Source of the DNA: a virus
DNA: 64,000 bases
Direction: 5' to 3' (one strand)
Virus record (IMG/VR): IMGVR_UViG_3300047379_000570
Coordinates: 7,164 to 71,163 of that record
Below, piece by piece: positions 1-64,000 of this stretch. The notes under the pieces are model-generated. The model was not told the DNA's origin, did not search any database, and worked only from the letters and a program-made list of their open reading frames with translations. A program made the position numbers and the translations under genes. Position 1 is the first letter of the stretch. Every line of letters begins with the position of its first letter.

Positions 1-691
1 CTTTAGCAAGATCGTTTGGACCTTTGCCGTCTTCTGCATAATCAGGAATACCATTCTTATTTGTGTCTGGCTTTTTCTTTTCACTTAGTGCTGCCATTAG
101 TGTTGCTTTGATTGCTTCAACAGCCATTGGGTTATCGCCATCTTGTGTAGCAGGGTATGCTTTCTTCTTGCGGTTTAAATCATTGCCATCTGGAATAGCA
201 TCGCTCGTGTCACCGTACTGTGGATCAGGTTCGTTTGCATATTCTTCAAGATCGTCTTCTGTAGCAAGTTCTTCATCAGTTAATGAATCGCCTGCTGCTG
301 CACCTGTCAATGCTCCTAGTGGTCCGCCTAGAGCCATTCCTAAAGCGCCACCTCCAATAGCACCTAACGTTCCTGCTTTTAAATCTTGATCATCTGGATT
401 ATCATCATCGCCTGGAATTTCTGGATCATCATCCATTGCTGAACGGAACTTTTCCATATCGCCACGCATACCTAAACTTGGAGCACCAACTGGTTCTGCT
501 GCTGGCATACCTGCATTTTTCATCATGTTAATAAGATCAGCTACATGATCTTTACCACTAGCATTAATGCTTACATTCATTGATACTGGTTGTCCGGCAT
601 CAGCACCTGGCATAGCAGTTGGCATAGGATCTTCGTTCATTCCACATTCTTCAATATGATCCATTGATTCAATTAATTTTTTCATACTCAT
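1..691 (-). CDS. Acidic hypothetical protein, truncated at window edge; candidate head-internal protein with a glycine-zipper segment
   Basis: Not in the ORF track; translated by hand from ATG at 691 (MSMKKLIESMDHIEECGM...) and open to position 1. Contains GTLGAIGGGALGMALGGPLGALTGAAAG and DTNKNGIPD. Starts 4 nt after the upstream stop. Confidence 0.8.
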   Translation of the reverse strand, partial: MSMKKLIESMDHIEECGMNEDPMPTAMPGADAGQPVSMNVSINASGKDHVADLINMMKNAGMPAAEPVGAPSLGMRGDMEKFRSAMDDDPEIPGDDDNPDDQDLKAGTLGAIGGGALGMALGGPLGALTGAAAGDSLTDEELATEDDLEEYANEPDPQYGDTSDAIPDGNDLNRKKKAYPATQDGDNPMAVEAIKATLMAALSEKKKPDTNKNGIPDYAEDGKGPNDLAK

Positions 692-695
692 ATTC

Positions 696-1256
696 TCAGC
701 CTCCTACAACTGCTTTAGTATTTTCTACATCGCTAATGTCAGATGACTCTCCAACTGGTGCACCTTCAGCACCACTGTGTTCATTTTCTTTGCGAGCTAT
801 TTCTAATTCTTTTAATAAATCCATAACACGATTCCCTGCAACGTTATCTTGGGCAGACTCGCCGCCCATATCTTCTTTTGTAAGCATTGCTTCATACGGA
901 GCATCGTCTTTGGTTTCTTGATATTCTTCTCTTGGATCATTAGCATTACGTACAATAATATATGCTTGATCAAGTCCACAACAACGACCTATATATTCTT
1001 GTAGTACTTGACTAGTAGTTGGATATTCAACTTCTGCTTCAAAGTAAGTAACTTCCATATTTTGTAATTGTGGAAAATCTAAAGGACGTTCCTGGATTGG
1101 TGTTTTCTTGCCTGGCGTAATATTTACAACACTGTATTTCTTTAGTGCAGTTTCCATTCTTTCTACACACTCGGGCGTACAATCTGGTCCAGCAATACCA
1201 ATTTTAAATTCGTATGTCTTTTTTGATTCTGTTAATATTTCTTTAAATGATCTCAT
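696..1256 (-). CDS. Hypothetical virion protein with T4-like capsid-targeting N-terminus
   Basis: 186-aa ORF starting MRSFKEILTE; late promoter motif at 1284-1290 upstream. Confidence 0.75.
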   Translation of the reverse strand: MRSFKEILTESKKTYEFKIGIAGPDCTPECVERMETALKKYSVVNITPGKKTPIQERPLDFPQLQNMEVTYFEAEVEYPTTSQVLQEYIGRCCGLDQAYIIVRNANDPREEYQETKDDAPYEAMLTKEDMGGESAQDNVAGNRVMDLLKELEIARKENEHSGAEGAPVGESSDISDVENTKAVVGG

Positions 1257-1282
1257 TGTGCAATGATCCTGTCCTATATGTA

Positions 1283-1789
1283 TTATTTATCTTTATCAAG
1301 GCCTTTTAGTTTCTCTAATAGACTGTTTCTATCAGTAACTACATATCCTTCGCCGTTGATCATACCGTCATCAGGGCCAACTTTTCCGTCTTTATCCATT
1401 TTTTCTTTTTTAAGTTGCAGTTCTACCATTTTAAGTTTTTTGTCTAGTTTTGCAACTTTAGCATCTAGCCCTGTTTTAAGAAAGGTTCCAGCAACTTCAA
1501 ATACTCTACCACTATAACGCTGTTCTACATTCATACCTAAATCCATTAGATCCTCGTATGCTGTCATAGCTTTGTTTGCAACTTCATTAAGCTCCTTATC
1601 GGCCATGTCGCCTAAGCCTTTCACTTGCGGAAGTGCTGAACTAATTTTATCAAACTCTGCAATGTCACGCATAGTTTTATTAGTTTCTTCTATTTCATAT
1701 TTTTGTTGTTCTTCTTCTTGAGCTTCTGCTTCTTGTATAATTTCTTTTGCGTCAGGCAAATTAAGAAGATCTTCTAATTTTTTAGTCAT
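1283..1789 (-). CDS. gp16: Probable terminase small subunit (T4 gp16-like)
   Basis: Helical protein with AYEDLMDLG...RVFEVAGTFLK and a C-terminal DRNSLLEKL, the pattern of gp16-family proteins; morphogenesis context. Confidence 0.55.
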   Translation of the reverse strand: MTKKLEDLLNLPDAKEIIQEAEAQEEEQQKYEIEETNKTMRDIAEFDKISSALPQVKGLGDMADKELNEVANKAMTAYEDLMDLGMNVEQRYSGRVFEVAGTFLKTGLDAKVAKLDKKLKMVELQLKKEKMDKDGKVGPDDGMINGEGYVVTDRNSLLEKLKGLDKDK

Positions 1790-1818
1790 GGTTCCAATCC
1801 ATTATATGCTACTATTAT

Positions 1819-2256
1819 TTATCTTCTACGACCATTATGAAAAATATCCTGTTCAGTAACAATACGGAAATATACACCCTTTTGTTTACACCATGCTCTA
1901 GCTGCTTCCCACTTTGCTTGATTAACAATATAATGTGCTTGATTATGTCTGCTTTTTCCTAATTTTTCTTTTAGTGCTTGCGAGCTAGGTTTAACTTCAA
2001 CTAACTCAACACGTTGCTTTCCATTTTTGTCAGCATATACAATAAAAAAATCAGGAACATATATTGTTTGCTTTCCTGTTAGTGGATTTCTGTAGGGGAT
2101 ACGTATTGATTCACTTGCCCATTGACTGACACTAGGATGTTCGTCACAAAATTTCATGAATGTAAACTCCCAACCTGATCTATACGTTGGTGTTTTATTA
2201 CCCATATATTTTTTAGGATTTTTTAGAGTAAATTTGCCTTGTGCAAAATGTGCCAT
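1819..2256 (-). CDS. gp4: Head completion nuclease (T4 gp4-like, TnsA-like PD-(D/E)xK fold)
   Basis: YRSGWE..FMKFCD, WASE, IPY, YVPDFF and VEVKP motifs. Confidence 0.9.
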   Translation of the reverse strand: MAHFAQGKFTLKNPKKYMGNKTPTYRSGWEFTFMKFCDEHPSVSQWASESIRIPYRNPLTGKQTIYVPDFFIVYADKNGKQRVELVEVKPSSQALKEKLGKSRHNQAHYIVNQAKWEAARAWCKQKGVYFRIVTEQDIFHNGRRR

Positions 2257-2257
2257 A

Positions 2258-2638
2258 TCATATTACAACATTTCTTTGATCAAATAATTCATAGTTTAAT
2301 TTTTGATCTTTGAAACCTAACGCACTAGTTTTTGATCTATTGAGATTTAAAATTTGAGCTACAATAACACTTAATTGTACATCTGTAACACCTTTTAACG
2401 TGTCTAATAATGCTTGAACATTTAAGTTATCTATTTTTGCTTGTTGTAATAATACGCTTGCAGTGTTTATAGCTGCTACTTTATCAAAACCTCTTTTTAA
2501 GAAGTAACCAATAGTTGCATCAACTTCTTCCGGATTATAATTAATATCTAATTCAAAAAAGTTTTTGTAATATTCCGGAGTCGGTTCTGTTGATAATGAT
2601 CTTGCGTCTGTTGTTGTATCGCTTTTAGTTCTTGCCAT
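2258..2638 (-). CDS. Hypothetical protein
   Basis: 126-aa ORF tightly packed between its neighbours (1-nt overlap with the upstream gene). Confidence 0.75.
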   Translation of the reverse strand: MARTKSDTTTDARSLSTEPTPEYYKNFFELDINYNPEEVDATIGYFLKRGFDKVAAINTASVLLQQAKIDNLNVQALLDTLKGVTDVQLSVIVAQILNLNRSKTSALGFKDQKLNYELFDQRNVVI

Positions 2639-3852
2639 TAAGCTACTCCTGCTAGTGCGTTTGAAGCGGTTTGGATTAATAAAAGATTCCCGCCTTGAAT
2701 TAGATTAATTAGATTTTGATCTATTGCTGATTTTTCAACTGCTGTAGCACTATTATATGTATTAATATCAACATTTGGTATTACACCTGTATTAATTAAA
2801 GCTGGTGTAAGTAATGCTTTTGTTGCCGGATCATTTAACGCTGCTATGATTGCTGCTGCATCAAGTTGCGGAGAGTTAGATTCAGTAGCTGATGATACTG
2901 TAGTATCGGCTTGTGAATCAACATTATACACACCATTTCCGCCTCCAGTGACCGCAGCCACAGCCGCACTAACAACGCCGGCGGCAGCAGCAGAAGCAAA
3001 ATTTGAAGCAGTATTTGATCCGCCGGTGAGAAACTCATTAACTGCTGCTCCAAGTAATGCAGGTAATAATCCGCCTGCTCCAAATTCGCCGGCTATTCCA
3101 TTATCAATAATACCTAATGGACTCTTCTCTACATCGTAACCAACATCCGCATCACCAAATCCTACAATAGGATCTTGACTTACTTTCCCTTCACTATATA
3201 ACACGCCTTCGTATGCAACTGTCATTGACGCTTCGTTGAATGATCCATCAGTGCTATCTACATTGCCGTGATCCCAAGCAGACAGTAAAGGATTTAATAA
3301 TGTATATGCAAACCATTGTCTTCTTGCTAGTTGATATATTGTTATATAACTAAAAAACGGAGTTCTTTTTCTATTATTTAAACCGTAGTTTGGTACATCA
3401 CCAAAATACTTGTCTCTTGGCAAATATGCCGCTTGTGATCCTGTTGGACTGCGGTTACCATCAGCAAAGTAATATTTGTAATATTCTTTAAGCATTGCAC
3501 GTACTGCACCTAAATTATCATCATGCAATGTCATTCTAATATCTTGATAATCTAATCTTGTTTGAATGTTTTTCTTTCTATTGTATTGTTGTTTATTTTC
3601 TACACTTGCTCTAAAACTAGGTAAGTCTGTTGATTTTACAAGTATTCCTAATTCTTTTTGGAAAAGAAAAGAATTAGCAGTTGCACTATTGCCAACTTCT
3701 GCATTTGGCTGAAATACCACATGATACATGTACTTTTGTTTAGGTGCAAAAGTAAAATTACTATTGGTATAAATCTTGTGCGCATGTTGCGCATCGCGCA
3801 AATGTGTGCCCGCAGTAAAATTATAAAGGAAGCTGTCTACTATACTACTCAT
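2638..3852 (-). CDS. Tail-tube-fold baseplate/tube initiator protein (gp54/gp48-like)
   Basis: DLPSF...QYNRKKNIQTRLDYQDIRMTLHDD tube-like motif; directly downstream of the tail tube gene. Confidence 0.6.
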   Translation of the reverse strand: MSSIVDSFLYNFTAGTHLRDAQHAHKIYTNSNFTFAPKQKYMYHVVFQPNAEVGNSATANSFLFQKELGILVKSTDLPSFRASVENKQQYNRKKNIQTRLDYQDIRMTLHDDNLGAVRAMLKEYYKYYFADGNRSPTGSQAAYLPRDKYFGDVPNYGLNNRKRTPFFSYITIYQLARRQWFAYTLLNPLLSAWDHGNVDSTDGSFNEASMTVAYEGVLYSEGKVSQDPIVGFGDADVGYDVEKSPLGIIDNGIAGEFGAGGLLPALLGAAVNEFLTGGSNTASNFASAAAAGVVSAAVAAVTGGGNGVYNVDSQADTTVSSATESNSPQLDAAAIIAALNDPATKALLTPALINTGVIPNVDINTYNSATAVEKSAIDQNLINLIQGGNLLLIQTASNALAGVA

Positions 3853-3891
3853 ATAAATATTTATCCTTATAGATTAAGTACGTATATAAAG

Positions 3892-3928
3892 AAAAGCGAA
3901 GATTGACGTTAACCAATCCTCGCTTTTT
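3892..3928 (-). terminator. Intrinsic terminator after the tail tube gene
   Basis: Minus-strand stem GCGAGGATTG/CAATCTTCGC followed by TTTTCTTT. Confidence 0.75.
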
Positions 3929-3952
3929 ATAATGCCAATCTTTGAAACTAGT

Positions 3953-4594
3953 TTAGTTAGAAACTGTTGTTCCGCCAATAGCGCCTGTAGTAGCTCGTGC
4001 AACAGACTCACCAATACCAGTAATATCATCGCCGCCAAATTGTACAGCATTATCATAACGGATTGTTAATGAAGTAGTTACTGCATCACTAGTAGCATAT
4101 GCTAATGTATTGTAGTTTGCTGATTCGATATAACAACCTACTAGTTGGAATCTATCAATTACATTTGCTCCGTCTGTACCATTACCACCGTCTAGAATTT
4201 CAATTCTAGTTTGGAATTTGTACGAACCACTTGATACAGCACTTTGCTGCTCAAAGAAGTCAAACTGTCTTTGAAGTTGCTGACCAACAATTTTTTGTAC
4301 GTTGTTGTTTGCATCTTCACGCAATGTAAGCGTAACTGGTTCCCATGTGTGCTTACCTGCAAGATATGTTCTTGAGTTGTAAGCATCAATTGTCATTTGT
4401 TCAAAAGATAAGTTAGGACGAGTTACGTCTACTACTTGTCTTGAAATTTCTCTTGTACCATCTGGTCCACCAGTAGTACCAAAATTATCTAATAATACTC
4501 TAAAACGATACTGTAATTTAGGCATCAATAAAGATGAGTTTGATCCAGCACCCTCTGTAGGAATACTAATGTTTTGTAGTGTTGTGATTGGCAT
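3953..4594 (-). CDS. gp19: Tail tube protein (gp19-like)
   Basis: MPKLQYRFRV, YLAGKHTWEPVTLTLRED and LTIRYDNA; follows the sheath gene; SD AGGAG. Confidence 0.88.
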   Translation of the reverse strand: MPITTLQNISIPTEGAGSNSSLLMPKLQYRFRVLLDNFGTTGGPDGTREISRQVVDVTRPNLSFEQMTIDAYNSRTYLAGKHTWEPVTLTLREDANNNVQKIVGQQLQRQFDFFEQQSAVSSGSYKFQTRIEILDGGNGTDGANVIDRFQLVGCYIESANYNTLAYATSDAVTTSLTIRYDNAVQFGGDDITGIGESVARATTGAIGGTTVSN

Positions 4595-4619
4595 TTTTTA
4601 TAATCTCCTGTTACACATG

Positions 4620-4626
4620 TATTTAT
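4620..4626 (-). promoter_or_regulatory. T4-type late promoter core (ATAAATA) for the tail tube gene
   Basis: TATTTAT on the plus strand about 25 nt upstream of the start. The same motif recurs upstream of structural genes at 1284, 1816, 3858, 9810, 24503, 46638, 49125, 51942, 57209 and 62093. Confidence 0.7.
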
Positions 4627-4670
4627 GCTATTTTGGGTGGAGTATTTCATCCACCCATAAAGTGCGCATA

Positions 4671-7600
4671 TTATCCTAGTGCAGCAATCTCCCCAGTATT
4701 CTTAAGTCTTAGCGGAATGTAAATAAATTCAATCGCCTTAACTGGTTCAATAGCTACGTCTAAATAAAGCTCGTTACGATCAATTCTAGCTGCTGTGTTG
4801 TTTGATTCGTCACATACAACTAAGTAATCGTAAACAGCTCTTAGTGCTACCAATTCTAATAACAGTGCGTCTGCTGCTGCTTTAATTTGGTCACGTGTAA
4901 TCTTGTCATTTGGTTCAAACAAGTATGGTTTTGCCAATAGTTCAAGTTGTCCACGTAAGTAAACAGTTAAACGTGCTACGTTAACTCTATCCAATGCACT
5001 TGCGTTTCTTGCACGAGTCTTTTGTCCAAATACTACTAATCCTGCACCACTTAAGAATGTAATTGGATTAATTTTATTTGAATATAGTGTATCACGCTGT
5101 CCTGTGTTTAGTGCTACTGAAACAAACTCTCCTTCGTTATTAATATAACCCGAGCTTGTTGCGTTGCTTACGCCACCGCGTCTTGTACCTGCTGGAGCAA
5201 ACCAGGGGAACGCAACTTGGTCGTTAAGTATAATAGTACGTAGTGCCATATGACTTGGAGGAACAACAATGTTGTTACCAAAGTTGTCACTTGTAAAGCC
5301 TGCACCGTAATACATAGCCATATACTCGTCAAAGCTCACTGCACCATTGTCGTTATCTTCAACAGCAAGTCTAACGTTTGATGCCCATTCATTTAATGAA
5401 GTTGCATCTGGTGTTAAACGGAATGGTGTGTCACCAACTACAAACGATGTTAAACGTCTATCCGTGTTTAGTGTAATCATTTCACCAATTAGTTCAGGAT
5501 AACCTGGCGCTGCCATTAAGTTAAACTGACGTGATTCTTCGTCACGTATTTCTTGGTTACTGTTTACTAGTGCTTGTAACGCTTGTACAACACTCTTGCG
5601 TTGTGCATGACGACCAAATGTTCCTGAACCGTCTTCGTTATTGCCTGAGTCTGTTACCCAACGATGTGGATAATAATTAGTTGTACTTAGGTCTCCGTAA
5701 CGTCCGTTAGTTCCGTTAGTATCTACGTAGTTACGCTCAAAACGCTTAACATTGAAGCCACTTCTACGTGTGTTCCATAGCAACATACCTCTTGGATATA
5801 ATGCTGGATCTGGAGCATCTGGATCTAAATAATCGCTAGTAACCATTTCTGAAATAGTTGCACTTGGTGCAACTAATGTTGTACCACCTGTGTCACCGTA
5901 GCGAGCATCACCAAACAAAATTCCATCTTCAGTAGTTTGGTCTGAGTTATCAACTAAAATCCAACCACTTGCTCCTGTTGCAGCAATAGTTGCATTATAT
6001 TTGTAAATTATTGGATAGTCTTCAACACTTGCTGTGCTTACCCAAATGTCGCCTGTTACTAGTGCTGATGCACCGTCTGCTTGCGTTGTTGGTTCAGCTG
6101 CTGATACAATTGGACCTTGTGGATCTGTACCACTAAACGGACTTGCAATTGAGCTTTCACCTGACGCTCCGTCATATGCAAGACCTACCCAAGTATCACC
6201 ATTGTGTACCATAATGTCAACTTCATCAACAATTGAATTGTACCATAGTGCGCCTTGTGCTGTTAAGCTCAATGGTGCGCTGTTTGAAGCAGTATAAGTT
6301 AATGGTGCCCAGTTTGAAGCTACAAACTGCTTTGGTGATGTAGCTGCTGTTGTGCCTGGAGCAAAATACAAGTTAGTTGTTCCACCAGCACTTGCACTAA
6401 AGCCAAATAGTTCTAAGCCACCGTCAGTGTCAACTAAGTCAATTTCACCGCCTAGTTTGTGTGAAATCTGTACTCGATTTTGTGCATCAACTACAGCAAT
6501 AACATTTGTTAATCCTGCTGCGTTAATTTGGCCAGCTAATGTATCTGCATCAGCAATGTCAGCAGCAGTTGTAACGCTTACTGTAACTGGTGATGTTTTA
6601 CTAGCTGAAGCTGCTGTTGTTTCTGCAATAGTAAATGTATATGTAGCTGCTGCAATACCTGTTGATGTAACTTTAGAGCTAGTAATTACAGTTGCTCCAA
6701 TTGCACTTCTACGGTATATTTTAAAATCTGCAATTGGTGGTGTAGTACCGTTAACATTAACATCTGCAAACAAAGAATCAACAGTAATGTTTGTTCCGCC
6801 ACCTGTTGGATCTAAACCGTAAATTGCTTGCTCAGGTCTACTAAAAATTGGTGTTACAACTTTGTTCCAAACAGCTCCTGCTGCTGAATATTGTTTTACA
6901 CTAATGTTTGCGCCGCCGTTTGGTTGTGTAGTTTTAAGCCAAACACTGCCTGATGGTGCAGGTGATGTGTCTGAAGACTTAAAAGTTGGTACGCTTGTGT
7001 GTGGAGCAATTTGCACTCTTGGTGCAGAGTATGTTCCAGCTGTTAAACCTAAGTTTGCTACTAGTGTTCCGCTGCCTTCTGCAATAGAAACTGTTCCTGT
7101 AGCTGTAGTGCCCGAACCGCCTTCATCATCAATTGCTGTAGCATCTACATAAATTTTAATTCTGCTATCAATTAGTGCAGCATTTATGCCTGTTACTGCC
7201 GCTGCATTAATTGCTGCAACCACATCAGTAAATGTTGTACCGCCAGCAACGACTGAAACACCATTTAGTACAATTGTATGTGTAGCATCAACTGCTCCCG
7301 GCGCATTGGTGCCTGTTGCTGCTGGATAACTATCTGCCCATTCGTTACTTCCGAGTGCAACCCATTTGCCTGCATTTGCTGTTCTTGTTGCTTGTGATGC
7401 ACCGTAACCTGGTGACTTATAAAATACTCTATTATCATTGCTTGAATGATCAATAGCATAGTCTCCAATAGCACCAATTGATTGTTTAGGTAAATCACTA
7501 CCATCTAAGTCATCGCTTGATGTAATAGCAATGTGTGTTTTGCTTGAAAACGTTTGTCCGCCTACAGTTGTAATTGCGGCGCCGTTCCATTCTAAAATAC

Positions 7601-8033
7601 CAAATTCACTTGCAAGCGTGTCTAACCACCATGCACCGTCTGCTGGTGCGCCACCTGGGGCTGTTGCACTTGCTTCTAATTCAGCTAAGTCAATATCTGC
7701 TCTAACTACATATGCACGATTTGAAACGCCTAATGATGAATAAGCAGCTTGTAATCCGTATTCGTTAAGCTCTCCGCCGTGAATCATATTGCCTGAAGCG
7801 TCACTATAAAATAGTGGATCGCCAAATGTTTCACCAAGCTCTCGCTGACTGGTGATTAAGTAAGGTTTACCAGCGTTTGCCTTTGTTGTACCTGATGCTG
7901 TTCCTGTGCCACTGCTTGAAAGTTTATTACTAGCAGTTGCTACAAAAATCATAGGTACAGTGCCGCCAGCTGCTGGGGTGTAGAATGATTCGTCAATTAC
8001 ACTGACTTCTACGCCTGGTGATACTAATGCCAT
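4671..8033 (-). CDS. gp18: Tail sheath protein (gp18-like), enlarged
   Basis: N-terminal LVSPGVEVSVIDES; C-terminal PWFAPAGTRRG, LYSNKINPI, FGQKT, ALDRVNVARL, FEPND and PVKAIEFIYI. Confidence 0.95.
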   Translation of the reverse strand: MALVSPGVEVSVIDESFYTPAAGGTVPMIFVATASNKLSSSGTGTASGTTKANAGKPYLITSQRELGETFGDPLFYSDASGNMIHGGELNEYGLQAAYSSLGVSNRAYVVRADIDLAELEASATAPGGAPADGAWWLDTLASEFGILEWNGAAITTVGGQTFSSKTHIAITSSDDLDGSDLPKQSIGAIGDYAIDHSSNDNRVFYKSPGYGASQATRTANAGKWVALGSNEWADSYPAATGTNAPGAVDATHTIVLNGVSVVAGGTTFTDVVAAINAAAVTGINAALIDSRIKIYVDATAIDDEGGSGTTATGTVSIAEGSGTLVANLGLTAGTYSAPRVQIAPHTSVPTFKSSDTSPAPSGSVWLKTTQPNGGANISVKQYSAAGAVWNKVVTPIFSRPEQAIYGLDPTGGGTNITVDSLFADVNVNGTTPPIADFKIYRRSAIGATVITSSKVTSTGIAAATYTFTIAETTAASASKTSPVTVSVTTAADIADADTLAGQINAAGLTNVIAVVDAQNRVQISHKLGGEIDLVDTDGGLELFGFSASAGGTTNLYFAPGTTAATSPKQFVASNWAPLTYTASNSAPLSLTAQGALWYNSIVDEVDIMVHNGDTWVGLAYDGASGESSIASPFSGTDPQGPIVSAAEPTTQADGASALVTGDIWVSTASVEDYPIIYKYNATIAATGASGWILVDNSDQTTEDGILFGDARYGDTGGTTLVAPSATISEMVTSDYLDPDAPDPALYPRGMLLWNTRRSGFNVKRFERNYVDTNGTNGRYGDLSTTNYYPHRWVTDSGNNEDGSGTFGRHAQRKSVVQALQALVNSNQEIRDEESRQFNLMAAPGYPELIGEMITLNTDRRLTSFVVGDTPFRLTPDATSLNEWASNVRLAVEDNDNGAVSFDEYMAMYYGAGFTSDNFGNNIVVPPSHMALRTIILNDQVAFPWFAPAGTRRGGVSNATSSGYINNEGEFVSVALNTGQRDTLYSNKINPITFLSGAGLVVFGQKTRARNASALDRVNVARLTVYLRGQLELLAKPYLFEPNDKITRDQIKAAADALLLELVALRAVYDYLVVCDESNNTAARIDRNELYLDVAIEPVKAIEFIYIPLRLKNTGEIAALG

Positions 8034-8148
8034 GTTATTTCTCCTATTTGGATGACTAGTTGTTCTATATGTATATTTACCATTTAATTAATAAAACACC
8101 TGCAATACACACCTAAAAAAGGTACCAAAAAGGTGAGCTAAATACAGT

Positions 8149-8484
8149 ATGAGACCTTTATGTGTATGCGGTAAAAGACCGGCTGCTATTAATTACAAGA
8201 AAGATGGCAAAACATACTACCGTAAAAAGTGCGAACAATGTTTACGCAACGGTGCAGGACACGGTATTCCTTTATGGGAACAGCGCGGATATGTTAAAAA
8301 AAATGTATGTGAAAAATGCGGATTTAAATCTAAGCATTCAGAACAATTCAATGTATTTCATGTTGACGGTAATTTAGAAAATTGTAGACCAAATAATTTA
8401 AAAACTATATGCGCTAATTGTCAACGTATTGTGCAAAAAGAAGGTATACGTTGGAAGCAAGGAGATTTAACTCCGGACTTTTAG
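8149..8484 (+). CDS. Zinc-binding HNH-like protein
   Basis: Several Cys pairs and FHVDGNLENCRPNNLKTICANC (HNH fold; the last His is replaced by Gln). Confidence 0.7.
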   Translation: MRPLCVCGKRPAAINYKKDGKTYYRKKCEQCLRNGAGHGIPLWEQRGYVKKNVCEKCGFKSKHSEQFNVFHVDGNLENCRPNNLKTICANCQRIVQKEGIRWKQGDLTPDF

Positions 8485-8973
8485 ATGTTCTATTAACTGA
8501 TATGTATTGAACATTAATTGATCTAAATCTCTATTATTATCAATAGTAAAATCAGCCATCCATTGTTCTAAGCTCATTGAATCTTTTGATTCAGGCGGTA
8601 AATGATCTGATCTATCAACCCAAATTGCATAATCAAAAACATTAGTATTTTTCATAGCAAAGAATTCACGTTTGTTACGCAGTCCGCAATATATATCGTG
8701 TTCTTTGAATATTTCTCTACCTAACGTTGCTGCATCTCTTTCATTATAATCGCAAATAGCATCATACCATTCTTTACGATGATGATGTCTATCTGCATAA
8801 CATTCTTCTTCATCTTTGTATTTGTATTTGTCTTTCAGCATATCAAAGATAAAAAGTTTTGAACAAAATCGACTACTGCTCTCAAAACTGTAACCGTAAT
8901 TCTTTTCTAGTATTTCACAGACTGTGTCTTTGCCATGCCTGCCATGACCAATAACTAATAATTTAGGTAACAT
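8467..8973 (-). CDS. Deoxynucleoside monophosphate kinase-like P-loop protein
   Basis: N-terminal LLVIGHGRHGKDTV P-loop; C-terminal ADFTIDNN typical of phage dNMP kinases. Confidence 0.7.
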   Translation of the reverse strand: MLPKLLVIGHGRHGKDTVCEILEKNYGYSFESSSRFCSKLFIFDMLKDKYKYKDEEECYADRHHHRKEWYDAICDYNERDAATLGREIFKEHDIYCGLRNKREFFAMKNTNVFDYAIWVDRSDHLPPESKDSMSLEQWMADFTIDNNRDLDQLMFNTYQLIEHLKVRS

Positions 8974-8998
8974 AAAATCTCCGCATAATATAATTTAT

Positions 8999-9027
8999 AT
9001 TATAACAAAAATTTAATATATTGTCAA
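8999..9027 (-). promoter_or_regulatory. Consensus sigma70 promoter for the kinase gene
   Basis: Minus strand TTGACA (9027-9022), 17 nt, TATAAT (9004-8999), with an extended -10 TG. Confidence 0.85.
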
Positions 9028-9033
9028 GTGTTT

Positions 9034-9792
9034 TTATCCAATTAAAAAACCGTAACCAACACCACCGCCTACTTGCAGTGATAGTTCAGATTCTAATTTT
9101 TCCATTTCAGCTTGCGCTTCGGCTTTTAGTGCATCACCATTAAGTGTTGAGCCGCCTTGTGGTCCTGCAACAGTAGCAAACTTACTACGTGCTTCTCCTA
9201 GCATATATTTACAGGCTGCTAATGTATAATCTTTAATCCATTGCACAGCTAGATAATCGCTAAGTAATTCTGCATCAGGACGATAATTGTAAACATATAG
9301 TAACAATTCTTCTTCGGCCCTTGGACGTTGTAATAGTGTTAATTTTTTAGTTGTAGTATTCCATTTAAATTCAATAAATGAACCAAACATTCTACCTACT
9401 AGTTCTTGATGTTGTGAAAATAAATCGTATGTTGCTAATCCACCCATTTTACTACTAGACAATAGATATGTATTTGTGTAAGCTAAATTGAACGGTTCAA
9501 ACATACTACCGCCGTCTCCGCCGCCGGTTCTTGAACCAATACTCCTGCGGAATAGTTTACGCACTTCAATTACTTCATTTGGTAGTACGTATTCGTTTTG
9601 ATCTACTACTGTTGTTAAAAACATATACGATTCTTCAACACTATTATCACTGCGCTGTCTGAATTTTGTTAATGCTTTAGTTAATGCAGTTTGATAATGA
9701 ATAGGATCTAATTCAACGTCTACCATTCCTCCACCGAGGAAAGTATTAACATAATCAAATACTTCTTGTTTTTGTGTTGCTAAATCTGCCAT
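9034..9792 (-). CDS. gp13: Neck protein (gp13-like)
   Basis: LGGGMVDVELD, WIKDYTLA..K..LGEARSKF and GPQGGSTLNGDAL. Start reassigned to the ATG at 9792 (SD GGAGA). Confidence 0.9.
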   Translation of the reverse strand: MADLATQKQEVFDYVNTFLGGGMVDVELDPIHYQTALTKALTKFRQRSDNSVEESYMFLTTVVDQNEYVLPNEVIEVRKLFRRSIGSRTGGGDGGSMFEPFNLAYTNTYLLSSSKMGGLATYDLFSQHQELVGRMFGSFIEFKWNTTTKKLTLLQRPRAEEELLLYVYNYRPDAELLSDYLAVQWIKDYTLAACKYMLGEARSKFATVAGPQGGSTLNGDALKAEAQAEMEKLESELSLQVGGGVGYGFLIG

Positions 9793-9809
9793 ATGAGTTT
9801 CTCCAATAG

Positions 9810-9831
9810 TATTTATCGTTGGCGATAAATA
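9810..9831. promoter_or_regulatory. Back-to-back divergent late promoters (perfect inverted repeat)
   Basis: TATTTATCG-TTGG-CGATAAATA between the divergent gp13 and gp14 genes. Confidence 0.75.
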
Positions 9832-9836
9832 TGTAT

Positions 9837-11009
9837 ATGCCAAGACTATCATTATATAAACCCGAACGCGGCAATGACTATTACTTTTTGGATAAGCAAA
9901 TCCAAGAAATGTTTACCATTGGCGGCACCGATATTAACATACACAAATACTTAGGTACTGATGCACCTAGTGAAGATGACCGTAGTGCTGTACAACCCGA
10001 GTACGATGCTGTAAAAGAAACAAATATACAAGATTTGTTATTCTTAGAAAATAGAGATAGAAAATACGATCCTGATGTTTATACAATGCGCGGCATTTAT
10101 AATGTACAAGATATTGATTTTGATCTATCACAATTTGGATTATTTTTAAGTAATGATACATTGTTTATGACTATACCAATTAATAGCAGTGTAAAGACAT
10201 TAGGCAGAAAGATTATGAGTGGCGATGTAATTGAATTGCCGCATTTAAAAGACGAATATGCATTAAATGACTACGATGTTTCACTTAAACGGTTTTATGT
10301 TGTAGAGGATGTAAACAGAGCCGCAGAAGGATTTAGTCAAACATGGTATCCACATTTATATAGACTAAAATTAAAACAAATTTATGATGGTCAAGAATAT
10401 GCAGAAATACTTGATCTTCCTGTATCAGAAGATTCTGATACAACACTAAGAGATGTATTATCTACCTATGAAAAAGAAATGCAAATTAATAGTGCAGTAG
10501 TTGCACAAGCAGAAGCAGACGCTCCTAAGAGTGGTTTTGACACTAGTCATTATTATTCTATAGCAACCGACGATAACGGCAATATTGCATTACAAACAGC
10601 AGATGAAACTGACTTAGATGCAAGTAATATTAATATTAATGCAGATGAAATAGCAGATAGGCCTGATAGAGCAGGATATTCAGGATACCTTGTTAACTAC
10701 GGCGACGGCAATGCGCCAAATGGTTCTCCATTTGGCTTTGGTATACAATTTCCTAGAGATAATGCAGACGGAGATTATTTTTTGCGTACAGATTTTTTTC
10801 CAAATAGAATGTTTAAATTTGACGGCTTACGTTGGATAAAGATAGAAGACAATTTAAGAATGGATCTAAGCAATACACTAGAACGCAGAACTTACAAGTC
10901 CTCGTTTATTAACAATACTGCAACAAATAATATAGACGGCGAACAAGTTGAAGAAAGACAAAGTCTATCAAAGGCGCTTAGGCCAAAAAAACCAACGGCG
11001 GATAATTAA
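9837..11009 (+). CDS. gp14: Neck/head-closure protein (gp14-like)
   Basis: DLSQFGLFLSNDTLF, GDVIELPHL and FYVVEDV motifs; located between gp13 and gp15; start taken at the ATG at 9837. Confidence 0.8.
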   Translation: MPRLSLYKPERGNDYYFLDKQIQEMFTIGGTDINIHKYLGTDAPSEDDRSAVQPEYDAVKETNIQDLLFLENRDRKYDPDVYTMRGIYNVQDIDFDLSQFGLFLSNDTLFMTIPINSSVKTLGRKIMSGDVIELPHLKDEYALNDYDVSLKRFYVVEDVNRAAEGFSQTWYPHLYRLKLKQIYDGQEYAEILDLPVSEDSDTTLRDVLSTYEKEMQINSAVVAQAEADAPKSGFDTSHYYSIATDDNGNIALQTADETDLDASNININADEIADRPDRAGYSGYLVNYGDGNAPNGSPFGFGIQFPRDNADGDYFLRTDFFPNRMFKFDGLRWIKIEDNLRMDLSNTLERRTYKSSFINNTATNNIDGEQVEERQSLSKALRPKKPTADN

Positions 11010-12421
11010 TGTTACATTTTTACGACGGCCAAATAAGAAGATACACTACGCAAATGATGCGTATACTAAGTAACTTTCCAGTAAAAGATGGTAAGGGTAC
11101 AATTAAAGACGTACCAGTAACATACGGAGATTTAACTAGGCAAGTAGCAAGTATTATTAGAGAAAATAGTGAAAACAAACTTCCAACTGTTCCTAGAATA
11201 GCTGTATACCTAACTGGATTAGAACTTGATAAAGATCGTTTAGCTGATGCTACTTATACACGCAAAACAAATATAAGGGAACGTGCATATGATACAGAAA
11301 ACGAAGAATATCTTAACTATCAAGGCAAAAACTATACAGTTGAAAGATTAATTCCAACTCCTTATATGATGCGATTAAATGCAGATATTTGGGCAAGTAA
11401 TACTGATCAAAAACTACAACTACTAGAGCAAATACTAGTATTATTTAATCCTAGTTTAGAAATGCAAACTACTGATAACTTTATCGACTGGACTAGTATA
11501 ACTGTTGTAAATTTAGAAAATGTAACATGGTCTAATCGAAGTATTCCTGTAGGTGTTGATAGTGAAATTGATATAGCAACACTTACGTTTAGTATTCCAA
11601 TATATATTAGTCCGCCTACTAAAGTTAAAAAAATGGGCGTCATTACAAATGTTATTACTTCAATGTTTGACGAGTCAAGAGGTGATATTGACACTGGTAT
11701 AAGTGCTCCTCAAATAAACCAATACGATGACTTTGCTAAGCCTGGTACAGTAGAAACTGGATTTGGTCGTAAAGCAAATACTGATATTTCAAAAGAGGCA
11801 GCTAACGTAAACTTTAATACATTTGGTGCATACGTAGACGGAGATACTGTAAGATTAGTATCAAATGGAGCCGTTGGAGTTAAAAACTGGAGAGAAATAT
11901 TTATAGCACTTCCAGGAACATATGCTGCGGATGTAGCTAGAGTATTCTTTAGAAGCATTGATAATGATAGTACAGCAACTGGCACATTTACCCTTAATCC
12001 GTTTGATGAAACTATAATTAACGTAAATTGGGATGATGATAGTTTTCCATCAGACACTATTATTGCTGGTAGAACTAGTATTGATTATATTATTAATCCG
12101 TTAAATTACAATCCTACATCTATTAAAACACCTGGCTTACGCTTATTACTACTAGACAATTTAAGTAGCCCAGATGCAACAGAATATCCAGCAGCATGGA
12201 AAAATAGTGATAGCACAGGATTTTTTGCTAGTGCAAACGACATTATAGAATGGGACGGCAACAATTGGTCAATTGTATTTGATGCTAGTGAATCTACAGA
12301 AACAGTATATACTACAAATCTTAATACTAGTACACAATATAGATATAAAGATGATGAATGGTTAAAGTCAGTAGATGGAGATTATCCAGTTGGTACATGG
12401 AGGATTGACTTAACTGGCTAA
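11009..12421 (+). CDS. gp15: Tail sheath stabilizer/terminator (gp15-like) with C-terminal extension
   Basis: HFYDGQIRRY, VPVTYG, PTPY and QLLEQILVLFNP motifs. Confidence 0.85.
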   Translation: MLHFYDGQIRRYTTQMMRILSNFPVKDGKGTIKDVPVTYGDLTRQVASIIRENSENKLPTVPRIAVYLTGLELDKDRLADATYTRKTNIRERAYDTENEEYLNYQGKNYTVERLIPTPYMMRLNADIWASNTDQKLQLLEQILVLFNPSLEMQTTDNFIDWTSITVVNLENVTWSNRSIPVGVDSEIDIATLTFSIPIYISPPTKVKKMGVITNVITSMFDESRGDIDTGISAPQINQYDDFAKPGTVETGFGRKANTDISKEAANVNFNTFGAYVDGDTVRLVSNGAVGVKNWREIFIALPGTYAADVARVFFRSIDNDSTATGTFTLNPFDETIINVNWDDDSFPSDTIIAGRTSIDYIINPLNYNPTSIKTPGLRLLLLDNLSSPDATEYPAAWKNSDSTGFFASANDIIEWDGNNWSIVFDASESTETVYTTNLNTSTQYRYKDDEWLKSVDGDYPVGTWRIDLTG

Positions 12422-12429
12422 CTATATGT

Positions 12430-12870
12430 ATGACAGATATGATTACATGTAGTGGAGCATTATTTTACACATTAGATACTAATAGATTTCTTTTCCTGCA
12501 TAGAGCTAACGGCAAACGTAATAACATGTGGGGACTAGTCGGAGGCACTAACGAAGCTGCTGAAACTCCGTTCGAAGGACTTAAACGAGAAATTGAAGAA
12601 GAAATAGGATTTTTGCCAGATATCAAAAAAACACTTCCTTTAGAAAGTTTTTTAAGTGCAGATAGTAAATTTTATTTCCATACTTATCTTTGTGTAATAC
12701 ATTGTGAATTTATTCCTATCCTTAATAACGAACACGACGGTTATGCTTGGTGTAGTTTTACTAAGTGGCCAAAACCGTTACATCATGGACTACGTAATAC
12801 TTTACAAAGTAGAGTTAATTTAAATAAACTAGAAACTGTATTTCAAACTATAAATCTCCTTGACAAATAG
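12430..12870 (+). CDS. Nudix hydrolase
   Basis: Nudix box GGTNEAAETPFEGLKREIEEEIG. Confidence 0.9.
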   Translation: MTDMITCSGALFYTLDTNRFLFLHRANGKRNNMWGLVGGTNEAAETPFEGLKREIEEEIGFLPDIKKTLPLESFLSADSKFYFHTYLCVIHCEFIPILNNEHDGYAWCSFTKWPKPLHHGLRNTLQSRVNLNKLETVFQTINLLDK

Positions 12871-12888
12871 CTTAAAAGAAAGTATAAT
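12860..12888 (+). promoter_or_regulatory. Consensus sigma70 promoter of the heptose operon (probably leaderless transcript)
   Basis: TTGACA (12860-12865), 17 nt, TATAAT (12883-12888); the ATG follows 6 nt later. Confidence 0.85.
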
Positions 12889-12894
12889 AAAGTT

Positions 12895-14037
12895 ATGAAA
12901 GTCTTAGTTCTTGGTGACATAATCATCGACAAATATATTTACGGTACTAGTTCACGTATTAGTCCTGAGGCTCCTGTTCCTGTTGTAACATATAAACGTG
13001 AAGTTGAAACACTTGGCGGTGCAGGACTTGTATATGAAAATCTTAAAAGTTTAGGTGTTGATGTTGAGTTAGTTGAAACAAATCAGCCACACAGTATAAA
13101 AACACGCATTATATGTGACGGACATTATATCACACGAATAGATGATGATAAAAATGCAAATGGTGACGAAGTATTGAGAGCTATCAAACGTCAACCTAAT
13201 CTAGAACAATACGAATATGTTATTCTAAGTGATTACAACAAAGGTACATTAGATGAGTCGATAGAGATTATTAAATATCTAAACACATTTGGCTGTAAGG
13301 TAATTGTAGATCCTAAAGAACATGCAACTCAATATAAAGACGCATGGTTAGTAAAACCTAATAACAGTGAATTTACTAAGTTTGGGTTTTGTCAGTGGCA
13401 AGGAAATATTATTACTACTAATGCTGGTGATAATGTACTTGCTAGTATAGATGGTGTTGAGTATAATCTGCCTGTTGCACAAGTAGAAGTATCAGATGTT
13501 ACTGGCGCAGGTGATTGTTTCTTAGCTGCATTTGTATACGGTTTAACTAAGAATTATGATTATACGCAATGTTTAGAACTTGCTATTAAAGGATCTAGAC
13601 GTGCAGTACAGCACGTAGGTACACATATACTTACACACAGTGATATTGAAGAACGTGTAATCTTTACAAACGGTGTGTTTGATATTATGCACACAGGACA
13701 TTTTAATTTATTAAAAGAAGCACGTAGTTTAGGCGACAAACTTGTAGTTGGGCTTAATTCAGATGCAAGCGTAAAGCGCCTAAAAGGCAACGCCCGTCCA
13801 ATAAACAATATAGAAAAACGTGTTGAACAGATATCTATACTACCTTGGGTAGATGAAGTTCACGTTTTTGAACAAGATACTCCTTATGAGTTAATTAAAC
13901 ATATACAGCCTAACTTAATTGTAAAAGGCGGAGATTATACTGTTGAAACTGTTGTAGGACATGATTTAACTGATGTGCATATTATACCTACAGTAGACGG
14001 ATACTCAACAACACAAATTATAGAGAATAGCAAATGA
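12895..14037 (+). CDS. hldE: Bifunctional heptose-7-phosphate kinase / heptose-1-phosphate adenylyltransferase
   Basis: RISPEAPVPVV, SDYNKG and DVTGAGD (PfkB kinase), followed by FTNGVFDIMHTGH, GLNSDASVKRLKG, KGGDY and YSTT (nucleotidyltransferase). Confidence 0.95.
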   Translation: MKVLVLGDIIIDKYIYGTSSRISPEAPVPVVTYKREVETLGGAGLVYENLKSLGVDVELVETNQPHSIKTRIICDGHYITRIDDDKNANGDEVLRAIKRQPNLEQYEYVILSDYNKGTLDESIEIIKYLNTFGCKVIVDPKEHATQYKDAWLVKPNNSEFTKFGFCQWQGNIITTNAGDNVLASIDGVEYNLPVAQVEVSDVTGAGDCFLAAFVYGLTKNYDYTQCLELAIKGSRRAVQHVGTHILTHSDIEERVIFTNGVFDIMHTGHFNLLKEARSLGDKLVVGLNSDASVKRLKGNARPINNIEKRVEQISILPWVDEVHVFEQDTPYELIKHIQPNLIVKGGDYTVETVVGHDLTDVHIIPTVDGYSTTQIIENSK

Positions 14038-14852
14038 GAATATTAATAACTGGATATAAAGGATTTATTGGAAGAAATCTAGCAATGTATTTGCAGCGTC
14101 AAGGACATGATGTAGAAGGATGGGAATGGCAGCCTGGTATCATTCCTAGTACAGAAGACTACGATTGGTGTATACATTTAGGTGCAATTAGTTCAACTAC
14201 TTTTACTGATGTAAATCAAATACTAGAACAAAATTTTGAATTTAGTATTAGGCTTGCACAAGTGTGTGAAAACTTTGGTACTAATTTACAATATGCATCT
14301 AGTGCAAGTGTATACGGACCTACTACACATTTTACTGAAGATGGTCCTTTATTGCCGCAGTCGCCGTATGCATGGTCAAAATATTTGTTTGATAGATATA
14401 TTACACAATACAAGGACGAATTCGGTATCTTAGTGCAAGGCTTCCGTTACTTTAATGTGTACGGAGAAGGCGAAGAACACAAAGGTGATCAAGCAAGTCC
14501 TTATACTAAATTTGCATATCAAGCTAAAGACAACGGTGTAATTAAATTATTTGAAGATAGTAATAACTATCTTAGAGATTTTGTATGTGTAGAAGACATA
14601 TGTAAAGTACACGAACTAATGTTAAATGTAGATGCTACAGACATTTACAATGTAGGCACAGGACGTCCAGTAAGTTTTGAAACAGTAGCACAAACTATTG
14701 TTAACAAACTTGGCGGACAAATTGAATATATCCCAATGCCAGAAAATTTAAAGTCGCAATACCAAAGTTATACATGTGCTAATATAGATAAATTAAATTC
14801 TGTAATAGATATGAATTGGACAAATATAGAGGATTATATTAATGGAAAGTGA
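14034..14852 (+). CDS. hldD: ADP-L-glycero-D-manno-heptose 6-epimerase
   Basis: TGYKGFIG, HLGAISSTT, YASSASVYG, YAWSK, FRYFNVYG..E.HKG and YQSYT; operon context. Confidence 0.9.
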   Translation: MRILITGYKGFIGRNLAMYLQRQGHDVEGWEWQPGIIPSTEDYDWCIHLGAISSTTFTDVNQILEQNFEFSIRLAQVCENFGTNLQYASSASVYGPTTHFTEDGPLLPQSPYAWSKYLFDRYITQYKDEFGILVQGFRYFNVYGEGEEHKGDQASPYTKFAYQAKDNGVIKLFEDSNNYLRDFVCVEDICKVHELMLNVDATDIYNVGTGRPVSFETVAQTIVNKLGGQIEYIPMPENLKSQYQSYTCANIDKLNSVIDMNWTNIEDYINGK

Positions 14853-15261
14853 AACTACTCGATTAAATGGCGTTGTAGAAAAAGGATGGGGTTACGAATT
14901 AATCTGGGCAACTAATGACAAATATTGTGGGAAACTTATGGTTTTCCAAAAAGCGGGCGCTCGATTTAGTATGCATTTTCACCGAGAAAAAGATGAAACT
15001 TGGTTTGTAAACAATGGTAGATTTTTAGTAAAATGGATTGATACTAAAACTGCTAAATGGGATGAAAGAGAGCTTAAAGCAGGCGATACATGGCATAATC
15101 CTCCATTACAGCCACACCAACTAATTGCTATTACAGCAGGAAGTAGTATTACAGAAGTAAGCACACCTGATAGTGTTGAAGATAACTATCGAGTTGCGCC
15201 AGGTGACAGTCAAAGAGAAAACAATGAGCCGATTCCAGAAGCCAGTACAGCAACAGAATAG
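14842..15261 (+). CDS. Cupin-fold protein (sugar isomerase-like)
   Basis: KGWGYE, SMHFHREKDETW and PHQL cupin metal-binding motifs. Confidence 0.8.
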   Translation: MESETTRLNGVVEKGWGYELIWATNDKYCGKLMVFQKAGARFSMHFHREKDETWFVNNGRFLVKWIDTKTAKWDERELKAGDTWHNPPLQPHQLIAITAGSSITEVSTPDSVEDNYRVAPGDSQRENNEPIPEASTATE

Positions 15262-15820
15262 TTATACCAAATACGTTGTTGGTTTAGATCGCGACGGAGT
15301 AATCAATAAAGATCTTGGAACATATGTTACTAAATCTCAAGATTTTATTCCTATAGAAAAAAGTTTAGAAGCAATTGCATTAATACGATCTAAAGGTCAT
15401 CAAATTGTAATTATTACAAATCAAGGCGGAATACAAAAGGGTGTACTTACAGAGACACAAGTAAATGAAGTCCACAAACACATGTTTGACCTTTTAGGAA
15501 AAGTAGGATGTCCAAGTATTGACGGATTGTATCATAGCTCTAGTAGTTTAAAACATGATTTTTTTGCTAAACCTAATATAGGAATGTTTGAACGTGCCCA
15601 AGATGAAATACCTAATGTTAATTTTTCTAAAGGCATATACATTGGTGATAAACTTTCTGATCTAAAAGCAGCAGATAAAATAGGCGCAAAGCCTATACTA
15701 GTGCGTACTGGATACGGATTAGAAACTGAAAAACTGCTTAATACTCGTTTTACTTATAACAAACTTAAAAAGAAAACTCGAATATTTGATAGTCTTTGGG
15801 ACGTTGCACAAGCCCTTTAG
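15224..15820 (+). CDS. gmhB: D-glycero-D-manno-heptose-1,7-bisphosphate phosphatase (HAD IIIA)
   Basis: LDRDGVIN, ITNQGG, KP..GM, IGDKLSDL and LVRTGYG; start taken at the ATG at 15224. Confidence 0.9.
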   Translation: MSRFQKPVQQQNSYTKYVVGLDRDGVINKDLGTYVTKSQDFIPIEKSLEAIALIRSKGHQIVIITNQGGIQKGVLTETQVNEVHKHMFDLLGKVGCPSIDGLYHSSSSLKHDFFAKPNIGMFERAQDEIPNVNFSKGIYIGDKLSDLKAADKIGAKPILVRTGYGLETEKLLNTRFTYNKLKKKTRIFDSLWDVAQAL

Positions 15821-18800
15821 GCTTGCGCTTCACCCCATTTAAGAATCAAGTTAGCTTCAACATTTGTACCGCCCACTTTATACACATTAATAGCAAGTAC
15901 GTCTGGACCATTTGGGAATGTTCCTCGTCCACCTAGCGTAGTGTTTGTAAGCTCTTTCAATTCACTAAAGTCAACAGTTGCACGTTCTCCTGGTGTTGCA
16001 ATAAAGGAGAACACAGTTTCACCTGGTTGTGCATAGGGTGGTTGAACGAATGTAAATTCTACTGTACCACTACCTGCTGTTAGTGTTCCACTAAACGAAT
16101 TGTTAAACTGTATTTCATAAAATTCAGTAGATCCATGTTGTTTAGGAGTTATACTGTTAACCTGTGTGTTAGCAGGGAAAGTTACTGTGCCGCCGTTACT
16201 TAGATTTGTACCTTGCTTAACTCCTGCACTATCAACTTCTGATTTACTAAGATATGCAAAGTTTCTGCCTACAAGTGATTGATTAAACGTAAATGTCATA
16301 GTCTGACCAGAGCCTACAGTGTTTTGAACATTTTGAGACAGTCTAACAAAAACGTAATTGCTGTTGTTTTCATCTACAGAAGTAATAGTTGTACCGCTCC
16401 GTATGTTGCTGCCAGTAACTGTAGCACCAACTACAATAGGACCATTTGATTCATATTGTGATTTGTTTAGATATAGATAGTTACCTCGTCTCCAAGTACT
16501 ATAAAATGTATTTACAGTAAATGATAAACTACCAACTGCTGTAGCTGTTGCTGTAGTAGCAGCATCACCTGATGACCATACAACAGAACCACCAGCAGCA
16601 ACTTGGGCAAAGCTAGGCTGACCACCTTGCGCAACACCGCTCAATGTTGTCCAACCAACATCGTTTGGATTGATTGGATAGTTTTGCGGGTTAAGTACAC
16701 CTTCAACAACAATACCGCCAGTTATTGGTGCATTACTATTTCCAGTATCAACACCGTCTGATGTAACTTCAAGACCTTGTAGCAACAATTGTGCTCTGTT
16801 TAGTAGTTCTCTTTCACCTAAGTCTCCAATAATTGCGTTTGATACACTAGGTGCTAGTCTAATCATAAACGCTGTTTGTTTAGTAGTACTAACCTCAATT
16901 CCTGGTTCTGCATATGAGAAGATATATCCTCTATCTTCATCAAATCCGCCGTCTGTTAAGAACGCCGAACCCCAGTGACTAATTAAAGGAGTAATTGTAT
17001 TACTAATTAATATTACGCCAGTTCTTGCCTCATGCGGGACAGCTCCGCCTGCGCTATAAGTACGTTCGGCGCCTGCTTGGAAGTTAGTTAATGTTGTTCC
17101 TCTTGTTAAACCAGTTAGATGATTTGAAGAACGTCCACTAAACGTAATAATTTCATTATCAATATAAACAGTGCCGTATTCTGGGAAGAAACTTCCGTCC
17201 ACTAGTTCTAAAGTAGTTGCACTTGCATCCAAATCTGCTGCTAGTTTACCCGGAGGTCCTTCGTTAGTAACTTCATAACGCACAGGCAAGTTACCTGAAC
17301 GCATAAATGCTTCTGTGTTTACGTTTGAGTTACGCATTCTGTGACAGAATATAAAGTTACCATCTTGTCCACGTAGCATAAAGTCAATAAAACCAGCACC
17401 ATACCAACTGTATTGAATACCAATCATTTGCATTTTAGCAATGTCAATGTCATAACCACTTGGTCCGGTGCCATCCAATGTGTCTAGATTAAAGTCAGCT
17501 GACTTAACTTTCTTATCAATAACTAGATTCATTTTTGCACCAGTAGCAGGAGTTACACCTCTAAAGTCAGGCGTAACAGTACAAGATGTTTGGCTAGTAA
17601 CATTTGTTACCACGTGTGTCATACCTTTGATAATAACTCTATCACCTGCTGTTAACTGATCGCGGAATCTTGTGTTTGTTCCTGTTACTAGATTCCCGTC
17701 AACTTCAATTGCAATAGTTCCAGCTACCTGCTGAGTACCAGTACGTTGATTAACACTAACGTTAGTACCGTCGAATTCCCAGAAAATACCGTTTTGATCG
17801 TCAAAGATGCCTGAACGTACAGTTGCGCCGTGCCATGCAACAACACTCATTTGTGCGCCAAAACCAATGTTGGCTTCTTGTTTAAATGCTCCAATAGTAT
17901 CTTCAACTACGGCTGTATTTCTTCTTTTCTTAAGTTCTGCAAGAGTATCTGCAATTCTTGTAGATAACGATTCAGCTTGTGAAACACCGTCTAAATAATT
18001 TATAAGATCGTTAGTATCATCTACAGTGAAGCTTCCTGAGTTGTTAATATCGCCCCACGCATATCCATCTGGTGCAGTCTCGTTGATAAAGAAATCGTGT
18101 ATGTCATTAGTGTTAGTTCCACCTGCTGCTTCATCAAATGCAACAACTAGTGGTGACGTATTAGTCGGCGAGTTTAAAACAATTTCTGTAGTGTCGCCTA
18201 ATCTGCGTTTTGATCTAACTGTAAATGAACGTTCACTTAATACTTCTTCAACTGTGTAATCAAATCCTGGAGGTACTTCTGGATTAACTCCTGAATTATA
18301 TCCCGGTGTTTCTACACCTAACAATCTAATTATACCACCTGCTTGTACGCCGTGATCGTTATCATCTGTTGTAATAGTAATTAACGAATTAAGTTCTGTT
18401 CCAGCTGCCGATATAGTTGAAAGATCGTAACTTGGAGCAAATAGCGCACCAGTTGTATACATAATACCCTTACCTGATTGGTAACGAATATATTTTTTAC
18501 TTTGACGTATTGCTTGTGCGCCATGCTGTGGACCGCCTGTTCCTAACTGCACACCGCCATCAAATGGTCTGTGAACAAAGAAGCTGTCTGGCCTTGCATA
18601 TATTACGCCATTGATCGGATCAGTAGCATCTGTTGTAATTGTTCCTGCTGCTCTAGCAGTATATCTTAGTTTATCTATTGCCGGAATATTAGTAACAAGG
18701 AATGCTCCGTCTGCAAGATCATGATTGTTTGTTCCGTCATCTGTTGATGTTGCTGTAATAAACGTATCGCCAGGCACAAGTCCGTGTGCAGCAGGGAATG

Positions 18801-21800
18801 TAACTTCTAATGTTGCAATAGCACTAAACGTAATTGCTGTGTTTGCAGCCATTTGCCCTGTTGTTGCTTCTGTCATTGTAAATGTTGATATTAACGGAAC
18901 TTGTGAGCCTGGATTTGCTGGCTGTTGTGTTGTTGTAAATGTTGTTAATGCATTATTAGATAGAGTATCAACACCTGTAACTGTGATAGTAATATCATTG
19001 GTGCCATTTACACCGTCCATATCACTACCATTAAGTATTAATACATCACCTATTTCATATTGTGTTCCGCCGTCACCGTCTATTTCTGCGTAGCCGCCGT
19101 TTATTCGCTGAACACTAAATTCAGCGCCGGCGCCCGGTCTATTAACGTTGGTTGGCAATAAACCTAAATAAGTTTCTGTTCCACTTGTTGCTGTACCTGA
19201 ACTACTAAATCCTGTAATTGCGCCAGTGCCGCTTACACTTGTTACTGTAATAGTAATGTCATTTGCTGGCGTTTGACCTTGTAGATCTGTACCTAATATT
19301 TTAAGTTCTTGATCTACAAAGAAGTTAAGTCCGCCAGTGTTTAATGTAACTGCATAGTTGCTTGGTGTAAGAGCAATATCAAATAATGCTCCAGTACCTA
19401 AAATAACTGTGCCTGTTGCATCTGTTGTATCACCAGTATTTGAACCAGTGCCTGTAACACTAGCAGCAGTAATATCGCCTGTTCCGCCAACATTGTCAAT
19501 TGTAACTACAGCATCGGTGCCTCCACCAATTTCTGCCGCTGCAACTGTAAATTGGTCTCCAATACTATAACCAGTACCTGGAGTAGTAACAATTACACTG
19601 TAAGTTGTTCCTTGCATTCTAATATCAATTACTGCATCTGCGCCACCCGAACCATTAGTGTATGTATAAGGTACAGAAGCAAACAACGCATCAACGTCTG
19701 GTGCAACACCGCTTTCAACTACTATAGTATCGATATTTCCTGTTTCACCGCCGGCTCCTGTAGTAATTCCCGTAACTTTTATAATTAAGTCGTTAGTACC
19801 GTCAACGCCGCCAGCAAATGTACTACCTAAAATTCTTAGTCTGTCGTTAACTACAAAGTTTTCTGAAATATTTGGCGGAGTACCTTCAACGCCAACTGAA
19901 GTATATGTGTTACCAGATAGTGTTACTGTAAATTCTGGCGGATTAATACCAACGCCGCCTACTAGAGTTGCATCTAATGCTGTATAGTTTGCTGTGCCTG
20001 CAACTGCTGTACCTGTAAGTGTTACTGTTGCAATACCGCCAGTTGCTGTAATACTATCAACTGTACCAAACATATCATTGGTGCCAGTTGCACCACCTAA
20101 TTCAGTTCCGTCAATTTTAAATGCATCACCTACCTCATAATTAAGACCTGCTAAATCAATTGCTGATAGAGAATAAGATCCGCCGGATCTTTGTATATCA
20201 AGCAACGCACCAGTACCAATAGGCTGAACTGTTGTTGGGGTTAATATTGGATATGTTTTTGTATTTGACACAAGTGGTGCAGTTAATGCACTACTTAATG
20301 AAACTGTACTTCCTACAACATTGTTAATAAATGTTGCTACACCATCGCCTCTATCTAATGCTAGGTTTGGAACAACACCGGTTGCATCAAACAATAGTAT
20401 ATCTGTATCTCCAATATTAGCATTGGATCCAATATTTAATGTTAAGTACTCGCCACCGCCTGCACTGTTATCAATAATATTAGTAACCTGTGAACCTACT
20501 GGAATAAGAGGACTTGTTAAAGGTGAACCAACTTCAGGTGAATTACCGTCAAACGGAATAGTATTTGCTCCGGTTTGGACTATTAGCTCAGACACCATTG
20601 CACCCGAAGAACCGTTACTTAATACATCAAATTCTGCGCCGTCAATTCCTGCTCCGGTATAAAAACCACCTTTTCTTAGTTGAGTATAACCGGCTGCTAA
20701 TTGCTGACCGTCTGCTGTTCCTACTTTTGATTTAGCATAGTACTGGAAACTTAAATTAGTTGGTACACTAATAATAACAAACGAACCTTCAGCTCGTGCA
20801 GCGCCTGCAACAGATGTTTCAAGAGCTTTAATTGTAATAGGTGTACCTACGTCAAATCCGTGTGCTGATACTGTTGTAACTGTAATTAGCGAAGCACCAA
20901 TACCGTCTGTTCCTGTACTTGCGTCAGTTACAACACTTAGAACACTTGTATCTGTTCCTGGAATTTCATATACACTTGGATATCCGCGCATCATAGAAAT
21001 TGCAGACCATTTAGTAGGCTGTAAGCCGTATTCAAAGTCAGCATCAAGCATACTTAATGGAGGAGCAATACGCATACGTTCAATTGCATCTGTTCCAAAA
21101 TCATATGGTCGTTGTGTTACTACACTTTTTCCATTTTCCATTTTTTCTACAAAAATTTGTAGATCGTCAGTTGTTGAATGTGTAGTTGTATTGTATTTTA
21201 AATTAATAGTAGTTACAGCATCAGTTGTTTGTAAATACTTTGGAAAATCATCGTCGCTGCCATGATCTTTAATAACACATTCTGCACCGGCTTCGGGGTC
21301 ACTAAAATTATAAATTATTTCATTTTTAGTTGTGTTAGTAACAAGCAATAATTCGTCCGAAGTATATCTACCTTGAATTTTAATATTACCTAAACCTGTT
21401 GTTTCTGCTGTAGGAAGGCTAGTAATTCCGTTAGTAAGAACATCAACAGTGTTTTGTGAAAGTGTTACAGCTCGCATACTTGCGCCAGCAATCACTGCTC
21501 CTGTTACTGCACTTGAAAATGTATGTAATGAAGTATCAGAACTTATACCTACATTCATTGTAATAGATGTTGCAGTGACGCCAGTAATAGTAATTGGTTT
21601 ATTAAAATATGGATCACGCTGCAATTCATTAGGAACACCTGCTCTGCGTGGATAAGGATGTAATGTAGCATTACCATCTAATGCACAAGTAAATGTTATT
21701 CCATCTGGTCTAATAATAATTTCATCATCAGCTTGAAGTGTGTGCGTACCAATCTCTAAAGTCATAATACCTGTTGAAGGCGTATATGTAGCATCAGTAG

Positions 21801-23124
21801 GCGTATAATGTGTTGTTTCTGCAGGTGTTGATGTATCTATAGTTTGTGTTACACCTACTTCATTTTGTGCGGTCCATGCTGTGTTATAAAGAATGTAATC
21901 TCTAATTAAATCTTGCAAAAATGCATGTGTGTCAATTTCTGGTATTCTATTTCCGTCAACTTGTGCAACACCTTGATCCCAATAGTAACTTATTGATTTA
22001 GTAATGCTTTCATTGCCACCATAACGGATATCGTGCAAATAAGAATCAATAATATAACCTACATCTCTTTCACACTTTGCTTGATTATATGTGTATCCAG
22101 TTTCCCATGTTACTTCGCTAACAATTTTATTCTTGTTGTTCATAATAGAATTTTTAGCTTGTTGCAGTACGTTTGTAACCCACCCAACACTAGGCACTGT
22201 TCTAGTTAATAGATCTAAAGTTGCTACTCCTGTTTCAATAACATCTGACATGATGTCAATTAATCCAGTAAGTGTTGTTCCTTCACCTGCGTCTGCATTT
22301 GATCCTGATGTTACTTGTGCAGTACTGTTTCCAGTGCTAACTGTTACAGTAGAACCTGTTACAACTTGAGCAATGATTGTTTTTAATCTACCATAACCTG
22401 CAACTACTGCGTCTTGATGATCGCCTGTTATTGATGCAGCAGGGTCAGATGAATTTGGAAATAACTTTGCACTATCAAAACTTGCACTATTTCCGCCATA
22501 AAGAATATCATATATTGCTGCTTCAATAGCATACTTTACATCAGTTGAACCTTTTGTTAAACCATAAGCTGCGTTAACGTCATACGAAGGATAGTTTACA
22601 AGTGTCCATGCTAAAACTTCGTCTCTTAAAAACGTTGCGTTTGCTATAAGTCTATCTTTTGCAGCAATTTTACTTGCTGTTGCATTTGTTGGATTAGTAA
22701 CTGAAAGGGCACTAGCTGTGCCAGTTCTCATAATATTTTTAATTTCAATAACGGATGATTTTACTCTTGCCTTTGCTGAAGTATCAGCAGCTACTTGAGG
22801 AATCAACAGCATATGATTTAATGCTCTATCAATTGTTCTAAAAACTGTTTCTGAATTATCGATAGAGTAACCTTCAGCTCTACCTAAAAATAATGCATTA
22901 AAGTTTGTATTTAGTGCAACATCAAATGCTGTACCGTCGATTATATATCCTATATCCCGTTTACATTTAGCTGTGTCAGCAATTTCTTTGTTAATGTATG
23001 CTGTGCTTTCTGCTTGCAAAAATGCTTTGTTAGCATTTAGTAGAGCATATGCATTCGGGTACAGATTTCCTTCAGTACCGAGTCCTGGGGTAAATTTATA
23101 ATTTTTTACTTGTGTTTTTGCCAT
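15817..23124 (-). CDS. Giant virion structural/tail fibre protein (2435 aa)
   Basis: Gly/Thr-rich beta repeats, N-terminal helical KCxRD repeats, a dockerin-like loop; lies in the fibre cluster. Confidence 0.8.
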   Translation of the reverse strand: MAKTQVKNYKFTPGLGTEGNLYPNAYALLNANKAFLQAESTAYINKEIADTAKCKRDIGYIIDGTAFDVALNTNFNALFLGRAEGYSIDNSETVFRTIDRALNHMLLIPQVAADTSAKARVKSSVIEIKNIMRTGTASALSVTNPTNATASKIAAKDRLIANATFLRDEVLAWTLVNYPSYDVNAAYGLTKGSTDVKYAIEAAIYDILYGGNSASFDSAKLFPNSSDPAASITGDHQDAVVAGYGRLKTIIAQVVTGSTVTVSTGNSTAQVTSGSNADAGEGTTLTGLIDIMSDVIETGVATLDLLTRTVPSVGWVTNVLQQAKNSIMNNKNKIVSEVTWETGYTYNQAKCERDVGYIIDSYLHDIRYGGNESITKSISYYWDQGVAQVDGNRIPEIDTHAFLQDLIRDYILYNTAWTAQNEVGVTQTIDTSTPAETTHYTPTDATYTPSTGIMTLEIGTHTLQADDEIIIRPDGITFTCALDGNATLHPYPRRAGVPNELQRDPYFNKPITITGVTATSITMNVGISSDTSLHTFSSAVTGAVIAGASMRAVTLSQNTVDVLTNGITSLPTAETTGLGNIKIQGRYTSDELLLVTNTTKNEIIYNFSDPEAGAECVIKDHGSDDDFPKYLQTTDAVTTINLKYNTTTHSTTDDLQIFVEKMENGKSVVTQRPYDFGTDAIERMRIAPPLSMLDADFEYGLQPTKWSAISMMRGYPSVYEIPGTDTSVLSVVTDASTGTDGIGASLITVTTVSAHGFDVGTPITIKALETSVAGAARAEGSFVIISVPTNLSFQYYAKSKVGTADGQQLAAGYTQLRKGGFYTGAGIDGAEFDVLSNGSSGAMVSELIVQTGANTIPFDGNSPEVGSPLTSPLIPVGSQVTNIIDNSAGGGEYLTLNIGSNANIGDTDILLFDATGVVPNLALDRGDGVATFINNVVGSTVSLSSALTAPLVSNTKTYPILTPTTVQPIGTGALLDIQRSGGSYSLSAIDLAGLNYEVGDAFKIDGTELGGATGTNDMFGTVDSITATGGIATVTLTGTAVAGTANYTALDATLVGGVGINPPEFTVTLSGNTYTSVGVEGTPPNISENFVVNDRLRILGSTFAGGVDGTNDLIIKVTGITTGAGGETGNIDTIVVESGVAPDVDALFASVPYTYTNGSGGADAVIDIRMQGTTYSVIVTTPGTGYSIGDQFTVAAAEIGGGTDAVVTIDNVGGTGDITAASVTGTGSNTGDTTDATGTVILGTGALFDIALTPSNYAVTLNTGGLNFFVDQELKILGTDLQGQTPANDITITVTSVSGTGAITGFSSSGTATSGTETYLGLLPTNVNRPGAGAEFSVQRINGGYAEIDGDGGTQYEIGDVLILNGSDMDGVNGTNDITITVTGVDTLSNNALTTFTTTQQPANPGSQVPLISTFTMTEATTGQMAANTAITFSAIATLEVTFPAAHGLVPGDTFITATSTDDGTNNHDLADGAFLVTNIPAIDKLRYTARAAGTITTDATDPINGVIYARPDSFFVHRPFDGGVQLGTGGPQHGAQAIRQSKKYIRYQSGKGIMYTTGALFAPSYDLSTISAAGTELNSLITITTDDNDHGVQAGGIIRLLGVETPGYNSGVNPEVPPGFDYTVEEVLSERSFTVRSKRRLGDTTEIVLNSPTNTSPLVVAFDEAAGGTNTNDIHDFFINETAPDGYAWGDINNSGSFTVDDTNDLINYLDGVSQAESLSTRIADTLAELKKRRNTAVVEDTIGAFKQEANIGFGAQMSVVAWHGATVRSGIFDDQNGIFWEFDGTNVSVNQRTGTQQVAGTIAIEVDGNLVTGTNTRFRDQLTAGDRVIIKGMTHVVTNVTSQTSCTVTPDFRGVTPATGAKMNLVIDKKVKSADFNLDTLDGTGPSGYDIDIAKMQMIGIQYSWYGAGFIDFMLRGQDGNFIFCHRMRNSNVNTEAFMRSGNLPVRYEVTNEGPPGKLAADLDASATTLELVDGSFFPEYGTVYIDNEIITFSGRSSNHLTGLTRGTTLTNFQAGAERTYSAGGAVPHEARTGVILISNTITPLISHWGSAFLTDGGFDEDRGYIFSYAEPGIEVSTTKQTAFMIRLAPSVSNAIIGDLGERELLNRAQLLLQGLEVTSDGVDTGNSNAPITGGIVVEGVLNPQNYPINPNDVGWTTLSGVAQGGQPSFAQVAAGGSVVWSSGDAATTATATAVGSLSFTVNTFYSTWRRGNYLYLNKSQYESNGPIVVGATVTGSNIRSGTTITSVDENNSNYVFVRLSQNVQNTVGSGQTMTFTFNQSLVGRNFAYLSKSEVDSAGVKQGTNLSNGGTVTFPANTQVNSITPKQHGSTEFYEIQFNNSFSGTLTAGSGTVEFTFVQPPYAQPGETVFSFIATPGERATVDFSELKELTNTTLGGRGTFPNGPDVLAINVYKVGGTNVEANLILKWGEAQA

Positions 23125-23127
23125 GTT

Positions 23128-24048
23128 TTATAATCCAAATGCTACTGAAAATGCTACTGCTGTTTTATCTACATAACCTTTATTTGCTACACTTTTCTTT
23201 GTTGTTAAAACATTATTAACATCAGCTGATGTAAATGTAGCAGTTGAAGGTGTCGTTACGCCAATTGTTGTATTGTTTATAGTACTTTCTGTTATGTTAC
23301 TAGTATTTATAGGAATTGATAACCCTGTACTATTAATTTCTCCTACAAAAGAATTATTGTTTTTAATAACAATTTTATTTGCAGCGTCTAATTCTAAGTT
23401 TGTGTTTGATGTAATATTACTGACGCCAACACCGTTATAGTTAACACCGTTGGTTGTTAAAAAACCTTCAACAAATATATCTTTGCTTACGCCTATGCCG
23501 CCAGCAACACGCAGGGCACCTGTATCTCCAGATGTAGCATTAGTTGGAGCTGTTAGTGCTAGTTCACCAAATTGTCCTGCAGCATCAGTAATTGTAATTA
23601 TATTGTAAAGGCCTGTAGCTGCATCGCCGTAATATAATGTGTCTGGAGCATCAGTTGAAACTGTAAACTGTAGTATACCACCAGTTTGTCCTTGGGCTGC
23701 TGCTTCGGTTGTAATTACACCATCATCATGAGTATGTTGTAATCCTGTATTATATAGTGTGCCTTGATCGTCACTAAAAATACTAAATGTATTTTCAGTT
23801 AAAGTTAAGTTAAAAGTATATCGTGTAACTCTATTAAGTGCTAAGGAAGGGTTTTGCTCAGGCTCATTATTAATTAAGTAATAACCTACTGCGTCAGTAA
23901 AGGAGTAGTCAGTAGCGCCACCGGCGCCGCCTCCTCCTGCACCTGCTGCTTGAATAGAAGTTGCAACAATATTACCTTGGTCATCGACGCTGAAGTTTGG
24001 ACTTGAAAATCCAAACTGTGAATTAAAAGGTTTATTTACTACAGGCAT
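23128..24048 (-). CDS. Tail fibre-associated protein
   Basis: GALRVAGGIGVSKD fibre motif, ANKGYVD, and hydrophobic C-terminus AVAFSVAFGL. Confidence 0.7.
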   Translation of the reverse strand: MPVVNKPFNSQFGFSSPNFSVDDQGNIVATSIQAAGAGGGGAGGATDYSFTDAVGYYLINNEPEQNPSLALNRVTRYTFNLTLTENTFSIFSDDQGTLYNTGLQHTHDDGVITTEAAAQGQTGGILQFTVSTDAPDTLYYGDAATGLYNIITITDAAGQFGELALTAPTNATSGDTGALRVAGGIGVSKDIFVEGFLTTNGVNYNGVGVSNITSNTNLELDAANKIVIKNNNSFVGEINSTGLSIPINTSNITESTINNTTIGVTTPSTATFTSADVNNVLTTKKSVANKGYVDKTAVAFSVAFGL

Positions 24049-24080
24049 CGAAGTCTCCGTTTAGTATATTTATACAAATT

Positions 24081-24473
24081 TTAATCTGCAAGGGTTTGGA
24101 AGTACGTTGCCGTATACATTACCCTTGCACCCTCTTTGCCAGCTGCTGCCGGACTTACAATTAATTCAAATGAAGACTTATCAACATTTGCACTAAGAGT
24201 TAAAATATCAGTACTTAACCCAGCCCTGCCTGTAATTGTAATTGCTGCATCATCCGGACCAGCAATTGCAAGTACTTGAATTGTCTCTTTATCATTTCTT
24301 CCGTTGTCTGCAATGATTGTATAATTAGCACTCATAATTTCACCAATGTGCCATTTATCTAATACAATATTGCTGTGAAGAGACTTCCAATGGTTTTTAT
24401 AGGCAAATTGTGTGTTGTTTCTTAGTCTAAGTGTGTTGTGCGCACCCTTAATAAAAAAATCTCTAAATTCCAT
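24081..24473 (-). CDS. Hypothetical structural protein
   Basis: 130-aa beta-rich ORF with late promoter at 24503-24510 and SD AGGA. Confidence 0.7.
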   Translation of the reverse strand: MEFRDFFIKGAHNTLRLRNNTQFAYKNHWKSLHSNIVLDKWHIGEIMSANYTIIADNGRNDKETIQVLAIAGPDDAAITITGRAGLSTDILTLSANVDKSSFELIVSPAAAGKEGARVMYTATYFQTLAD

Positions 24474-24545
24474 GCTATTTCCTAAAGTTCAGTTTCTAGT
24501 ATTATTTATCTACATAGCTATAAGTAAAACATAATAGGAGACTAC

Positions 24546-25271
24546 ATGTTTAATAAGAAGATAGTGCTTAAAGCTCTCACTCCTGATTTAAGTGTATCAA
24601 TGAATGCACCCATAGTATATGGTGAGAAATTAGAAAGACCTAGTTGGCTTAAATCTATTAAGAGCACTGTAACTCATTGGAATGAACGAATAGGTTTATA
24701 TGATAAATCTGGAACTGTAGCTGTATGTCCTGGTATTAGAGAATACTTGTCAAAACCAATACACATCAACATGTGGGAAGAAGTTGACATACGAATTAAC
24801 CCCGATGGAAGCTGGACAAATACTCCAAGTAATGCAGGAGGTGCTTGTCCAATAGATATTTCAGAACATCCAGAGGACCAATGGAGGGGAATGTATCCTG
24901 GAAAAAGAGTTGCTCTTAAATTGACTAGTCCATGGAAATTTACGTGTAACCAAGACATTGGGTTTTTATTTACAGAATCGCACTATAGCACATCTTATTT
25001 TAGAGAAAGAGACATTTGGTTATCTCCAGGATATACGAACTTTAAATGGCAACATTCTACTAATGTTCATTTAAATTGTCCAGTTAAAGATGAACCTTAT
25101 GTTATTACACTAAAACACGGAATGCCATTAATATCTTTATTTCCGTTAACGGAAAGAAAACTTGATTTACAAATTGAAAAAATAGATTTTAACACATGGG
25201 CAGAAATAGGCGAACATTTTCCTAAAATTAAATTTGGAAAATATTATAAACAGCCTGGATTTAAAAAATGA
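24546..25271 (+). CDS. Hypothetical protein (CP...PW...G.PL family)
   Basis: SD GGAG; CPGIREYL, LTSPW and GMPLISLFP; appears paralogous to the next ORF. Confidence 0.7.
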   Translation: MFNKKIVLKALTPDLSVSMNAPIVYGEKLERPSWLKSIKSTVTHWNERIGLYDKSGTVAVCPGIREYLSKPIHINMWEEVDIRINPDGSWTNTPSNAGGACPIDISEHPEDQWRGMYPGKRVALKLTSPWKFTCNQDIGFLFTESHYSTSYFRERDIWLSPGYTNFKWQHSTNVHLNCPVKDEPYVITLKHGMPLISLFPLTERKLDLQIEKIDFNTWAEIGEHFPKIKFGKYYKQPGFKK

Positions 25272-25987
25272 AAACAGTATATTGGGCTCCGTGGGATAGA
25301 ATAGATTTATTAGAACCTATGTATTTAGGATTTACCGAACCAGTAAATGTACTTGAAGATTTACAAAAAAGACAAAATAAAGAAAATAATCAAGATAACT
25401 TTTTAAATTGTCCTGCTTTTGTAAACAGTAGTAAAAATCTTTTTATGCTAAACAGTCCTGTTAATATAGATGTTGACATTTTTCCTGAGCATCTAAGAAA
25501 TAATCTTAGCGATAATATACCATTTAATGAAAGAAATTTTATTTTGAAACAGCCGTCTTTATTAAATGCTTATACTGTAAGATCTGCAGGCGCATGGATC
25601 TTTTTTTGTGAAGAAGAATTAGAAATAGAATCCATGCATCCGTATATGCACAAAACACCAGTTACTGATGCAGGATTTTATGTTCCCGGAAGATTTGATA
25701 TCTCACAGTGGTTTAGGCCATTAGAATATGCATTTCAACTGCACGAAGGTAACACAAATTTTAAAGTGGGTCAAGGTGATCCTTTAATGTATGTTAATTT
25801 TAAAACTAATGAGAAAGTAAAATTACAAAAGTTTTTTCTAACCGAAGAATTATTATCGTTGTCAATGAGTTGCGTAAGATTAAAAAATACTTGGAAGCAG
25901 AGAAATTTAAATAAATTATACGACATTTTTAAAGGTTCAAAAATAAAAAATCAATTAATAAAAAAAATCAAAGAAAATTTAATATAA
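25268..25987 (+). CDS. Hypothetical protein (same family as the upstream ORF)
   Basis: CPAF, PGRFDISQWFRP and GDPLMYV; ATGA overlap with the upstream gene. Confidence 0.7.
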   Translation: MKTVYWAPWDRIDLLEPMYLGFTEPVNVLEDLQKRQNKENNQDNFLNCPAFVNSSKNLFMLNSPVNIDVDIFPEHLRNNLSDNIPFNERNFILKQPSLLNAYTVRSAGAWIFFCEEELEIESMHPYMHKTPVTDAGFYVPGRFDISQWFRPLEYAFQLHEGNTNFKVGQGDPLMYVNFKTNEKVKLQKFFLTEELLSLSMSCVRLKNTWKQRNLNKLYDIFKGSKIKNQLIKKIKENLI

Positions 25988-26563
25988 ATGATACACAGTT
26001 TATTTCCAACTACCGTATACAATATACAGATTGCTAATACAATGCGACTCGAGTTGTTAGACGCATGTAATAGCGTGTTGACAGATGTAGGTGAAGATCA
26101 TTTACTAAATATAGAAGGTTGGAATAGTACATTACACTCGGCACCTGATGAGTCAAATGTTATTAATAATATTCCTATAGTTATTGAAACATTTAAACTT
26201 ATTAAAGAATCTATACAAGATTTTTTAAATCAAAGAAACCAACCATATTTTGAAGAAGATATGCAACACCCGTTTGGGTTTTTTAGTGATATGAAAAACA
26301 ATGGATATTTACGTAGACATGCACATTTGGATTGTAAATTTAGTGGAATTATATATTTAGAAGTAGGCGATAATGTTCCTCCTTTAGTATTTCATGATCC
26401 TAGACCGTATACTAAATTTGAATCTAGTAAATATTGTACTAATCCTGTTATTACTATTCCACCGCAGCAAGGAATGATGTTGATATGGGATCACTGGTTA
26501 GAACATGAGGTGTATACAAAAACAAATGACAACCCTCGTAAAAGTTTTACGTTTAATATTTAG
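25988..26563 (+). CDS. Putative 2OG-Fe(II) oxygenase
   Basis: HAH..CKFSGIIYL, FHDPRP, WLEHEV and RKSFTFN. Confidence 0.8.
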   Translation: MIHSLFPTTVYNIQIANTMRLELLDACNSVLTDVGEDHLLNIEGWNSTLHSAPDESNVINNIPIVIETFKLIKESIQDFLNQRNQPYFEEDMQHPFGFFSDMKNNGYLRRHAHLDCKFSGIIYLEVGDNVPPLVFHDPRPYTKFESSKYCTNPVITIPPQQGMMLIWDHWLEHEVYTKTNDNPRKSFTFNI

Positions 26564-26571
26564 GAAACAAA

Positions 26572-27171
26572 ATGGATAAAAATTTTAGAGAATCTATCCA
26601 ATGGCTTAGCGTTCCAATACATTTTTGGGAGTTTAGTTTTGAGGATACCGACGAGTACTCTGTAGAAGAATTACACAATGATGTAGAGCGTGTTATTAAA
26701 GAAGTAGGCGATGCTAGGAATAAAGAAACAAATGTAAAGGCTACTATAATGACCGATTGGCTTATGACCGATCACAAGCCTTTTAAGTATATTTGCGACC
26801 ATGTTGAATCTTTAATACAACAATGGCACAAAGAAAAAAGTGACTTAGATTTAAAAACATTTATGACAACATGTTGGGGATCAATATATACTCGAGGAGA
26901 CTACAGTGAACTACATGCACATGTGCCTGCTTTGTATAGCTGGGTGTATTATGTAAAAGTAGACGACGATGCTGCTCCGCTTCATTTCCCACACGAACCC
27001 GGAATGTATTATAAGCCTAAATCTGGGGATGGAATAATTTTTCCCGGTTGGTTATCACACCAAGTACAGCAACATCAAAGCGATAATGAAAGAATTATTG
27101 TTGTAGGAAACGTTGAAGGAACTGGTGCAATTAGTTACCCTCAACGTTCATTTACAGATGTTAATTTGTAA
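26572..27171 (+). CDS. Putative 2OG-Fe(II) oxygenase
   Basis: HAH...YSWVYYV, IIFPGWLSHQV and RIIVVGN. Confidence 0.8.
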   Translation: MDKNFRESIQWLSVPIHFWEFSFEDTDEYSVEELHNDVERVIKEVGDARNKETNVKATIMTDWLMTDHKPFKYICDHVESLIQQWHKEKSDLDLKTFMTTCWGSIYTRGDYSELHAHVPALYSWVYYVKVDDDAAPLHFPHEPGMYYKPKSGDGIIFPGWLSHQVQQHQSDNERIIVVGNVEGTGAISYPQRSFTDVNL

Positions 27172-28966
27172 CTGTAATTAGTTTTCCGTATTCAGGAAGA
27201 TACAGATATTCAATATCACAACTTGCTAGTGTGCGTATTGCATCATCAAGTGTTTCTACAAGAGGCTCACCACCTAAGTTAAAACTTGTATTAAAGATAA
27301 TTGGACACCCTGTTGCATCCTTAAATGCTTTAATAATATCATAGTAATGTTGATTCTGTTCTCTAGTAACAGTTTGAATACGACACGTTCCGTCGACATG
27401 AATAATCGCTGGAATTTTTTCTTCAATGCCTGGCTGGCAATTTACAGCATACATCATACTAGGACTATCTTCCATGCCACGAAGATCAAACCATTCGTGT
27501 ACATCATCTTGTAAAATAGTTCCTGCAAATGGGCGGAAGTATTCACGGCGTTTTACTTCGTTAACATGATCTTTTCCGTTAGGATCTGTCGGATCATATA
27601 AAATACTTCTATTACCTAAAGCACGTGGTCCTGCTTCAGAACGTCCTTGAAATAAGCTAACAATGTTTTTTGATGTAATTAAATTTACAATATCGTCATG
27701 AGTTGCATCACTAATTGTTGCATCATATTTTTGTGCTGCTGTTTCTATTTCTTCGTCAGTATAATTATATTCTAATCCTAAATACAGTCCGTCATCTTTA
27801 TAATCAACTTCGGCATGATCGACGATATCTTTATATACTAGCATTGCAGCACCCATCGACGTGCCTGCGTCATTTGAAACTGGCTCAACGTAAATGTTAA
27901 TTCCTTCATCTTTTAACTGCTCTAAATACCAATAATTTGCCACACAATTTAAACCGTAGCCTCCACTGATTACAACATTATTATTGCCAGTCATTTCAAC
28001 AGCTTTTCTAATTAGTCTTAAAACTTCAGCCTGTGATTCTGTTTGTACAGCATAAGCTAAATCTCTTCTATTATCTAGTTTAGTTAAATCCTCAAAATTT
28101 ACATCTGAATTTTCTGTAAATTCATATGCTTGATGATTAATGTATGCGCCGTTTGGATACTGTGGAATAATAAAATTTCTATTAGATAAACTATGTTTTG
28201 TATTTCCAAACAATTTAGGAAATGCATCGTTTGGTTTACCATATGGAAATAATCCCATTGTTTTTCCAGCTTCAATAAAATGCCAGCCACAAAAGTATGT
28301 TACAGCTTCATATGTTTTTACAATTCCAGCTGTGTCTGAAATTACACACTCAAACGTATGACCTTCTGGATCCATAAATGCATCGCCATTATAAGTATCC
28401 ATTGTTGTTAACGATGCATCTTTACAAGCTACATGTTTATATAATGTATGAATTTGATTTGGATACTCGCAAGAATAAATTGATTCTGTTTCATAGCCAG
28501 GAGCAGGCGCAGCTGGGTTATTGTTGTGATCAGTCTTGTTAACTGGCATTACTGATCCTGCACCATCTACAATTACTGCAACAGCAGATTCAAATCCACT
28601 TCTATAAAATGCACATGCAGCATGTAATTTATGATGAATTTTTCCTAGATTAACTACTTGCGGATGTTGATTAGGATCTTCTGTTCTTGAAATTAGTCCT
28701 GTCTTCCTAAAAAAAGAAGTGTAAATATCTTCGCCTGTAAAATCAGTTCTTTGGTTACCAATATCTTCTGTTGTATGGCAAAGTACAACATAGTCTATTT
28801 TATCTGTATAGTCTAAAATTTTCATCATAACAGTTGTAGGTGTGCCATCATACTTGCGTCTTGACAGTCTTTCTTCTTCAATGGCAAATACAACTTTGCC
28901 ATTTTTTAAAAGACACACACTTGCATTGTGTCCTCGAGTAATACCTGCAATCCAAATATCCTTCAT
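27161..28966 (-). CDS. Carbamoyltransferase (NodU/CmcH family)
   Basis: HNAS...EEERLSRRK, HHKLHA, DGAG, AGKTMGL, GGYGLNCVAN, GPRALGNRSI, KRREYFRPFA and NTSFN. Confidence 0.95.
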   Translation of the reverse strand: MKDIWIAGITRGHNASVCLLKNGKVVFAIEEERLSRRKYDGTPTTVMMKILDYTDKIDYVVLCHTTEDIGNQRTDFTGEDIYTSFFRKTGLISRTEDPNQHPQVVNLGKIHHKLHAACAFYRSGFESAVAVIVDGAGSVMPVNKTDHNNNPAAPAPGYETESIYSCEYPNQIHTLYKHVACKDASLTTMDTYNGDAFMDPEGHTFECVISDTAGIVKTYEAVTYFCGWHFIEAGKTMGLFPYGKPNDAFPKLFGNTKHSLSNRNFIIPQYPNGAYINHQAYEFTENSDVNFEDLTKLDNRRDLAYAVQTESQAEVLRLIRKAVEMTGNNNVVISGGYGLNCVANYWYLEQLKDEGINIYVEPVSNDAGTSMGAAMLVYKDIVDHAEVDYKDDGLYLGLEYNYTDEEIETAAQKYDATISDATHDDIVNLITSKNIVSLFQGRSEAGPRALGNRSILYDPTDPNGKDHVNEVKRREYFRPFAGTILQDDVHEWFDLRGMEDSPSMMYAVNCQPGIEEKIPAIIHVDGTCRIQTVTREQNQHYYDIIKAFKDATGCPIIFNTSFNLGGEPLVETLDDAIRTLASCDIEYLYLPEYGKLITVTN

Positions 28967-29892
28967 TATGTTTTGTCCTCAATATCTTTGATAATTTTTT
29001 TAATAATATCATTTAGTTCTTTTTCACTAAAATCCATTGCTAAATCATTTTTTCTATTTGCTAAATCTGCGTCAACACCTTGTTCGCATAGTCTAATTGG
29101 AAAATATTCAATCTGTAAGTTTTCTTTTTGTAGGATTTGAAAATGGTCTTTATATGAAACATTTTCAGCAAATGTACTTCCTAGCACCACTGTTCCTGGC
29201 TTATTAAATGCTTTAGCCATATGTTGTCCAACACTATCACATCCTACAAAGTAATCACAACTTTCAATAATAGCTGCCCATTGTCGAAGACTTGTTTGTA
29301 CTTTAAATGTTGTATCATCTACTTCGTTATTTTCACCCATGAAAATTACATTATATTTTTCTTGTAACTTAGTTATAATAGTTTTATAGTCTTTTACACT
29401 AAATGATCGACTCATTGGATCAACCATTTCATTTACTTGCGGAGCCGGTGTGGCTGATCTTCCGAATGGTTGTATTACAATTGTTTTTTCTTTATTTTGC
29501 ATTTTTTGTGAATTTACAATTGCGTCAAGTGCATTTAGTTCTTCTGTTTTATTAAGAACAATTTTAATATTTTCTAAATCGCTATGATCATCAGTTTCAT
29601 TAATAATGTGATCAAACGCTTCTGTTAAATGTCTTGTTTGATTATAGTAACCGTGATCTTGATAAGGTTCAGGCTGTATTAAAATATTAGGCTGAATAAT
29701 ATCTTTAAATACGCCTTTATGTTCGGGGGTATAAGTTATGTCTTGTAGTTCAGGAATACCTACAAAGAAATCTAATCCGCTTCCGGATAGTATATAAAAA
29801 TTAGGTCCGTGCTTTTTATAGTATTTTAGTAGTGCTGGAATAGAGCATAGTACGCGACCGGCGCCGCCATTAATTCCAAAGACTTTTTTCAT
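28966..29892 (-). CDS. Glycosyltransferase, GT9 (LPS heptosyltransferase-like) family
   Basis: N-terminal GGAGRVLCSIPAL, IVIQPFG, and LRQWAAIIESCDYFVGCDSVGQHMAKAFNKP, matching the WaaC/WaaF-type DSG..H.A.A...P motif. Confidence 0.75.
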   Translation of the reverse strand: MKKVFGINGGAGRVLCSIPALLKYYKKHGPNFYILSGSGLDFFVGIPELQDITYTPEHKGVFKDIIQPNILIQPEPYQDHGYYNQTRHLTEAFDHIINETDDHSDLENIKIVLNKTEELNALDAIVNSQKMQNKEKTIVIQPFGRSATPAPQVNEMVDPMSRSFSVKDYKTIITKLQEKYNVIFMGENNEVDDTTFKVQTSLRQWAAIIESCDYFVGCDSVGQHMAKAFNKPGTVVLGSTFAENVSYKDHFQILQKENLQIEYFPIRLCEQGVDADLANRKNDLAMDFSEKELNDIIKKIIKDIEDKT

Positions 29893-29898
29893 GAAAAT

Positions 29899-29957
29899 GC
29901 TTCCTATCTAACAGTCAATTACATAATTAATTATATGTTGTCTGTTAGCTAGGAAGC
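29899..29957 (-). promoter_or_regulatory. SD-sequestering hairpin with a late-promoter-like motif in its loop
   Basis: Inverted repeat GCTTCCTA-t-CTAACAG / CTGTTAG-c-TAGGAAGC; TATAATTA at 29935-29928. Confidence 0.6.
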
Positions 29958-29971
29958 TAAATGTGGCTAAT

Positions 29972-30670
29972 TTATACGCCTAACACTGTTTTCATATGAG
30001 CAACCCAAGCTGTCTGGTCTGCTTCAACAGTTTCCATATGTGCAAGGTAAGATGCTTTGTCTTCGTCTGGTAAAACAATTTCAGATAATGTATGTTCTTG
30101 AGGTGTTCCATCTAAAAATGTAATTGGTTCAGGAAACTCAACAATATCTGGATCATCATTTACGTCTGCTTTTACACCAGCAATTAAACGCTTTGTGTCA
30201 GCTAATACTTCTTCCCAATGCGCTAAATTATCAGTAGTAATTTCTGGAACTTCTGGTAGTTCTCTTATCGGAACATACACTGGCTTTGGAAAAGTTTTTG
30301 CTAACTTTTTACGTGCTTCTAAAGAAGTGTCAACTGCACCTTCTAGATTTGCATCTGCGTCTGAATCGTCTGGGGTTGTGTCCATTGCATCCTGTTCAGC
30401 TTTAATTTTATCTCTAAGGGCCTGTTCAGCTGCAATCTTAGCAGCATCAGAATCTACTCGTGCTGCCGATATAAGTGGACCAATGTCATTGTTATAATCG
30501 TCGCTGCCTGGCTCATAAAATTTAGAATTATGCCAATAGTTTCCTTCAACGCATAGTGCATCATCTGATTCTAACCATGTGTTGTTGTCGTTATTAACTA
30601 ACAAATTGTCTGATTCAGTAGCAACCACTATGTCAATGTCGAAGTTATTCTTTTTTGTTCTAAAATACAT
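29972..30670 (-). CDS. Hypothetical acidic protein, possible fibre-tip chaperone
   Basis: 232-aa ORF with SD AAGGAG, directly after the Gly/Cys-rich gene. Confidence 0.7.
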   Translation of the reverse strand: MYFRTKKNNFDIDIVVATESDNLLVNNDNNTWLESDDALCVEGNYWHNSKFYEPGSDDYNNDIGPLISAARVDSDAAKIAAEQALRDKIKAEQDAMDTTPDDSDADANLEGAVDTSLEARKKLAKTFPKPVYVPIRELPEVPEITTDNLAHWEEVLADTKRLIAGVKADVNDDPDIVEFPEPITFLDGTPQEHTLSEIVLPDEDKASYLAHMETVEADQTAWVAHMKTVLGV

Positions 30671-30682
30671 TAATATTACTCC

Positions 30683-32191
30683 TTAGTATACTACTACTAC
30701 AGCACCCGAGCCGCCGGTTGGGTAAAGTCTATTACCACCGCCACCTGGGCCTGCTGCTTCATTTGATGTTGCGCCAAAGCCAAATTTAAAGTCTGCTACA
30801 TTAGTTCCGTCTCTAGATTTTAGTGTTGACAATGGAATAATACTATTACTTGATGGCTTTCTAGATTCTGCATCTTTAGAATAACCTAGTGTATAGTAAA
30901 GTGATCCACCGGAACTACCGTATAAGTTTTCCATAGCAGCACACGATCCACATGCACTATTACCGTAAATAAAACTAAAGTGATCTTGGCCAAAACCTAC
31001 ATAACATACTACTGTGTCGGAAGAGCCGCCTCCACCGCCACCACTTGCTACTTCAGGTGTTAGTAATGTTGCATCACTTACGCCTTGATATCCGTCAGCA
31101 TGTGAACTACCTGCTTCAGCGCCAATTCCTACTGGACAGTTTGTTACTTGGAATGTGTCATCACTTGCTGGATACATTTGTCCACCAGCGCCTTGTCCGC
31201 CTGATTTAGCAAAGTTAGTTACACCAGCAGCACCGCCACCGCCGCCACCGCCGCCGTTGACGCACAAATACACACCGTTACACATTCTTTGGCAAATACA
31301 CTGTGACCACGGCATGTTACTATAACATCTTCCGCCAAATACGTTATGATATGTTACCAAACATAGGCAGTTAAAATTAGTCTCACCGCCCCAGTAGAAA
31401 CAACAACCACAAGTATTACCGTTTACCCCTTGTGATGGTTTTAAATAAGCAATTGTACATGTACAGTGATATCTTCTTCCGCCAAATGTGTAATCATAGC
31501 CGCCTGCTGTCCAGTTTGTACATGTACAGCCTTCTCCTGGTCCGCTGCTCGCGCCGCCGGTACCTGTTGCTGTAAGTGTTCCGTCTACAACACTGTCTTC
31601 TCTAAAGAATGGAATAAACACGCCAGCGCCGCCAGTTCTATTAACATCGCCGCCTGCTGCTGTTCCGCCTGCGTTAAAGTAACCATTAATACAATTTCTA
31701 TAACCACATACTGGTAAGTCAAATCCTAAACTAACTAAGTTATCATTTGAATTATCTCTTGCTGTACTGTTTCCTGCACAGTTCCACGATATTGATGAAT
31801 CTGTAGCATTGTTTGCTGTTACTGTCTGGCCGCCGATTGATACACTACTTGCTGACAACCCGCCTACAGAGCCAACGTTAATTGTCATAGATGAGCCAGG
31901 TGCTACACCATCAAATGTTTTTTCCGAGTAGCCGCCGCCGGCGCCTACAAGGTGTCCTATAAAGTTTAAGCAGTATTCTGTTCCTGGAGTATCAACACCA
32001 GAGCAACATGTTGAGCTACTTTCAAAACAAAATTCAGTACTTCTATAGTTACTTCCGGCACCAATAACAAAAACTTTAGCTTTACTTACTCCTGCAGGGA
32101 CCGACCACGTTGCTGTGCCGGGTGTTGAAAACACTTCTGCTCTCGAATAGCTTTGCTCTACGCTACTACTTCCTGATATAAATCTTCCCAT
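30683..32191 (-). CDS. Glycine- and cysteine-rich fibre-tip/adhesin-like protein
   Basis: FSTPGTATWSVPAGVS...VIGAG and terminal GGSGAVVVVY (glycine-rich domain), poly-Gly runs, about 25 Cys. Confidence 0.7.
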   Translation of the reverse strand: MGRFISGSSSVEQSYSRAEVFSTPGTATWSVPAGVSKAKVFVIGAGSNYRSTEFCFESSSTCCSGVDTPGTEYCLNFIGHLVGAGGGYSEKTFDGVAPGSSMTINVGSVGGLSASSVSIGGQTVTANNATDSSISWNCAGNSTARDNSNDNLVSLGFDLPVCGYRNCINGYFNAGGTAAGGDVNRTGGAGVFIPFFREDSVVDGTLTATGTGGASSGPGEGCTCTNWTAGGYDYTFGGRRYHCTCTIAYLKPSQGVNGNTCGCCFYWGGETNFNCLCLVTYHNVFGGRCYSNMPWSQCICQRMCNGVYLCVNGGGGGGGGAAGVTNFAKSGGQGAGGQMYPASDDTFQVTNCPVGIGAEAGSSHADGYQGVSDATLLTPEVASGGGGGGSSDTVVCYVGFGQDHFSFIYGNSACGSCAAMENLYGSSGGSLYYTLGYSKDAESRKPSSNSIIPLSTLKSRDGTNVADFKFGFGATSNEAAGPGGGGNRLYPTGGSGAVVVVY

Positions 32192-32201
32192 AATAAATTC
32201 C

Positions 32202-32519
32202 TTACGCTGTTGATGTTGTTATGCCGTATGCTATTGCGTTTACGTCAACAGCACTTGACCGTACTACAATTCGCTGATCTGCTCCAACTACAACGCCGGT
32301 TCTTTCTAGTACACCTTTTGGTGGTACACCTACATCGTATTCAATGTATTCTGCGTTAGTTGGTACATCAGCATCTGTAATTGCTATTCTAGCAGTAACA
32401 GTGCTTCCACTGCGATTAACAATATTAACTGTTGCTACTGCAAAAGTACTTGCCGGCGCGGTGTAAAGAACTGTATCTGCGTTTGCTGATAAGTTTTGTG
32501 CTCCTAATTTTCCTGACAT
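32202..32519 (-). CDS. Small beta-sandwich fibre adaptor protein
   Basis: LYTAP...NIVNRS...YDVGVPP; resembles 42856..43185 and 49819..50346. Confidence 0.7.
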   Translation of the reverse strand: MSGKLGAQNLSANADTVLYTAPASTFAVATVNIVNRSGSTVTARIAITDADVPTNAEYIEYDVGVPPKGVLERTGVVVGADQRIVVRSSAVDVNAIAYGITTSTA

Positions 32520-32532
32520 CTTTTAATCTCCA

Positions 32533-35500
32533 TTATCTCTGTAAAAAGTAGTTTAGTGCTAACGGACTACCAGAAATACCACCGGTAAAATTCGCTCTGC
32601 TTGTTATATTTATCGTATCATCAGTTACGTGACTAATACTATTTAGTTGTATTTTCACATTACCTGCTTGTATACTGTTAACATTTAGGTTGCTTCCACC
32701 GCCACCAATTTGTGACTGGATGTAAGTTCTAATTGCTTTTTGTGTTGGTACAATGCTGTCGCTATTTGCAGCAAATGTACCGTCTGTGCTAAATTCGTTA
32801 ATAGCAGTATTTGAGCTTCCTAATGTAATAACACCAAGTTGCAATTCTTGTAGACCTGCTAAGTTAAACGCATCAGCATTAAGTGTTGATTTACCTGTTG
32901 ACTGTTCAACACTAAACAGTTCGCCTACTCTAAAGTTACCATCTTGGTCAGTTGATGTATAGAATACTCTACCACCACCTTCTTCTTTAGTTTCTTTAGT
33001 AGCATCCGGTGCTGTACTTGGTGTGCCAGGATAGTTAGTATCAGCAAAGTTACCTGTACCAATATCTAAGAAATCGTGTCCTGTCAAACGCACCTGTGAA
33101 TAACGTATCCTTACTTCTGCTGCAACACCATGTTCTGGTGCATCCGGAATTGTAACTTCTGGTGACAACTGAAGTGTAGCAGTATAAGGTCCTGAACCTA
33201 GTAAGTTTGTTACATTAACAAGTTTATAGTAATTACTGTCTCCTGCAAACGTTACGTTAGCGCCTTCTTGTGGTATATCTGTTAAGCCTGCTAAGTTTAC
33301 AAATTTACCATTTTGATAGATATCTCCATAACCGTCGCCGGATACAAATCCATCTGCACTTTCCCAGTCAACGCCTCTGTTTTGGAAGCTAGGTTGTGCA
33401 AGTGCGCCATCGCCTACTCTAACAGTCCATGTTGCGTCTACTGTATTACTTGGATCAGTTAGTGTTACTGTTGGTGGTGTTGCATATCCTGAACCTGGTT
33501 CAATAACTCTAATATTAGAAATTGCTCCACTTGCAGACGCTGCTCTTAGTATAGCTTGTGTAAAGTTTCCACTCGAAGCGCCTACTGCATTTGCATCTCC
33601 ACAACCGTATGCCCAAGTACCAGTACCGTATCCAACTGCTTGCCATAAGTTTTGTGATGGCATAACTTGTGCTGTCCAAACAATTCCGTCTGGTGATGTA
33701 GCTGCTTTTGTAGTTCCACCTGAGTCTTTTGCAACACTTAAGAATGTTCCTTGACCGTACTTAACTGTACTCCAGTCTGCACTTGAACTCATAGTTGTTG
33801 CTGTCCAGTTAACACCGTCAAAACTAATAGCTGCTTCGTCTGTGCCAATTGCTGTTGCAACAAAACGTCCATTACCGTATGCAATTGCACTATATGTTCC
33901 TGCACCTAATGTTGGAAGTGCTCCTGCACTCCACGATGTACCATCGTTTGTCGAGTAAGCAGTTACACCATTTGCTGCTATTGCTAACCATGTATTTGCT
34001 GCTGAACTATACACTACATCTAAAAATGCATCGCTGCCAGCAACTGAACCGCCTACAGTATTGGTTGTACCGTTATATACGCCTGTTACTCTTGTAGTAT
34101 TATCGATATAAACAAGTACATCTTTAGCTATTTCTAATGCATCTGCTGTATTTCCGCCAAGTCCATAACCTGACCAATTTGCTCCGTCATCTGTTGAATA
34201 TGCAAAAACTGACCCTGAACTAGTAGCAGCAAAGTGGGCAGTTCCGCCTATTTTGCCGCCTTTAATCTTACCTAGGTTATTAGTGCTGATTGCTCCTCCT
34301 GCTGACCATGCTATTCCGTCTGTTGATGTATCAACAACTGCACTTCCAGCAGTTACCGTTGCAAAAACATTTCCGTTATATGCAATGTCATCAACTGCTC
34401 TTGAACTACTATAGTTTGTATTTCCTGTAATAGTTTGGGTTGGCGCAGCTACAACAACTCTAGGTTCAACACTGTATGTTGATACTGCGTTTGGAGCAAC
34501 AATAGTTTCTCCAGGAATCAAATGATCCCATCCAGCTGTACCAGTGCTTGGTTTTAATATTGTAGCAACTTTTGTTCCTGAATTGTATGTGTCAACATAT
34601 CCATATTGTCCAGCGCCGTTACCTGTCTTAATGAATATCATCATTCCAACATATGCTGAAGATGGTGCAGTTTCTGAACCAGCTAATGTAATGCTTGTTG
34701 TAGTACCTGCCTGTGCAGTGTTAGATGAAGCTCTGTAATCTTCGCCTTCTGTTAATAATCTAACTTCAAAAATTCCGTTATCTCTAATTTCATCACCTAC
34801 TAATACTTGATCATAACCAATACCGCTAAACGTGTATGTATTATTTTCTGTAGTATAATTAGTACCTGCGTTGTTATATTCTAATGCCAATATTTCAGTA
34901 GCATCAGTATATACTCTACCAATTTGTGCTTCGTAATATCTGTTGTTTACTGTACCAGTTACAGCAGATTCTGTATCATCTACACCTTCTGCTACTGATC
35001 CAAATGCACCATATGAGTTGTTACCGTTAGTAGCACGAATCTTACCACCGTTTTCTGCAAGATAGCCAATATGGTTGTAGTATGTAAACACACTAACAAG
35101 CTCTGATCTACCTAAGTTTGTAACCCAATATCCAATGCCATCGCTTAATACTTGTGTAAAGTCGTTAGCAACAATTGAATCATTTCCACCGTCGTGTAGT
35201 GCTCCGTCAACTTTAAGACCAATACATGCTGTTCCTAAAGAAGTTACGTTTTGGATATATGGAGATCTACTTGCAATCCAAACTCTAGTATCTGCTGGAC
35301 CCCATCCTGCGTCTAAACTTACATATGCTCCTGCACTTGGACGCTTAGTACCGTATGCATTATCACTGCCCAATGTGCCTGTTAAGCCTGTTACTGTACA
35401 GTTTCTAATACCTGATGCGTCTCTTACATAGAACATATCTTCTTCTACTGATCCAAGTACAGCGTTTACATAGTATCTACCAGCTAATAATGCTTTATAG

Positions 35501-37980
35501 TTACCAGTATAAATCAAATCGTATTTTACTGCATCTAAATATCTGTTTACATCTCTTGAACACTTAGCAATATCGTATGTATATGAAGGATATGTTGCTG
35601 CAATATATGCGTGGACTTCTGCTACTAAGAATGCTCTGTTTGCTTCAATACATTCTACAGCAAAAGTATAATCAGTATGAGTTTGCGGAGTGTTTGTACC
35701 AGCAATAACTGGAACAGTTGAATCTCCTGTTGCACCATTGATACCGTAATCAATGTAGTCATAAATTTGCTGCATTATGTTTGCTGCCGCTGCGCCTGCT
35801 ACTGCTGCGCCTGAAGGTCTTGTTGTTACTTGTGTCTCTGCATTTCCAGATGTTTTTGTAACTGAACCATTTGTTGCAATATCGCTCATAATAGCTTGTA
35901 GTCTTGATATTGCATCTAAACTATATGATACATCTCCCGAAGGTGTAATTGCTCCCATTGGTGCAATTCTAGTTGAACGTAGTTCGTCACCTACAACTGC
36001 ACATCTTTCAGGAACAATCATTGGAAGTACTTCTTTAAACTCACCTGTTTTAACAAACAATGAAGTATTAGCTTTAACTTCTACAGGAATACCTGTAGGC
36101 ACTGTTGCATCAAGTGCTGCTGTAATTATATTAATTAACCCAGTTAGTGTAACTTGATCGTTAGGTAATTCTACCAATGTTGCGTCAATTTGTTGTGTAA
36201 TTGGACTACCAACACTGTTTAGTGTTTGATAATTTGCTGCTGGTGCTGCATTACTAATAACAGCGTCAACTACTTCTTCCATGTAGTCTAACGTTGCTGA
36301 TAATTGTTGGTATTCATCTTGTATACTAGCAATTAATGCACCACTATCAAAATAAGTTAGTGTAGCAGCTCTAGTTCTTGCATTGCCACCGTGTCCTAAG
36401 TCCCAAATAAGTGCATCAACAATTTGACCAATGTCTCTTGCACATTTTACTTTATCATCTTGAGTAAATCCATCCCAAATACTTCCGCCAGCAGCATTAG
36501 CAATTTGCCAATCTACCCACTCAGTTGCTTCTGCAGCAATAAAACTTCTATTAAGTTCTAGTAATTTTTGTGCACCAGTACTGTTATGTCCAATATCAAT
36601 TCTTTCTAAACCATAACGTACAGTTTTGAAAGGTTTATCTAATGTATATCCATAATCAATACTATCTGTACCATTATCAGCAACATAAAATACATTATTG
36701 ATAATACCAAAATCGGCCCATTCTAAGTTTGAATCATTAACTTTTAATACTTGACCATCTGTACCAAGTGGCAATCTTGCAGGACCTGCTCCGGAGTAAT
36801 AAACAATATCTCCGTCAGTTGTTAATACTGTAGTTTCAGCACCACCTACCATTTGGTTCCAATAAGAACCTACTAAATCTTGGTCTGGTCTGTTTTGTGT
36901 AACTGTTTCATCTGATGTGTGTTCTGCAACACAAACATAACTTGAGTTATCATATCTAACCATGTCGCCAGCATCATAGTATGTTGCATCTGCCCAGTCA
37001 CCGTTCCATTCTTGACCTTGGTTTAAGCGATTCCAATATGTAGCATTAGGTGGACGATTCCCAGTACTATCAGCTGTACACAAATATGTGTAACCGCCAA
37101 CGCGAACAACGTCTCCCGTTTTATACGCAACGGCATTGTCATAATCTCCAATAAATTTAAAGCCTGTTGAAAACACATCCCAATCTGTTTGTGCTGGAGT
37201 TGTAGGAGTTGTGCCAGTATGATTTTCTACAGCAACATACTGATAACCGCCATAGTTTACAATATCGCCTCTTTGGTAAGCAGTAGAATTGCTCCATGTA
37301 TCTTCAAATTCTAAACCTTCTACAAATTGTACCCAATGGGCTGCGTCGGTTACAAATGCTGTTGAATCTGAAGTATGTCCTTGTAGGCACAACCACAGTC
37401 CGCCACCGCGTTTAACAACATCATTTAACTTATATCGTGTATCAGTTGCCCAATTATTTTTATAATCAAAACCTGTATTTAAACTATCCCAATCATTAAC
37501 GTTTGCTTCTAAGCCTAAGGCTAAAGTAGCTGCACTAGTATGACCAGTAACACAACGATAAAGTCCAGCGCCGTACTTAACTAAATCTCCAACTTTGTAG
37601 TAAGTATCAATAGCCCAACTTGATTTCCAATCAAAGGATGGCTGAGCGAATGTATCCCATTTAGATTGGTCATTTTCAAGTAGTGCTTGCGACATATGTC
37701 CAGTAGTACAAATGTATACTGTTGAACCATATTTTACAAGATCATTTAATTCATATTGTGTACTAGCTTGCCAGTCACTTCTCCATTTTTGACCATCTGT
37801 CATTAGTTCCCATTTGTTAGTTCCTAAATCTAGATTAAAGTCCGACAATGAAGTATGTCCGGTTACACACAAGTATGTTTTACCGTTTACTAATACTACG
37901 TCATCAACGTAATAGGTTGTAGAAGTTACCCAGTTGTTTTTCCAAACAAATCTAATTCTACCTAATTTAAACTCAGCCAT
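32533..37980 (-). CDS. Large tail fibre/spike protein (CBM5/12-like repeats, beta-helix, Asp-box propeller)
   Basis: Repeats W....Y...DVV..G...Y.C...H; S-x-D-x-G-x-x-W Asp-boxes; paralogue of 38017..42459. Confidence 0.8.
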   Translation of the reverse strand: MAEFKLGRIRFVWKNNWVTSTTYYVDDVVLVNGKTYLCVTGHTSLSDFNLDLGTNKWELMTDGQKWRSDWQASTQYELNDLVKYGSTVYICTTGHMSQALLENDQSKWDTFAQPSFDWKSSWAIDTYYKVGDLVKYGAGLYRCVTGHTSAATLALGLEANVNDWDSLNTGFDYKNNWATDTRYKLNDVVKRGGGLWLCLQGHTSDSTAFVTDAAHWVQFVEGLEFEDTWSNSTAYQRGDIVNYGGYQYVAVENHTGTTPTTPAQTDWDVFSTGFKFIGDYDNAVAYKTGDVVRVGGYTYLCTADSTGNRPPNATYWNRLNQGQEWNGDWADATYYDAGDMVRYDNSSYVCVAEHTSDETVTQNRPDQDLVGSYWNQMVGGAETTVLTTDGDIVYYSGAGPARLPLGTDGQVLKVNDSNLEWADFGIINNVFYVADNGTDSIDYGYTLDKPFKTVRYGLERIDIGHNSTGAQKLLELNRSFIAAEATEWVDWQIANAAGGSIWDGFTQDDKVKCARDIGQIVDALIWDLGHGGNARTRAATLTYFDSGALIASIQDEYQQLSATLDYMEEVVDAVISNAAPAANYQTLNSVGSPITQQIDATLVELPNDQVTLTGLINIITAALDATVPTGIPVEVKANTSLFVKTGEFKEVLPMIVPERCAVVGDELRSTRIAPMGAITPSGDVSYSLDAISRLQAIMSDIATNGSVTKTSGNAETQVTTRPSGAAVAGAAAANIMQQIYDYIDYGINGATGDSTVPVIAGTNTPQTHTDYTFAVECIEANRAFLVAEVHAYIAATYPSYTYDIAKCSRDVNRYLDAVKYDLIYTGNYKALLAGRYYVNAVLGSVEEDMFYVRDASGIRNCTVTGLTGTLGSDNAYGTKRPSAGAYVSLDAGWGPADTRVWIASRSPYIQNVTSLGTACIGLKVDGALHDGGNDSIVANDFTQVLSDGIGYWVTNLGRSELVSVFTYYNHIGYLAENGGKIRATNGNNSYGAFGSVAEGVDDTESAVTGTVNNRYYEAQIGRVYTDATEILALEYNNAGTNYTTENNTYTFSGIGYDQVLVGDEIRDNGIFEVRLLTEGEDYRASSNTAQAGTTTSITLAGSETAPSSAYVGMMIFIKTGNGAGQYGYVDTYNSGTKVATILKPSTGTAGWDHLIPGETIVAPNAVSTYSVEPRVVVAAPTQTITGNTNYSSSRAVDDIAYNGNVFATVTAGSAVVDTSTDGIAWSAGGAISTNNLGKIKGGKIGGTAHFAATSSGSVFAYSTDDGANWSGYGLGGNTADALEIAKDVLVYIDNTTRVTGVYNGTTNTVGGSVAGSDAFLDVVYSSAANTWLAIAANGVTAYSTNDGTSWSAGALPTLGAGTYSAIAYGNGRFVATAIGTDEAAISFDGVNWTATTMSSSADWSTVKYGQGTFLSVAKDSGGTTKAATSPDGIVWTAQVMPSQNLWQAVGYGTGTWAYGCGDANAVGASSGNFTQAILRAASASGAISNIRVIEPGSGYATPPTVTLTDPSNTVDATWTVRVGDGALAQPSFQNRGVDWESADGFVSGDGYGDIYQNGKFVNLAGLTDIPQEGANVTFAGDSNYYKLVNVTNLLGSGPYTATLQLSPEVTIPDAPEHGVAAEVRIRYSQVRLTGHDFLDIGTGNFADTNYPGTPSTAPDATKETKEEGGGRVFYTSTDQDGNFRVGELFSVEQSTGKSTLNADAFNLAGLQELQLGVITLGSSNTAINEFSTDGTFAANSDSIVPTQKAIRTYIQSQIGGGGSNLNVNSIQAGNVKIQLNSISHVTDDTINITSRANFTGGISGSPLALNYFLQR

Positions 37981-38016
37981 TGCTTACTCCAAAATTTTGT
38001 GTCTTCTTATACATAT

Positions 38017-41000
38017 TTAGCCATTCCCGTTTAAGAATAGCTGTGCTTTCAACATATCACCTAATATGCCGTCAGTGAAATTTACTTGATCTTCAAAATT
38101 AACTACTCCTGTTGGAGAGCTTATTTCATCTTGATTTAATATATTTGTTTGTCCAGCTAATAGTCCGCTGACTACAACATCGGCTCCACCACCGCCAATT
38201 TGTGCTTCAATGAATGTTGCTAGTGCTTTTTGTGTTGGTACAATATTATCACTGTTAGCAGCTAATGCTCCGTCAGTGCTAAATTCTCTAACAACTGCGC
38301 TAGTACCACCTAACGATACTCCGCCTAGTCTTAGTTCAGTTAATCCAGACAATTGGAAGTCATCTGCATTCAATGTAATAACACCAGTAGCCTGTTCAAC
38401 CTTAAACAACTCGCCTACTCTAAAGTTACCATCTTGGTCAGTTGATGTGTAGAACACTCTACCACCGCCACTGTCAACTGCTTCGTTAGGTTGGCTAGGC
38501 TCGTTAGCAGAATCATAACCAAATATATATCTGCTAGGATATTCAGTATCACTTGCATTACCTGTACCGATATCTAAGAAATCGTGTCCTGTTAATCTAA
38601 CTTGACTATAGCTTTCTCTAATAGTGATTGCTGTTGCATGTGCTTGTGTTGTATTTGATTTTAAATACGGTGTTATTGCTAATGTTGCTGTAAAGTTTGG
38701 TGCTGTTCCAGTAATATTTGAAACTTCAACTACAGCAAAAAGTGTGTCAGTACCGGCAAATTCTAAGTTTGCGCCAGGTCCTGGAATCAACGATAATCCT
38801 GTTACATTAATAGTTGATCCAATTGGATATTCATCTGCATAACCGGCACCTGATACAGTTGCAACAAATGCTGATTGATATCCAGTACCTCTATTTGACC
38901 ATGTAGGCTGTGCTAACACGCCATCGCCAATTCTTACTTCCCACGCACCTGGTGATGTTGCGTTTGGATCTGTAATTGTAACCGTTGGAGGTGATGACGA
39001 TACATAACCCGATCCTGGTTCAATAATTTTAAATTGATTTAATCCGCCGCCGGAAATAGCAAGTCTTACAAACGCTGTTGTGCCGCTAGTTGGATCATCA
39101 ATAACAACTCTTGGTTCAATTTGATATCTACTTGTACTATCAGGTTGTACAAGAGTTGCTCCGGTAAAATGCTGCCAACCAGCACTGTCATCTGATTCTT
39201 TAGCGACAGTAACTTGTTTACTAACATTATCAAATGCTGTAATATATCCATATTGCCCAGCACCTGCGCCACTAATAATAACTATTCTCATACCATCATA
39301 GTTTGCAAATGTATTAATATCTGCTCCTGACATTATCATAGTTCCTGCACCTAATGACCCGCCGTCCTGTGCGTTACCTTGTAATTGTAGATAGCCTGTT
39401 CCTAAAGGAAGTAGTCCTGTGCCTGTCAATCTAATTTGGAAGATGCCGCCATCTCTAGTATTAGCAGTTGTAGAAGCTGCTCCAGACCCTGCGCCAGTAA
39501 CTGTGTATGTTGTGCTGGCATCATATCCTTCACCTGCGTTTGCATATTCTACAGTCAATACTTGGTTACCATCAGTAACTACATTGTTAACAATTGCTTG
39601 TCCTGCTCTATTATTTAATGAAGCAGTGATTGGTGTTTCAGTGTTATCAACACCTTCTGCAACACTACCATATTTTCCGTATGAGTTGTTACCATTAGTA
39701 CCTCTAATTTTTCCGCCATTCTCTGCAAGATAGCCAATGTGGTTGTAGTATGTAAACACACTAACAAGCTCTGTTCTACCTAAATTTGTACACCATACAC
39801 CAATACCGTCACTTAGTACTTGTGTAAAGTCGTTAGCAACAATAGAATCGTTACCGCCATCGTGCAGGTCTCCGTCAATTTTTAATCCTGTACATCCAGT
39901 ACCGATTGTAGTTACATTTTGAATATAAGGAGATCTAGTTTTAATCCAAACACTTTCATCAGTTGGGCCAGTACCTGGATCTAAACTTACATATGCTACG
40001 TCATTAACTGGGCGTTTAGTAAAGTATGCATTATCAACAGTTAATATGTCAAACAACCCTTCCATAGTTAAATTTCTAATGCCACTAGCATTTCTAACAT
40101 AGAACATCTTAGTTGACTCGTATCCTGTTTCTGGTTGTATTACTGTACTTCTTAATTCGTCACCAACAATTGCACAACCTTCTGGCACAATAATTGGAAG
40201 AATTTCTTTGTAAATTCCAGTTTTAACTATTACAGTTGATTCTTTTAAAGTTTGCACTTTTGCATTAAAGGTTGTTCCAAGACCGCCTACTTGTGTAAAA
40301 GTTTCATTTTTCCAAGTATCAAATGTTCTGTTTAGTTGATTCCATAAATCTCGACCAGCGTCTTCTTGTGCTTGTGTTCCTGACCATGTAGTTGTTCCGT
40401 CGATAAATGCTTCGTACCAACTTATCCATAAAGCAGCATCTCCGGCAACTATTGCTCCGGAACCACTTAGGTCGCCATATGGATTACTTGTTCTAGCATT
40501 ATTTGATTCTAGTACTGCTTTTAAATTAGGAGCATCAGTAGCATATTGTGCGTTTGCAGATGCGCTTAATTCTAAAGCATTATCAATAGCAGTGTAATTA
40601 ATTGAATCTCTATATGTAGGATTAGCTCTAATTTGATCACATGCATATTTGATTGTTTGATAAGGAGAGTTTAAACTTTTGCCTCTCTCTGGATTATCAA
40701 TTCCAGATGGGTGTACGTAGAACACATCAGCTATAAGATCAAGGTCTTGCCAATCTAATCCTGTAGATTCTACACGTAAAACTTGTCCTTCATTACCTCT
40801 AGCAAATCTTTGCTTGTTTAGTTTAGCAGGATCGTTTGTATATGTAATTAAATCACCACGTGTTGTTAGTACGTTTGATGTTTTACCTTCAGCATGTAAA
40901 TTCCATGTTACTGAATCAGTATCTGGTCTTTTACCTGTTGTTGATATATGCTTTACTGTACAAATATATGTGTTTGATCCATACGTTGCAAGATCTTCTA

Positions 41001-42459
41001 GTTTGTATTCTCTTTGATCAGCCCACTGACCTCGCCACTGTCTGCCGGGAACAACTACTTCCCAATGCGTTGCACTTGGAGGTTCAACTACATCTTCATT
41101 GTCTAAGATAGCAACATATAAGTAACCGTTGTGTCTAACAACATCTCCTACTTTGTATTCTTGCGAGCTATCATAATTATAATCGCCCTTGTGATCAAAG
41201 TTTTCATAAACTTGTTGCCAAGTTGCTGTATCCGTTGCTTGCGGCTTTACGTTTACATTATTTACTAATGCTCTATATCCATATCCGCCATAGTCAACTA
41301 CATCACCAATTTGATATTCAACTACTGCGTCCCATTGATTTTCAAATTCCATTCCTTCTAAATATAAATTCCAATTGCTCAGTTCAGATGGAAAATTTGA
41401 TGGACTTGCAGAAATGTGTTGTGTAACACATTTCCAAATACTTGATCCTTTTTTAACAATGTCGTTAACTTTATAATTTATACCGGCGTTGTGATCTTGT
41501 AAATAATTAAATGCTTGAAACGCTATTTCCCACTTAGATAAATCTAATTCGATACCTTCGTCTGTTGTTGCTGCACTAACATGTCCAGTAATACATCTGT
41601 ATAGTGTTGCATTATTCTTTACAACATCATTTGGTCTGTAGCGTGTGCCGTTAACCCATGTACCCTTGTACGAATCTTGTTCTGAAATAATGTGCCAGTT
41701 CTGAGATTCTGATTCTAATCCATCGTTGAATACCGAAGTACTAGTATGTCTATTAATACATTTGTAAATATATCCATTATAAACTACTATATCGCCTATA
41801 TCATATATTGTTCCAACGGTCCAGTCGTTTTTATATACTTGGCCGTCGATTTGCTTTTCCCAGACTGCTTCATTAGATACATTAAAGTCATTGCCCATTC
41901 CTGTGTGAAAATGACAGTAAAAAAAGAATGGTGTAGCATCAAGAGGAACAGTAATTCTTATTTCTCTATAATGTGCAGTATTAAAATTAGCGACATAATT
42001 ATCACCAGTAACTTCAGTATGATTAATATAATATTTTACACCGTCTTCAAATCTAAAACCACTGTTTACTAATGTACCATCTTCTGTTTTGCTAAAGAAC
42101 ATAGGATGAGGATTTGGCGCACCTCCGTTAGCATTTGGAAAATAAACGTTAGTTTGATCGTCTTGATTGAATACGTATGTTAAACCTTTCTTTAACGTAA
42201 TTTCAGGACTTAGTTGTCCTGAAACTCCATTGAAGTAATAAATGTTTCCTGTGTCAGCAGCATTTCTTCCTACAGTTACATATACTTCTTGATCCAATGT
42301 GCCAAAGTCAATATCAAAAGATGCTGCCGATGTGTGTCCTACACGACATACATATGTCGACCCTGCATATTCTACAATCTCGTCTTTAATGTATGCAGTA
42401 GTCGGAGACCATTGATTTTTCCATTTAAAACGTATTCTATCTAATTTAAAATCTGCCAT
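38017..42459 (-). CDS. Large tail fibre/spike protein, paralogue of the downstream gene, with cupredoxin-like insert
   Basis: Shares MA.FKL.RIRF.WKN.W, SIVANDFTQVLSDGIG and YSQVRLTGHDFLDIGTG; contains YCHFHTGMG. Confidence 0.8.
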   Translation of the reverse strand: MADFKLDRIRFKWKNQWSPTTAYIKDEIVEYAGSTYVCRVGHTSAASFDIDFGTLDQEVYVTVGRNAADTGNIYYFNGVSGQLSPEITLKKGLTYVFNQDDQTNVYFPNANGGAPNPHPMFFSKTEDGTLVNSGFRFEDGVKYYINHTEVTGDNYVANFNTAHYREIRITVPLDATPFFFYCHFHTGMGNDFNVSNEAVWEKQIDGQVYKNDWTVGTIYDIGDIVVYNGYIYKCINRHTSTSVFNDGLESESQNWHIISEQDSYKGTWVNGTRYRPNDVVKNNATLYRCITGHVSAATTDEGIELDLSKWEIAFQAFNYLQDHNAGINYKVNDIVKKGSSIWKCVTQHISASPSNFPSELSNWNLYLEGMEFENQWDAVVEYQIGDVVDYGGYGYRALVNNVNVKPQATDTATWQQVYENFDHKGDYNYDSSQEYKVGDVVRHNGYLYVAILDNEDVVEPPSATHWEVVVPGRQWRGQWADQREYKLEDLATYGSNTYICTVKHISTTGKRPDTDSVTWNLHAEGKTSNVLTTRGDLITYTNDPAKLNKQRFARGNEGQVLRVESTGLDWQDLDLIADVFYVHPSGIDNPERGKSLNSPYQTIKYACDQIRANPTYRDSINYTAIDNALELSASANAQYATDAPNLKAVLESNNARTSNPYGDLSGSGAIVAGDAALWISWYEAFIDGTTTWSGTQAQEDAGRDLWNQLNRTFDTWKNETFTQVGGLGTTFNAKVQTLKESTVIVKTGIYKEILPIIVPEGCAIVGDELRSTVIQPETGYESTKMFYVRNASGIRNLTMEGLFDILTVDNAYFTKRPVNDVAYVSLDPGTGPTDESVWIKTRSPYIQNVTTIGTGCTGLKIDGDLHDGGNDSIVANDFTQVLSDGIGVWCTNLGRTELVSVFTYYNHIGYLAENGGKIRGTNGNNSYGKYGSVAEGVDNTETPITASLNNRAGQAIVNNVVTDGNQVLTVEYANAGEGYDASTTYTVTGAGSGAASTTANTRDGGIFQIRLTGTGLLPLGTGYLQLQGNAQDGGSLGAGTMIMSGADINTFANYDGMRIVIISGAGAGQYGYITAFDNVSKQVTVAKESDDSAGWQHFTGATLVQPDSTSRYQIEPRVVIDDPTSGTTAFVRLAISGGGLNQFKIIEPGSGYVSSSPPTVTITDPNATSPGAWEVRIGDGVLAQPTWSNRGTGYQSAFVATVSGAGYADEYPIGSTINVTGLSLIPGPGANLEFAGTDTLFAVVEVSNITGTAPNFTATLAITPYLKSNTTQAHATAITIRESYSQVRLTGHDFLDIGTGNASDTEYPSRYIFGYDSANEPSQPNEAVDSGGGRVFYTSTDQDGNFRVGELFKVEQATGVITLNADDFQLSGLTELRLGGVSLGGTSAVVREFSTDGALAANSDNIVPTQKALATFIEAQIGGGGADVVVSGLLAGQTNILNQDEISSPTGVVNFEDQVNFTDGILGDMLKAQLFLNGNG

Positions 42460-42472
42460 TTTTTTATCCTAA

Positions 42473-42844
42473 TTATTCGTTGCCAGCCGAAGATGACCCA
42501 TCATCATATGCTACTTTTGTATTTACACTTGCTACTAATTCGCCTTCACTATTAACATAATACCAAACATTTTTATCATGCCATCTATACTGTTCGTAAT
42601 TTAAGTTACTATATAGAAGCTCGTGGTCGATATCTCTGCCTTCGTAAAAGTCAAAACCTTCTTCTAGTTGATCATAATCGTTTGCGTTATCGCCCGGCTT
42701 ATTAATTTGTATGCTTCCATTAGCATCCATTTGATCCATTTTGCCTAAAAACAACTCTCCAGAGTCTGTTCTACGTAATCCATAAAAATATCTATTTCTT
42801 ACTGCTGATAAAATTTGATCTGCATTTTGTCCCATATATGACAT
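42473..42844 (-). CDS. Hypothetical structural protein
   Basis: 123-aa ORF in the fibre operon with SD GGGG. Confidence 0.7.
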   Translation of the reverse strand: MSYMGQNADQILSAVRNRYFYGLRRTDSGELFLGKMDQMDANGSIQINKPGDNANDYDQLEEGFDFYEGRDIDHELLYSNLNYEQYRWHDKNVWYYVNSEGELVASVNTKVAYDDGSSSAGNE

Positions 42845-42855
42845 ATCATTACCCC

Positions 42856-43185
42856 TTATACAATATCTACATAACTAATAACGGCATCTAACGATTCGCT
42901 TTGATTCGATACAAGATACAATTGATTTGACGGTGCAAGAATTAATTTTTCTCCTGCTGCTAGTGCTCGCAAACTTGTGTTTGGCGGTACCATAACATCT
43001 TTCATAAAGTATCCTTCAACACTTGTGTCGTCATGAACTAAAACACTAGCACTTACAACACTCTCAGTTAAGTTTGCTAAACTTAAACCTACAATAGTTG
43101 ATCTAGTTGCTGCATCAGTTTCTATTGCTAAGATTGGAACTGTCCCAACTTCTTTTACTACTTTATTTTTAAATTGTGTTGCCAT
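42856..43185 (-). CDS. Small beta-sandwich fibre adaptor protein
   Basis: IVGLSLAN...KDVMVPPNTSL...KLIL...DAVISYVDI. Confidence 0.7.
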   Translation of the reverse strand: MATQFKNKVVKEVGTVPILAIETDAATRSTIVGLSLANLTESVVSASVLVHDDTSVEGYFMKDVMVPPNTSLRALAAGEKLILAPSNQLYLVSNQSESLDAVISYVDIV

Positions 43186-43189
43186 CTTT

Positions 43190-46100
43190 TTATCCTAATG
43201 TTATTGCGTATTCAATTGCTAAATCTTCTGCTGCTGTTACACTGATTGAACCTGTTGCACCTGCTACAGAAACCCAACTAAATCCGTCCCATATTTCTAA
43301 ATATCTTTGCTCTGTGTTGTATCGTACCATGCCAGTTTCTCTGTTTGCAGAAGCTGGACGTTGTACATTTGTTCCAACAGGTACAATAAATCCTCCTGTA
43401 CCTGCAATTTTAAAATAACCAGAACCAGACTGTTCAAATAATGTTACTGCGTCTACTGCTCTATTTGTTATCGTCGAATCTTTAAATGCTAAGTCATCAA
43501 TAACAACTGCTCCGCTGCCATTGGATGACAGTACTAAATCAGTATTTAGCGTAGTTGCTTCAATGACATTTCCGTCAATAACAATATCATCTACTTCAAT
43601 TCTTGGTGTAGTTAATTTGTCTGCATCAATTGTAGTAACTACGTTATTGCTAATATAAAATCTAATAGTATCGTCGTTTGCACCAGGAGTTAGTTCTGGT
43701 GTTATATAAGTGTCGCGATCTAAATCGTATACTCCACTTAATGTAATCCAATTACCGTCATAACCTTCAAACAAATTAGTATCGGTATTATAACGAACCA
43801 TACCAGTTGCAGGCGTTGGTCGACTTGCTGTATTTCCTTTTGGTAACTGTAAAGCACTTGACGAACTAATTCTAACTGTGCCGCTGTCTGAATCTAAATT
43901 AATATCGCCTGACAAACTTTCAATTGTATTACCACTTAATCTTAAATTTCCTGTTTCAATTTTGTCACCAGTAATTGTAGTAACGTTGCCACCAGTATTA
44001 ATAGTTATGCCACCAGTAGTGTCAATATTAAAGTCTGATGTAGTAAAATCTACAGTACCTGTTGATTGATCAATATGGAATAAATCACCAACTCTAAAAT
44101 CACCTTTGTGATCAACTGAGCTATATCTTACTTTTGCTCCGTTTAATTCATTAACTTCATTTGCTTGTATTACATTTGTATCGTCGTTGTCAGTTAATTT
44201 ACCTGTGCCAATGTAAGCTAAGTTTTGACTTACTAGGTACATTAATACGCCTTTGCCGTCGCCTACTACTCCGTAGTTTCCATATACACACGCACTTGCA
44301 ATAGAACGCAGTTCTGCGCCAAAGTCTGTAGTATCTGCTAATGTTATATAGTTAGCTGTGGCTCCGCCGCTAAATCTTATGTCTTGTGAATTTAAAGTGT
44401 CATCTGGAAATACTGTTGCTGCATTAGTTCCATTAAAGTGTAATAACAATGATGTATCTGTATCACTTGTTTCTTCTGATGTTGGAGCAACAAAATTACT
44501 AGTATATCTAGCTACACCTTTTGAAACTCTTAGTTCGTCAATGTAACCGTTAAAATAATCTGCTGAGCCGTCAAAAATAGATCCAATTACTAATGGTTTA
44601 GCTGTGCCGTAATCATGATTGTCAGTATATGTTGCACCCGATTGTGTTCCGTTAACAAACAATTTTGTACTTGTTCCTGATTTTGTCAGTGCTATGTGTG
44701 TCCAAGTATTTGCGCTTATTGTTGCTCCAGAAATTTGATTTCCGCTATTTGTATAATAAAATAGTTGATTAGATGCATCAATATATATCATAGGTGCTAA
44801 ATCAACTGCTGAACCTGCTCTAAAGTCAACAATAGTTTGGACAGTACCTGGATTAGTATGGTAAATCCAAAAACTAATTTCTAATTCGTCAGTACCAAAG
44901 CCAAAGTCATCTTGTGATGTTATTCCAACGTAGTCGCCAGTGCCGTCAAGTAATAAACTTGTTTGTCCAAATTTCTTCTGTGTTGTACTTAACTGAGCAT
45001 CAGCATATGCTGTAGTAGATTTGCCGCCGCGCTCGGCAGCAGTTTCTAAACCTGTTAAGTTGCCTGGTATATAAAATTTACCGTCTGAATCAACACTATC
45101 AATTGTTCCTGTTGCAAGAACTGTAACACCGTCAGTATCGTAGTAAGTAAATGTTTCCGCAGCACTAAATGTTCCTGTAACATCACTAACTCTTACTGAA
45201 GTTTTTCCTGCTGCTTTTAATCCTGTAGCACCGTTAAGTGCATATAAACCTCTGTTTGCAAAGTATGTAAAACAGTTTAACCATTCAATTCTTGTACCGT
45301 TAGTAACAGTTAATGCATCTACTCCAGGCGTAATAAAAGTTACACTATGGAATAAACATCCTGCTTCTCTTGATGCTGCATTTGCTATACTGCCGTCAAG
45401 TTTTGCGCCTCCGCCTGCATCACCTTGAGCAAAGCCTCTTGGGTCGTCTGCTGGTGTTACACTTCCTGATGTAATTACACTTACATTTCTAACATATGGT
45501 GATCTTGATGTTACTGTAAAGTTGTTTGCAAACTCAAAAGCATATCCTGGAGCAAAGAAGTCTTTAATTGTAACATCTTCGATTGTAGATTCACCGTTGA
45601 GCAAAAATGCTGTGTTGTTAATAGAACTAACATGCGGTACAATATTTACGCTACGAAGACTGTGTCCTTTTAGCGTTACACCGGCTGGTATAGTCATTGG
45701 AAATAATTCTGTATATACACCTGGATAGATGTGAATAGTATCGCCTGCTGTTGCTTGACTTAGTGCATGTTTAATTGTTGCATAGGGGTCATTAGGATGA
45801 TCGCCTGTATAAGTGTCGTCGCCATTTTCTGCAACATATAATGTATTACCTTGGCGAAGTGCTAAGTTGATTCCGTCTGCAAGTATGTTAGTTGTAGTTA
45901 CTGTTCCTGCATAAAAATTGTTAGTCCAAACATCTTGCCATTGTTTTCCGCCAAGTGCTGGGTCAGTACCTAGTTGATATGTGTCTGTTGCATCTGGTAC
46001 AATGTCACTTGCAATTTCTGCATTAAAGGTAACATTGTCAGTATCTGCATCACCAATTGTAATATTACCGTCTGCTGTGATATTTCCAGTTGCCGTAATA

Positions 46101-46522
46101 TTACCATAAACATTTGTATTACCAAATATTTCAACAGTGCCATTGCCATTTGGGTTTATTTGTATATTTCTGTCTGCAACATTAGTACTAATAACATTAT
46201 TTTCTATGTCAAAATCGTCAATGACAAGTTTTTGTTGATATACAGTATTTGTATTTGCACCAAGTTGAAGTCTATTTGTTACAGAAGATACAGTGTTGCC
46301 AGAGATTCTAACATCACCGAAAGCACCATCGCCTGGTACTTCTAAATTAGTTGTTCTTGTAGTTCCGGTTACATCTAGGTCATACTGGGGACTTGCATTG
46401 TTTATGCCGATGCGACTGTTTGTAACATCTAGATATAGTAAGTCATTCTCAAAAGCTAGATCCACTCCCTCACGAAGCAGGTTTGCTTTTAAGAGCGGAC
46501 CACTTATTCGACCAATAGCCAT
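43190..46522 (-). CDS. Tail fibre/baseplate protein with beta-helix-like and LamG/ConA-like domains
   Basis: YVAENGDD...PYATIKHAL...GDTIHIYPGVY; LamG-like WTHIAL...FNGYIDELRVSKGVARY; ends LAIEYAITLG. Confidence 0.8.
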   Translation of the reverse strand: MAIGRISGPLLKANLLREGVDLAFENDLLYLDVTNSRIGINNASPQYDLDVTGTTRTTNLEVPGDGAFGDVRISGNTVSSVTNRLQLGANTNTVYQQKLVIDDFDIENNVISTNVADRNIQINPNGNGTVEIFGNTNVYGNITATGNITADGNITIGDADTDNVTFNAEIASDIVPDATDTYQLGTDPALGGKQWQDVWTNNFYAGTVTTTNILADGINLALRQGNTLYVAENGDDTYTGDHPNDPYATIKHALSQATAGDTIHIYPGVYTELFPMTIPAGVTLKGHSLRSVNIVPHVSSINNTAFLLNGESTIEDVTIKDFFAPGYAFEFANNFTVTSRSPYVRNVSVITSGSVTPADDPRGFAQGDAGGGAKLDGSIANAASREAGCLFHSVTFITPGVDALTVTNGTRIEWLNCFTYFANRGLYALNGATGLKAAGKTSVRVSDVTGTFSAAETFTYYDTDGVTVLATGTIDSVDSDGKFYIPGNLTGLETAAERGGKSTTAYADAQLSTTQKKFGQTSLLLDGTGDYVGITSQDDFGFGTDELEISFWIYHTNPGTVQTIVDFRAGSAVDLAPMIYIDASNQLFYYTNSGNQISGATISANTWTHIALTKSGTSTKLFVNGTQSGATYTDNHDYGTAKPLVIGSIFDGSADYFNGYIDELRVSKGVARYTSNFVAPTSEETSDTDTSLLLHFNGTNAATVFPDDTLNSQDIRFSGGATANYITLADTTDFGAELRSIASACVYGNYGVVGDGKGVLMYLVSQNLAYIGTGKLTDNDDTNVIQANEVNELNGAKVRYSSVDHKGDFRVGDLFHIDQSTGTVDFTTSDFNIDTTGGITINTGGNVTTITGDKIETGNLRLSGNTIESLSGDINLDSDSGTVRISSSSALQLPKGNTASRPTPATGMVRYNTDTNLFEGYDGNWITLSGVYDLDRDTYITPELTPGANDDTIRFYISNNVVTTIDADKLTTPRIEVDDIVIDGNVIEATTLNTDLVLSSNGSGAVVIDDLAFKDSTITNRAVDAVTLFEQSGSGYFKIAGTGGFIVPVGTNVQRPASANRETGMVRYNTEQRYLEIWDGFSWVSVAGATGSISVTAAEDLAIEYAITLG

Positions 46523-46632
46523 CTCTTCTCCTCAGTACGGGGATCCTGTCCCTCTAGCCGAATTTTCACCCCTTAGGTTCTTTGCTGGCTAACCACAGTC
46601 TGACCCTGCAGGTATTGGTCATACTCTGCATT
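46523..46632 (-). promoter_or_regulatory. Structured 5' leader (candidate cis-regulatory RNA)
   Basis: 52% GC over 46531-46630 (counted by hand); two hairpins between a late promoter (46638-46644) and the SD. Confidence 0.55.
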
Positions 46633-46656
46633 AATATTATTTATCGTTTTTTGGGA

Positions 46657-49101
46657 TTAACCAAGTACTATGGCGTAAATATCGACTAATTCTTTGAGGA
46701 CTACATCAGTAACTTCGGCGCCTTCTCCAGCTGAACGCTGCCATTCTTCACCGTTCCAAGTTTCAAGATATTCTTGGTCTGAGTTGTATCTAGTTTCACC
46801 TTCGATTGGAGATGGGTTTTGTTGTGCTTCTGTTCCAACTGGAATAACTAAGCCAGTTGATCCGCCAAATTTTACATAGCCGTTATTTGTTGATGCTAAT
46901 ATTAAATCGTCATTAGTAGTATTTAAAAATGTACTATCTTTCAAATCAAAATTTTCTGCTTCGACTATATTAGAAGCAGTAGTACGTCTTAATTCTAAGT
47001 CGCTGTTTGATAGTGTAGTAGTGACAGTGTTGTTATCAAACAGTACATCTCCTGTTGACAACCCATGTAGATTAGTGCTATTACTATCTATACTACCAAC
47101 TGTTGTTCCTGCTGATCTAAAAATAATAGTATTATTTGTATCATGTGCATCTACGCTTGTCTGTCTGTCGCTTGAATACGTGCCGCCAAAACTTAAATTT
47201 CCAGTTGAAAATCCTTCAAATAAATTTGAATCTGTATTATATCTAATATCAGCTTGTAAGTTATTTCTTTGTATATCTGTACCATTACTTAGAATTAAAG
47301 AAACATTATTATCTGTATTAAATAATCCAGTAACCGGAGATAGTGTTAAATCTCCATCAATAGTAGTTATTGTATTTCCGTTAATTCTAATATTGCCTAC
47401 ATCAACTTTTGATCCATCAATAAATGATCTTTCAAGACCGTTGCGCACTGTTATAGAACCAATACCACTAAAGTCAATTGTACTAGCATCAATGCTTGTT
47501 GACCCAGTTTCAAAATCTACAAAAAAATTATCTCCAACTTTAAATGTACCGTCCGCATCAGTTGTTGTGTAATATATATTTCCAGAATTTAATTCAGTAA
47601 CTTCGTTTGCTGTAACAGTAAGTGTTCTATCATTTGATACATCTTTTCCTGCGCCAATGTAAGCAAAATTATGTCCTATTAGATACATTAGTGTATTTGC
47701 GCCATCTGCTTCTGCACCTTTAGTGCCATACACATTTGCCGAGCCTATTGATCTTATTTCTGCACCAAATGTTGTGCCGTCGTTAGCTTTACCAGCAGTT
47801 CCGTTTGTTGCATACAAACCTCTATTAGCAAAGTATGTAAAGCTGTTTAGCCATTCTACTCTAACGCCATTTGTCATTGTAATACAATCTACGCCAGGGG
47901 TAATGAATGTAGCTGAATGGAAAAGCATACTAGCTTCTCTAGTACTAGACCCTGTTGATGCTCCATCAATTAAAGCACCTTTGCCTGCATCTCCTTGATC
48001 AAAGCCTCTTGGGTCATCAGCACTTACAACACTACCCTTTGTAATAACTGTTACGTTTCTAATATACGGAGAGCGGTCTGTAATTATTGTATTAGCAGCA
48101 AAAGTAAATGCATGTCCTGGGCTATAAAAATCTTTAATTGTAAGATTTTCAATTGTAACATTTTGATTCATTTCAAATGCATTGTTTGTATTTGTTCCAG
48201 CAGTAGGTTTAATAATACAGTTTCTAATATCTTCGCCTGATATTGTAACCCTTTCAGGAACAACTAAAGGAAATACTTCTTCATATTCTCCTGGATAAAC
48301 ATGAATAGTTACTGGACCTTGTGTACTTGCATCAACTACGCTAAGAGCATGTGATAATGTACGGAATGCTCCGTGTTGATGGTCACCAACATTAGTATTA
48401 CTACCAAGTGTGCTTACATAAAATATGTTGCCTTGACGCCTTGCTAATGCACTACTTTCTACAATTACATTATCTACATATGTAGAAGTACCATTTAATA
48501 AATTACTGTATATTGCATTCCAACGTTTTGTTTGTATTCCTAATGCACTTGCATTTGAACTATCTGGTATAAGATCACTATTAACATCGGCTTCAAAGTC
48601 AACGCTGTCTTCAATGCCATCACCTAATACTAAACTTCCTCCAAATGTTATGTTACCAGTTGAATGTATGTTACCTGTTGAATTCCAAGAGCTTTGTATT
48701 TCAATTGTGCCTGTGCCATTTGGTCTTATTTCAATATTTGTATTATCAGTAGTAGAACTAAGTTCATTCCCGTCAAACTTTAAATTTGCAGTTTCAATGC
48801 CGGTTGCAAAAATATCTCCTGTTGAATTTAAATTAATAGTATTTTCAACTAATTGGGTTATTGAGTTTCCTTGCAATTCAAAACTGCCTAAGTTAAAAGT
48901 GCCAGTTGTTATTGCATTAGTTGTTCTAATAGGAGAGATTGTAGTAAGTACGTCAGGACTTGCCATCGAAGTAGTGTTAATACCAATTCGACTATTGTTA
49001 ACATCTAGGTAAAGTAAATCTGTTTCAAATGCAAGATCAACACCTTGACGTTCAAGATTAGATTTGAGTACTCCACCGCCGATTCTACCTACTTGCGACA
49101 T
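46657..49101 (-). CDS. Tail fibre/baseplate protein, paralogue of 43190..46522
   Basis: GVDLAFE.DLLYLDV.NSRIGIN, DDPRGF.QGDAG and FTYFANRGLYA shared; lacks the LamG-like insert. Confidence 0.8.
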   Translation of the reverse strand: MSQVGRIGGGVLKSNLERQGVDLAFETDLLYLDVNNSRIGINTTSMASPDVLTTISPIRTTNAITTGTFNLGSFELQGNSITQLVENTINLNSTGDIFATGIETANLKFDGNELSSTTDNTNIEIRPNGTGTIEIQSSWNSTGNIHSTGNITFGGSLVLGDGIEDSVDFEADVNSDLIPDSSNASALGIQTKRWNAIYSNLLNGTSTYVDNVIVESSALARRQGNIFYVSTLGSNTNVGDHQHGAFRTLSHALSVVDASTQGPVTIHVYPGEYEEVFPLVVPERVTISGEDIRNCIIKPTAGTNTNNAFEMNQNVTIENLTIKDFYSPGHAFTFAANTIITDRSPYIRNVTVITKGSVVSADDPRGFDQGDAGKGALIDGASTGSSTREASMLFHSATFITPGVDCITMTNGVRVEWLNSFTYFANRGLYATNGTAGKANDGTTFGAEIRSIGSANVYGTKGAEADGANTLMYLIGHNFAYIGAGKDVSNDRTLTVTANEVTELNSGNIYYTTTDADGTFKVGDNFFVDFETGSTSIDASTIDFSGIGSITVRNGLERSFIDGSKVDVGNIRINGNTITTIDGDLTLSPVTGLFNTDNNVSLILSNGTDIQRNNLQADIRYNTDSNLFEGFSTGNLSFGGTYSSDRQTSVDAHDTNNTIIFRSAGTTVGSIDSNSTNLHGLSTGDVLFDNNTVTTTLSNSDLELRRTTASNIVEAENFDLKDSTFLNTTNDDLILASTNNGYVKFGGSTGLVIPVGTEAQQNPSPIEGETRYNSDQEYLETWNGEEWQRSAGEGAEVTDVVLKELVDIYAIVLG

Positions 49102-49127
49102 TTAATGTTCTCCCTCTGACTATGTAT

Positions 49128-49814
49128 TTATTTGTCAAAGTTATGTAATACTGTAATGTCTTTTCCAAAAGGTGGCGGAGATGTAAATCTTAGATAATAT
49201 CCTGTTGCTCTTACTTGCCCGGTTCCTGTAGGTGCGACATTATTCATGTTGAATACTGTATCTACAGCATTAGATGATGCACCTAGCAACGTAAAATCTG
49301 TAGTTCCAACAGTTGTTATTTTATACTGTGTACCTTGTGTTGCTGTTGTTACATCAATTTCTCCACCTAAGTCACTTGCTGGAGGATTTTGTATTATAGT
49401 ATAGTTAGTTGTTGCTATTTGGAAAACGTTTTCAACAAATACTAAAATGTGCCTTTCTTGAGAAGGTGCAAATAAAGTATTGTTTGCTAATTTACCAAAT
49501 ATAATATTAGTTGCGTCAGCACCTGTTAGTGTTTGTTGAACAATTCCTGGATCTCTATTAGGTTCTTTAAATCTAATCTGTCTCCAGCCGCCATCTTGAT
49601 ACGCTTCAAATTGATTGCTTGTAGTGTCATATCTAACTTGACCTTCGGTTTGTGCTGTAGCAATTCCAAATTCACTTGGTCGTTCAGATGAAACGCCCTT
49701 GGGTACTAACAATGCACGTTCGCTATCAACAATTACTTGATTGTCAATATCGTACTGCACACCTTTTCCGGTAATACTTCTTGAGTTAGTAGTTTGGCGC
49801 TTTATTAATCTCAT
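49128..49814 (-). CDS. Hypothetical virion protein
   Basis: P.G....RP...G.VRY.T....FE.Y motif shared with neighbouring fibre genes. Confidence 0.7.
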   Translation of the reverse strand: MRLIKRQTTNSRSITGKGVQYDIDNQVIVDSERALLVPKGVSSERPSEFGIATAQTEGQVRYDTTSNQFEAYQDGGWRQIRFKEPNRDPGIVQQTLTGADATNIIFGKLANNTLFAPSQERHILVFVENVFQIATTNYTIIQNPPASDLGGEIDVTTATQGTQYKITTVGTTDFTLLGASSNAVDTVFNMNNVAPTGTGQVRATGYYLRFTSPPPFGKDITVLHNFDK

Positions 49815-49818
49815 TTCA

Positions 49819-50346
49819 TTATACTTCCAAATAACTTACTGTTGCTGATAATACAGTATATCTTGATGTACGAGCTTCACCTGATCCTACGCCTGCGCCT
49901 GTTGCAACAAAGATAGTTCCAATAAGACTATCGCTTGCACCAATTGATGTAAAGTCTGTTGTTCCTGGGGTAGTAATTACATATTCTTTTCCAGTTACAA
50001 AACTACCTGCTTGTACAGGAGTATCTACAAATTCTGGTTCAGATTGAAATCTAATTTTGTCGCCTTGATCAAGAACAATTTTTTCATTATCAAACGTAAA
50101 TGTCTCTCCTGCAGGTAACTCTAAGTTGTTTATAACTCGAGTTACATAGTTGTCAGTTGCTTCGCCTTGTCGTACAAGGTGTATATCAAATTGAGCAGTT
50201 GTTGAACCATTATTACAAACTAAAATATTTGTAATAGCATATGTTTTGTTTTCAGGTACTGCGCCTGCATACGCACCAGGATTATTGCCTTCCGGATCTA
50301 ATATGTCTACGTATGTTTGTCTTAATTGTGCGTTTACAATTGCCAT
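49819..50346 (-). CDS. Small beta-sandwich fibre adaptor protein with an inserted module
   Basis: AITNILVCN...LELPAGETF...KIVLDQGD...ATVSYLEV. Confidence 0.7.
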   Translation of the reverse strand: MAIVNAQLRQTYVDILDPEGNNPGAYAGAVPENKTYAITNILVCNNGSTTAQFDIHLVRQGEATDNYVTRVINNLELPAGETFTFDNEKIVLDQGDKIRFQSEPEFVDTPVQAGSFVTGKEYVITTPGTTDFTSIGASDSLIGTIFVATGAGVGSGEARTSRYTVLSATVSYLEV

Positions 50347-50355
50347 TTTACTTCC

Positions 50356-51393
50356 TTAAAATAACATGCTGAATAGCAGTGATCTATTTTTACTTATTAA
50401 TTCATCTCGTGTTTGTTCTTTATTCACAAAAAACAAACCTGTTTTTCCGTTAGATTGATCCGAAGCATACAATTTAATGCCTTCGGTAGTATATAACGGT
50501 TCTAAATTTTCAGGTGACACATCGTCTAAACCTGGAACACTTGTTAATACTAGCGAATCTTCAACTTTAACTCCGCCAACTCCTGGCGCCCTAAGAACTA
50601 AATCAGCATCACTTGCTAGTGTTTCAATAGTAGTTCCTGCAACTCTTATTTGATCAAATTCCCAACGGTCTGCATACAGTTGAGAAACTACATTATTGTC
50701 TATTGCAAATTTTATTACACTTGGATTGCTTGTTGTTTCTTCGTCTTCAATAGTAATACTAGTAACTGATAACGATCCGTCACCAATTTGACTTAAGAAA
50801 ACATTAGCAAAGTTATATGCAACATAATCTGCTACACCTTGAACATTAGTTAATGCATCTGGATTTCTTAATGATCCATTAATATTGCCGCCGGCATCAT
50901 ATTCAAATGTACCGTATTCATAGTTTACTACATTTTCAACAGATACAGTAGGTGCTGCGCCGGAACCTGTTGACGGATTACCCGGAGTTAGCATTAACGA
51001 TGCTCCGCCAGTATCTAATCCACTTGTTCTAAGTTTTTGTAAATTGCTGCCACCGTCATAAATTATAAATCCGCTTATATCTTCATCATAACCAAAATAT
51101 GCATTAGCAATACTTCCTCGATTGATTTCTAATCCAGAAAATCTTTCAGTTCCTTGAATTCCATTTGAACCATCATCACCTTGATTAAGTGTAATAACTC
51201 TATCTGTAATAACAGTATCAGTAGTTTCTAGTCTTGTAAAGTTGCCTTCAACTACTAAGTCACCAGTTACAAAAACTGTTCCTGCATCTAGTCCAGTATT
51301 AAGTTTTATGTATCCGCCAGATTGAACAGTTACAGTATAGTTACCACTATCTGCAACTCCAGGCGTTCCTGCTATATTAAGATACTTAGACAT
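50356..51393 (-). CDS. Virion structural (fibre/baseplate) protein
   Basis: VTGDLVVEG...ITDRVITLN.G...SGLEINRG; ends SLLFSMLF. Confidence 0.7.
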   Translation of the reverse strand: MSKYLNIAGTPGVADSGNYTVTVQSGGYIKLNTGLDAGTVFVTGDLVVEGNFTRLETTDTVITDRVITLNQGDDGSNGIQGTERFSGLEINRGSIANAYFGYDEDISGFIIYDGGSNLQKLRTSGLDTGGASLMLTPGNPSTGSGAAPTVSVENVVNYEYGTFEYDAGGNINGSLRNPDALTNVQGVADYVAYNFANVFLSQIGDGSLSVTSITIEDEETTSNPSVIKFAIDNNVVSQLYADRWEFDQIRVAGTTIETLASDADLVLRAPGVGGVKVEDSLVLTSVPGLDDVSPENLEPLYTTEGIKLYASDQSNGKTGLFFVNKEQTRDELISKNRSLLFSMLF

Positions 51394-51404
51394 TCATTTT
51401 CCTT

Positions 51405-51431
51405 AAAAAATGTAGGGGATTGCTCCCCTAC
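51405..51431 (-). terminator. Intrinsic terminator
   Basis: Minus strand GTAGGGGA-GCAA-TCCCCTAC followed by ATTTTTT. Confidence 0.75.
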
Positions 51432-51441
51432 TTTTCTATTC

Positions 51442-51846
51442 TTAGTCAGCTTCAAAATCGTCTGCGTCAGTGAATGAATCATCTGTACCAGCTTCTTCCA
51501 TTTCAACTGCATTGTCATCAGTTGCATCACTGAAGTTCCAAGCAATACTTGCGCCTGTGTCAAGTGTTACTTTACGTCCTGCAATTTTAGTAACTTGACG
51601 AGCTGTTCCGCCATCGTCTTTAACTGTAATAGTCATCTCGCCTACATCTAATGTACCTTGCGATTTGTCAACTAAAGTACAATCCATTGTATTAGTACCA
51701 TCATAGCAACGGAACTTTTTAGATCCTAATTGCTTTACAATCCAGCCGTTTGCTTCTGCTTGTCCTGTAGCACGATAACGTACTTTAATTTCATTGCCGC
51801 CAGCTGTCGGCTCTCCAAAATATCTTTTGTTTAGTGGTCTTCCCAT
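51442..51846 (-). CDS. Hypothetical virion protein (possible head decoration)
   Basis: 134-aa ORF with strong SD AGGAG, its own late promoter and terminator, downstream of the capsid gene. Confidence 0.75.
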   Translation of the reverse strand: MGRPLNKRYFGEPTAGGNEIKVRYRATGQAEANGWIVKQLGSKKFRCYDGTNTMDCTLVDKSQGTLDVGEMTITVKDDGGTARQVTKIAGRKVTLDTGASIAWNFSDATDDNAVEMEEAGTDDSFTDADDFEAD

Positions 51847-51940
51847 TTGTTTTCTCCTATAAAAAGTAGTCCTATGCCCGTTCTATGAGCTACGCTGTGG
51901 TGCAGCATAAGTCCGCCTTGCGGCACACTATCTGACAATA
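51847..51940 (-). promoter_or_regulatory. Structured 5' leader (candidate cis-regulatory RNA)
   Basis: TGCC-GCAA-GGCG GNRA hairpin and TATGCTG-CACCA-CAGCGTA hairpin; follows late promoter 51942-51948. Confidence 0.5.
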
Positions 51941-51956
51941 GTATTTATCAAATAAG

Positions 51957-51991
51957 AAAAAAGCCCGACACAGTTAAGTATCGAGCTTTTT
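51957..51991 (-). terminator. Intrinsic terminator (T-tracts on both strands)
   Basis: Minus strand GCTCGATAC-TTAACT-GTGTCGGGC followed by TTTTTT. Confidence 0.75.
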
Positions 51992-52203
51992 AATAATAAA
52001 GTGATAGGTTGGACTTTGAGAATACCAACAACCTCCTAGTAGCTCTCGCTAAATTCGGAGGAGCCTAGCATCGGATAGTTACTTCCAAAAACATATCTTT
52101 GTATCTCTACAATCATATGTTGCCACTACAGCTACTAGCCAAGTTGTGTCACTACGCAACACCGTTCCTTGCACTATCTAACTTAGACCGTCGCCTAACT
52201 TAT
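51957..52203 (-). ncRNA. Candidate structured non-coding RNA (~245 nt)
   Basis: Own sigma70 promoter and intrinsic terminator, several perfect helices, no credible ORF. Confidence 0.6.
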
Positions 52204-52209
52204 GTAACT

Positions 52210-52237
52210 AATATAACATCATTACAAACAATGTCAA
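52210..52237 (-). promoter_or_regulatory. Sigma70-type promoter
   Basis: TTGACA (52237-52232), 16 nt, TATATT (52215-52210), with an extended -10 TG. Confidence 0.7.
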
Positions 52238-52258
52238 CCACTTTTTTAAAAAAAAGTC

Positions 52259-52287
52259 AAAAAAATAGGCCCCGTAGGACCTATTTT
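52259..52287 (-). terminator. Intrinsic terminator of the major capsid gene
   Basis: Minus strand ATAGGTCC-TACG-GGGCCTAT followed by a T-tract; C(UACG)G tetraloop. Confidence 0.85.
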
Positions 52288-52306
52288 CTGTTTAGTAAAA
52301 CTAAAC

Positions 52307-53485
52307 TTAGCTAAAGCTAACTGCTGTGTCAGTAATGTCTACTTTACCCAAGTAGTCAGCTGCGTTACCAAGCGATGACGCAGTGTTATTCAACTCAACA
52401 TATCCATAACGTGTCATGAATGATACTGTTGGTTCGAATGTACCTGGATCCAATACAACTCCTGAGCTCATTAGCGGGATGTATGGGCAATAGAATGCCG
52501 CTGCATCTGATTCGCTTGAACCTTTGTAGCCGATTAGTACCGCTGAATCATCAGCAGCATAAGTGTTTACATACACTTTCATAGCGTTGTTCAAAGTACC
52601 AACCATCTTAGTGTTAGTTGGAGCTTCAAAAGCACCTTCAGTTGTACGTGCAAACGCTGAAGTTGTAGCAGATTGTAGGATTGTTAACGCGAATGGCGAT
52701 ACAACAGCCCAGTTACCTGCACCTCTACGTGTGCGCTGTGCAATCAAGTTACTTACGCGGTTGATCTGCACTGCCAATGCGGCATGCTCGTCACCTACGA
52801 ATGTAGCTGTACCTGAAACACCTGTTTGTACATATGTTTCAGCAGCAGCACCAGCTAGTGTGTCTAAAGACGCTAGTACTTCTTGATCGATTTCAGCAGT
52901 AATCTCTTGTGCTAATGCAGCCATGATTTCTGCTTCAACGTCAATACCGTGCATAGACTGTGCGTCTTGTGCAGCTTCAAACGTCCAGCGAGCTGACAAC
53001 TTACGTGTCTTAGCTTCAACTGTCTGTTTCAAGATTTGAATTGACATTCTGTTACCGGCTTCACCTTCAAGTGCTGCTGTTGCATCAGCTTTACCTGATG
53101 TAGCATTACCTGAATATGCTTCAGCAATTTTGAATGGGCTTAAAGCTTCTTCGCCTGCTGTTGCACCTGATGCGCCTGTCCCTACTGTGTCTGAATAACG
53201 AACACGTAGAGTGTGGATTTGACCCACAGGACCAGTCATTGGTTGTACGCCTACTAACTCGTTAGCAATAACGGTTGGCATTACACGTCTGATTACTGGA
53301 AGAATCACACGGTTTAGTGTTGCAACGTTGCCCGCGCTTGTTGCACCAGCTGTAGCACTCTCTGACAAGTACTTGCGGGTATTTTCTAGCGTAGCAGCCA
53401 TAACAGACTTCTTGTTGCCTTGCAAGCCTTCAAGAAGAGCAGTTTTGGTGTCTACCCAGCGGCTTTCTAATAGTTCTGACATCAT
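52307..53485 (-). CDS. gp23: Major capsid protein (gp23-like)
   Basis: ELVGVQPMTGPVGQI, VEAKTRKLSARWTFEAAQD, EITAEID, FYCPYIPL and FMTRYG; SD spacing favours the second Met (53482). Confidence 0.97.
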   Translation of the reverse strand: MMSELLESRWVDTKTALLEGLQGNKKSVMAATLENTRKYLSESATAGATSAGNVATLNRVILPVIRRVMPTVIANELVGVQPMTGPVGQIHTLRVRYSDTVGTGASGATAGEEALSPFKIAEAYSGNATSGKADATAALEGEAGNRMSIQILKQTVEAKTRKLSARWTFEAAQDAQSMHGIDVEAEIMAALAQEITAEIDQEVLASLDTLAGAAAETYVQTGVSGTATFVGDEHAALAVQINRVSNLIAQRTRRGAGNWAVVSPFALTILQSATTSAFARTTEGAFEAPTNTKMVGTLNNAMKVYVNTYAADDSAVLIGYKGSSESDAAAFYCPYIPLMSSGVVLDPGTFEPTVSFMTRYGYVELNNTASSLGNAADYLGKVDITDTAVSFS

Positions 53486-53496
53486 TATCTCCTTAA

Positions 53497-54597
53497 TTAT
53501 AATCCAGCAAGACGTTTAATATCAACCACATTACTTTGTGTTTCATCGTCTGCTTTAGTTGCTGTCATTGTTTCTTCTCTGTTGCCTGTAACTTCTTTGC
53601 CTTCTGTTAATGCTGCCTTACGCTTTGCTGGAGTATTTCCGTCGATTACCGATGGTAAGTACTTGTCAAACTGCTTTTGCAAACGGTCTGTCTGTACTGA
53701 TTCCAGTAAGTCTGTCATAATCTCGCGCTGATCATTGCTCAATGGAGCGATCAGTTCGTTCATAATCTTTTCTCTTTTTGCTGTTTCAACTAAACGCTGT
53801 TTTTCAACGTTAACTGATTCAGCTAAAGTTTTTGCCTTCGATGCAAATGCTTTTGCTTCTGAAAGTTGCTTGTTTTTAATATCAACAACTTTAAGAAGTT
53901 TAGACACTTCTGAATTCTCATTCAAGTGGCTAGTTGTATATTCGCTTGCAAATGCTTCGAAGATTTTACGACCAAAATCGTTTCTTCGTGCTGTATCAAT
54001 GTCTTCTTTAAGTGCAGCAATTTCACCTTGCAGTGATTTGCCAACCATTTCAGATACTGCTGTAGCACTTCTTTCAATAAAATCAGTCTTAACTTTATTG
54101 AAGTGTGTTTTAGCTTCACGTACTAAACGTACTTTTGTTTCTGCTAAATCTTTCTTGTCTTCATGGAATTCTGAAATTTCATTAGACAGGGCATCTACTA
54201 CAAACTCTTCTAACTGGCTATAACTTTCAGCCAGTGCAGCTTTGTCTGCTCGTAGTTCTTTGATTTCTGCTGCTAAATTTTCAGCAACAAAACCTTTTAG
54301 AAGATCTGCATTTTCACGCATTGCAACAGCATACTTCGCTTTTGCTTCTGCTAAACCTTTACGGTCTTCTTGAAATTCTGCAATCTCTTCTGCAAGACGC
54401 TCAGAAAGCATTGAGTCGATAGCTTCAACCATAGTTGACTTATCGTGCTCATACTTCTGTGCAAATTCTTCACGAAGTTCAGCAGCTACTTGCTGCTTAT
54501 TTTCAGAAACCTTTGCGTCCCACGCCTCTTCTAACTCAGCCCTGATTTCCTCTGAAACAACATCATTTTCAAACAGTGTTTTCAGTGCATCAATCAT
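53497..54597 (-). CDS. gp22: Prohead core scaffold protein (gp22-like)
   Basis: Glu/Lys/Ala coiled coil between the protease and capsid genes. Confidence 0.85.
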   Translation of the reverse strand: MIDALKTLFENDVVSEEIRAELEEAWDAKVSENKQQVAAELREEFAQKYEHDKSTMVEAIDSMLSERLAEEIAEFQEDRKGLAEAKAKYAVAMRENADLLKGFVAENLAAEIKELRADKAALAESYSQLEEFVVDALSNEISEFHEDKKDLAETKVRLVREAKTHFNKVKTDFIERSATAVSEMVGKSLQGEIAALKEDIDTARRNDFGRKIFEAFASEYTTSHLNENSEVSKLLKVVDIKNKQLSEAKAFASKAKTLAESVNVEKQRLVETAKREKIMNELIAPLSNDQREIMTDLLESVQTDRLQKQFDKYLPSVIDGNTPAKRKAALTEGKEVTGNREETMTATKADDETQSNVVDIKRLAGL

Positions 54598-54612
54598 TGT
54601 GTTCTCCTAATT

Positions 54613-55230
54613 TCACTGGAGTTTACTGATTATATTAATCAGTGATTCCTTTAGATACTTTTGTGCCTTTGGGTCTTCTTTAGTAGCCTGTGCTAATTCA
54701 TATGCCTTCATCCCGCCCCTTGAATTCATAAGTTGTTCATAAATTGGAGTAGGATATGCACCAGGAGCAGATGGCTGAGCAACTACGTCCACGGTAATAA
54801 TTTCAAAGTCAGCAACGTTACCGCTGCTGTCAACTTCACCAGAGCCCCTAGATGAAACACCTAGTTTAACTCCGCTTTCAAGCATTGTTTTAACTAGTTG
54901 TCCCATTGGGGTTGGTAAAATTTTCAACTTTCCGTAACCGTTGTCACCATCCATCCAACATTCAGTTATCATATGGCTTACACGGTCAATATTAATGTTA
55001 AGTCCTTCTGGATGATCAACTTCTCCGAGAGGAGTATAGCCACCGCTAATCTGATCATTGAGCGTTTTGACAGCCCTGCCGATTTCATCTACAGGATACA
55101 CTCGCTGATTAGCATTACGAATACCGCCTTGGATAATAATACCTTTTAAATAAAGGTCTTTACCTTCGTTAGCGCCTTCTAATACTACGTTAGCTTGGTC
55201 AAATGTCAAATGCTCTCGTAAATCGTTCAT
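54613..55230 (-). CDS. gp21: Prohead protease (gp21-like)
   Basis: NANQRVYP, LGEVDHP, VSH, TPMG, LGVSSRGSG and DVVAQPSAPGA. Confidence 0.95.
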   Translation of the reverse strand: MNDLREHLTFDQANVVLEGANEGKDLYLKGIIIQGGIRNANQRVYPVDEIGRAVKTLNDQISGGYTPLGEVDHPEGLNINIDRVSHMITECWMDGDNGYGKLKILPTPMGQLVKTMLESGVKLGVSSRGSGEVDSSGNVADFEIITVDVVAQPSAPGAYPTPIYEQLMNSRGGMKAYELAQATKEDPKAQKYLKESLINIISKLQ

Positions 55231-55251
55231 CAAGATTTCCTAACTGCTTTT

Positions 55252-56241
55252 TTAGCCGCCAATAGTTGGTTTCTTATTGTCAGCTGTCTCTGGCTTTGAC
55301 TTCTTTTCAGCGCCGTGACCAGGTTCGGTTTTGCCAGCTTTTGCTGCCTTACCACCAGGAACATTTACGTTCTTGGTATTCATATCCTTAGCATTCTGAT
55401 CACTTAGTGCAGAACCTTTAAGGTTACCTTTGTTAGCTTCTACGCCTGCTTCTGTACCAGCTTGGTTCAAGTTGCTTGCGGTTCCGCCCATATCGTTTTT
55501 ACCTGCTACTGTTGACTTGGTGTTTGCACCGTTGTCGCCCATTGTAGCTGATACTTTTTCAACATACTCGCGCATTTGCTCGCCTGCTGTTTGTGGTTCT
55601 TTTGATTCGTCAACTTCTTCGTCAGTTGCTTCATCTACTTCTTCATCAGTTGCTTCGTCTACTTCTTCGTCTGTAGCTTCTTCAACTTCTTCGTCTGCTG
55701 CTTCAAATGCAAATGCTTCTTCTTCTGGCTCTTCTTCGCCTTCATCGTCGTCGCCTTCGTCATCGCCAGCCATCATTTTTTCAAATTCTGCTTTTAGGTC
55801 ATCTAGCGCATCTTCTAGGTCTTCTACACGATCTTCAACATCGCCTTCTTCACCTTCGTCTTCGTCGCCTTCTTCACCGTCCATGTCCATACCTAAGTCA
55901 CCGGCTAAGTCACCTGTTTGGTCCATGTTTGCCATTGGGTCTGCTTCTACTTCAAACTCGTCTAAGTCAAAGCCTTCGTCAACTTCTTCGTCAGTTGCTT
56001 CTTCTACTTCTTCATCAGTAGCTTCGTCTAAATCTTCTTCTGACTCGTCGACTTCTTCGTCAGTTGCTTCATCTACTTCTTCATCAGTAGCTTCTTCAAC
56101 TTCAGCTTCGTCTTCTAATAAACCTTCGTAGATATCACGTGATTTTTCTACTACAATCTCGTGGAATAATTCTTGTGCTGCTTCTTTGTCTTCGTTGACA
56201 AGAAGCTCTAGCATTTTTTCAAATTTGTTTTGATCTGCCAT
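55252..56241 (-). CDS. Highly acidic prohead core protein (gp67/gp68-like position)
   Basis: Glu/Asp-rich with EATDEEV(D/E) repeats; lies between portal and protease. Confidence 0.7.
   Translation of the reverse strand: MADQNKFEKMLELLVNEDKEAAQELFHEIVVEKSRDIYEGLLEDEAEVEEATDEEVDEATDEEVDESEEDLDEATDEEVEEATDEEVDEGFDLDEFEVEADPMANMDQTGDLAGDLGMDMDGEEGDEDEGEEGDVEDRVEDLEDALDDLKAEFEKMMAGDDEGDDDEGEEEPEEEAFAFEAADEEVEEATDEEVDEATDEEVDEATDEEVDESKEPQTAGEQMREYVEKVSATMGDNGANTKSTVAGKNDMGGTASNLNQAGTEAGVEANKGNLKGSALSDQNAKDMNTKNVNVPGGKAAKAGKTEPGHGAEKKSKPETADNKKPTIGG
55606..56110 (-). repeat. Two clusters of 24-nt in-frame tandem repeats (EATDEEVD/E)
   Basis: Plus-strand variants of acttcttcgtcagttgcttcatct at about 55606-55700 and 55975-56110. 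Confidence 0.8.
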
Positions 56242-56370
56242 TTTTAACTCCTATAAATGTTTTGTACACTCAAGAAACATCGAAGATGCCTCCTTTGTGG
56301 GGCTGTCAATATATATTTACATTATTTTTGAAAAAGTACGTAGAAATAGGCTCAAAACGAACCAAAAAGT

Positions 56371-56958
56371 TTAATTAACAAATTTTTCTATAAAATCTAC
56401 AACAGAAATGTGTTTTAGATTGTTTAATTTAGTAAATTGTTTAGGAATAAAGTTGTTTTCTCCTAACACTCTTATATATCTCTTGTCAGGGTTGTTAAAT
56501 ATGACACTATAAGTCTGTCTCTCCCAATTACCAGAATATGTTGCAGGAGCATCACTTTTTTTATAATTGTCAGTATCGGCGTATATATTATTAACTGTAT
56601 TATCTTCGCCTAAGCCTTTATAATCAAAACCTAGAATGTATATTTCATTATTATTATGAGTAGAAGCTAAATGAAGGGCAGTAGGTCCACTGCTCCATCC
56701 TTTTGTTGGGTTGAAAAAATTAAATCCAGTCATTCGATGATACAACTTATTAGGATTTGTCCATACTTCGTTACTATGTTGATAACGTGCATTATTAATT
56801 TCTATAATCATTTTAACATCAACTGCAATCAAGTAATCAGGAGAATACTCTCTAAAAAGAGCATTACACCCGTATGTTTTACCTTTTGATTTTAATTGAT
56901 TTAAATCGATTGGCTTTCGGCTTACGCCATTGCCAACAACAAATGCTGCTAGAGACAT
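56371..56958 (-). CDS. Hypothetical protein, Maf/GT29-like glycosyltransferase-related fold
   Basis: AFVVGNG.SR, YGCNAL, WSSGPTAL and IYILGFD motifs. Confidence 0.5.
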   Translation of the reverse strand: MSLAAFVVGNGVSRKPIDLNQLKSKGKTYGCNALFREYSPDYLIAVDVKMIIEINNARYQHSNEVWTNPNKLYHRMTGFNFFNPTKGWSSGPTALHLASTHNNNEIYILGFDYKGLGEDNTVNNIYADTDNYKKSDAPATYSGNWERQTYSVIFNNPDKRYIRVLGENNFIPKQFTKLNNLKHISVVDFIEKFVN

Positions 56959-57203
56959 TAGAGATCTGCTTGTTGTTGCGCTGCTATTCCGTACATTTGC
57001 TTTACAAATTCAAGTTCTTTTAATTTTTCTTCATTGTGTAATTCAGAAGATTTACGAATTTTTTGAATTTGTTTTAGACTTAACCGTGTTTTGCGTGTAT
57101 CGTTTTTATCCACAACTGATTCGTCGTCGTTAGCATCGTAGCGTTTATCTTCTACTGGCTCGACTGTTTGTGGGTCAAAATAAAATAGTTCACGTAGTAT
57201 CAT
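56958..57203 (-). CDS. Hypothetical protein
   Basis: 81-aa ORF after the portal gene; TATAAATA at 57216-57209. Confidence 0.75.
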   Translation of the reverse strand: MILRELFYFDPQTVEPVEDKRYDANDDESVVDKNDTRKTRLSLKQIQKIRKSSELHNEEKLKELEFVKQMYGIAAQQQADL

Positions 57204-57211
57204 ATTATTAT

Positions 57212-58966
57212 TTATATCGTTTGTTCGGTTCCGGGTGCAGTAGCAGATCCTAGTTCTTGACCTGTTGCTGTTTCAGGTCCTGCATCACTTCCACCGTCGG
57301 CAGTATCTGCATCAGAATCAACTTCATCTTCAAGGTTAGACATATCGTCGCCGATACCTGCACTTGTTATTCCAGCGTCACGCATTTCTGCACTTGCGTC
57401 ACCTGGGATAGGATCTAAGTTTTCTTCGTTCTCTTCTCGCCACAAGCGTTCGTTTTCTGCAAGTTCTTCATCGCTCATGCCTAAGAAGCGTTTCATAGCA
57501 AAACGATTTGAAATATAAGGTATAGCACTCATTTGTGTATATGTTGGTACACGAGCATTATCAATTTCACTTTGTCTATATGCTGCAAAGTTTTGCGGTG
57601 GTTGGAATTTAAGATCAAACATTGCAACATCAACGTTCATTCCTTTTTCAAGAAGATATCTTTTAAACTCTTGATCAAATTCTTCAACAACTAAGTTTTG
57701 TAAACGTTCGCAATACGTATTAAATCGTAGTTCTTGAATATATGCTGTACCCACTCTGCCATCATTATACTGCGCTGCACTATCGTCGGCACCTGTGGGT
57801 AAGTATGAGCTAGGAATGCGCAAGCCTCTAACCAATTTATTTGTAAAGTATCTAAGGTCATCAATTTCTCCTAGGTTAGTTCCTCCTGGAAGTGTTTCTA
57901 CTTTAGAACCTCTACCTTCAGCAGTTTGTGGGAAAAAGTAATCTTCGTTGATTGACAGGGGATTGTATGAACTGTCTATGACATTTTGGCCTCCGCCTGT
58001 TGACGATGGGATACGTCTTTGATGTATTTCCGTTTTAACACGTTCAACAAATTGCATAGCAAGGTGTGATGGCATGTTACCCACATCAACGTAGAACACT
58101 CTTCTTTCTGGTGCTCGTTGTACACGATAGATAATAATCGCATCTTCAAGCAATTCTTTTTGCTTGTAAACTTTGAATATAGTTTCTAATAATGAATTAC
58201 CAAATGGATAGTTGTTGTCTAAACCTTCTGACAATGAAAGATGTACAACATGTTCTGCATCAACTGTAACTTCTCCGTCGTCAGTTGTAAATCTGCTGCC
58301 ACTCATACTAGACTGGGGTTGGCCTACCATACCACGTGCGCCGCCAGTAGGTTGATACTGAGATCCTCCTCCTCCAGTTATGTTGCCGTTTGTTTGGTAC
58401 GGTGTTGTAGCAATACCGTCTTTAAAATTAAAATTAATATTTTTAATTACATACTGTTCAGGTACTTTGCCTTCTGATTCGTTTACAATGATACGCGAGA
58501 CGTTTGCAGGATCTACATGAAACCAACGCTTAGTTTCTGGGTCACGTAGAAAGAATTGATCTCCCATTTTGAATACATTGCGTAGTATTCTAAAAATCTT
58601 TGTTTCAAAATTCTGTAGCTTGTTCCATTGTTGTAAATATTTTTGAACAATAGTAATTTCTGAGTTAGTTGCTTTTTGTTTAAAATCAATAATAAAAGGT
58701 GTGTTATTTTGTTTATTCTTTTGTGTGCAAAATTCAGCAAGAATATCTAATGCAGCGTTAACTTCACTGTCTAAATCCATTGTGTTATATTGACCGTAAC
58801 GTTCAACTCTGTTAGGTGAACCTACATAAACATCAGGCAAGTAGCTTGAATAGTTGGATCGCGCTGGGCCTGCCATGTTGCCGCTATTTTTTGCTGTAAA
58901 CGGACTATAACTACCGTTTTGATTATCGCCTGTTGGTACAGGTGTAAAATATTTTTTCCAACTCAT
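57212..58966 (-). CDS. gp20: Portal protein (gp20-like)
   Basis: LLEDAIIIYRVQRAPERRVFYVDVGNMP, EDYFFP, TLPGG.NLGEIDD.RYF and LRIPSS. Confidence 0.97.
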   Translation of the reverse strand: MSWKKYFTPVPTGDNQNGSYSPFTAKNSGNMAGPARSNYSSYLPDVYVGSPNRVERYGQYNTMDLDSEVNAALDILAEFCTQKNKQNNTPFIIDFKQKATNSEITIVQKYLQQWNKLQNFETKIFRILRNVFKMGDQFFLRDPETKRWFHVDPANVSRIIVNESEGKVPEQYVIKNINFNFKDGIATTPYQTNGNITGGGGSQYQPTGGARGMVGQPQSSMSGSRFTTDDGEVTVDAEHVVHLSLSEGLDNNYPFGNSLLETIFKVYKQKELLEDAIIIYRVQRAPERRVFYVDVGNMPSHLAMQFVERVKTEIHQRRIPSSTGGGQNVIDSSYNPLSINEDYFFPQTAEGRGSKVETLPGGTNLGEIDDLRYFTNKLVRGLRIPSSYLPTGADDSAAQYNDGRVGTAYIQELRFNTYCERLQNLVVEEFDQEFKRYLLEKGMNVDVAMFDLKFQPPQNFAAYRQSEIDNARVPTYTQMSAIPYISNRFAMKRFLGMSDEELAENERLWREENEENLDPIPGDASAEMRDAGITSAGIGDDMSNLEDEVDSDADTADGGSDAGPETATGQELGSATAPGTEQTI

Positions 58967-58977
58967 TTAATTCTCCA

Positions 58978-61900
58978 TTAGCCCGGCAATACACTTACTG
59001 AGCTTGTTGCAATGTTACCATTTGCTAAATTTTTTGTATTTCTTTGTACGCCTAATTCAATATCTCTAATTTCAGATAAGACAGCTAATACCGATCCCAT
59101 TGTAGCGTTTAGTTGATCACTGTTGCTGCTACTACCGCCTATTGAATCCATTTTAGCTACTACATCTCCTGCGTTAGTACCTTTACCTACGCCAAATTTG
59201 TTATCTTTAGCAAGTTCGGCATTTAATTTTCCGAGAACTTCTACTAAAGACTCCATAGCACTAGTATACGTTCTAACGCCGTTGATGTCAAGTCCTTTTT
59301 TCAATGTTTCAAGATTATTTTGTAACTCTGGTATTGAAGCAAATGACTGCACTACAGATTGTGTCTGTTGTAGTGCTGCTAGTCCTGTTTCTGCTTGTGT
59401 CGGATCTAAACTTACAGGATCAGGAGCTTCAGGTGTTTCTACTACTTCTGCTGTCTCGCTTCCGCCTAAGAATGATTTACCTTCGCCGCCTAACCATTTT
59501 GGAAGATACTGTTTAAAGTTCGGCATTTTAAAATCAAACGTAAAGAACCCTTTAACTTTATCAACTACGCCTTGGAATAAATCTTTTATGCTTGGTATTG
59601 CTAAATCACCAAAGCCAAACATACCTGTTACTGTTTCCCATGCTGTTGTCAACAATCCTGATATTGAAAAACCAGTAGCATCTTCTCCCCATGTAAAGAA
59701 TCCTTTAACAGTTTCCCAAGCAGTACTTGCTAATGTTGATATTGAAAATCCAATAGCATCAGTTGACCATTTAAAGTATCCTGTTACTGTTTCCCATGCT
59801 TTTGTTGCTAGTGCAGATATACTAAATCCTTCTTCTCCAAAATCAAAAAATCCTGTGATCTTAGTCCATGCTTCGCTTATTAAAGTACTGATAGCATATG
59901 TTGCTTCACCTTCTCCAAAACCAAACCAACTTGTTACAGTAGTCCACACTCTTTTTCCAACTTCGCTTATACTAAACGACTCGCCTTCCCCAAATGTAAA
60001 CCATCCTTTAACAGTAGACCAAGCTTCTGATGCTAGTTGACTAATTGCAAACGTTGCTTCACCTTCTCCAAAGCCAAACCATCCTGTTACAGTAGTCCAC
60101 ATTGCCGATGTTAAATCACTGATTGCATAAACAGTGTCCATAGAAAATATTCCAGTGATAGTGGTCCATACATCAGTAAACAAGTCTTTCATAAATTGAA
60201 TTCCAAACACTGCTGTAACTGCTGCTGCAATGCCTGCAGGAATAGCCAGTACTGGTGCAGCAATAGCTGCGCCTATTCCAACTAATCCGCCTATGAATAA
60301 AGTGCCCCAAGGTATGTCAAAGTCAAACATACCATCAGCAAATCCTTTTGCTGCGGCTGTAATGCCTTCTAATACAACATTACCGCTATCACCAAATGCT
60401 TTTGCTATTGTTCCGCCTTCGCCAAACAAATCTCCAAGTAAACCTTTTACAGCCGTGCCTTCAATTTCTTGGCCAGACTCGTCGATTTCGGCTTCTTTTC
60501 CAAATAACGCTGTGCCCAATCCGAATTTTTTGAAATTGTCAACAAAGGTAGAAATTGAGTTAAAGAAACTATCCATAGTAGCTTTTAGAGTTCCGTCTTC
60601 TACTATCTTAGCGATAGATTTTGAAAAGTCTTTCACCATAGTTCCTGCTGCTTCAAAAATACCACTGTCTACAAATGCTTCTTGTATAATACCTCGTGCT
60701 TTACGTATTGCATCTTCAAAAGTAGTAAATGCATCTGTTGTGGCATCTCGTGCGTCCTGTTCTTTCTTTGCTGCGTCTAAATCTCTTCCGCCAATATCGA
60801 TCATTCTAGTTGCATTATCTAAAAATTCTGCCATTGCAGGTTGTTGATCTCTTAATGATGCAATGTACTGAGCTCTTGCATCAGCATCCATATTTGCAAA
60901 TTTTTCCATCTCGCCGCCGCCGTTTTTCATAGCATCTAGTAATACTTGTGGGTCGGCGCCGTCACCAATTTGTTTAAGTGCGTCTTGCATAGCAGGACCT
61001 GCATCACCCATCATATTTAAGAACTGTGCTGTTTCTGGACCACTTGGCATACCGTCAAGCAAGTCTTTCATAGCGGCGCCTGTTGCCCCGCCCATTTCTT
61101 CTATAATTCCTAGTGATAGTTGGAAGTTTTTCAGTTCTTGAGAGCCTTTCTCAAATTGATTCATCATTCCTCGAATTGCAGCATCAGCAGCTTGTTCTCG
61201 TAGTGCTTTTTCTGCTTCTTCTCTAGTCTTACCTGTTACTTTGGCAAGTAAATCAACTTGTTTTAAATAATCTGCACTTCCAGCTGCAAGCTCTGCTGTA
61301 CTCTTTCCTTGAAGAGTACCCATTCTTCTTTGCAGATCAATATAATCTCCCATGCCTTCGTTAACTTCTTCAACAGTAAATCCCATGTTTTTAAGAGCAG
61401 CAAAGTCTCCAGACTTTTTAATGTTGTCATTCATCTTTTTAAAGCGTTCAGCACCTAGGGTAACACTTCCGCCTAATGCTGCTAAGTTGCCTGCATTATT
61501 AGTTATAAGTCCAGCAAACTCATCTAACGACAATCCCATTTGAGCAGCACTTCTACGTGTTTCCAACATGTCATTGCCAAATGCAGCACCTGTTGAACTT
61601 AAAGTTCTAAATGTAGAAACAGTGTTGTCAATGTATCCAGCAAAGCCGCCTAGCAACCCGCCAACAATTGGAATGTGCTGTGCAAAGTCTTGTAAATTAT
61701 TTCCGCCGTTGACAAATTCTTTAGCTAGACCTGTAAAGCCGCCTGCTACTGATCCCAACAACCCGCCAATAGCATTCATAGATGCCTGGCCTAATTTTTT
61801 AATAGTTTTTGTAGTCTTCTTAGTTTCTTTAGTATTTTCTTTTTGAGCTGTTGTATTGTCTTTTACATGCTTAGAAGATTCGTCCATTACTGCCTGCATC

Positions 61901-62034
61901 TTCTTAGTAATGTCAGCAGGATTAACGCCCTTTGCTTTAGCCATTGCTTCCATAGTCACAACTAAACGAGCAAGAGTTACTTCGCTTGCTACACCGTCGC
62001 CGCCTACATTGCCAATATCTACTTCTTCAGCCAA
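58978..62034 (-). CDS. Tape measure-like protein
   Basis: 1018-aa Ala/Gly-rich helical protein with periodic W.TVT..F repeats; TTG start after SD AGGA; divergent from gp26. Confidence 0.75.
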   Translation of the reverse strand: MAEEVDIGNVGGDGVASEVTLARLVVTMEAMAKAKGVNPADITKKMQAVMDESSKHVKDNTTAQKENTKETKKTTKTIKKLGQASMNAIGGLLGSVAGGFTGLAKEFVNGGNNLQDFAQHIPIVGGLLGGFAGYIDNTVSTFRTLSSTGAAFGNDMLETRRSAAQMGLSLDEFAGLITNNAGNLAALGGSVTLGAERFKKMNDNIKKSGDFAALKNMGFTVEEVNEGMGDYIDLQRRMGTLQGKSTAELAAGSADYLKQVDLLAKVTGKTREEAEKALREQAADAAIRGMMNQFEKGSQELKNFQLSLGIIEEMGGATGAAMKDLLDGMPSGPETAQFLNMMGDAGPAMQDALKQIGDGADPQVLLDAMKNGGGEMEKFANMDADARAQYIASLRDQQPAMAEFLDNATRMIDIGGRDLDAAKKEQDARDATTDAFTTFEDAIRKARGIIQEAFVDSGIFEAAGTMVKDFSKSIAKIVEDGTLKATMDSFFNSISTFVDNFKKFGLGTALFGKEAEIDESGQEIEGTAVKGLLGDLFGEGGTIAKAFGDSGNVVLEGITAAAKGFADGMFDFDIPWGTLFIGGLVGIGAAIAAPVLAIPAGIAAAVTAVFGIQFMKDLFTDVWTTITGIFSMDTVYAISDLTSAMWTTVTGWFGFGEGEATFAISQLASEAWSTVKGWFTFGEGESFSISEVGKRVWTTVTSWFGFGEGEATYAISTLISEAWTKITGFFDFGEEGFSISALATKAWETVTGYFKWSTDAIGFSISTLASTAWETVKGFFTWGEDATGFSISGLLTTAWETVTGMFGFGDLAIPSIKDLFQGVVDKVKGFFTFDFKMPNFKQYLPKWLGGEGKSFLGGSETAEVVETPEAPDPVSLDPTQAETGLAALQQTQSVVQSFASIPELQNNLETLKKGLDINGVRTYTSAMESLVEVLGKLNAELAKDNKFGVGKGTNAGDVVAKMDSIGGSSSNSDQLNATMGSVLAVLSEIRDIELGVQRNTKNLANGNIATSSVSVLPG

Positions 62035-62060
62035 GAGTTTGTTTCCTAGTTAACTGCGCA

Positions 62061-62100
62061 TATAAATAATAGAGATACATATTATTACATTGTATTTATA
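62061..62100. promoter_or_regulatory. Face-to-face late promoters TATAAATA
   Basis: TATAAATA on the plus strand at 62061-62068 and on the minus strand at 62100-62093. Confidence 0.75.
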
Positions 62101-62111
62101 CGGAGACAATC

Positions 62112-62999
62112 ATGGCAGAATTTAACCCCCAAGAATATTCAGGAAATATCAACCTGGATCCTAATCCTTTAAAGAAATACTTTAGACAACCTAAAGTTTA
62201 TGTTACATTACCAAGTAATGGACAATTTTATCCCGAAGGCGCAATTGATATTCCAGAAAACGGTGAATATCCTGTACTAGCAATGACAGCAAAGGATGAA
62301 CTTGCTATGAAAACTCCAGATGCATTGCTAAACGGACAGGCTACTGTTGATGTAATACAAAGTTGTATGCCTAATATCAAAGATGCATGGAAACTTCCAA
62401 GTGTTGATTTAGATGCTATTCTAATCGCTATACGTATTGCAACATATGGTGAAGAAATGGAAATTACTACTAAAGTTCCAGGAATAGGTGAAGAACGTTC
62501 ATTTAATATTGATCTAAGACAATTACTAAACAAACTTGTTACTGCTAACTATGAAGCACAAGTTCCGCTAGGTGAGATGAATGTTATTACTCGCCCGTTA
62601 ACTTATGCAGAATTTACAGAGGCAAGTCTAAAAACGTTTGAAGAACAACGCATCTTTGCACTAGTTAATGATGAAGAAATTTCAGATGGTGAAAAACTTT
62701 CTAAATTTAATAGTAGTTTTAAAAAATTAACAGACCTAACAGTTAATACACTAACTCAAAGTATTGTAGAAATTTCTATAGGCGATGATACTGTAACCAA
62801 CAAACTACATATTCAAGAATTTGTTGATAATGCTGATAAAACGTTCTTTACATCTATAACTGATCATTTAGATAATCAAAAGAAAAAGTTTTCAATTGAA
62901 CCGTTAAAAGTTAATAGTACTGACGAAGATGTTGAAGCTGGTGCGCCTAAGCACTGGGAAGTACCAATTACGTTTGACCAAGCAAATTTTTTCGGGTAA
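62112..62999 (+). CDS. gp26: Baseplate hub assembly protein (gp26-like)
   Basis: LPS.G..Y, MTAKDEL, and DLDAILIAIRIATYGE; ends in NFF. Confidence 0.8.
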   Translation: MAEFNPQEYSGNINLDPNPLKKYFRQPKVYVTLPSNGQFYPEGAIDIPENGEYPVLAMTAKDELAMKTPDALLNGQATVDVIQSCMPNIKDAWKLPSVDLDAILIAIRIATYGEEMEITTKVPGIGEERSFNIDLRQLLNKLVTANYEAQVPLGEMNVITRPLTYAEFTEASLKTFEEQRIFALVNDEEISDGEKLSKFNSSFKKLTDLTVNTLTQSIVEISIGDDTVTNKLHIQEFVDNADKTFFTSITDHLDNQKKKFSIEPLKVNSTDEDVEAGAPKHWEVPITFDQANFFG

Positions 63000-63016
63000 G
63001 GGTCCTAGCATGGACC
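62987..63016 (+). other. Putative -1 programmed ribosomal frameshift signal
   Basis: T TTT TTC heptamer, 7-nt spacer, GGTCC-TAGCAT-GGACC hairpin; the -1 frame is open into 63017..63223. Confidence 0.65.
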
Positions 63017-63223
63017 GTGCCAGAGATCCTACAAGAAGTAAAGGTCCTACAAGGTGATCAGAAACAAATTAAATCTGAGATAATGAAACTGTGTTGGTAC
63101 ATGCGCGGTGGTGTTACACTCGATGAAGGATTTAATTTAAGTCACGAAGACAGACAGTTAATTGCTGATATTGTCAAAGAGAATATGGAAACAACAAAGA
63201 AAAGCGGATTACCTTTTTTCTAA
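63017..63223 (+). CDS. gp51: Baseplate hub assembly chaperone (gp51-like), probably made as a frameshift fusion
   Basis: LCWYMRGGVTLDEGFNLSHEDRQLI pattern directly after gp26; GTG start without a well-placed SD. Confidence 0.65.
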   Translation: MPEILQEVKVLQGDQKQIKSEIMKLCWYMRGGVTLDEGFNLSHEDRQLIADIVKENMETTKKSGLPFF

Positions 63224-63585
63224 AAAGGTTTTCCTGTTTTAGGATCAAGCAGTTTAGCTCTTTTAATAATAAAGTTTTGTTTTCCAGAGTTTATAATTAC
63301 TACACTATCGTCGCCGTCTTTACTCTTTCCAACTACTGTAGCATTAATTAATTTTCCTGCTTTACTTTTAAATTGTACTGGTTGGTTTGCAGCAAACTTT
63401 ACTTGAGGAGCAGGCTTTGCTACAGTTTTTGATTTAGTAGTAGACTTTGCCGTGCCTTTGTTTTTTTCTTCAGCATCTTTCCATCCTTTTTTAATTGGAT
63501 CCCACACAGCTCCTACTTCACTAGATTTTTTAAAGCCGGTTTTGAAAGAATCTTTAAATCCTTCGTCAATTTCATATATTTTCAT
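63220..63585 (-). CDS. Lys-rich hypothetical protein, candidate internal head protein
   Basis: Starts MKIYEIDE; basic composition. Confidence 0.7.
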   Translation of the reverse strand: MKIYEIDEGFKDSFKTGFKKSSEVGAVWDPIKKGWKDAEEKNKGTAKSTTKSKTVAKPAPQVKFAANQPVQFKSKAGKLINATVVGKSKDGDDSVVIINSGKQNFIIKRAKLLDPKTGKPF

Positions 63586-64000
63586 TTAACATCATCCAAT
63601 ACTCGTATATATTTATAGTCTCTAGCTCTTCTTTGTTCCTGTCTTTGTAATCTTGTTTTTAAATGAGGTGAGGGCCAATGACAAACAAGTTCAAGTGCAA
63701 TGTACCTATTTAAATTTAAATCATTTTCAGAATTAATTCTATGATATCCAATATATTTTCTATGTAGTATACACATTTGTTCATGAAACCCAGTATAAAC
63801 AATTGATTCACATCCGTCGGGCATGTAATCAATAATCATATTTTTTCCAAGATATCGATGTTCAACTACAGGCAAGTGACTAAATCTAGGATCAATCGGT
63901 GTTGGAATATCTGTGTTAGTAGCTTTGTCATAATAACCGAGGTCAGTTACTACAAGCCAGTTCTTGGCCCGCGGCAAAAAATTATATATTTTATCAGCCC
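63582..64000 (-). CDS. Hypothetical protein, probably 5'-truncated by the window edge
   Basis: The frame of ORF 63582..63977 stays open to the window end. Confidence 0.65.
   Translation of the reverse strand, partial: ADKIYNFLPRAKNWLVVTDLGYYDKATNTDIPTPIDPRFSHLPVVEHRYLGKNMIIDYMPDGCESIVYTGFHEQMCILHRKYIGYHRINSENDLNLNRYIALELVCHWPSPHLKTRLQRQEQRRARDYKYIRVLDDVK

Follow-up and report, generated by a model that had tools for sequence, protein, structure and literature searches.

The gap behind the capsid gene in the window (the whole 64,000-nt stretch of viral DNA analyzed here) raises the question of what kind of RNA, if any, is encoded at positions 51957-52237 and whether it acts on the gene that follows. 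An earlier note had read this region as an unrecognised structured RNA with a promoter and a terminator of its own. All genes around the region lay on the minus strand (Table 1). The upstream gene belonged to the T4-type major head protein family, which the label "gp23" given to it in the earlier note fits only loosely. The phage lineage was that of a marine jumbo myophage, with Vibrio phage 2.275.O and PA5oct as its kin (capsid 67–71% identical). Pfam and PHROGs searches gave no function for ORF134, the gene on the other side of the gap, or for the next three ORFs.

Table 1. Features of the capsid-to-ORF134 region, in window coordinates and in order of transcription.
Feature	Coordinates	Strand	Remarks
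Major head protein gene, 392-aa ORF	53485..52307	-	phrog_138 match, E 2.9e-99
term1, intrinsic terminator following the head protein gene	52260..52289	-	13-pair stem, then T-run
Sigma70-type promoter	52210..52237	-	TTGACA 52237..52232, TATATT 52215..52210; 11/12 matches plus TG
manA-family RNA domain, 201 nt	51998..52198	-	5' hairpin, then closing helix around four sub-domains
5' hairpin UUAGGC/GUCUAA, loop GACG	52183..52198	-	Helix 1; 5/6 pairs changed on both sides
Closing helix, 5' strand GAUAG	52174..52178	-	Pairs with 52007..52003
Loop L5 segment UAGU	52125..52128	-	Complementary to L7 ACUA
L6, GAGA (GNRA-type) tetraloop	52104..52107	-	Caps hairpin 52121..52090
Loop L7 segment ACUA	52076..52079	-	Complementary to L5 UAGU
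Loop L8 GAGA	52044..52047	-	Complementary to UCUC of L9
Loop L9 segment UCUC	52018..52021	-	Partner of L8 GAGA
Closing helix, 3' strand CUAUC	52003..52007	-	Helix 2
term2, intrinsic terminator ending the RNA	51958..51991	-	14 pairs, then T-run
ATAAATA, T4-type late-promoter-like	51942..51948	-	Outside the RNA; 80-110 nt before ORF134 start
freshwater-2 RNA motif (RF02980)	51844..51927	-	5' UTR of ORF134; not part of the manA RNA
ORF134	51846..51442	-	Next gene after the manA-family RNA

Family Assignment

A comparison of all Rfam families with both strands of the 64 kb matched the element to manA (RF01745) over the full length of the model (positions 1-192 of 192; 44.5 bits; E 3.4e-8, with an E of 9e-12 for the whole genome). 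Unlike canonical manA, the window copy scored below the gathering cut-off of the family (55.2 bits). Among 50 records of relatives, 14 matched RF01745 at E ≤ 0.01, all of them at one and the same site downstream of the capsid gene. Elements at this position scored between 36.6 and 79.9 bits, and three of the 50 records exceeded the cut-off (79.9, 56.4, and 55.5 bits).

Recognition worked in both directions. A covariance model built from the clade of the window copy (R1) recovered the manA of P-SSM2 (40.1 bits, E 5e-14; 181.6 bits with the Rfam model) and the annotated manA of S-CREM1 (49.6 bits, E 8e-18), each at its Rfam or annotated coordinates, and matched 71 of the 80 loci retrieved by the canonical manA pattern. 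Covariance models were chosen because nucleotide BLAST was too insensitive for manA RNA: the region and one relative's element had no match among 50,697 phage records, and the S-CREM1 manA matched only itself.

With high confidence, the stretch 52198..51998 of the minus strand is a divergent member of the manA family. The RNA belongs to a known family and not to a new class, so that its earlier description as unrecognised is superseded. Its novelty as a class is removed by an Rfam match, the outcome that the earlier note had itself named as removing it; for the original finding of a new RNA the result is sobering. The assignment extends the manA family from cyanophages and Photobacterium to marine jumbo myophages, a branch missed by the Rfam cut-off of RF01745; T4-type phages and marine samples are common to the canonical members and to this one.

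A search for tRNA and tmRNA across the window found neither, in agreement with the earlier note, and a tRNA-like or tmRNA reading of the element was rejected. Where Rfam gave weak sub-threshold hits at the terminators (RsaA, SraG, Thr_leader, and others), these were put down to a resemblance between terminators and rejected.

Secondary Structure and Covariation

Thermodynamics alone gave a weak signal for the RNA (MFE -57 kcal/mol, z -1.78), and support for the fold comes from the comparison of homologues. Two alignments were used: a MAFFT alignment of 23 sequences that was not fitted to structure (A1) and a model-fitted alignment of 38 sequences (A4). On A1, 85.7% of cells were paired in the manA fold versus 35–44% in slid controls, 43 of 54 pairs had changed on both sides versus 17–23 in the slid controls, and none of 500 shuffles scored as high. 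On A4, 84.5% of cells were paired versus 36–46%. The manA fold was strongly supported by covariation. All six pairs in the stem of the long hairpin 52121..52090 (helix 7) had changed on both sides, and the closing helix GAUAG/CUAUC was 97.3% paired, with three pairs changed on both sides.

Two of the five helices proposed in the earlier note, the 5' hairpin and the long hairpin with its GAGA cap, agreed with the covariation-supported fold; the other three did not. The "perfect 9-bp" helix CTAGTAGCT/AGCTACTAG was not conserved: it was 67–79% paired, with 9–11 of the 23 homologues unpaired at several positions, and is a rival to two well-covarying manA helices. Across the same 23 homologues AGGTTG/CAACCT was 79% paired and had no pair changed on both sides, and the shifted register GUUGG/CCAAC was 100% paired with two such pairs. 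The supposed pseudoknot GATAGT/ACTATC (87.5% paired and one pair changed on both sides in the 23 homologues) was not conserved; it occupies GAUAG of the closing helix, a strand that has its better partner in CUAUC.

The window RNA shares with canonical manA the same covarying helices, the GACG of the first loop (common to the P-SSM2 and S-CREM1 copies), the GNRA-capped long hairpin, and the complementarities between L5 and L7 and between L8 and L9. It differs in its closing helix, which is of the GGGAG/CUCCC type in canonical manA, and in having a shorter third hairpin and a longer GNRA hairpin.

Promoter, Terminators, and Extent of the RNA

The extended -10 promoter of sigma70 type reported earlier (TTGACA-16-TATATT) was confirmed as near-consensus; its 16-nt spacer ends in TG (52218..52217). 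A promoter with at least 10 of 12 matches preceded 36 of the 39 distinct copies, and the extended -10 TG was present in 37 of 39. The -10 element ended 11 nt before the RNA element in 26 of the 39 copies and 7–21 nt before it in the rest, while 0.28% of random 70-nt windows of the same loci scored at least 10.5 (10/12 matches plus TG). This tight placement after a near-consensus promoter is shared with canonical manA, as 62 of 65 canonical copies at other genomic places had the same arrangement. Judged from the promoter sequence, transcription would start near A 52203, about 5 nt before the first hairpin. The "early" timing ascribed to the promoter is a prediction from its sigma70-like sequence only.

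Both terminators were found as described, term1 between the capsid gene and the promoter and term2 at 6 nt past the domain, from where it would release an RNA of ~245 nt. In 31 of 34 distinct homologues a terminator hairpin began 0–11 nt beyond the element, and its stem sequences were highly varied. Nine terminators failed the T-tail criterion solely through the counting of their T-run as part of an A/T-extended stem; their T-runs are visible. Canonical manA loci differ in this respect: a terminator-like hairpin was found in at least 8 of 65, a lower bound because the crude scan may miss weak terminators, and an ORF of at least 50 aa started within 40 nt in 32 of 65. A location in the 5' UTR of a protein gene, on which the "cis-regulatory" label of manA is based, was not seen for the window copy.

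No conserved ORF lay between promoter and terminator, in line with the earlier statement that the ~245 nt hold no credible ORF. Conservation of the promoter and the terminator likewise favors the view of an independently transcribed, structured phage RNA, and the manA-family RNA is likely to be made as a transcription unit of its own. No observation pointed to the ribozyme, protein sponge, or anti-defence roles offered for it in the earlier note, which were guesses.

Distribution and Genomic Context of the Cassette

The promoter and manA together formed a cassette that was present in 30 of the 70 distinct capsid-to-ORF134 gaps of relatives. Among the 40 gaps without the element, 22 measured 127–216 nt and the rest up to 1292 nt. 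In the window, the cassette lay exactly between the two tandem terminators, and in one relative (L094) term1 adjoined term2 with no promoter and no manA. In most relatives the element lay ~150 nt ahead of ORF134; in several, 520–1110 nt of other DNA intervened. In some relatives 780–1360 nt of other genes separated the capsid gene from the element, and the promoter was still directly upstream of the latter. RF01745 was absent from five large related genomes (2.275.O, PA5oct, a complete 344-kb record, and two partial records), so the manA RNA is dispensable; it was also absent from cyanophage Syn9, and no cultured carrier of the clade's cassette was identified. The cassette is optional within this marine jumbo-myophage lineage, in which manA is probably carried as a small gene of its own.

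Downstream of the cassette, ORF134 started 151 nt from the manA domain, behind its own ATAAATA and leader. ATAAATA, which resembles a T4-type late promoter, is likely to be the start signal of ORF134 and stood ahead of this gene in 69 of the 70 distinct gaps, whether or not these held the cassette. The freshwater-2 match in the leader (64.2 bits; cut-off 49.9) extended into the ribosome-binding site and the ATG. A literature search for "freshwater-2" returned unrelated papers only.

Outside this clade, the manA of S-CREM1 lay between tRNA-Leu and tRNA-Asn with gaps of 0–1 nt, and that of P-SSM2 ended 16 nt before purL. In another record (L018), tRNA-Gly began 5 nt after the element.

Since 2010 manA has been an orphan "riboswitch candidate," commonly placed in 5' UTRs in the accessible text of its description (Weinberg 2010, PMC2864571), and the portions of the manA literature available name no ligand. 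What is new at this locus is the context, with manA between its own promoter and terminator and not in front of a gene; the textbook label of a gene-leader switch is disfavoured because of this position. The accessible literature yielded no account of manA as a stand-alone promoter-terminator gene or in jumbo phages, although the additional files of Weinberg 2010 and Table S7 of the S-CREM1 paper may list such contexts or promoters. A free-standing manA gene, together with copies cut out of tRNA arrays, offers a natural test case: an RNA that is functional where no gene follows would act in trans.

Contigs from RNA Libraries

Three of four seawater or marine metatranscriptome runs had contigs over the element; such contigs show neither starts, ends, nor strand and may originate from library DNA. 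A 708-nt contig (X1; 51999-52675) without differences extended from within the capsid gene across the element to 51999. In one run (X2) there was no cover over 51884-52280, a gap that was not counted as evidence. Contig ends prove nothing, and two further contigs, of 241 nt (X3; 51940-52181) and 182 nt (X8; 52010-52182), approximated the extent of the RNA.

Leader, Appendage, or Free RNA

Because ORF134 is equipped with a late-promoter-like signal and a freshwater-2 leader of its own, the RNA most likely acts in trans as a free molecule and is not a leader switch. A riboswitch-type leader, in which manA senses a ligand and term2 gates read-through from the sigma70-type promoter into freshwater-2 and ORF134, is unlikely, even though the succession of aptamer and terminator is the classic riboswitch arrangement. 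The order of promoter, structured domain, intrinsic terminator, and downstream gene is indeed that of transcription-terminating riboswitches, and the listing of manA as a riboswitch candidate, its place before purL in P-SSM2, the close ORFs of 32 canonical copies, and the short distance to ORF134 in most relatives all speak for such a leader. Unlike those riboswitches, the window clade had no competing antiterminator pairing: across 32 sequences, the 5' arm of the terminator paired with the last 90 nt of its own element at -7.52 kcal/mol and at -7.84 kcal/mol in cross pairs, which gives no preferred complementarity. The terminator stems also vary freely while the 3' part of the element is conserved, and relatives without manA have this same terminator after their capsid gene. 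The persistence of ATAAATA with or without the cassette, the long stretches of other DNA that separate the element from ORF134 in several relatives, and the flanking tRNAs of S-CREM1 and L018 point the same way. Given the proportions of canonical loci with a close ORF and with a terminator-like hairpin, the manA family could act in cis, and term2 might here serve as a regulated attenuator that the simple duplex test would miss.

On a further reading the element belongs to the 3' end of the capsid mRNA, where it might, for instance, stabilise the transcript or help to process it; transcription would reach it by reading through term1, and it would have no independent promoter activity. The contig X1 also fits such read-through, and the element always lay downstream of the capsid gene, but a two-gene contig is no proof of a single transcript and may be DNA. 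This reading is very improbable in view of the terminator between the capsid gene and the element, of the near-consensus promoter that stays adjacent even where other genes intervene, and of the same promoter arrangement in canonical copies elsewhere. That the locus encodes a small protein, with its structure incidental, is scarcely credible. A 26-codon ORF (52116..52036) and a 31-codon ORF (52174..52079) exist in the window, and the 26-codon frame is intact in the seven closest relatives, but it kept at least 20 codons in just 11 of the 38 aligned homologues and a start codon in place in 23 of 38. Many homologues have stops after 2–16 codons, and the substitutions track base-pairing and not codon structure.

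Loop Contacts and Self-Assembly

As a free molecule, the RNA would be transcribed from the strong sigma70-type promoter, would fold into the manA architecture over its 201-nt domain, as the covariation indicates, and would be released at term2. The loop-loop complementarity that is a feature of manA was found in the window in both pairs, GAGA/UCUC and UAGU/ACUA. The numbering L5–L9 was set on this fold from loop order and matching complementarities, not from published figures. For L8-L9, the covariation score was 0.648 versus 0.05–0.27 in slid controls, 43 cells had changed on both sides, and none of 500 shuffles scored as high. At least four Watson-Crick pairs were possible in 20 of 38 homologues, versus 1.1% when L8 met the L9 of other sequences. 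L5-L7 covariation was modest: UAGU/ACUA in the window was replaced by GGUA/UACC and UGGU/ACCA in other clades, and at least four Watson-Crick pairs were possible in 23 of 38 homologues versus 33% of cross-pairings. L6 was GNRA-capped in 34 of the 38 aligned homologues.

The 2010 description of manA already marks a loop pairing as "pseudoknot?" in its accessible text (PMC2864571). The portion available of a 2026 preprint (10.64898/2026.07.01.735769) gives L5-L7', L8-L9', and an L6 GNRA-receptor as the contacts through which manA forms pentamers, decamers, and a 60-mer cage in vitro; these oligomers are known only in vitro, from cryo-EM of other members in this one preprint, at high RNA and Mg concentrations (10.64898/2026.07.01.735769). 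Covariation at the loop contacts suggests selection on the interfaces of assembly. With complementary and covarying L8-L9 and L5-L7 and a retained L6 GNRA cap, self-assembly would be the most likely molecular behaviour of the window RNA, which is probably an independently transcribed, self-assembling RNA. Self-assembly in vivo has a chance only slightly short of even, and L8-L9 could pair within one molecule instead of between molecules.

More tentatively, manA RNAs in general may not be riboswitches but phage-made self-assembling particles (pentamer-based rings or cages) that strong host-type promoters yield in quantity, from their first nucleotide on. If so, the jumbo-phage clade would show them in pure form, as a free, separately terminated RNA of ~245 nt, and the covarying L8-L9 and L5-L7 pairs would tell, from evolution, that the intermolecular contacts seen in vitro are selected in nature.

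ROOL and GOLLD, which phages and prophages encode and which build nanocages of RNA alone according to the available text of Kretsch et al. (2025, PMC12286853), resemble the window RNA as phage-encoded structured RNAs. Theirs self-assemble by loop contacts, and assembly of the window RNA is a prediction. As described there, ROOL and GOLLD are larger (500-800+ nt versus ~200 nt), and the window RNA has no relationship to them in sequence or fold. They often lie beside tRNA genes, a setting that manA shares in S-CREM1, where tRNAs flank it, and in L018, where a tRNA follows it.

Locus Layout and Lineage

Every gene in this part of the window lay on the minus strand. A prohead protease lay ahead of the major head gene, and baseplate genes came some way after it. 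The head gene product was 67–71% identical to the capsids of Vibrio phage 2.275.O (349 kb), Sinorhizobium phage Phosso, PA5oct, and Rak2-like phages, placing the virus in a jumbo myophage lineage. The IMG/VR record was estimated to be 20% complete. Context scans (promoter, terminator, ORF, tRNA), which followed simple rules, returned the features outlined in the earlier note at the same coordinates: a terminator, a promoter, an ORF-poor stretch, and a second terminator. That note had not recognised a tRNA or tmRNA, and searches for both between the promoter and the second terminator found neither.

Features of the capsid-to-ORF134 region and RNA-library contigs covering it
Feature	Position	Strand	Remarks
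Major head protein, T4-type, 392 aa	53485..52307	(-)	phrog_138, E 2.9e-99
term1, intrinsic terminator	52289..52260	(-)	feature scan
Promoter-like TTGACA-16-TATATT, extended -10 TG	52237..52210	(-)	11/12 matches
manA element	52198..51998	(-)	RF01745, 44.5 bits, model positions 1-192 of 192
L8 tetraloop GAGA	52047..52044	(-)	complementary to UCUC in L9, 52021..52018
term2, intrinsic terminator	51991..51958	(-)	feature scan
freshwater-2 motif	51927..51844	(-)	RF02980, 64.2 bits
ORF134, 134 aa	51846..51442	(-)	
X1 contig, 708 nt	51999-52675		no differences
X3 contig, 241 nt	51940-52181		
X8 contig, 182 nt	52010-52182		

Identity as a manA RNA

At gathering thresholds, an Rfam scan returned freshwater-2 alone, just downstream of the element. 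With E-value reporting, the element matched the entire manA model below the family cut-off of 55.2 bits (E 3.4e-8 across the whole window and 9e-12 across the 71-kb virus record). Loci were fetched in two sets of 80, one around related capsid genes, the other around relatives of ORF134. Of the records behind the first 50 capsid loci, 14 matched RF01745 at E ≤ 0.01, all directly downstream of the capsid gene, and three exceeded the cut-off (79.9, 56.4, and 55.5 bits).

A covariance model, R1, built from 23 elements of the jumbo-phage clade, detected the element in 24/81 and 25/80 sources. R1 also found the cyanophage manA RNAs of P-SSM2 (40.1 bits, E 5e-14, coordinates as in Rfam, where it scores 181.6 bits) and S-CREM1 (49.6 bits, E 8e-18, at the annotated coordinates), and matched 71 of 80 loci fetched by the canonical manA sequence pattern. 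Because R1 recovered accepted manA RNAs and relatives matched RF01745, manA membership is well supported despite the element's own sub-threshold score. The earlier note had not recognised the RNA and conceded that a known Rfam family would end its novelty; the covariance-model comparison with Rfam was run, and with the full-model match the claim of a new RNA class falls.

A shorter variant of 173 nt (L148–L151:2305-2477; R1 58–60 bits) retained the 5' hairpin, closing helix, and last two hairpins; its middle domain was not alignable with the family's L5–L7 part.

Fold and Loop Contacts

The Rfam structure was placed on the window sequence and counted on A1, a MAFFT alignment of 23 sequences made with no structure fitting. 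Standard pairs occupied 85.7% of cells, compared with 35–44% when 3' partners were slid by 1–3 columns; both-side changes occurred in 43/54 pairs, compared with 17–23 when slid; and 0/500 shuffles reached the observed values. The manA fold thus covaries among homologues, a check that had been proposed earlier. In the 38-sequence alignment A4, which is model-fitted and leans towards the structure, 84.5% of cells were paired versus 36–46% when slid. When a single sequence was folded alone, roughly half of the fold emerged, and the z-score was modest (-1.78).

Two of the five helices previously drawn by eye, the 5' hairpin and the GAGA-capped long hairpin, belong to the manA fold and the other three do not. 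The 'perfect 9-bp' helix was peculiar to the window's close relatives (67–79% paired; at several positions 9–11 of the 23 sequences lacked the pair). AGGTTG/CAACCT showed no both-side change, and the shifted register GUUGG/CCAAC was better, at 100% paired. The GATAGT/ACTATC 'pseudoknot' strand instead closes the whole domain, pairing with CUAUC at 52007..52003.

Hairpin loops were numbered by their order along the element, a presumed numbering. L8 and L9 changed together among clades (AUGA/UCAU, AGGA/UCCU, CAGA/UCUG, CUGA/UCAG, and GGUA/UACC) and in cyanophage manA (GUCA/UGAC in S-CREM1, UGUA/UACA in P-SSM2). The L8–L9 covariation score was 0.648 (0.05–0.27 when slid); both sides had changed in 43 cells, and 0/500 shuffles scored as high. 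At least four Watson-Crick pairs joined L8 to its own L9 in 20/38 sequences, compared with 1.1% for L9 of sequences with a different L8. L5 and L7 were complementary in the window (UAGU/ACUA) and elsewhere (GGUA/UACC, UGGU/ACCA), with a weaker contrast than L8–L9 (23/38 versus 33% in the control). L6 carried a GNRA cap in 34/38 homologues.

An unreviewed bioRxiv preprint (July 2026, 10.64898/2026.07.01.735769) describes manA RNAs that assemble in vitro into decamers built on pentamers and into a 60-subunit cage, through kissing loops between molecules (L5-L7' and L8-L9'), and an L6 GNRA-receptor contact in another manA member. Since its loop names agree with the complementarities found here under our presumed numbering, the window's sequence suggests the same contacts, and the RNA may self-assemble via L5–L7 and L8–L9. 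manA would parallel ROOL and GOLLD, described in PMC12286853 as phage RNAs, often near tRNA islands, that form nanocages.

A Stand-Alone Cassette

The promoter survey covered 40 distinct element copies, 39 with upstream sequence. At least 10/12 matches to TTGACA/TATAAT at 16–18 nt spacing occurred in 36/39 copies and the TG extension in 37/39; of 4,691 windows of 70 nt drawn at random from these loci, 0.28% scored at least 10.5 (10/12 matches plus TG). The distance from the end of the -10 to the first hairpin was 11 nt in 26/39 copies and 7–21 nt in the others. Downstream sequence was available for 34 distinct full-length copies; in 31 a terminator hairpin began 0–11 nt past the domain, and many of the stems were unrelated in sequence. 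As exceptions, one copy (L018) ran into a tRNA-Gly after 5 nt, and two (L010, L109) had neither terminator nor tRNA. The sigma70-type extended -10 promoter and the terminator of the earlier note therefore travel with the RNA among homologues.

The element was present in 30/70 distinct complete capsid-to-ORF134 gaps; 22 of the 40 gaps without it were 127–216 nt. Aligned with L094, an element-free relative with term1 and term2 adjacent and no promoter, the window carried promoter and manA exactly between both. From these signals, transcription would run from ~52203 to ~51958, yielding a free RNA of ~245 nt, probably expressed early by the host polymerase.

Three points are new within the main-text literature searched: a diverged branch of manA, carried by jumbo myophages that are not cyanophages and missed by the Rfam cut-off; manA packaged as a stand-alone promoter-RNA-terminator cassette; and the argument, drawn from both, that manA acts in trans.

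manA Contexts Elsewhere

P-SSM2 manA had the classic leader layout, with a perfect TTGACA-16-TATAAT promoter before it and purL 16 nt after. A crude scan of 65 distinct canonical IMG/VR copies (loci L169–L248) found a promoter of at least 10/12 matches, its -10 ending 4–11 nt before the element, in 62; an ORF of 50 aa or more whose start lay within 40 nt in 32; a terminator-like hairpin within 45 nt in eight; a tRNA within 60 nt downstream in four; and an upstream tRNA in two. Together with the 36/39 clade copies, this makes a start at the first nucleotides of a strong host-type promoter a family-wide trait, no mention of which was found for canonical manA in the texts consulted; only in the jumbo-phage clade does the element regularly end at a terminator. 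Several canonical copies had a perfect TTGACA-17-TATAAT, and L247 carried two copies.

S-CREM1 manA (L166:1633-2003) sat 0–1 nt from its neighbours, tRNA-Leu on one side and tRNA-Asn on the other, so tRNA processing would free the RNA; copies inside tRNA arrays suggest such release. tRNA-Gly(tcc) began 5 nt past the element at L018:4289-4573, and L199 manA, which had no promoter, was flanked by tRNAs at 5 nt on the upstream side and 4 nt on the downstream side.

The Downstream Gene and Alternative Readings

ATAAATA, which resembles the T4 late promoter, stood 80–110 nt upstream of ORF134 in 69/70 gaps, manA present or absent. The freshwater-2 core occurred in 64/70, with or without manA, and RF02980 scored above cut-off in 16/20 further loci. 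Freshwater-2 therefore serves a single conserved, presumably late gene as its leader, next to the capsid gene of these jumbo phages. In the window the motif forms the 5' UTR of ORF134 (within 51844-51948 (-)), beginning just past ATAAATA. Pfam and PHROG searches with ORF134 gave no match. The carriers found here were marine, not freshwater.

The element could instead be a terminator-type riboswitch for ORF134. Each terminator's 5' arm was matched against the final 90 nt of the element it follows and of other homologues' elements, and no preference for its own was found (-7.52 versus -7.84 kcal/mol), which disfavours a leader switch; one working with no competing helix lies outside the reach of this comparison, and overall the riboswitch is improbable. 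Less probable still, and quite unlikely, is a 3' appendage of the capsid mRNA. A small-protein gene is scarcely conceivable: ORFs between promoter and term2 had 26 and 31 codons only, and the 26-codon frame kept at least 20 codons in just 11/38 homologues, in keeping with the earlier view that no ORF was credible.

Presence in RNA Libraries

Of the 24 public runs listed with part of 51400-52700, 21 were RNA libraries labelled seawater or marine. Four of these were examined, all as contigs; contigs covered the element in three (X1, X3, X8), and X2 had none over it. As contigs are silent on ends, strand, and level, and may derive from DNA, they show presence in RNA libraries only.

The Gap as an Insertion Site

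Two tandem terminators bracketed the gap behind the capsid gene (window 51958-52289 (-); L094:2780-3015; L163), an insertion hot spot that in different relatives contained nothing, the manA cassette, extra ORFs, or a homing endonuclease. The short repeat ACTTT stood at both junctions of the window's cassette. Other gaps contained a 338-aa ORF with no Pfam match (L084), a 237-aa ORF and a 67-aa ORF with a weak cold-shock-domain match (L009), and a Hef-like homing endonuclease (PA5oct, L163). In the relative L096, a glutamine riboswitch aptamer (RF01739, 2248-2295, 50.4 bits) occupied the capsid-to-ORF134 gap (2182-2763) together with a 31-aa ORF and a peptide of 23 aa that matched PqqA (PF08042, 2499-2570; 40.7 bits, cut-off 21.1). 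It is unusual for a phage to carry a PqqA-like peptide behind a glutamine aptamer.
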